Shown: positions 1-30,927 of the stretch, piece after piece
Position numbering within the stretch: position 1 is the stretch's first letter
Layout of the letters: each line of letters opens with the position of its first letter
DNA from: Escherichia phage ESSI2_ev129
Sequence record: NC_049394.1
Strand: one strand, 5' to 3'
Length of the DNA stretch: 30,927 nt
Notes under the pieces: model-generated
What the model saw: only the letters and a program-made list of their open reading frames with translations
Told to the model about the DNA's origin: nothing
Database searches by the model: none
Program-made: the position numbers and the translations under genes

Positions 1-43
1 ACAGAGTAGATCGTCGGCAGCGTCAGATGTGTATAAGAGACAG
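1..43. other. Illumina Nextera adapter / Tn5 mosaic-end sequence (library artifact, not biological)
   Basis: Bases 3-43 read AGAGTAGA + TCGTCGGCAGCGTC + AGATGTGTATAAGAGACAG (index-like octamer, Nextera read-1 adapter, 19-bp mosaic end). The exact reverse complement is at 30879-30927. Confidence 0.9.
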
Positions 44-196
44 GTAGCGCCGTTTTTGTCTGCGAAAGATTTATTTTGTCTGTTCATCGCTGCGCCAGCG
101 CAGCGCCATGCGCACGATCTTTTATGTATGTTGCGTTGGGTTAATTTGTTGTCTGAAGTGCTGAGAATGCGTTCTGCTGCGTCTGAGGAAGGGTAT

Positions 197-219
197 AAAA
201 AAGCCCGCTTTATGCGGGC
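197..219 (-). terminator. Rho-independent terminator closing the minus-strand late operon
   Basis: GCCCGC(203-208)/GCGGGC(214-219) 6-bp GC stem with 5-nt loop, followed on the minus strand by a T6 run (plus-strand A-run 197-202). Lies 13 nt past the stop of the last late gene at 232. Confidence 0.55.
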
Positions 220-231
220 GTGTTGTCATGG

Positions 232-1935
232 TCAGGCAATTATACTCTGGTACTTGCTCCGGGTCTGCCCGGCTTTCGTCGCCGTCTGTGTAAACTCTGC
301 GGCATTGGTTGGAGTCCCAACGGTTGGGTGTGAATGGTTCGCACATTGCTGCGCCAGCTCTGCCAGTAAATCAATGGTATCCAGCATCATGGTCAGGGCG
401 TTGATGCTCTCACTGCCAATATGGACAGTTGCCCCCATGACCTGCTGACCGCCTGCGGCCACTGATTTACGCAGTGCGGCAATCTTCTCTGTCAGGCTTT
501 CGCCAACCTCCACGGCTACAGCACCGCCCACTTTAGTGGACTGCTGTCCTGCTATGTCCGTTTCTTCGTTTCCTTCAATACTGGCCAGCCTGTTACCTTT
601 CACCGCCTGGCTGTAATCACCGGCGCTTACCTGCTGGATGGCTCCGGCCAGCAGTGTGGCGGTTCCCAGTACTGTGGTTTTATCCGTGGCTTTCACCGTG
701 GTTTTACGGCTGACCAGTTCGCGCTGTTCCGTATCGGCTTTTACGGTTCGCGCCATCGATGTTTCACTGATGGTCTGATCGGTCTGCCTTACCCAGTCTC
801 CAGCCTGCGTCACCCTCTGGGATACTTCTTCCCGCTGCTGCTGCAATTGCTCACCGGGTTTAACGTCCGGCAGGCTGGTGCCATCCGGCAGCGTCTGCCT
901 GATAAAGGGTTTATCCGGTCTGCCTCCCGTGAATGCAACCTCAACCAGCGTCCCTTCTGGCGGAAACTGAAACATACCTGAATCATTCCCGGCCATCGGT
1001 ACCGGCAACGGCACCGCTGAATAAACAGGCGTCTGATTGTCTGGATTTCCGTCTGCGTCAAGCAGCTGCACGTCCACAGCGTAACGTGGCCGGAAAGGAT
1101 CGGCAAAGTTACCGCTTTTTACCGGCTCTGAATGCGCCACGACTCTGGCCATCTTTGGCAAATGAAGCCCGGATGCCAGTTCCGGGTAATGGCTTTCAAT
1201 CTGCCGTTGCGCCGGTGTTTTCTGCAAAGGTTTACCCGTTGCGCGGTTTCTCGGCGTCCATGTGATCGCCATCGTGTCATTCGTCAGGTGAACTTTAGTC
1301 ACGCGTTCACCGTTCATCTCCACCCCTGGCCGCATAGTCTGGATCACAGGTAATGTCACAGAGTTACCGCCAGCAGCCCCCTGGCTGAACTCTGACGGGA
1401 TTTCTACGGGACGACCGGCAAACAATGATTTTTCTGCGCCTCCGACGTAAAGCGAACCATCAGGCAACTGGTACCAGATGTAATCCTGGATGCCGAACGC
1501 CCTGCCCAGATTGTTCAGCAACTGATAGCCGGTACCGTTATGGGTGAAATGTGGGATAGGGGTATCGCTGTACTGTGCATCAGGCACACTGACCGTGATC
1601 CCGCTGTTTTCTTCCAGCCAGCCCGCAATTTCACGCAAAGTCGGGTGTTGAAACGAACATGGCCACATCCTTTCAAACACACCTACCAGCTCACGAATGA
1701 ACAGACGCTGAAAACCGTTTTCTGCGGGCTGCGATCGCTCCACATACCCCGTAAACCAGCGCAAAAGCAGATCGGTATACCCCACATCCAGCCGCACCAG
1801 TTTTCCGGTGTAATCGGTTGTTGTCTCTGCGGTGATGAAGCCCCGGCCGCAGCTGTTCAGCTCCAGTACCAGGCTGGCATCCACCAGGTGAACTTCATCC
1901 GTTGAAAGGTAAAGGCGTTTTACTGGTTTCATCAT
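232..1935 (-). CDS. Baseplate hub-spike fusion protein (gpV-like OB-fold and His-rich apex, about 290-aa N-terminal extension; VgrG-like architecture)
   Basis: 567-aa ORF. Central segment PVPMAGNDSGMFQFPPEGTLVEVAFTGGRPDKPFI resembles the P2 gpV/gp5 OB-fold; C-terminal ANHSHPTVGTPT resembles the gpV apex HxH motif. ATG at 1933-1935 overlaps the upstream stop by 1 nt. Last gene of the late operon. Confidence 0.55.
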   Translation of the reverse strand: MMKPVKRLYLSTDEVHLVDASLVLELNSCGRGFITAETTTDYTGKLVRLDVGYTDLLLRWFTGYVERSQPAENGFQRLFIRELVGVFERMWPCSFQHPTLREIAGWLEENSGITVSVPDAQYSDTPIPHFTHNGTGYQLLNNLGRAFGIQDYIWYQLPDGSLYVGGAEKSLFAGRPVEIPSEFSQGAAGGNSVTLPVIQTMRPGVEMNGERVTKVHLTNDTMAITWTPRNRATGKPLQKTPAQRQIESHYPELASGLHLPKMARVVAHSEPVKSGNFADPFRPRYAVDVQLLDADGNPDNQTPVYSAVPLPVPMAGNDSGMFQFPPEGTLVEVAFTGGRPDKPFIRQTLPDGTSLPDVKPGEQLQQQREEVSQRVTQAGDWVRQTDQTISETSMARTVKADTEQRELVSRKTTVKATDKTTVLGTATLLAGAIQQVSAGDYSQAVKGNRLASIEGNEETDIAGQQSTKVGGAVAVEVGESLTEKIAALRKSVAAGGQQVMGATVHIGSESINALTMMLDTIDLLAELAQQCANHSHPTVGTPTNAAEFTQTATKAGQTRSKYQSIIA

Positions 1936-2480
1936 TAACCCAAAGCATCATTGACGGGCTTCAGCACTTTGCGTTCAAACCACGTCAGTTTTTCTTCATC
2001 TTCTCCGGCAGACTGGCCACCGGACTGTCCCACACTACCGGCAGTCTGTTTTTTTGCGGTCGTCTTACCTGTTGCCCTGGCCTCTCGCTTTTCCTGCACG
2101 CTGATATGTTCCGCCAGTGTGAATGTCACCAGCCAGGCCATTTTCCCGTCCTGCTGGGGTGCATCCAGCATTCCGCTGAACGTTGCTTCACGAAAATTAA
2201 CAGCACGGGCAACTTCATGCGCCACGCGGTACTTCTGACGATTACCACTGGCATCGGTAGCACTGGCCAGCTCAAAAATACGCTTCAGTATTTCAGGCTG
2301 TTTAAAAGGTATTTCACCGCTGATCCGCAGTTCCTTTCCCTTTGCTCCCTGCTCTGATTTTGTTGTGGCACTGGTCTGGCCGGACTGATCTTTATCCTGA
2401 AATTGCTGTGAAACAGTCACCCGCATGTTTTTCAGTTGGATGGTTTCGCCATTAAGCGCCAGTGTCGGGATCGAAGTCAT
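1935..2480 (-). CDS. Hypothetical tail-module protein (possibly gpU-like), function unassigned
   Basis: 181-aa ORF, ATG at 2478-2480 preceded by AAAGGGAA Shine-Dalgarno; overlaps the upstream gene by 29 nt and the downstream start by 1 nt. No motif recognised. Confidence 0.45.
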   Translation of the reverse strand: MTSIPTLALNGETIQLKNMRVTVSQQFQDKDQSGQTSATTKSEQGAKGKELRISGEIPFKQPEILKRIFELASATDASGNRQKYRVAHEVARAVNFREATFSGMLDAPQQDGKMAWLVTFTLAEHISVQEKREARATGKTTAKKQTAGSVGQSGGQSAGEDEEKLTWFERKVLKPVNDALG

Positions 2481-3177
2481 GAATCATTCCCTTTATTCCA
2501 TCAAGATTATCGCCAACCAGCATCATGGCAGCTGTGTAAACGGCAGACTGCTGCGGAATGTCCTTCACCAGTTCCAGTAACGTGGTACCGGTGTCTCCGC
2601 TGGCAGTAAAAACCCACGCTCTGGCACTCTTCCCCTGTAAATCATTCAGGCCGCTGGCCACATCACTGATAAGCTGGTCACGTAGCTGCGTGAACTCGCC
2701 CAGCTGTTTTTTCAGCCCTTCGATATCAAACCCGGCACCCGCCGCCTTTTGTGCATGGCTGATTGCCGCAGCAGATAAAGCTGCCCTGCTGGTTGGTACA
2801 GACAGCGGAATGGACGCAGGTAACGCAGCGGCGGTTTTCGCAGGGATCTGCATCTTTTCAATAGCCAACGCTGCGGCGGATTGCGCCAGCCGTTTGACCT
2901 GCATGAATGCCGGGGCGGGGAAAATCCCGACCAGGTTATTCAGGCTGGCCATAAAGTTTTCCTGCGTCTGTCCGGTGACCATCATAATCACCACATCCGC
3001 ATTCCCCCCTGTTCCGGCCAGGCGTTCAGCAAGATAGCGAACGGCATTAACCGGGCTGAGATATGCCCCGTTCGCTGTCTGCTGTCCCAGCCCATAAATC
3101 CACGGATGCGCAGGGACGATCGAACAGTTCAGCGCAGCAACTGAATCCGTGAAGGCCAGACGTGCTTCACGCCACAT
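2452..3177 (-). CDS. Hypothetical protein downstream of the tail fibre assembly gene (structural or accessory, unassigned)
   Basis: Track ORF is 2452..3213; start refined to ATG 3175-3177 (MWREARL...), preceded by GGAGGTG with 7-nt spacing and 5 nt after the Tfa stop. 241 aa, Ala/Gly-rich, contains ASGDTGTTLLEL. No confident family match. Confidence 0.45.
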   Translation of the reverse strand: MWREARLAFTDSVAALNCSIVPAHPWIYGLGQQTANGAYLSPVNAVRYLAERLAGTGGNADVVIMMVTGQTQENFMASLNNLVGIFPAPAFMQVKRLAQSAAALAIEKMQIPAKTAAALPASIPLSVPTSRAALSAAAISHAQKAAGAGFDIEGLKKQLGEFTQLRDQLISDVASGLNDLQGKSARAWVFTASGDTGTTLLELVKDIPQQSAVYTAAMMLVGDNLDGIKGMIHDFDPDTGA

Positions 3178-3754
3178 TTCCAGGCACCTCCGGCCACACA
3201 ATTTCTGCCGCATCTTCCGGTTGAATACGATTCAGTAAAACGCGGTATTTTTTCCATGCGGTAAGCAGCAGTGCTTCTTCTTCGGTTGCCATGTCTAAAT
3301 CAACGGCATCCTGCAATGTGGCAATGGCGTCATTGGCCTGTTTAAGCAGGCTTTTCTTTTCGGCGTCTGCCTCGCTGACTAATGCAATTCGCATGGCCTC
3401 CGCATCATCCACCCACGCCTTACCATTCCATTTTTGCAAGGCATTAGCCGGTGCTGACGTGGTTGTCCCTTCCGGGTAAGCGCCTGGCTCGGTGATCACC
3501 AGTTCATTACCGTTTTCTGTATCAAACACCACCTCACCACGGTGATCCTCACGGGAAATCCATCTTTGCTTCTCTGAATCAAAAATCGCCACAAACCCCG
3601 CTTTGATTGCCGGTGGCTTTATCGTGGTGCAGTTAGCTGGCAGTCCGGTATGCGCAGGAATAAAAGCATCACCCGAACCAATAAATTCATTCGTATCGGA
3701 ACGCAGGTTATAAACAGTAACTGTTTGATCGGTTTCACTCATTTTAAAAGTCAT
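3167..3754 (-). CDS. Tail fibre assembly protein (Tfa / P2 gpG-like chaperone)
   Basis: 195 aa immediately downstream of the tail fibre with ATGA start/stop overlap at 3754; acidic C-terminal region (..LLLTAWKKYRVLLNRIQPEDAAEIVWPEVP) typical of the Tfa family. Confidence 0.75.
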   Translation of the reverse strand: MTFKMSETDQTVTVYNLRSDTNEFIGSGDAFIPAHTGLPANCTTIKPPAIKAGFVAIFDSEKQRWISREDHRGEVVFDTENGNELVITEPGAYPEGTTTSAPANALQKWNGKAWVDDAEAMRIALVSEADAEKKSLLKQANDAIATLQDAVDLDMATEEEALLLTAWKKYRVLLNRIQPEDAAEIVWPEVPGNVA

Positions 3755-5328
3755 TATGCGAGTCTCACTATGTAGTTAAATGCAATATTCTTAACGGTCG
3801 TTTCTGCGTTGCCCGACGCGGCGACGGTAATGGTGTGACTGTGTGCGCCAATGGCTACGGTATGAGAGTGAGCGCCAATACCTACGGTGTGATTATGTGC
3901 GCCAATGGCTACGGTGTGCGCGTGGTTTCCCGCCGAACTGGTTGCGGCTCGCCCCTGATCGCTACGTGGTACCCCCCAGTCACTACCACCTGATTGCACA
4001 TTCCCGCCATAACCAATGGTGTGCGTATGCGCTCCCGTGGTATTTGTCGTTTTCGTGCCATAGTCAAACGTAGTCGCCGTTTTAGTGCCGTAATCAAAGG
4101 ATGATGTTGGTTTTGTCCCCAAATCCGTACTGGATGCACTGGCGGTGTGGGCATGGGATTTATTGCCATCATCTTCATAGGAGAGAACTGCGCGACCGTC
4201 TGGTTTCCCTTTGATAGTCTGCCCACGCGCATCAGGAATTACGCCCGATGGATACGCGATTGCCAGTAAAGGATATGCAGCCTTATCAAAAGATTGTCCC
4301 TGCATAATTGCCCACCCTGCCGGTGGGATATCTGTTGACCACGGAAGCGGCACACCAACCGGCAGAACATCACTACGACTTAAAACGGCCAGTTCACCCA
4401 GATCCAGGCTTTTTCTTGCTTTTACCTTGTCGTTAACATCAGCAAGGTTTGCATCCTTACGCAAAAAATCACTGCTGGCCTGCTGTTCTCCCAGGCTACC
4501 TTTTGGCCGTAAATCCGTGATGTTGCCATCCACATCAATGCTGGCCACAGCAAACACATAATGCTGAACCCCGTTCTGAACATAATCAGCAAGATTTGCA
4601 GTCACCGTGATTTTGCTCTGCACATTCCAGACACTGGTCAATGTCCCTGTCCAGCACACATCCAGCCAGACTTTTACCGGCTTTGTCGTCACCGTAATAT
4701 TCTGATTCGCAGCCAGTGACGCACGCAATCCAGCCACATAACCCGTGCCTTTCGTGACAAAAAACTGATTGCCAGTTTTGGCTACCAGATAGCCGTTACC
4801 AAAAAACGCCGCCGCACCATAGATATCCATATTTTCCAGGCGCTGGCGCTCATCCATTCCGGCCATACGCGCAGTAAAATCAATCTGCCAGGTTTCAGCG
4901 GGTGTATTAATCCCGGTTTCCGTCTGTGCGCCGTTGTACTCCATCAGAAACGAGCGGGTCAGCACGTTCCCCTGTTGCCCTTCTTTTGTTTTCAGTTTCT
5001 GCTGTGATGGTGCATGGACAATCATTGCCAGCGTACCGCTGGCCTTATTGAGCAGACCGATCCAGTTAAAACTGAAATCACCCACATCTGCGCCCAGCAC
5101 TACGGAATAGACCACCCCGTTTTCATTCACCACACCGGTGCGGGTAACAGCCTGCCGGTGAACAATCTGTGCTGTCGGTGGCAACGCTTCATTGCGGTCA
5201 ACAGGTGTATCCGGGTTTAAATCCGGCACACTGGCAAAAACAAATTCGTCCAGTAGTACCGGTTCACCCGTTGCGCCCTGCTGTGCTTTCCAGTTTTCAA
5301 ACGCCAGCGTGATGGCTGTCTGTGACAT
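3754..5328 (-). CDS. Tail fibre protein with tail-collar domain and C-terminal His-x-His repeat tip
   Basis: 524 aa. Strong Shine-Dalgarno AAGGAGG upstream of ATG 5326-5328. Collar-like segment [33 protein letters not shown]-terminal repeats FDYGTKT x2 and (H-x-H-T-V/I) x5 (..[34 protein letters not shown]..), encoded by three 27-bp DNA repeats at 3841-3921. Confidence 0.8.
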
Positions 5329-5338
5329 AAAAACCTCC

Positions 5339-5926
5339 TTACAAACTCGCGCTGAATGTTGCGCTGCGGGCTTCCGTCCCTGCTAACGTCGCCGGGTAAA
5401 CCACATATTCCCCCTGATCCCACCCGGCCCGGATAACCAGGCTTTCAGACGTGATCACCTCAAACTGATAACGGCGGCATGTTCGCCCGTACTGGCGGAT
5501 TATCTGGATCAGCAGCTGCGTGTTGTCTGCAATCTGGCTGTCTGTAACCCGAACCAGAATCACATCCCAGTCGATATCCGGTTGCCGTTCTAACAGTTCC
5601 ACATAACCAATTCCCAGCCGTTCAAAGATATTGATAAACCCCTCTACTGAACCGGCATCCCGCGCATTCACGAAGGCAAAAGCCACGCGTTTGCGGAACA
5701 GGGTCAACGGTTCACCATCAAAGCGGGTGATATCCCGGTCATAAGCCAGCAGGTTCAGTAATGCCGGTGTACACGTCAGCGGATCAAACTGGTTCACTGG
5801 CCAGGTAACCCAGCCGTAAACCTCAGCCCAGAACCGCCGCGCCGTTTTCAGTAATTTCCCCGGTTCGCCTTTATTCATCCAGGAAGGCAAGACCATCCCG
5901 GCCAGCTTTTTCATGAACTCATTCAT
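5339..5926 (-). CDS. Baseplate/tail protein, P2 gpI-like
   Basis: 195 aa. Segment [25 protein letters not shown] resembles the conserved gpI motif (W.P.TCP..LLP.LA...D.WD). Position between the J-like gene and the fibre matches the P2 J-I-H order. Confidence 0.6.
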
Positions 5927-7103
5927 TCTCGATATTCACCGTCAGTGATTTCAGACGCGGCACGCTCAGTTCACTGGTAATGTCTCCCAGCGAAAATGTC
6001 AGTGATTCCGTCTGCGCAAAAGTTTTATGAATTTCCCGCCCCAGTTGCGAAAAGGAAAACCGCGAATATGGCCACGTCTTTCTGACGTCATAATCAGCAT
6101 TTTCACGAAAGGCACAGCGGATCATATTTTCAATGCCGCCTTTCAGCGTTTTCACTTCTTCGTCACTGAAGTTGTTCAGATTTTTGACATAAACCGTGAC
6201 GGCCAGATCGTGAAGCGTTTCCGGCATGGGGTAACACTGCATATCATCACCATGCCCGTGGTGCCCCAGCGTGTTGATATAGTCATTCACTGCATCCACG
6301 AACGGCGCTGATGCCACCCCACTGTCCAGTAATAAAAAGGCGTTGGCTGTTCCTGGCCCCCTCGGTGCTTCATGCTCAAAGAAAATCCGATCGATACTCA
6401 ACCCGGCAACACTGGCGATCATTGAGCGATAAACCGCATCAGTGTGGTAATTCCCCACCAGATTGAACTGATTGCGGCAACGCTCGCGCAGTTCATCATC
6501 ACTTTCCTCGTCAGCCCCCGGCACGGTCAGCCAGTTTTCCTCACTGGCCACGTGGCTGATACCACTGACCGCCACCGGCAGAATGCGGTAATATCCGGGC
6601 GCAAGGTTATATGCGCCCCCGGCGCCAGTGGCTTTCACCGGTAGCAATGCGCTGGCCGCACCGGAAGTGATCACCACATCCTCAGTGGTGGCCAGCTCAT
6701 ACACTCGCCCGTTAATGCGTTCTGTCTGGATAATCGTCCCGGCTTTGACCGTCACAACGGCCTTTGCATCTTCTTTGAAGAACCGAATCACCCCCTGTGC
6801 TGCGCTCGCCGGTTTTGCCGTGACGTTCACCGCCCAGGCCAGCAAACGCAACATGCTCCCACTGGCTGTGGCCACAAACATATTGGCCAGCACGGTTAAC
6901 ACCAGAACGTCTTTAAGCCACATCACCGGGGCGGTCACAATGGCGGTGATTAATCGCCAGAACGGTGACATGCGGGATGTATTGGTGATAATTCCCTCAT
7001 CTGCTGCAATCGCATTGAAGCGTTCCCGCACTTCGGCTTCCGTTACCGGCATACCGCTATCTTTCACCACTTCTTCAAAATCAACCTGCGGTTTTTCCGT
7101 CAT
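5919..7103 (-). CDS. Baseplate J-like protein (gp47/J family, tentative)
   Basis: Track ORF is 5919..7157; start refined to ATG 7101-7103 (MTEKPQ...), which forms an ATGA overlap with the upstream stop at 7100-7102. About 394 aa in the expected baseplate position; family call by position and size only. Confidence 0.5.
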   Translation of the reverse strand: MTEKPQVDFEEVVKDSGMPVTEAEVRERFNAIAADEGIITNTSRMSPFWRLITAIVTAPVMWLKDVLVLTVLANMFVATASGSMLRLLAWAVNVTAKPASAAQGVIRFFKEDAKAVVTVKAGTIIQTERINGRVYELATTEDVVITSGAASALLPVKATGAGGAYNLAPGYYRILPVAVSGISHVASEENWLTVPGADEESDDELRERCRNQFNLVGNYHTDAVYRSMIASVAGLSIDRIFFEHEAPRGPGTANAFLLLDSGVASAPFVDAVNDYINTLGHHGHGDDMQCYPMPETLHDLAVTVYVKNLNNFSDEEVKTLKGGIENMIRCAFRENADYDVRKTWPYSRFSFSQLGREIHKTFAQTESLTFSLGDITSELSVPRLKSLTVNIENE

Positions 7104-7429
7104 AAATCCACCTGCGCAGAGATCCCGCCAAAATCGTATGTACTCGCGGTTACCCACAGCCGCTTCTGACTCTCTTCACTGATTTCCACCGTACCCGGCA
7201 CAATGCGTTCATCATCTTCAATCAGTAATTCCATGCGGGTAAAAATATCCGCTCTCATTGTCGGACTACGTTCGGCAATTAATTCCGTCGCTAACCCACT
7301 TTCAATAATGGAATGAATAATGTCCTGCCCGATACTTTTTCGGTTATTACATAATTCAGGTTCATTACCGGTATTCAGAACAAAGTCACCGCCCTGAATC
7401 AGCAAATCGATATAAAGAACATCACTCAT
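7100..7429 (-). CDS. Small baseplate protein (gpW/gp25-like, tentative)
   Basis: Track ORF is 7100..7447; start refined to ATG 7427-7429 (MSDVLY...), giving an ATGA overlap with the tape-measure stop. 109 aa; segment SIGQDIIHSIIES is loosely W/gp25-like. Confidence 0.45.
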   Translation of the reverse strand: MSDVLYIDLLIQGGDFVLNTGNEPELCNNRKSIGQDIIHSIIESGLATELIAERSPTMRADIFTRMELLIEDDERIVPGTVEISEESQKRLWVTASTYDFGGISAQVDL

Positions 7430-9393
7430 GCGCCAAGCTCCTGCCATTCCATAAGCTGGGATGGCGAAAGTGCTTCTTTGGTATGGAAATGCACTTCACC
7501 AATTTTCCGGCTGTTATCGGTTACGGATTTACTGTTGCTGCTGATTGTTTTGCTGATACCACCTTTATCCACACCTTTTAAATCACCACCCGTTGACAGT
7601 GTATTTCCGGTTAATGGCTGCGTGGTTTCACTGGCCAGTGAAATATCCACGCCGGGAATTTTATTCAGTTTCTGAACAATCCAGTTCCACGACTTAAGAA
7701 ATCCCCCTTTGATTGACTTCCAGACATTATCAAACAGCGACATAATGCCGGAGGCCATCCCCTTTAATGCCTCAGACGGTGAAAATCCTGTCAGCAAAGA
7801 AATAAAGCTGTTCCATCCTTCACTGATATATTGCCAGGCTGAAGCAAAGATCCCCGCCAGCCATTTCACTACGGCGGCACATGTCTGGAAGGCTCCGGTA
7901 TTCATCACCGCTGCTTTTATCGTGTCCCAGTGCTTAACCAGCAGATAACAACCAGCAACCAGCAGCGCAATGGCACCAATCACAAGCAGAATCGGCCAGC
8001 TCATCAGGTTGATACCAATTCCGGCCATTATTGCGGCCATGCGTACCGCCAGTAACGCACCGCGCAAGAACTTCAGCGTGGTATTCCAGGCGATTACCGC
8101 TATTTGTGCCAGCCAGACAGTGGCCGTGTAGATTTTCGTAACCGCCGTTAACGCCACCCAAATCCCGCGCAATCCCATCATGATGAATCTGGATACCCCC
8201 ATCACGATATTGGCCACCGCACCCACGGCGGCAAAGCTCAGTAATGCCATCGACGCATAACCAATCACACGGGCAATGTTAGGAAATAACTGCATCCAGC
8301 GGGCAAAGGTCTGCCCCATATCAGCCAGGCGATTCAGAACCGGATACAGCACCGGGATCAACGTCAGTCCGATCACGGTCTGAATGGCTTTCAGAATTTG
8401 CACAAAGCGATCCCACGGCTTAACCATTTTTTGTGCCATTTCCTGGGTACGCTTCAGGCCGTCCGCGCCGCCCAGTTCGGTGATGTTCCGCTGAAGTAAC
8501 GCGACATTGCCGTAAAGCTGTTTAACCACTGCCGAACTGTCACCAAAGGCTGCATCCAGCTCCGCCTGGGCTTTCAGGTTCCCTTCAAGGCTTTTGCCAT
8601 ATTTGCCCTGCAACTTGATCAGCATTTCAGGCATGGACAGCATTTTGCCAGTAGAGTCAGTAAAGGACAGCCCCAGCTTTTTAGCGCCATCAATCGCACC
8701 GGTCATAAACCCTTCATAGGCGCTGCTGGCTTCCGTTCCCAGCGTCCGCTGAAGTTGCCCCAGCACGGCCAGCTGTTCATCCAGTCCCACGCCGTAGTTA
8801 GTCCCGACGCCGCGCGCACCTTCCATCAAATCCTTGATAGTGGCCATTTCTGTGCCAAAGGTTTTGCGCATATAAACCATCTTGCCCGCCAGTTGCTCGG
8901 CGAATTGAACCTTGCCCAGTCTGGTGGCATCGGCGGAAAAGTTACCGAACATCTGCCCCATAAATTCCGCCGTGTCCGCTGCTGTGGACTTGAGCGCAAA
9001 AGCCAGGGTATTGGCGACTTTCGTCACCTTCGGCAGTTCATTACCCGTCAGTCCGGCAATGGAAGCGTTAATATTTTCCGTGGATTTAACGAACTCCACC
9101 GCGCTGGCACCGTAGGTTGTACTGAAGCGCAGGGCATCACGCTGAACGGTCTTAAGCGCGGAATCATCAATCCCTTTTGCGGCGGCATCATTCAGCGCGT
9201 CATACATTTCAATTGCCGGTGATAACGCGCCCCTGATCGCCATTCCGACACCGGCCAGCGCCACCGCGCCGCCGCCAATCTGCATAAAGGCCGCTTTTGA
9301 TTTTTCCGCAAAGCCGGTGACGTTACCCTGCGCCTGTTTTAACGGGCGGGATAATTTATCAATCAGGCTTAATGTAAAATCTAATTGTTTCAT
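7426..9393 (-). CDS. Tail tape measure protein
   Basis: 655 aa, Ala/Gly/Leu-rich with a long central hydrophobic block (..IMGVSRFIMMGLRGIWVALTAV..ILLVIGAIALLVAGCYLLV..). Lies directly downstream of a chaperone gene with a frameshift site. ATG at 9391-9393. Confidence 0.85.
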   Translation of the reverse strand: MKQLDFTLSLIDKLSRPLKQAQGNVTGFAEKSKAAFMQIGGGAVALAGVGMAIRGALSPAIEMYDALNDAAAKGIDDSALKTVQRDALRFSTTYGASAVEFVKSTENINASIAGLTGNELPKVTKVANTLAFALKSTAADTAEFMGQMFGNFSADATRLGKVQFAEQLAGKMVYMRKTFGTEMATIKDLMEGARGVGTNYGVGLDEQLAVLGQLQRTLGTEASSAYEGFMTGAIDGAKKLGLSFTDSTGKMLSMPEMLIKLQGKYGKSLEGNLKAQAELDAAFGDSSAVVKQLYGNVALLQRNITELGGADGLKRTQEMAQKMVKPWDRFVQILKAIQTVIGLTLIPVLYPVLNRLADMGQTFARWMQLFPNIARVIGYASMALLSFAAVGAVANIVMGVSRFIMMGLRGIWVALTAVTKIYTATVWLAQIAVIAWNTTLKFLRGALLAVRMAAIMAGIGINLMSWPILLVIGAIALLVAGCYLLVKHWDTIKAAVMNTGAFQTCAAVVKWLAGIFASAWQYISEGWNSFISLLTGFSPSEALKGMASGIMSLFDNVWKSIKGGFLKSWNWIVQKLNKIPGVDISLASETTQPLTGNTLSTGGDLKGVDKGGISKTISSNSKSVTDNSRKIGEVHFHTKEALSPSQLMEWQELGA

Positions 9394-17296: not shown

Positions 17297-19072
17297 ATGG
17301 CTAAATACTCTGAAGAATTAAAAGGCGTTGTTCGCGCACTTTATCTGCGCCGCTATACGCCAAAGGAAATCGCATCTGAATTAAATCTGCCGAATGCGCG
17401 GATCGTTTACTACTGGGCGGAGAAATACAGCTGGGCGGATTTGCTCAGTTTTGAAAGCACAGAGGAAGCGATTGAACGCCGTTACCAGCTGCTGGCCAGC
17501 CGCGATAACAAAACAGATCTCGACCTAAAAGAAATGGACATGCTCATTGCTCATGCCACGAAACTGCGTGCGCAGAGTAATAAACACAAAGAGAAAATGG
17601 CCAGCGGTCAGAGTTCCGGGCAAGCAGCTGCGCGGGACAACAATGACGACGAACCGCGCAGCAAACGGAAGTACAGGAAAAACGATATTACCTCGCTGAC
17701 GCAGGAGGACTTTGACGCATGGGCTGAGGAACATCTTTTTGAATATCAGAAACACCTGCGCAATAACATTGGCCAGCTTGTAAGGAACATCCTGAAAAGC
17801 CGCCAGATCGGTGCGACCTGGTATTTTGCGTTTGAAGCGTTTGAAAACGCGGTGATGACCGGCGATCCGCAAATCTTTCTGTCAGCGTCAAAGGCTCAGG
17901 CTGAAGTGTTCCGGTCTTACATCGTGAATATTGCAGAGCAGTATTTCGGTATTACGCTGACCGGTAACCCGATCCGCTTAAGCAACGGCGCAGAACTGCG
18001 TTTTCTCTCCACCAACAAAAACACCGCCCAGTCCTACAGTGGCCACCTGTACTGTGACGAATATTTCTGGGTACCAAACTTTGCAAAACTTAACGAAGTG
18101 GCCAGCGCAATGGCCACGCATGACAAGTGGCGTACCACCTATTTTTCAACTCCATCGGCAAAAACGCACCAGGCGTACCCGTTCTGGACGGGCGATGAGT
18201 GGAAACAGGGCAGTAAAAAACGTGCGGCCATTAAGTTTCCTTCCTTTAACGAAATGCGTGACGGCGGGCGACTCTGCCCGGATGGGCAATGGCGCTACGT
18301 CATTACGATGGAAGATGCCATTGCGGGCGGTTTCAACCTGGCGAATATCGAGAAACTTCGCAACCGCTACAACGACGCCACTTTTAACATGCTCTATATG
18401 TGCGTGTTCGTTGACAGCAAAGATTCCGTTTTCAGCTTTTCCGACCTGGAAGCCTGCGGTGTTGAAATCGACACCTGGCAGGATCACAACCCTGATGCAG
18501 CGCGGCCATTCGGTGACAGGCCAGTCTGGGGCGGCTTTGACCCGGCTCGCAGCGGGGATTTGTCCTGTTTTGTCATCATCGCCCCGCCGATGCTCGCCGT
18601 GGAGAAGTTCCGCGTTCTGAAGGTGATTTACTGGAAAGGCATGAACTTCCGGTACCAGGCAAAACAGATCGAGCAGTTGTTCAAAAAATACAACTTCACT
18701 TATCTGGGTGTGGACGTTACCGGCATTGGCCAGGGTGTTTTTGACAACATTCAGCATTTTGCCATGCGCGTGGCCGTCCCTATTCGTTACGACCTGAACA
18801 CCAAAAATAAGCTGGTACTGAAAGCGGTGGACGTGGTGGAAAGCCAGCGTATTGAGTGGGATAAAAATTTGAAAGAGATCGCGGCCAGCTTTATGTCTGT
18901 GCGCCGAACCACCACACAAAGCGGCAACGCCATGACGTTTGTCGCTGACCGCAGCCAGGATACCGGCCACGCAGAGGCATTCTGGGCGATTACCCACGGT
19001 CTGCATAACGAACCCCTTAACTATGAAAACAAACCTAAATCCCGCTGGGGTGTAAGGAAAGAGGCAGCATGA
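17297..19072 (+). CDS. P: Terminase large (ATPase) subunit, P2 gpP-like
   Basis: 591 aa (P2 gpP is about 590 aa); ATG at 17297; divergent from O; stop overlaps the portal start (ATGA at 19069-19072). Confidence 0.85.
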   Translation: MAKYSEELKGVVRALYLRRYTPKEIASELNLPNARIVYYWAEKYSWADLLSFESTEEAIERRYQLLASRDNKTDLDLKEMDMLIAHATKLRAQSNKHKEKMASGQSSGQAAARDNNDDEPRSKRKYRKNDITSLTQEDFDAWAEEHLFEYQKHLRNNIGQLVRNILKSRQIGATWYFAFEAFENAVMTGDPQIFLSASKAQAEVFRSYIVNIAEQYFGITLTGNPIRLSNGAELRFLSTNKNTAQSYSGHLYCDEYFWVPNFAKLNEVASAMATHDKWRTTYFSTPSAKTHQAYPFWTGDEWKQGSKKRAAIKFPSFNEMRDGGRLCPDGQWRYVITMEDAIAGGFNLANIEKLRNRYNDATFNMLYMCVFVDSKDSVFSFSDLEACGVEIDTWQDHNPDAARPFGDRPVWGGFDPARSGDLSCFVIIAPPMLAVEKFRVLKVIYWKGMNFRYQAKQIEQLFKKYNFTYLGVDVTGIGQGVFDNIQHFAMRVAVPIRYDLNTKNKLVLKAVDVVESQRIEWDKNLKEIAASFMSVRRTTTQSGNAMTFVADRSQDTGHAEAFWAITHGLHNEPLNYENKPKSRWGVRKEAA

Positions 19073-20130
19073 GTAAAAAGAAACGCTTTGTTAAGCGCGA
19101 CCAGCGCGGCGACAAATCAAAAAAGATGAGCATTATCACTTTCGGCAAACCTGAACCTGTTCTGACTACCGGCACAGATTACCGTGATATCTGGTACGAC
19201 AATGCAGCCGATCACTTCACCCAGCCGATTGACCGACTGGCACTCGCGCAACTGATTAATCTTAACGGTCAGCACGGCGGCATCATTCACGCCCGTAAAA
19301 ACATGATTGTTTCAGACTACCAGGGGGGCGGGCTTATTCACGACCAACTGGAAGCAGCTGCGTTTGACTATATAACCTTTGGGGATATTGCGATTGCCAA
19401 AATTCGTAACGGCTGGGGTGACGTGATCGCACTTGAACCCTTGCCCGGTCTGTATATTCGCCGCCGCAAAGTCAGAGATAACGCCCTGGATAAGCCTGGT
19501 GACTACGTGGTGTTACAGGAAGGGGAACCGCAGGTATGGCCAGAAGAAGATATTATCTTCATCAAAATGTATGACCCGCAACAGCATATCTACGGACTGC
19601 CGGACTACATCGGCGGTGTGCATTCCGCGTTACTTAACAGTGAAGCGGTCATTTTCCGACGCCGCTATTACCACAACGGTGCGCACACAGGCGGTATTCT
19701 TTATACCCGCGATCCCAGCATGACGGACGAAATGGAGGAAGAAATTGAACAGCAGCTGCGTGACAGCAAAGGGATCGGTAACTTCTCCACCATCCTTGTA
19801 AACATTCCCGGTGGAGACGGCGACGCCATCAAATTCATTGAAATGGGGGATATTTCCGCAAAGGATGAATTTGCCAACATCAAGAACATCAGCGCCCAGG
19901 ACATTCTGAACGCTCACCGTTTCCCTGCCGGCCTCGCCGGTATTGTCCCACAGAACACTGCCGGACTGGGGGATGTTGAAAAGGCTGAACGCATTTACAA
20001 GAAAAGCGAAATAGCCCCCATCCAGCGCCGTTTCATGCTTGCCGTTAACAACGATCCCGAAATACCGGAAAGGCTACACCTTAACTTTGATTTAAGTTAC
20101 ACAGAATCAACGGATAAGGGTGCGGTATGA
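19069..20130 (+). CDS. Q: Portal protein, P2 gpQ-like
   Basis: 353 aa; AAGGAAAGAGG Shine-Dalgarno; translationally coupled to P. Order P-Q, divergent from O-N-M-L, is the P2 head-module layout. Confidence 0.85.
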   Translation: MSKKKRFVKRDQRGDKSKKMSIITFGKPEPVLTTGTDYRDIWYDNAADHFTQPIDRLALAQLINLNGQHGGIIHARKNMIVSDYQGGGLIHDQLEAAAFDYITFGDIAIAKIRNGWGDVIALEPLPGLYIRRRKVRDNALDKPGDYVVLQEGEPQVWPEEDIIFIKMYDPQQHIYGLPDYIGGVHSALLNSEAVIFRRRYYHNGAHTGGILYTRDPSMTDEMEEEIEQQLRDSKGIGNFSTILVNIPGGDGDAIKFIEMGDISAKDEFANIKNISAQDILNAHRFPAGLAGIVPQNTAGLGDVEKAERIYKKSEIAPIQRRFMLAVNNDPEIPERLHLNFDLSYTESTDKGAV

Positions 20131-20450
20131 GGCGAAACAGGCTAAAATCCAGGCATCATTTAACAGCTGGAGCATGGAATATGCGAGTTCTGAAAATCGA
20201 ATGCCCGGAATGCGGCTCAAAGGCTGTTATTCGTAAAACGAACAGAAAGCACCGGCAGATTGCTGATATTTACTGCGCCTGTTCAGATGTTGAGTGTGGC
20301 CATACGTTTGTTATGAATCTGACGTTCTCCCACACTCTTAGCCCCAGCGCTAAAACGGGTGATGCGATGGTGCAAAAAATACTGAATGCACTTTCACCCG
20401 ATCAGCGCCAGATGGCATTAGACCTACTGAAAGCGACTCCCGCCGCCTGA
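20127..20450 (+). CDS. Ogr/Delta-family zinc-finger late transcription activator
   Basis: Cys pattern CPEC-x19-YCACSDVECGHTF matches Ogr/Delta/186-B (CPxC...Y.C.C....C..TF). ATG 20127 overlaps the portal stop (ATGA); alternative start ATG 20181 with GGAG upstream gives an 89-aa product. Confidence 0.75.
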   Translation: MRRNRLKSRHHLTAGAWNMRVLKIECPECGSKAVIRKTNRKHRQIADIYCACSDVECGHTFVMNLTFSHTLSPSAKTGDAMVQKILNALSPDQRQMALDLLKATPAA

Positions 20451-20636
20451 AATGCCCCCATTACTGGGGGTTTTGTTTTCATACTCATCGAGCTTACTTT
20501 CCAGATCTGAAGTCAGTTCACTCAGCCAGGCAAGTGCTATGTCTTTCTCACAGCCGGTGCAATTACTTTTAGCTATAAGCCTTGTAAACAACGCAATCCG
20601 CTGCAATGCGATAGTTTCCAAAAACAAATCCTGCAC
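20424..20636 (-). CDS. Small ORF downstream of a LexA box (candidate SOS-induced antirepressor, Tum-like role; speculative)
   Basis: Track ORF is 20424..20684, but its ATG lies on the LexA box; preferred start GTG 20634-20636 (or ATG 20640-20642) with GGGAGG upstream. About 70 aa; 3' end overlaps the terminator hairpin, so the C-terminus is uncertain. Confidence 0.35.
   Translation of the reverse strand: MQDLFLETIALQRIALFTRLIAKSNCTGCEKDIALAWLSELTSDLESKLDEYENKTPSNGGISGGGSRFQ
20454..20479 (+). terminator. Rho-independent terminator after the P-Q-ogr operon
   Basis: G-CCCCC(20455-20459)-ATTACT-GGGGG(20466-20470) hairpin followed by TTTTGTTTT, 4 nt after the ogr-like stop. Confidence 0.7.
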
Positions 20637-20661
20637 AAGCATCCTCCCAAAAACAGAATAA

Positions 20662-20677
20662 CTGTATATAAACACAG
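20662..20677. promoter_or_regulatory. LexA (SOS) box
   Basis: CTGTATATAAACACAG is CTGT-N8-ACAG with an AT-rich spacer, flanked AA..TA, matching the LexA consensus TACTGTATATATATACAGTA. A TATACT -10-like hexamer overlaps its upstream half on the minus strand. Confidence 0.65.
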
Positions 20678-20757
20678 TATACATTTAAGCACAAAATGTG
20701 AAAGTGCTTTTTCCTGCCATCTACTGACAAATGAATGCCTTTCACATACTTACACCA

Positions 20758-22797
20758 CTACAACCACCCCGGCCACAGTTCCTGTAATGGCTCGTTTTGA
20801 GTCTCTTTAAGCCGCCCGTTGCGGTAAATCAGTGCGCCCTGACCAAATTTCAAACCACTCCCCCGCAGGAGAATGGCTATTTCTTCATCAGAACCATCAA
20901 AACCCCGACTGCGTAATTCCAGTTTTAACCGTCTGCGGGTTCCCCCCTCCGTACAGTTATTGACAGAACTCCAAGGGGCGGCGTTGCCGCCAGAAAAACC
21001 CGCCTCCGCTGGCGCTTCGGCCAGTTTCGCTACCTTCTGCCACTTCACCAAGCGCGTACATACCTCGGAATCTGGAACCAATGGAGAATAGACGCCCTGA
21101 ACACGCTGCACGTCCTCTGCGTATTCGTTTCCCTGTTCCGTAATTTCATAGGCCAGGCGAACAACCAGATCACGGCGGGGAACCAGTGCACCGCCCTGCG
21201 CCTGGGTATATGCAGCCCAGTCCCCGACATCAGCAGCGGCCAGAACCGCATCCATTCTGCGATCTGCCAGTACCTGATCCCGCAAACGACGCAGCTCACG
21301 CCAGACAGTTACCGGCGCACCACCAATCTGTTGAAACTGGCGAATACGCCAGCGTGAAGCCCACGCGGAAACGGACTTAGCCATATCACGCAGATTTTCG
21401 CCGGTTTCTTCGTCCTGCTCACCATCCAGCGCAAAACCATCAATATTTTTTGAAATGTATTTCGCGATGTAGCCCGTGGCCGAACCTTTGGCGGGATCGA
21501 TAGCTTCAACATGAAAACGCGCCTTCAGCGCCTTTTCAGATTGAAGTTCTTCAGAATCGGTAATTCTGGCGTGATAACAAAGAATATCGCGTACCGTGTC
21601 CACGTCCTGCGGACGCATAAAAAGCAACATATGCCAGTGCGGTGTCCCGTCATGGTGAGGCTCAACAACCCGAAACCCAAATACATGGATACCAGCACGC
21701 GAGATCGCTGCACGCGCTTTTGCCCATACGCCGCATAAATAGCGCTGGGTATCCTGCGGCGTACTTCCATCCCATTGCGATACAAAGCCACCTTTGCTGT
21801 GTACCGCATGGAAACGTGATGGTGCGGTGATGGTGTAAAACTCACCGGCCAGCCCTTCTTCATTTGCCATATCTTCAAACCCTCGCATTCTTACCATTAG
21901 CTCACAGCGACGGATCGCCGGATTTGCAACGCTGCGGTGTACCATGCTGTCCAGTGCAATGCGCAGCCCTTCATCATTCAGCAGATCAAACTTTTTAAAG
22001 AACTCCAGATTCCGCTTTTTCTGGTCTATCCATTCACCCAGTGTTTTGCGGGATACATAAGCGCTGGCCGCTTTTTGCACCTGCCCCACCGCGATGGCCA
22101 TGTGTTCGCGCTGCGTATCACGCGCACGTTTAAGACGCAGGTACCACCATTCCGGCGCCATCATGCGCAGTATCCCGGATTCCGCCTTACGCATTTCCAG
22201 TTGGCCTTCATTGGCCTCATGTTCAGCCCAGTACGGCGGCTGGTTATTCAGCATCAGGCAACATGCACAAAGATGTCGGTATGATTCCAGGGTGCGGCGA
22301 TACAGCTCTCTGGCGTCGTCAGTGCCGGAATCAAACTGTTCGGTGAAGTCATAAAGTGACTGGGAAATCCAGCCAGATACCTGGCCAGCCAGTTTTTTAA
22401 GATCAGGACGGTCTAGTGACGGCAAGCGCTCCAGCGACTTACCAAAAGGAAGATCAGCAGCATCAGCGGCCAGCGAGTAACGCGCAGCCACTTTTCGCAG
22501 ACGTGGCAATACACTCCCGCCGATGGTCTGGCGCAGGAATGTATTGGCACGGCGACGCCCGTCACGACCAGCAAAAAGCTTTTCATAGCGACGGCCAAAA
22601 TACCCGGCTAACCAGTCGGGTATCTCATGCAGGTACCGGGATCGCCATTCATAATCCTGCGGGTTTACAGCCCACAGGCGGCGTTCTGTGATTGTCGCGT
22701 CTGCCGGTGTACCAGGCGCAAAGGTTTCACGCCGCCAGGCATCGACGGCGTGATGTTGCCCCAGCTCTTGATGAAGGAAATCAGTATGCTCAGGCAT
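20758..22797 (-). CDS. A: Replication initiation protein (P2 gpA-like rolling-circle initiator/nickase)
   Basis: 679 aa; contains the tyrosine active-site-like segment SATGYIAKYISKNIDG characteristic of the gpA family; ATG 22795-22797 overlaps the upstream methyltransferase stop by 8 nt. Confidence 0.85.
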   Translation of the reverse strand: MPEHTDFLHQELGQHHAVDAWRRETFAPGTPADATITERRLWAVNPQDYEWRSRYLHEIPDWLAGYFGRRYEKLFAGRDGRRRANTFLRQTIGGSVLPRLRKVAARYSLAADAADLPFGKSLERLPSLDRPDLKKLAGQVSGWISQSLYDFTEQFDSGTDDARELYRRTLESYRHLCACCLMLNNQPPYWAEHEANEGQLEMRKAESGILRMMAPEWWYLRLKRARDTQREHMAIAVGQVQKAASAYVSRKTLGEWIDQKKRNLEFFKKFDLLNDEGLRIALDSMVHRSVANPAIRRCELMVRMRGFEDMANEEGLAGEFYTITAPSRFHAVHSKGGFVSQWDGSTPQDTQRYLCGVWAKARAAISRAGIHVFGFRVVEPHHDGTPHWHMLLFMRPQDVDTVRDILCYHARITDSEELQSEKALKARFHVEAIDPAKGSATGYIAKYISKNIDGFALDGEQDEETGENLRDMAKSVSAWASRWRIRQFQQIGGAPVTVWRELRRLRDQVLADRRMDAVLAAADVGDWAAYTQAQGGALVPRRDLVVRLAYEITEQGNEYAEDVQRVQGVYSPLVPDSEVCTRLVKWQKVAKLAEAPAEAGFSGGNAAPWSSVNNCTEGGTRRRLKLELRSRGFDGSDEEIAILLRGSGLKFGQGALIYRNGRLKETQNEPLQELWPGWL

Positions 22798-23800
22798 ACT
22801 GTCCCCCCATCAAGTAGGCTTTTATAAAAGCTGTCGCAGCTTCTGCATTCAGGGCGTTGCCATAGGTTCTAATTCGTCCCACTCTGGAGGAAGCCCCATT
22901 AACCAGAGGCTTAAGGCCGGATTTAATTGGCCTCCACTTTCCATCTCTGCACAGAAGCCAGTCAGCATCTTTCCAGAAGCCGTTAACCGCACCGGCCCCG
23001 CTATCTGAGCAACCACATCCAGCCTGTCTATCGACAGCTTGCCATTGCGAATCCTCCCCCCAGAATATCCGCCCTTGTGATCGCTCGCTGTTGGAGTCGG
23101 CCAGCCCGCTAACCTCGCCGCGCCGCCAAGCGTTGTACCTCGCTTCGGATGGTTTGCTGCCGCCCCCTCTCCTGAAATTTGATTGTTGTCCTGTGTAGTT
23201 GGAGTTGGCCACCCTGCAAGTTGAACCGCTGTTTGCAAGTTCAATCCCCCTTGACGGCCTGCATTGCTGGGATGTTTCCATGCATTCGCTGTCGGTGTTG
23301 GCCACCCAGTAAGTTCTGTCTCTGATATTCGGCGCACCGACGCTCGCAGCCGGAAACGCACACGCCCCGAAGGCATAGCCCATTGCTTCCATGTCAGCTT
23401 GTACAAGGTCGATCCAGTCGTTTGCGTGAGCACTCGCAGATTGCTCGCCAAAGATAACGAGAGGGCGGCGCTGCCCGACCAGCCAATGCATGGCGGGCCA
23501 TAAGTGCCGCTCATCAGCAAACCCTTTTCCTTTGCCTGCCGCGCTGAAAGGTTGGCATGGACATGATCCCGACCAGACTGGTTTATCTTCTGGCCATCCA
23601 GCACGGCGCAGGGCATATGACCAAACTCCAATCCCTGCAAAGAAATGGACTTGAGTGAATCCTCGCAAGTCGTCTGGATGGACATCTTCAATACTCCTTT
23701 CATCAACTTCACCGGCCATAATGCGACCGGCAGAAATATGCGTACGCAGTCGCTCTGCCGCAAACGGATCAATTTCGTTGTAATATGCGGAAGGTTTCAT
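22790..23800 (-). CDS. DNA (cytosine-5) methyltransferase, with a two-frame anomaly in its central region
   Basis: This frame carries motif I (FFAGIGVW), motif IV (GSCPCQPFSAAGKG), motifs VII-VIII (EAMGYAFG..GAPNIRDRTYWVA) and a motif-X-like C-terminus (YGNALNAEAATAFIKAYL). ATGA overlap with the Dam stop. A second same-strand frame (22849..23772) holds a triplicated LAGWPTPT module; see findings. Confidence 0.7.
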   Translation of the reverse strand: MKPSAYYNEIDPFAAERLRTHISAGRIMAGEVDERSIEDVHPDDLRGFTQVHFFAGIGVWSYALRRAGWPEDKPVWSGSCPCQPFSAAGKGKGFADERHLWPAMHWLVGQRRPLVIFGEQSASAHANDWIDLVQADMEAMGYAFGACAFPAASVGAPNIRDRTYWVANTDSECMETSQQCRPSRGIELANSGSTCRVANSNYTGQQSNFRRGGGSKPSEARYNAWRRGEVSGLADSNSERSQGRIFWGEDSQWQAVDRQAGCGCSDSGAGAVNGFWKDADWLLCRDGKWRPIKSGLKPLVNGASSRVGRIRTYGNALNAEAATAFIKAYLMGGQYA

Positions 23801-24648
23801 GCGCTGACCTCAACCGGAACAGGCCATTTAAGAATCAACTCTGCCGCCATTTTCGGGCTTGCAGCTGCCGCACCAACGCTACGCGGTGCATTCACCTGAA
23901 CAGCGTCAAACCCTGCATACAGGTAATGCACCATTTCCAAATCGCTGTTTGACGCGACCACCTTAATCCCACGTTCTGCCAGGCGTCGTAGCTTACGCGC
24001 CAACCGACCCTGATCCAGGTGCGAAAAACCGCGCTCATGGTAAGCGGTGAAATTGTCGGTATCAGTCAGATAAGGCGGATCACAGTAAACAACGTCACTC
24101 CCGCCCCGAACCAAATCGAGCGTTTCTGAATAGTGGGCAGTAATGAACGTTGCACGCTTCGCTTTTTCGGCAAAGGCGCGTATTTCATTGGCAGGGAAAT
24201 AAGGCTTCTTGTACTTACCGAACGGGACATTGAACTGACCACGGCGATTATACCGGCACAGGCCATTGAAGCAGTGCCGGTTCAGATACAGGAAACGCGC
24301 AGCATTTTCAATGGATTCAGAACCGGATTTACCGGACAGGTTGAAGGCATCCCGCACTGCGTAATAGAAAACTGCACGGTTTTCTTCATCGCCTAACGAA
24401 CCGGCAGTAAACAGGATCTCCAGCTCATTCAGCAGCGCATCAGTGTGATACGCCATCGCCTTATAAAGATTAACCAGATCAGGATTCACATCTGCGATCA
24501 GATACTCGTCATAATCCGTATTCATCATGACGGCGCAGGAACCTGCGAACGGTTCAACCAGGCGTTTACCTTCTGGAAGGTGCGGACGCAGCTTAGGCAT
24601 AAGGCGGGCTTTGCTGCCCACCCATTTAAGCGGAGTTTTAACGGCCAT
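23797..24648 (-). CDS. dam: DNA adenine (N6) methyltransferase, Dam family
   Basis: 283 aa. N-terminal [19 protein letters not shown] (AdoMet motif) and catalytic VYCDPPYL (DPPY). GGAGG Shine-Dalgarno 6 nt before ATG 24646-24648. Confidence 0.85.
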
Positions 24649-24967
24649 ATTGACCTCCGCCAGCTAACACCTCAGTGACACCGTTTGAAATGATGTATTC
24701 CAGCACTTCAAGCGGCGACAGTGAACAGATGGACAAAACCGCCCAGTTTTCAGTATCAGCGATAATTTCATTTACAGGCAAAACATGGGTGATAACCGCC
24801 GCCCACTCACGCCCGGTGTATTTCCCGTGCTTCCACTCACACAGTGAAAGAACATCACCGGTTTTGTACCCGCGATCGTTTTTTCGCAGTTCGGCCTTTT
24901 TCTGGCCAGCCACTACTGCATCAAGGTATTTCGGCGCAATCTTTATCGTGTGGATTTTGATTGTCAT
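24638..24967 (-). CDS. Small PUA/ASCH-like domain protein (DUF3850-type, tentative)
   Basis: 109 aa, ATGA overlap with the exonuclease stop, 11-nt overlap with the Dam start. Family recalled from N-terminal [40 protein letters not shown]; not verified. Confidence 0.4.
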
Positions 24968-25668
24968 TTTGCACCGCCTTCTGCAATAGCAAGGATCACA
25001 CCAAGCGTCAGATTGCAGTCATACAACGCTCTATGTGGTGCACCTTCTCCGGCATCAACCTTAAGCGCCGCCGCTGCATCCACAAGTCGTTTCCAGCGGG
25101 TTTTACGGCGTACAACATCCCATTCACCGTTATAATCTGCGTACAGCTGCATTACGCACTCAGGGGTGCGTATATCCTCATGCTGTTCATAATCCCCACC
25201 AGACTGGCGCAACATACGCGCATCAAATTTTGCGTTATATGCGACCCAGCCCTTACTTGTTAACTCCAATACTTTCGGCAGAATTTCCAACCATGATGGT
25301 GCATTAGCAACCATTTCATCCGTAATACCGTGAATTGCAGTTGCCGCTTCTGGAATAGGTTTCGATGGCTTGACCAGCGTATTAAGCAAAACGTAACCAG
25401 CACAGTCGATGATCGAAATTTCTACAATTTCATCATCAAATCCTAGTCCTGTGGTTTCTGTATCAAGAATGACAAAGCCCTTATCAATCCAGCGCTTTGC
25501 TATCTGCTGTTCAGTTTCCAGACGGTCGGAAAAATACAGAGACTGATCGGTGATCCTCCAACACTGGCGAATCACATCGCGCAACGAAGCCCCTTCTTTA
25601 GCTCTGGCACCAGAAACCACCCCACCCAAAATGGCCGAAAAAAGTTGATTGCGAGCGCTCAATTCCAT
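24964..25668 (-). CDS. 3'-5' exonuclease, DnaQ-like (DEDDh)
   Basis: Track start is a TTG; refined to ATG 25666-25668 (MELSARN...). Exo I motif ILDTETTGL, Exo II-like VAYNAKFD, Exo III HRALYDC. Confidence 0.8.
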
Positions 25669-25913
25669 GCCGCACCGCCTTTGCTGCAAATCACTGCGGC
25701 TTCTTCGCGGATTAACTCAACGATTTCCGCTGCGCTTAAACCTTCACTGGCTGCATGGGTGGCCAGCTTATCCAGACGGGTGGAACACAGATCAGCAGCT
25801 GCGGCTTTACCTTCCTGCGTGGCTTTGGTGAGCATGTCCTGCCACACGGAAAAGGCATACTCAATCCGATATTCGAATTGTTTTCTGGCAAAAATTTCTC
25901 TTTCTTTATTCAT
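25659..25913 (-). CDS. Hypothetical early protein
   Basis: 84 aa, ATG 25911-25913 with AAGGAA Shine-Dalgarno; overlaps the exonuclease start by 10 nt. No motif recognised. Confidence 0.5.
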   Translation of the reverse strand: MNKEREIFARKQFEYRIEYAFSVWQDMLTKATQEGKAAAADLCSTRLDKLATHAASEGLSAAEIVELIREEAAVICSKGGAAWN

Positions 25914-25980
25914 TTTCAGTTCCTTAAGGCAAAAGAATCCCCGGCCACTTGAACCGTGACCAAAAAATTCGGACAGTTAA

Positions 25981-26382
25981 TTAGTGAAAAGTGGGTTGTA
26001 CTGTGGCGGCTGAGTAGTTCGGTGCCGGAATCAGGTGCAGCTCATAGGTTGTCCGCCACCACTCCTGGATCATCGCTATTATCTCGCCAACACCCAGCGC
26101 CCCGGCTGTATAGAAAATTGCACGAATCCCCGCCAGCGCTTCTATCTGGGCTTCTTTGCTTTCCGCTTCGCGATACACGCAGCACCAGAAAGCGGCATTG
26201 ATCGCCAGCCAGTGACGCGGATTTGTCATGTGTTCAGTGTCATTGAAGAAGAACGGATGCAAAGCGATACGCCCATTTTTACTGGTGCTTTTCTCTGCAA
26301 ACGCTAATGCGTAGTTATGCGGGACGCCCCACACAGCCAGCTCTGCCCCCAACGATTTGCCCTCAACGGAAATAATGGTCAT
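25981..26382 (-). CDS. Hypothetical early protein
   Basis: 133 aa; ATG 26380-26382 overlaps the upstream stop by 1 nt. No motif recognised. Confidence 0.5.
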   Translation of the reverse strand: MTIISVEGKSLGAELAVWGVPHNYALAFAEKSTSKNGRIALHPFFFNDTEHMTNPRHWLAINAAFWCCVYREAESKEAQIEALAGIRAIFYTAGALGVGEIIAMIQEWWRTTYELHLIPAPNYSAATVQPTFH

Positions 26383-26810
26383 TAGTGATTCCCCTGTTGC
26401 TGGAACTTATGGACGATATGCGGCGCGATCACCATCTGCACCCCGCCACTGCTATAAATGGGATGTACTTTTTTGATCGGGCGGTTCGCGGTGCGCTTCG
26501 AAAAATCGCTGTCACGTAAACTGCCGAAACCTTCAAACGTTAACCGCGCCCGTGAAATGCCCTGGCGCAGTTGAATCATGTCCCGATAGCCCAGGCGTTC
26601 ATAAATCTCACGCCAGCAGCACTTACTTAAATGGGCTTTAAATGCCCCGGTACCAGATGTAACCGCAGCAGCATGAAGCACTACGCCGCGCCACTCCGGT
26701 GTTAAGTTGTCCCACCATTCAGCGGCCTCGCTGCTTTCGCTGAAGTATTTGCGGCGGATCTGTTTTAAATGCTCCAGCCCGCGCTTTTGCTGTTCCTGGC
26801 TAATCGCCAT
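26382..26810 (-). CDS. Hypothetical early protein
   Basis: 142 aa; ATG 26808-26810 preceded by a G-rich Shine-Dalgarno; overlaps the upstream ORF by 11 nt. No motif recognised. Confidence 0.5.
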   Translation of the reverse strand: MAISQEQQKRGLEHLKQIRRKYFSESSEAAEWWDNLTPEWRGVVLHAAAVTSGTGAFKAHLSKCCWREIYERLGYRDMIQLRQGISRARLTFEGFGSLRDSDFSKRTANRPIKKVHPIYSSGGVQMVIAPHIVHKFQQQGNH

Positions 26811-27027
26811 AGCGCCCCCCTATACATCCAACCAGGCGACGGGCTTTTGTAGACAAGAAACGCAAAACCGCCCCGCTTTTCATTCGAACAGGCTCATGCG
26901 CATTGAATTTATACGTGTGGCCTGGGTTCCAGCGCTGGCCGTTCGGCAGTTCTATCCAGCCCGTTGAACCACTCGGCAACTGCATGGCTGGTGATTCTTT
27001 TTTCAGGTAAGTGACAAACGCTTTCAT
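26800..27027 (-). CDS. Hypothetical early protein (position analogous to 186 fil/dhr-type genes)
   Basis: 75 aa; ATG 27025-27027 with GAGGGA Shine-Dalgarno, 9 nt after the CII stop. Confidence 0.5.
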   Translation of the reverse strand: MKAFVTYLKKESPAMQLPSGSTGWIELPNGQRWNPGHTYKFNAHEPVRMKSGAVLRFLSTKARRLVGCIGGRYGD

Positions 27028-27036
27028 GGTGTTCCC

Positions 27037-27540
27037 TCACATCAGGCCGGTGGCGTTGGTTGTGACCAGATCCACCGCAGCGGCCAGAACTGGCGCAGAG
27101 TGAATACGGCTTTCAACGGTATAAGCCAGCACGGATAAGCTACGGATTGCATCGCGGGCACGATCCAGAATTTGAGTACGGCGGGCGGCGGTCATATGGC
27201 CAGTTGATACGGCTTCCCCAGCAATCGCGCCCACACACGCAGTAGCGCTCAACGCGCAAAATTGCATGTTGGCTTCAGTGGCGTTATTGACTGGAACGGA
27301 GGGCAAGCAGTTAATCTGCCCCAGCATCCCATCAAGTAAACGAGCATCTTCCGTGTAATCGGTGATAGCCAGCAGCTCGTCACAGGTCAGGCGGTGCGGT
27401 TGAACCGGGTTCAACTTATTGCGCAGGATCTGCGGACGCATACCAACGGCAGCGGCCACATCTTCCAGATTGTGCGACAGCGCAAACGCTCGGCAAGCTG
27501 CATCAAAATGTGCATGTTTGGAAGTTTGGTAATCAAACAT
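27037..27540 (-). CDS. cII: Phage regulatory protein CII (186-type lysogeny establishment factor)
   Basis: Track start is a GTG; refined to ATG 27538-27540. N-terminus MFDYQTSKHAHFDAACRAFALSHN..LRNKLNPVQPHRLTCDELLAITDYTED parallels 186 CII; 167 aa. Confidence 0.75.
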   Translation of the reverse strand: MFDYQTSKHAHFDAACRAFALSHNLEDVAAAVGMRPQILRNKLNPVQPHRLTCDELLAITDYTEDARLLDGMLGQINCLPSVPVNNATEANMQFCALSATACVGAIAGEAVSTGHMTAARRTQILDRARDAIRSLSVLAYTVESRIHSAPVLAAAVDLVTTNATGLM

Positions 27541-27572
27541 AGTCAGCACCCTCTCTGCGTTTCAAAATCGAA

Positions 27573-27794
27573 TCAGTTAAGTACGATGTTGCAACCCGCG
27601 AGGGCGTCTATGGTCAGAGCCGCGATATTGATCATGACTTTTTCACGCCCCATATCTTTGCGAAGGCGGTGACGAGGCAAGCGGCCATCTTTCAACATCG
27701 CTTCAACGGTATCTTCTGGTAAACCAGTGAGTTCGATGTATTTCTCTTTTGAGATAGAAGGGACGGGTAGATTGATTGAAATGTTAGTGGTCAT
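27573..27794 (-). CDS. Apl/Cox-family excisionase-repressor (tentative)
   Basis: 73 aa, first gene of the leftward early operon, immediately upstream of cII and divergent from cI, as apl in 186 / cox in P2. GAGGAA Shine-Dalgarno. Confidence 0.55.
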   Translation of the reverse strand: MTTNISINLPVPSISKEKYIELTGLPEDTVEAMLKDGRLPRHRLRKDMGREKVMINIAALTIDALAGCNIVLN

Positions 27795-27929
27795 AGTGCA
27801 AGATTCCTCGTTTGGAAGTTAACCGTGGCTAGCGGTGTTAAAAGGTGAACAACCTGTTTTGGAATGTTCGCCTGCAAAATAACTTTCCAAATGCGAAGTG
27901 TCAACCAATAACTTTCCCAAGGCGGAATT
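27795..27929. promoter_or_regulatory. Immunity switch region between apl and cI, with candidate operator repeats
   Basis: 135-bp gap between divergent apl/cox-like and cI starts. Four copies of a 9-11-bp motif: TTGGAAGTT (27812-27820), TTGGAATGTT (27859-27868) and, inverted, AACTTTCCAA (27881-27890) and AACTTTCCCAA (27910-27920). Confidence 0.5.
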
Positions 27930-28550
27930 ATGGATCTCAAAAACGGAGGCCAGGCAGTTATAACCAGGCTCCTTGAAGCTTATGGATTTAAGACAAGGCA
28001 GGCTTTATGCGACCAATTGAAAGTATCAACAAGCACCATGGGAACGAGATGGATGCGTGATGTATTCCCAGCTGACTGGGTTATACAGTGCACAATCGAA
28101 ACTGGTGCATCAGTAGAATGGCTATCGTTCGGAACAGGCGAGAAATTTCCCAACGGAACCAGCAAAAACGCAAATGAGAATGAAGATTCCGCAAATGAGA
28201 ACTTGTTAGGTGATGTTGTTTCTGTTACCCGAAAAAAGGTAATAGATGGAAATTTATACGATTCTAATTTTTACATGCTCGACAAAGCCATGCTCCCATC
28301 CCACCTCAGCAAACCCATTATTATTGTGGATGATGATGTCAGCTACTTAGCCGAGCAGAAAAATGATGAATTAACAGACGGTACATGGCTTGTTGAAATT
28401 GAAGGGCAAGTGAGCATAAAAGAGCTAATACGCATTCCAGTAGGCAGGGTTCGTGTAACCTCAGTGCCTGGTAGCGCTAGTTTTGAGTGCGGTATTGATG
28501 ACTTAAAACCTATCGCAAAATGCCACTACTACCTGCTGACAGATGTTTGA
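27930..28550 (+). CDS. cI: CI-type immunity repressor (186 CI-like; no LexA-like autocleavage domain evident)
   Basis: 206 aa; N-terminal helix-turn-helix-like region (..QALCDQLKVSTSTMGTRWMRDVFPADWVIQ..); no Ala-Gly / Ser-Lys S24 peptidase motifs recognised; upstream of int on the same strand. Confidence 0.7.
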   Translation: MDLKNGGQAVITRLLEAYGFKTRQALCDQLKVSTSTMGTRWMRDVFPADWVIQCTIETGASVEWLSFGTGEKFPNGTSKNANENEDSANENLLGDVVSVTRKKVIDGNLYDSNFYMLDKAMLPSHLSKPIIIVDDDVSYLAEQKNDELTDGTWLVEIEGQVSIKELIRIPVGRVRVTSVPGSASFECGIDDLKPIAKCHYYLLTDV

Positions 28551-28627
28551 TCGAGAGTGAAACAAACATTGACACTGTATAAATAAACAGTAAATCATAC
28601 CCTATAGCAAGTAATAAGGGGTATTGA

Positions 28628-29677
28628 ATGGCTATTCGTAAACTTGAAACGGGTAAATGGCTCTGTGAATGCTACCCTTCCGGACGTTCTGGGCGCAGGG
28701 TACGAAAACAATTTGCAACCAAAGGTGAGGCAATGGCCTTTGAGCGCCACACAATGGATGAAGCCGCGTCTAAACCGTGGCTGGGGGATGTTGTTGATCG
28801 CCGCTCTTTAAAAGACATTGTAAACCTCTGGTATAAACTGCATGGCATATCTCTTACGGCTGGCGAACACGTATATGAAAAACTACTGCTGATCGTGGAC
28901 GCACTAGGAAACCCTCTGGCTACATCGCTAACCCCAAAAATGTTTGCTCATTACCGCGATAAACGCCTAACCGGAGAGATTTATTTCAGCGAAAAATGGA
29001 AGAATGGCGCTAGCCCTGTAACGGTTAATCTTGAGCAAAGTTATTTAAGCGGTGCCTTTAGTGAACTGATTCGCTTGGGCGAATGGCTTCAGCCAAACCC
29101 TCTTGAAAACATGCGAAAATTTACCATTGCTGAAAAGGAAATGGCCTGGCTGACACATGAACAGATTGCTGAACTTCTGTATGACTGCCAGCGTCAGAAC
29201 AAGCTGTTGACGCTGGTTGTGAAGATTTGCCTCAGTACAGGAGCAAGGTGGAGAGAGGCCGTCAATCTGACAAGGTCTCAGGTAACGAAGTACCGCATCA
29301 CTTTCACCAGAACGAAGGGAAAGAAAAACAGAAGCATCCCTATTAGCAAGGAGCTATATGAAGAGATCACCGTGCTGAAGGGGTTTAAGTTTTTTGATGA
29401 TTACTATTTTCAATTTGCATCAGTGATGGATAAAACTTCCATCATTCTGCCGCGAGGCCAGCTAACGCACGTTCTTCGCCACACCTTTGCTGCTCACTTT
29501 ATGATGTCCGGAGGAAACATACTCGCCCTTCAAAAAATACTGGGGCACCACGATATAAAAATGACTATGCGCTATGCCCACCTCGCGCCAGATCACCTTG
29601 AAACTGCGTTAAGGTTTAACCCCTTAGCTACTATGCAAAATGGCGACAAAATGGCGGCAGCGGTTGCCACTCCCTAA
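28628..29677 (+). CDS. int: Tyrosine integrase (P2/186 family)
   Basis: 349 aa. Catalytic signature ..HVLRHTFAAHF.. (H-x-x-R) and ..MRYAHLAPDH (Tyr) near the C-terminus; TGARWREAV region (Arg box). Confidence 0.85.
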   Translation: MAIRKLETGKWLCECYPSGRSGRRVRKQFATKGEAMAFERHTMDEAASKPWLGDVVDRRSLKDIVNLWYKLHGISLTAGEHVYEKLLLIVDALGNPLATSLTPKMFAHYRDKRLTGEIYFSEKWKNGASPVTVNLEQSYLSGAFSELIRLGEWLQPNPLENMRKFTIAEKEMAWLTHEQIAELLYDCQRQNKLLTLVVKICLSTGARWREAVNLTRSQVTKYRITFTRTKGKKNRSIPISKELYEEITVLKGFKFFDDYYFQFASVMDKTSIILPRGQLTHVLRHTFAAHFMMSGGNILALQKILGHHDIKMTMRYAHLAPDHLETALRFNPLATMQNGDKMAAAVATP

Positions 29678-29739
29678 CCTTTAATACTCCTAACTACTCT
29701 TTTAACTTATTGAGTTTAAAGCAAGTAATTGTTTTTCCT

Positions 29740-29768
29740 AACCCATTTATATAAATGGGTTTTTTGTT
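29740..29768 (+). terminator. Rho-independent terminator after int (perfect 22-bp palindrome)
   Basis: AACCCATTTAT|ATAAATGGGTT perfect inverted repeat (29740-29761) followed by TTTTTGTT. Confidence 0.6.
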
Positions 29769-29933
29769 GCCTGAATTTTTCAACCCATGAAATCAATAGA
29801 TTACACCAACCATTTCCCATGCTTGGCGACAAAGTGGCGACACAACTAAAGTCCCTCCTTCCCACAACGAAAACCATTGTCTAAAAATCGTATTGATTTA
29901 AAATCCCTTTTTTTCTTGTCAGGATGACTAATC

Positions 29934-30551
29934 ATGACTTCCTACGACCAACTTAAAGAATGTATCCGCCTTGAAGTCATCGGCCATGACAAATCCTTTT
30001 CATGGCGTAAAGCGTTACTTCGTACCCGGCGTAATCAGAAGAAGCACTTCCTGTTCTGGTGGCGCATCGCTTCATGGCTCTATGGCCAGAATAGTAAGTT
30101 CAAAAAACGCATTGCCCGCAGAATTGAAAACCGCCTCAAGTACCGGCACAGCGTTGATATTTCCCTCTCCTGCAAAATTGGCAAGGGTTTAAACATTGCT
30201 CATCTGAACGCAATTGTTATTACTGATAATTGCGTGATTGGTGATTTTGCCGACCTGAAGCAAGGCATCACCATAGGGTTACGCACAGACAGTGCCGACG
30301 CGATGATAGTCATTGGCGATCATGTTGATATTGGCTGTAACTCGTCCATTCTGGGCGGCAAGGTAACGATCGGTAATAATGTCACCATTGGGGCGCATTC
30401 ACTGGTACTTCAGAACATCCCCGACGACACCGTTTATAAAAACAAAATTATGCCGGTGTACACGTCAAAACTGCCACAGCAGGAAAATCAGCCTTTCGTC
30501 ACGGGTAATGCGACAAAGGAAGCGCCCCGTTCCGCAGAAGTAGCACTGTAA
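29934..30551 (+). CDS. Hexapeptide-repeat (left-handed beta-helix) acetyltransferase, serine-acetyltransferase/WcaB-like
   Basis: 205 aa; AGGA Shine-Dalgarno 9 nt before the ATG. Hexapeptide repeats ..ITDNCVIGDFADLKQGITIG..VIGDHVDIGCNSSILGGKVTIGNNVTIGAHSLV... Markedly AT-rich gene and flanks compared with the rest of the window. Confidence 0.7.
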   Translation: MTSYDQLKECIRLEVIGHDKSFSWRKALLRTRRNQKKHFLFWWRIASWLYGQNSKFKKRIARRIENRLKYRHSVDISLSCKIGKGLNIAHLNAIVITDNCVIGDFADLKQGITIGLRTDSADAMIVIGDHVDIGCNSSILGGKVTIGNNVTIGAHSLVLQNIPDDTVYKNKIMPVYTSKLPQQENQPFVTGNATKEAPRSAEVAL

Positions 30552-30878
30552 TTTCGATGTACAAATTTCAGTTGTGAAGATTTCATAAATTTACGCGCAG
30601 CCCGCGCCAGCACTTACAAGCGGGCTTCTCTCTATGATGTCAGGCTTCCCGTCCAACGATCCACAAATACCGCCTAAAATATAATTTTTCCTTTATATTC
30701 TGTAGGTTGCAACTTCACACCGATCCCTCACAGATCCTTTTTACTGAAAAAAAATGAAATTTCTTTCAATCATTTCAGTTTCTGTTCTCCGCAAAGCCGC
30801 CAGTAATGGCGCGATCTGGCGCTCTGGTTTGTAGAAAAATAAAACTGAAAAAATTTCCAGATCCAGAAACCGCAGGCG

Positions 30879-30927
30879 CTGTCTCTTATACACATCTGAC
30901 GCTGCCGACGATCTACTCTGTGTAGAT
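30879..30927. other. Illumina Nextera adapter read-through (library artifact)
   Basis: CTGTCTCTTATACACATCT + GACGCTGCCGACGA + TCTACTCT + GTGTAGAT; reverse complement of bases 1-43 plus six further adapter bases. Confidence 0.9.

What the first reader, a model, noticed from the sequence alone, without database searches (positions are those of the whole stretch)
29678..30878. AT-rich hexapeptide acetyltransferase beside int/att: candidate lysogenic-conversion cargo
A 205-aa left-handed beta-helix acetyltransferase (serine acetyltransferase / WcaB-like) lies just past int and its terminator. The gene and its flanks are visibly more AT-rich than the rest of the window, suggesting horizontally acquired cargo at the att-proximal position where P2-like phages carry accessory genes. 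Cytoplasmic acetyltransferases of this family act on sugar nucleotides or polysaccharide precursors, so it could modify surface polysaccharide. If the contig is an integrated prophage rather than a circle, it may instead be a flanking host gene.
Basis: partly seen in the sequence, partly recalled or inferred. Interest (0 to 1): 0.6.

Follow-up and report, generated by a model that had tools for sequence, protein, structure and literature searches.

The report
Phage-borne WcaB-like glycan acetyltransferase cargo
The gene is a real, selectively maintained accessory gene of a P2-like E. coli phage, mislabelled "serine acetyltransferase" in databases, that most likely acetylates the host's lipopolysaccharide or another surface sugar polymer in lysogens, which makes it a fairly ordinary kind of lysogenic-conversion gene from a family nobody has yet tested.

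Summary
The ORF is real: 29934..30551, + strand, 205 aa. The model shows a left-handed beta-helix with four N-terminal helices, and dN/dS against relatives is 0.07-0.12.

The window is a whole P2-like (Quadragintavirus) virion genome with Nextera adapter at both ends. Its ends join in prophages. The gene lies inside the phage, between attP and the right end, which is probably cos. The attP core (29755..29768) is the 3' end of the sRNA gene rybB. The host-gene alternative is refuted.

It is not CysE. The catalytic Asp/His pair is kept, but the serine-binding residues, the N-terminal domain and the curated score cut-offs are all missed. WcaB is the closest characterised relative.

Homologues (PHROG 2154, function unknown) are cargo genes in P2-like, P1-like and other prophages, usually convergent with tail-fibre genes. 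Chromosomal members sit in LPS-core operons, and phage copies pair with WaaZ-like or WaaU-like genes. In 19 sister prophages the same slot holds an Acyl_transf_3 gene.

Best reading: a cytoplasmic O-acetyltransferase of LPS or another surface glycan, acting in lysogenic conversion. This is inferred, not shown. The AT-richness lies mainly in the flanks.

The parts
29934..30551 (+). Acetyltransferase ORF, 205 aa, stop codon included. N-terminal four-helix region (residues 4-72), left-handed beta-helix (74-170), disordered C-terminal tail (175-205). Predicted catalytic pair D75 / H90.
   Evidence: (PHROG 2154, 189 bits)
29921..29924 (+). Shine-Dalgarno-like AGGA, nine bases before the ATG.
   Evidence: Read directly from the sequence.
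29877..29904 (+). Sigma-70-like promoter match (TTGTCT-16-TAAAAT) 30 bp upstream of the ORF. Only 1 site was found against 2.5 expected in shuffles, so this is a candidate only.
29755..29768 (+). attP common core ATGGGTTTTTTGTT, identical to the 3' end of the host sRNA gene rybB.
   Evidence: attP/attL/attR/attB alignment. Exact rybB plus core in lysogen L181. rybB as an integration site of P2-like prophages is reported in PMC10121019.
29740..29765 (+). Hairpin plus T-run (AACCCATTTAT/ATAAATGGGTT TTTT). It overlaps the core and is the phage copy that replaces the rybB terminator stem at attR.
29641..29659 (+). Left copy of the direct repeat TGGCGACAAA(A/G)TGGCG(G/A)CA flanking the core. Candidate integrase arm-type site; it lies in the 3' end of int.
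   Evidence: Assigning it as an Int binding site is inference.
29824..29842 (+). Right copy of the same direct repeat (89% identical). Candidate arm-type site on the acetyltransferase side of the core.
28628..29677 (+). Tyrosine integrase (Int_N plus Phage_integrase domains), 349 aa.
30722..30878 (.). Conserved backbone block before the genome end. It is present in all relatives whatever their cargo, and is conserved as sequence without covariation. Probably a cos-flanking terminase recognition region; not part of the cargo.
30870..30878 (.). Right genomic end ...CCGCAGGCG. This is half of a GC-rich block that reads CCGCAGGCG-GGTGCGGT-GTAGCGCC in prophages. Probable cos.
44..52 (.). Left genomic end GTAGCGCCG. 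The deposited ESSI2_ev015 record starts at the same base, also directly after adapter.
1..43 (.). Nextera i5 adapter (…AGAGTAGA TCGTCGGCAGCGTC AGATGTGTATAAGAGACAG). Not phage DNA.
   Evidence: Read; adapter identity rests on my own knowledge of the Nextera sequences.
30879..30927 (.). Reverse complement of the same Nextera adapter (CTGTCTCTTATACACATCT GACGCTGCCGACGA TCTACTCT GTGTAGAT). Not phage DNA.
   Evidence: Read; adapter identity rests on my own knowledge.

Best explanation
The ORF encodes a soluble, probably trimeric, acetyl-CoA-dependent O-acetyltransferase of the CysE/WcaB branch of the left-handed beta-helix superfamily. It belongs to an uncharacterised family carried by temperate phages (PHROG 2154).

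It is a cargo gene transcribed on its own, opposite to the late tail operon. It lies between attP and the right end of the virion chromosome. After integration at rybB it becomes the first prophage gene inside attL.

Proposed mechanism: in the lysogen the enzyme works at the cytoplasmic face of the inner membrane. There it O-acetylates a sugar of the lipopolysaccharide core, or of another lipid-linked surface glycan intermediate. This changes the cell surface (lysogenic conversion) and probably reduces adsorption of phages that use that glycan.

Shown: the gene, its fold, retention of the catalytic Asp/His pair, loss of the serine-binding residues, purifying selection, its position inside the phage, its cargo status, and the genomic associations.

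Inferred: the substrate, expression in the lysogen, and any exclusion phenotype.
For: 1. Fold and chemistry.
- The model has pLDDT 89.6, and only serine acetyltransferase-type LbH enzymes appear as top structural matches.
- CysE D143 and H158 align to D75 and H90. The family has D/E in 26 of 33 sequences and H in 26 of 33.

2. It is closer to a glycan acetyltransferase than to CysE.
- 42% identity to E. coli WcaB over the LbH domain, against 33% to CysE.
- The best curated model is the exopolysaccharide-locus EpsC.

3. Chromosomal full-length family members at 42-43% identity lie in LPS-core clusters.
- Leminorella grimontii: waaB-waaO-waaY-waaZ-[member], convergent with a Wzy_C O-antigen ligase gene.
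- Pseudomonas sp.: two WaaP/Kdo-family kinases, GT2, [member], UDP-sugar dehydrogenase.

4. Phage copies are followed by LPS-core-type partners.
- A WaaZ-like gene in L086-L088 (E 2e-14 to K-12 WaaZ).
- A WaaU-like GT9 gene in L067 (E 6e-20).
- A Salmonella prophage copy lies near a GtrC-like GT_STM0557_N gene.

5. The same slot in sister prophages holds a functional analogue.
- The backbone occurs in 51 of 5426 complete E. coli genomes.
- In 19 of them the slot holds an Acyl_transf_3 gene (PF01757, 101.6 bits). By my own knowledge this is the family of the classical phage O-antigen acetylases.
- At least 14 hold a member of this family.

6. Typical cargo position.
- In IMG/VR, 19 of 23 non-redundant lineages have a convergent downstream gene, and 12 of 24 have a tail fibre within two genes.
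- The deposited phages phiNP and yong2 show the same arrangement, as do P1-like elements.
- This is the slot type of P2 fun(Z).

7. dN/dS is 0.07-0.12.

8. Precedent: NeuO of prophage CUS-3 is an LbH enzyme that acetylates the K1 capsule and raises phage resistance (PMC3046976, PMC13001214).
Against: - There is no biochemical or phenotypic datum for any member of the family. Two papers that noticed the gene call its role unknown or simply 'fitness' (PMC9603915, PMC6456863).
- The substrate assignment is guilt by association, drawn from a handful of loci at about 42% identity. Other chromosomal members sit in uninformative contexts (L100, L102, L104, L105).
- The same slot also holds defence-like genes: AbiJ-like, reverse transcriptase, PIN_8.
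- One acetyltransferase allele (P0002) occurs with two different tail fibres, 524 aa and 682 aa. There is therefore no strict pairing with the phage's own receptor-binding protein in this lineage.
- A sub-clade that includes the abundant P1-like form has Tyr in place of the catalytic His, so not all members may be active.
- The promoter match is no better than chance.
Confidence: 0.6

Rival explanations
1. The gene is an anti-phage defence or other accessory function that acetylates something other than a surface glycan, such as a small molecule, a nucleotide, or a phage or host protein.
For: - It lies in a variable island that in relatives carries an AbiJ-like gene, a reverse transcriptase and a PIN_8 protein.
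- att-, cos- and tail-proximal slots of P2-like phages are known defence hotspots (PMC9122126 and PMC13586616).
- P2 fun(Z), in the analogous slot, blocks T5 (annotation).
Against: - No PADLOC model matches the window protein or two paralogues.
- The closest characterised relative is a polysaccharide acetyltransferase.
- Family members are embedded in LPS-core operons and paired with WaaZ-like or GT9 genes.
- An Acyl_transf_3 gene substitutes for it in 19 sister prophages.
- Receptor masking would itself count as defence, so this rival differs only in the substrate.
Confidence: 0.22
2. The gene is a genuine serine O-acetyltransferase, as the databases annotate it: an auxiliary metabolic gene that boosts cysteine synthesis.
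For: - RefSeq and GenBank name it 'serine (O-)acetyltransferase'.
- The best PDB sequence and fold matches are CysE enzymes.
- One homologue, L073, lies next to a sulfate permease and a solute-binding protein.
Against: - NCBIfam cysE scores 77.4 bits against a cut-off of 210.65, and PRK11132 scores 60.5 against 397.
- The alignment covers only CysE residues 109-234, and no SATase_N domain is found.
- The serine-binding residues D157, R192 and H193 are A, A and M here and are never conserved in the family; D92 has no counterpart.
- The C-terminus ends ...EVAL, not in the CysK-binding Ile tail (that feature is my own knowledge).
Confidence: 0.04
3. The gene is a xenobiotic or antibiotic acetyltransferase of the Vat/CatB type, or a sugar-detoxifying enzyme of the LacA/Maa type, carried as a fitness gene.
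For: - It has the same LbH superfamily fold.
- There are weak NCBIfam hits to galactoside and maltose O-acetyltransferases, at 20.8 and 18.4 bits.
Against: - Those hits are far weaker than the hits to EpsC, CysE and WcaB.
- No Vat or CatB model appears among the 25 families listed.
- The genomic associations point to LPS and tail-fibre modules, not resistance islands.
Confidence: 0.04
4. The gene is a host chromosomal gene flanking an integrated prophage.
For: In complete E. coli genomes homologues lie directly next to host genes, mntR or ybjL.
Against: - The att core lies between the host gene and the acetyltransferase.
- K-12 has only rybB between ybjL and rcdA.
- The window's end and start are colinear across the joint in three prophages.
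- The gene is present in virion-derived records of ev015 and ev040.
Confidence: 0.01

Closest known systems
WcaB, the colanic acid O-acetyltransferase of E. coli (TIGR04016)
   Same: - Short, single-domain protein of the CysE/WcaB branch of the LbH superfamily.
- 42% identity over the 93-residue LbH core.
- Same catalytic His position.
- Same lack of the CysE serine-binding Arg-His and Asp.
- WcaB acts on a lipid-linked polysaccharide intermediate in the cytoplasm (K-12 annotation, plus my own knowledge).
   Different: - It scores 70.3 bits against the WcaB cut-off of 194.65.
- It has a different and longer N-terminal helical region with the family motif FSWRK...FWWRIA, plus a 30-residue disordered tail.
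- It is encoded on a phage, not in the colanic acid (wca) cluster.
CysE serine O-acetyltransferase
   Same: - Best-matching solved structures.
- The catalytic Asp-His pair is conserved.
   Different: - No SATase_N domain.
- No serine-binding residues.
- No CysK-binding tail.
- Far below the curated cut-offs.
- The database name 'serine acetyltransferase' is an over-annotation.
NeuO, the polysialic acid O-acetyltransferase of prophage CUS-3
   Same: It is a cytoplasmic LbH acetyltransferase carried as prophage cargo. It modifies a surface polysaccharide and affects phage resistance (PMC3046976 and PMC13001214). This is the best functional analogy.
   Different: - No detectable sequence relationship: NeuO is absent from the 41 PDB sequence hits at E <= 1e-3.
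- No phase-variable heptanucleotide repeats in or before the ORF.
- Different phage type and probably a different substrate.
Acyl_transf_3 seroconversion O-acetyltransferases (Oac/OafA type)
   Same: - This family occupies the identical slot, between attL and the 567-aa tail gene, in 19 sister prophages.
- It is the classical phage-borne O-antigen acetylase family (my own knowledge).
   Different: It is an unrelated fold: an integral membrane protein of about 395 aa that acts at or across the membrane. The window protein is a soluble LbH enzyme.
P2 fun(Z), and tin/old: the lysogenic-conversion genes of phage P2
   Same: - Same genomic logic.
- fun(Z) lies convergent after the tail-fibre assembly gene, where most homologues of the window protein sit.
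- tin and old lie next to cosR, where the window copy sits.
   Different: No sequence or fold relationship. Their mechanisms do not involve glycan modification, as far as is known (my own knowledge).

Membership tests
Left-handed beta-helix (hexapeptide) acyltransferase superfamily | Hexapeptide repeats forming an LbH domain. | tested here: met
   Pfam Hexapep scores 26.4 bits, just under the cut-off of 27. The AlphaFold model has beta-helix coils at residues 74-170 with pLDDT around 90. Foldseek probability is 1.00 to LbH acetyltransferases.
Left-handed beta-helix (hexapeptide) acyltransferase superfamily | Catalytic histidine, with a supporting acidic residue, at the subunit interface. | tested here: met
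   H90 and D75 align with CysE H158 and D143. Their activity was not tested.
CysE serine O-acetyltransferase (TIGR01172 / PRK11132) | Score at or above the curated equivalog cut-off. | tested here: not met
   77.4 bits against 210.65, and 60.5 against 397.
CysE serine O-acetyltransferase (TIGR01172 / PRK11132) | N-terminal SATase_N alpha-helical domain. | tested here: not met
   No PF06426 hit. The alignments begin at CysE residue 108-109.
CysE serine O-acetyltransferase (TIGR01172 / PRK11132) | L-serine/cysteine-binding residues D92, D157, R192 and H193 (E. coli numbering; their role is my own knowledge of the CysE structures). | tested here: not met
   D157 aligns to A89, R192 to A and H193 to M. 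D92 has no aligned residue. None is conserved in 33 family members.
CysE serine O-acetyltransferase (TIGR01172 / PRK11132) | C-terminal tail ending in Ile that binds CysK. | tested here: not met
   The protein ends ...PRSAEVAL, and most family members stop near residue 180. The feature itself is my own knowledge.
WcaB colanic acid acetyltransferase (TIGR04016 / PRK10191) | Score at or above the curated equivalog cut-off. | tested here: not met
   70.3 bits against 194.65, and 68.5 against 196.
WcaB colanic acid acetyltransferase (TIGR04016 / PRK10191) | Encoded in the colanic acid (wca) gene cluster. | tested here: not met
   It is encoded between attP and cos of a phage. The K-12 wca cluster is shown.
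PHROG 2154 (phage protein family, function unknown) | Full-length match to the family profile. | tested here: met
   E 1.1e-55, 189 bits, residues 4-173 against profile positions 6-175 of 185. The ev040 and CP063503 paralogues match as well.
NeuO-type prophage capsule O-acetyltransferase | Sequence homology to NeuO. | tested here: not met
   NeuO is not among the 41 PDB sequences matched at E <= 1e-3.
NeuO-type prophage capsule O-acetyltransferase | Phase-variable heptanucleotide repeats at the 5' end of the gene. | tested here: not met
   TRF finds one tandem array in 29600-30927, an 11-nt unit at 29636-29656 that lies inside int. The repeat finder reports only two-copy direct-repeat families there and no multi-copy heptanucleotide array; D2 has one copy in the ORF's 5' part, 29984-30000.
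Lysogenic-conversion (seroconversion) gene of a temperate phage | Encoded inside the phage genome as non-essential, variable cargo. | tested here: met
   It lies inside attL in lysogens. The island content varies among relatives with 91-97% identical backbones.
Lysogenic-conversion (seroconversion) gene of a temperate phage | Expressed from the prophage, and changes a surface structure. | not testable with these tools
   Only indirect evidence exists: the gene has its own orientation, opposite to the late operon, and it associates with LPS genes.
Known anti-phage defence systems (PADLOC-DB 2.0.0) | Match to a defence-protein model. | tested here: not met
   No family matched the window protein or two paralogues at E <= 0.01. 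The neighbouring ev040 gene does match AbiJ.

The most novel reading that the evidence does not exclude
PHROG 2154 would be a widespread, uncharacterised class of phage-borne cytoplasmic O-acetyltransferases that act on the LPS core itself. The core is the receptor of P2-like and P1-like myoviruses (my own knowledge).

These genes would be swapped as cassettes, interchangeably with Acyl_transf_3 enzymes, in the tail-fibre-adjacent and att/cos-adjacent cargo slots of unrelated temperate phages.

Core acetylation would then be a so far undescribed way for E. coli lysogens to mask a conserved receptor.
Probability: 0.3. Interest if true: 0.55.

Novelty: new member of a known kind. Interest (0 to 1): 0.35.

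Why it matters
If the prediction holds, a gene annotated across GenBank as "serine acetyltransferase" is really a surface-glycan modifier. It occurs in hundreds of enterobacterial prophages and P1-like phage-plasmids, and one paper states that the reason for its presence is "still unknown" (PMC9603915).

Such a modifier can change phage susceptibility and perhaps serology. That bears on phage-therapy host-range prediction, on LPS-core typing, and on how temperate phages protect their lysogens.

It would also correct a systematic mis-annotation, and it gives a simple testable hypothesis (+42 Da on LPS). It is not a new principle: phage-borne O-acetyltransferases, including an LbH one (NeuO), are well known.

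Tried and rejected
- **Host-gene reading.** Rejected by the att mapping.
- **True CysE.** Rejected on scores, domain content and active-site residues.
- **Known defence system.** No PADLOC hit. Papers on P2 hotspots do not mention an acetyltransferase.
- **RNA element in the 3' flank.** Rfam gave only a sub-threshold Phe_leader match at 30747-30870 on the minus strand (27.4 bits against a gathering score of 55, E 0.05). An 11-sequence alignment of that block shows strong sequence conservation but a covariation term of only -0.33 kcal/mol. I read it as a DNA site next to cos, not an RNA.
- **Similarity of the end joint to the P2 cos 19-mer.** None beyond chance: local alignment scores fall within shuffles, and the best match has 6 of 19 mismatches.
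- **Exact-protein look-up.** The exact protein is not on record, so I used the 95% and 88% relatives instead.
- **Strict co-inheritance with the phage's own tail fibre.** Not supported in this lineage: the same allele occurs with two different fibres.
- **Genome-contig scan.** Only about 15 of the 80 loci were full-length family members; the rest were ordinary CysE-like genes, for example in Nitrospira.
- **Phase variation of the NeuO kind.** No such repeats.
Full report
**What is in the window**

The window is a complete genome of a P2-like phage. Positions 45-25000 are about 96% identical to Escherichia phages ESSI2_ev015 and ESSI2_ev040 (Peduoviridae, Quadragintavirus). The gene order follows the annotated ev040 record. 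Late and tail genes run on the minus strand from the left end, followed by terminase and portal, the replication genes, and a cox-like gene. CI (27930..28550) and int (28628..29677) follow on the plus strand.

Both ends of the window are Nextera adapter, at 1-43 and 30879-30927.

**The observation**

The ORF at 29934..30551 (+, 205 aa) is real. It has an AGGA nine bases before the ATG.

Against four close relatives its dN/dS is 0.07-0.12. The value is 0.05-0.07 for residues 1-172 and 0.11-0.28 for the C-terminal tail.

Domain searches place it in the hexapeptide superfamily:
- Pfam Hexapep scores 26.4 bits against a cut-off of 27.
- The best NCBIfam models are EpsC (84.8 bits, cut-off 150), CysE (77.4, cut-off 210.65) and WcaB (70.3, cut-off 194.65). 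None is reached.

An AlphaFold model built on 45 homologues has pLDDT 89.6. It shows four helices (residues 4-72), a left-handed beta-helix (74-170) and a disordered tail (175-205). Its top Foldseek PDB matches are all serine acetyltransferases, with TM 0.6-0.68.

The AT-richness claim is only partly right:
- The 1201-bp block has GC 0.430 and is the lowest-GC window of the contig, which averages 0.515.
- The ORF itself is 0.472 (17th percentile). That equals int (0.468) and exceeds CI (0.432). Its GC3 is 0.539.
- The low GC lies in the spacer (0.344) and the 3' flank (0.416).

**Where the gene sits: att, cos and the joined ends**

I aligned four sequences:
- the stretch after int in the window;
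- attL and attR of a degraded prophage in E. coli strain 300709, whose int is 88% identical to the window's;
- the empty site in K-12.

This gives a 14-bp common core, ATGGGTTTTTTGTT, at 29755..29768. It is the 3' end of the sRNA gene rybB, which lies between ybjL and rcdA.

A direct repeat, TGGCGACAAA(A/G)TGGCG(G/A)CA, flanks the core at 29641-29659 and 29824-29842. These are candidate integrase arm sites. Integration of P2-like prophages in rybB is already reported (PMC10121019).

The E. coli assembly GCA_048601165.1 shows the integrated state directly. It has an exact rybB, then the core. A single alignment at 96.3% identity then runs from window 29755 to 30878 and on into 45..2998. The acetyltransferase is therefore the first prophage gene inside attL, and the host-gene alternative is refuted.

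Across the joint, the prophages read CCGCAGGCG-GGTGCGGT-GTAGCGCC. The window lacks the middle 8 bases.

The deposited ev015 record also begins with Nextera adapter, followed by the very same base (GTAGCGCC...). It ends ...CCGCAGGCGGGTGC.

Two independent libraries ending at the same place in a GC-rich block points to a fixed physical end, that is, cos. It shows no similarity to the P2 cos 19-mer. A 157-bp block (30722-30878) precedes it in every relative, whatever the cargo. It is conserved as sequence without covariation, so I take it for a packaging site belonging to the backbone.

The cargo island proper is therefore about 29769-30720, between attP and cosR. This position is analogous to that of tin and old in P2.

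**Cargo status**

The island differs among phages whose backbones are 84-98% identical:

| Relative | Content of the island |
|---|---|
| ev015 | acetyltransferase plus three small ORFs |
| ev040 | AbiJ-like gene here, plus a 42%-identical paralogue of the acetyltransferase in a second slot beyond cos |
| AP031375 | reverse transcriptase plus the acetyltransferase |
| CP063503 | a mosaic acetyltransferase, similar to the window only from base 30369 onward; that point falls in the conserved IGNNVTIGA motif |
| Others | DUF4760, PIN_8, DUF6338 |

The backbone is present in 51 of 5426 complete E. coli genomes. Of these, 19 carry an Acyl_transf_3 gene in this slot (PF01757, 101.6 bits). At least 14 carry a member of the acetyltransferase family.

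**What the protein is not**

It is not CysE.
- It aligns only with CysE residues 109-234 and has no SATase_N domain.
- It keeps the catalytic pair: CysE D143 and H158 correspond to D75 and H90.
- It has A, A and M where CysE has the serine-binding D157, R192 and H193. CysE D92 has no counterpart.
- WcaB lacks the same residues. It is the closer relative over the beta-helix: 42% identity over 93 residues, against 33% for CysE.

It matches no PADLOC model. It has no detectable sequence relationship to NeuO and no phase-variation repeats.

**The family and its contexts**

The protein is a full-length member of PHROG 2154, function unknown (189 bits).

Relatives at 37% identity or more in the big protein database are all from Enterobacterales. 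Full-length relatives also occur in Pseudomonas, Halomonas, Gilliamella and others. In a library clustered at 50% identity, only 8 representatives score below 1e-30, and a few dozen cover the full length.

Contexts in phages:
- A 45-49% identical form (a cluster of 783 member sequences) lies in P1-like elements, between the lydB/darA block and the tail-fibre assembly and tail-fibre genes.
- In phiNP of Citrobacter rodentium and in Hafnia phage yong2, it is convergent with the tail-fibre assembly gene.
- Among the 78 of 80 IMG/VR loci in which the ORF could be called, the next gene is a convergent Caudo_TAP in 48.
- Counting acetyltransferase lineages at 80% identity gives 24 clusters. Of the 23 with a downstream gene, 19 have it convergent. 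Eight have the assembly gene directly adjacent, and 12 have a tail fibre within two genes.
- This is the slot that fun(Z) occupies in P2.
- Other copies lie next to an integrase or next to the portal gene.
- In Kosakonia the gene persists at the ybjL/rybB site without a prophage.

**Evidence for the substrate**

- In Leminorella grimontii, a 42%-identical full-length member is the last gene of the LPS-core operon, waaB-waaO-waaY-waaZ-[member]. It takes the place of K-12 waaU and is convergent with a Wzy_C O-antigen ligase gene.
- In a Pseudomonas species, a 43%-identical member lies between a GT2 gene and a UDP-sugar dehydrogenase, just downstream of two WaaP/Kdo-family kinases.
- In phage loci L086-L088 the gene is followed, 36 bp downstream on the same strand, by a WaaZ-like gene (E 2e-14 to K-12 WaaZ).
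- In L067 it is convergent with a WaaU-like GT9 gene (E 6e-20).
- A Salmonella prophage copy lies near a GtrC-like gene.

Add to these the Acyl_transf_3 substitution in sister prophages and the homology to WcaB. Together they point to O-acetylation of LPS, possibly its core, or of another lipid-linked glycan at the cytoplasmic face of the membrane.

P1 and P2 adsorb to the LPS core (my own knowledge). That would make receptor masking a natural selective advantage, but this step is inference.

**Caveats**

- No member of the family has been tested. Two papers that noticed the gene call its role unknown or 'fitness'.
- The associations rest on a few loci at about 42% identity.
- Several chromosomal members have uninformative neighbours.
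- The same allele occurs with two different tail fibres.
- A sub-clade that includes the P1-like form has Tyr in place of the catalytic His.
- The only promoter-like match, at 29877-29904, is no better than chance.

**Verdict**

It is sharpened in three ways:
- The gene lies inside the phage, between attP(rybB) and cos.
- It is WcaB-like, not a serine acetyltransferase.
- Its family is linked to LPS-core genes and to tail-fibre modules.

This is a new member of a known kind. Prophage-borne O-acetyltransferases are established, and NeuO is an LbH precedent (PMC3046976, PMC13001214). Interest is moderate, because the family is common, mis-annotated and untested.

Noticed in passing
window 1-43 and 30879-30927; L192 (NC_049395.1) 1-48: Untrimmed Nextera i5 adapter caps both ends of the window. 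The public RefSeq/GenBank record of ESSI2_ev015 also starts with about 48 bases of the same adapter, so that deposited record is contaminated.
   Followed up: partly
window 30870-30878 joined to 44-52: This is the probable cos site. Prophages read CCGCAGGCG-GGTGCGGT-GTAGCGCC across the joint; the window lacks the middle 8 bases and ev015 lacks 3. Both assemblies start at the identical base. There is no similarity to the P2 cos 19-mer.
   Followed up: partly
window 30722-30878: A 157-bp block is conserved at 78-96% in all relatives, regardless of the adjacent cargo. It has several invariant T-rich motifs and no base-pair covariation. A weak Rfam Phe_leader match on the minus strand (27.4 bits, E 0.05) is probably chance. 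This is a candidate terminase recognition region.
   Followed up: partly
window 29755-29768, 29641-29659, 29824-29842: The attP core equals the 3' end of the sRNA gene rybB. The phage supplies a substitute terminator hairpin, so rybB stays intact at attL. Paired TGGCGACAAA repeats on both arms look like integrase arm sites. In a lysogen the acetyltransferase lies about 165 bp downstream of rybB on the same strand.
   Followed up: partly
L003 (NZ_CP063503.1) 5416-6189, compared with window 30369-30551: This is a mosaic acetyltransferase of 257 aa. Its N-terminal part is divergent, while the last 60 or so residues and the 3' flank are near-identical to the window's. The breakpoint falls at the most conserved hexapeptide motif (IGNNVTIGA), which suggests cassette exchange by recombination inside the gene.
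   Followed up: no
L004 (ESSI2_ev040) 28468-29286 and 29969-30523: ev040 carries an AbiJ-like gene where the window has the acetyltransferase. It also has a 42%-identical paralogue in a second cargo slot, beyond the cos-like block and just before the 567-aa tail gene. E. coli prophages have a DUF4760 gene in that second slot (L183).
   Followed up: partly
L188 (NZ_CP090570.1) 1293-2480, and 18 other E. coli genomes: Sister prophages integrated next to raiA carry an Acyl_transf_3 membrane acyltransferase in the slot equivalent to that of the window gene.
   Followed up: yes
L006 (E. coli 300709, NZ_CP025903.1) 1217-2950: An AAA-family ATPase gene plus a DUF4276 gene are inserted between CI and int of a degraded relative. 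This is a further cargo slot and possibly a defence pair. The same prophage keeps only a truncated acetyltransferase, matching window 29755-30280 at 96.8%.
   Followed up: no
alignment A1; P0022, P0026, P0028: Seven of 33 family members have Tyr in place of the catalytic His (H90). They include the abundant P1-like form (a cluster of 783 member sequences). They may be inactive or may use a different base.
   Followed up: no
window 195-219, minus strand: A perfect intrinsic terminator (GCCCGC-ataaa-GCGGGC followed by TTTTTT) lies directly after the stop codon of the 567-aa tail gene (232..1935, minus strand). It marks the end of the late tail operon, just before the left genome end.
   Followed up: no
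L012/L013 (Kosakonia) 7001-7576: A 37%-identical family member sits directly after the ybjL homologue, at the rybB-type site. Only a few small genes separate it from the TetR/rcdA homologue, and no prophage is present. It appears to be cargo retained after the prophage decayed.
   Followed up: no
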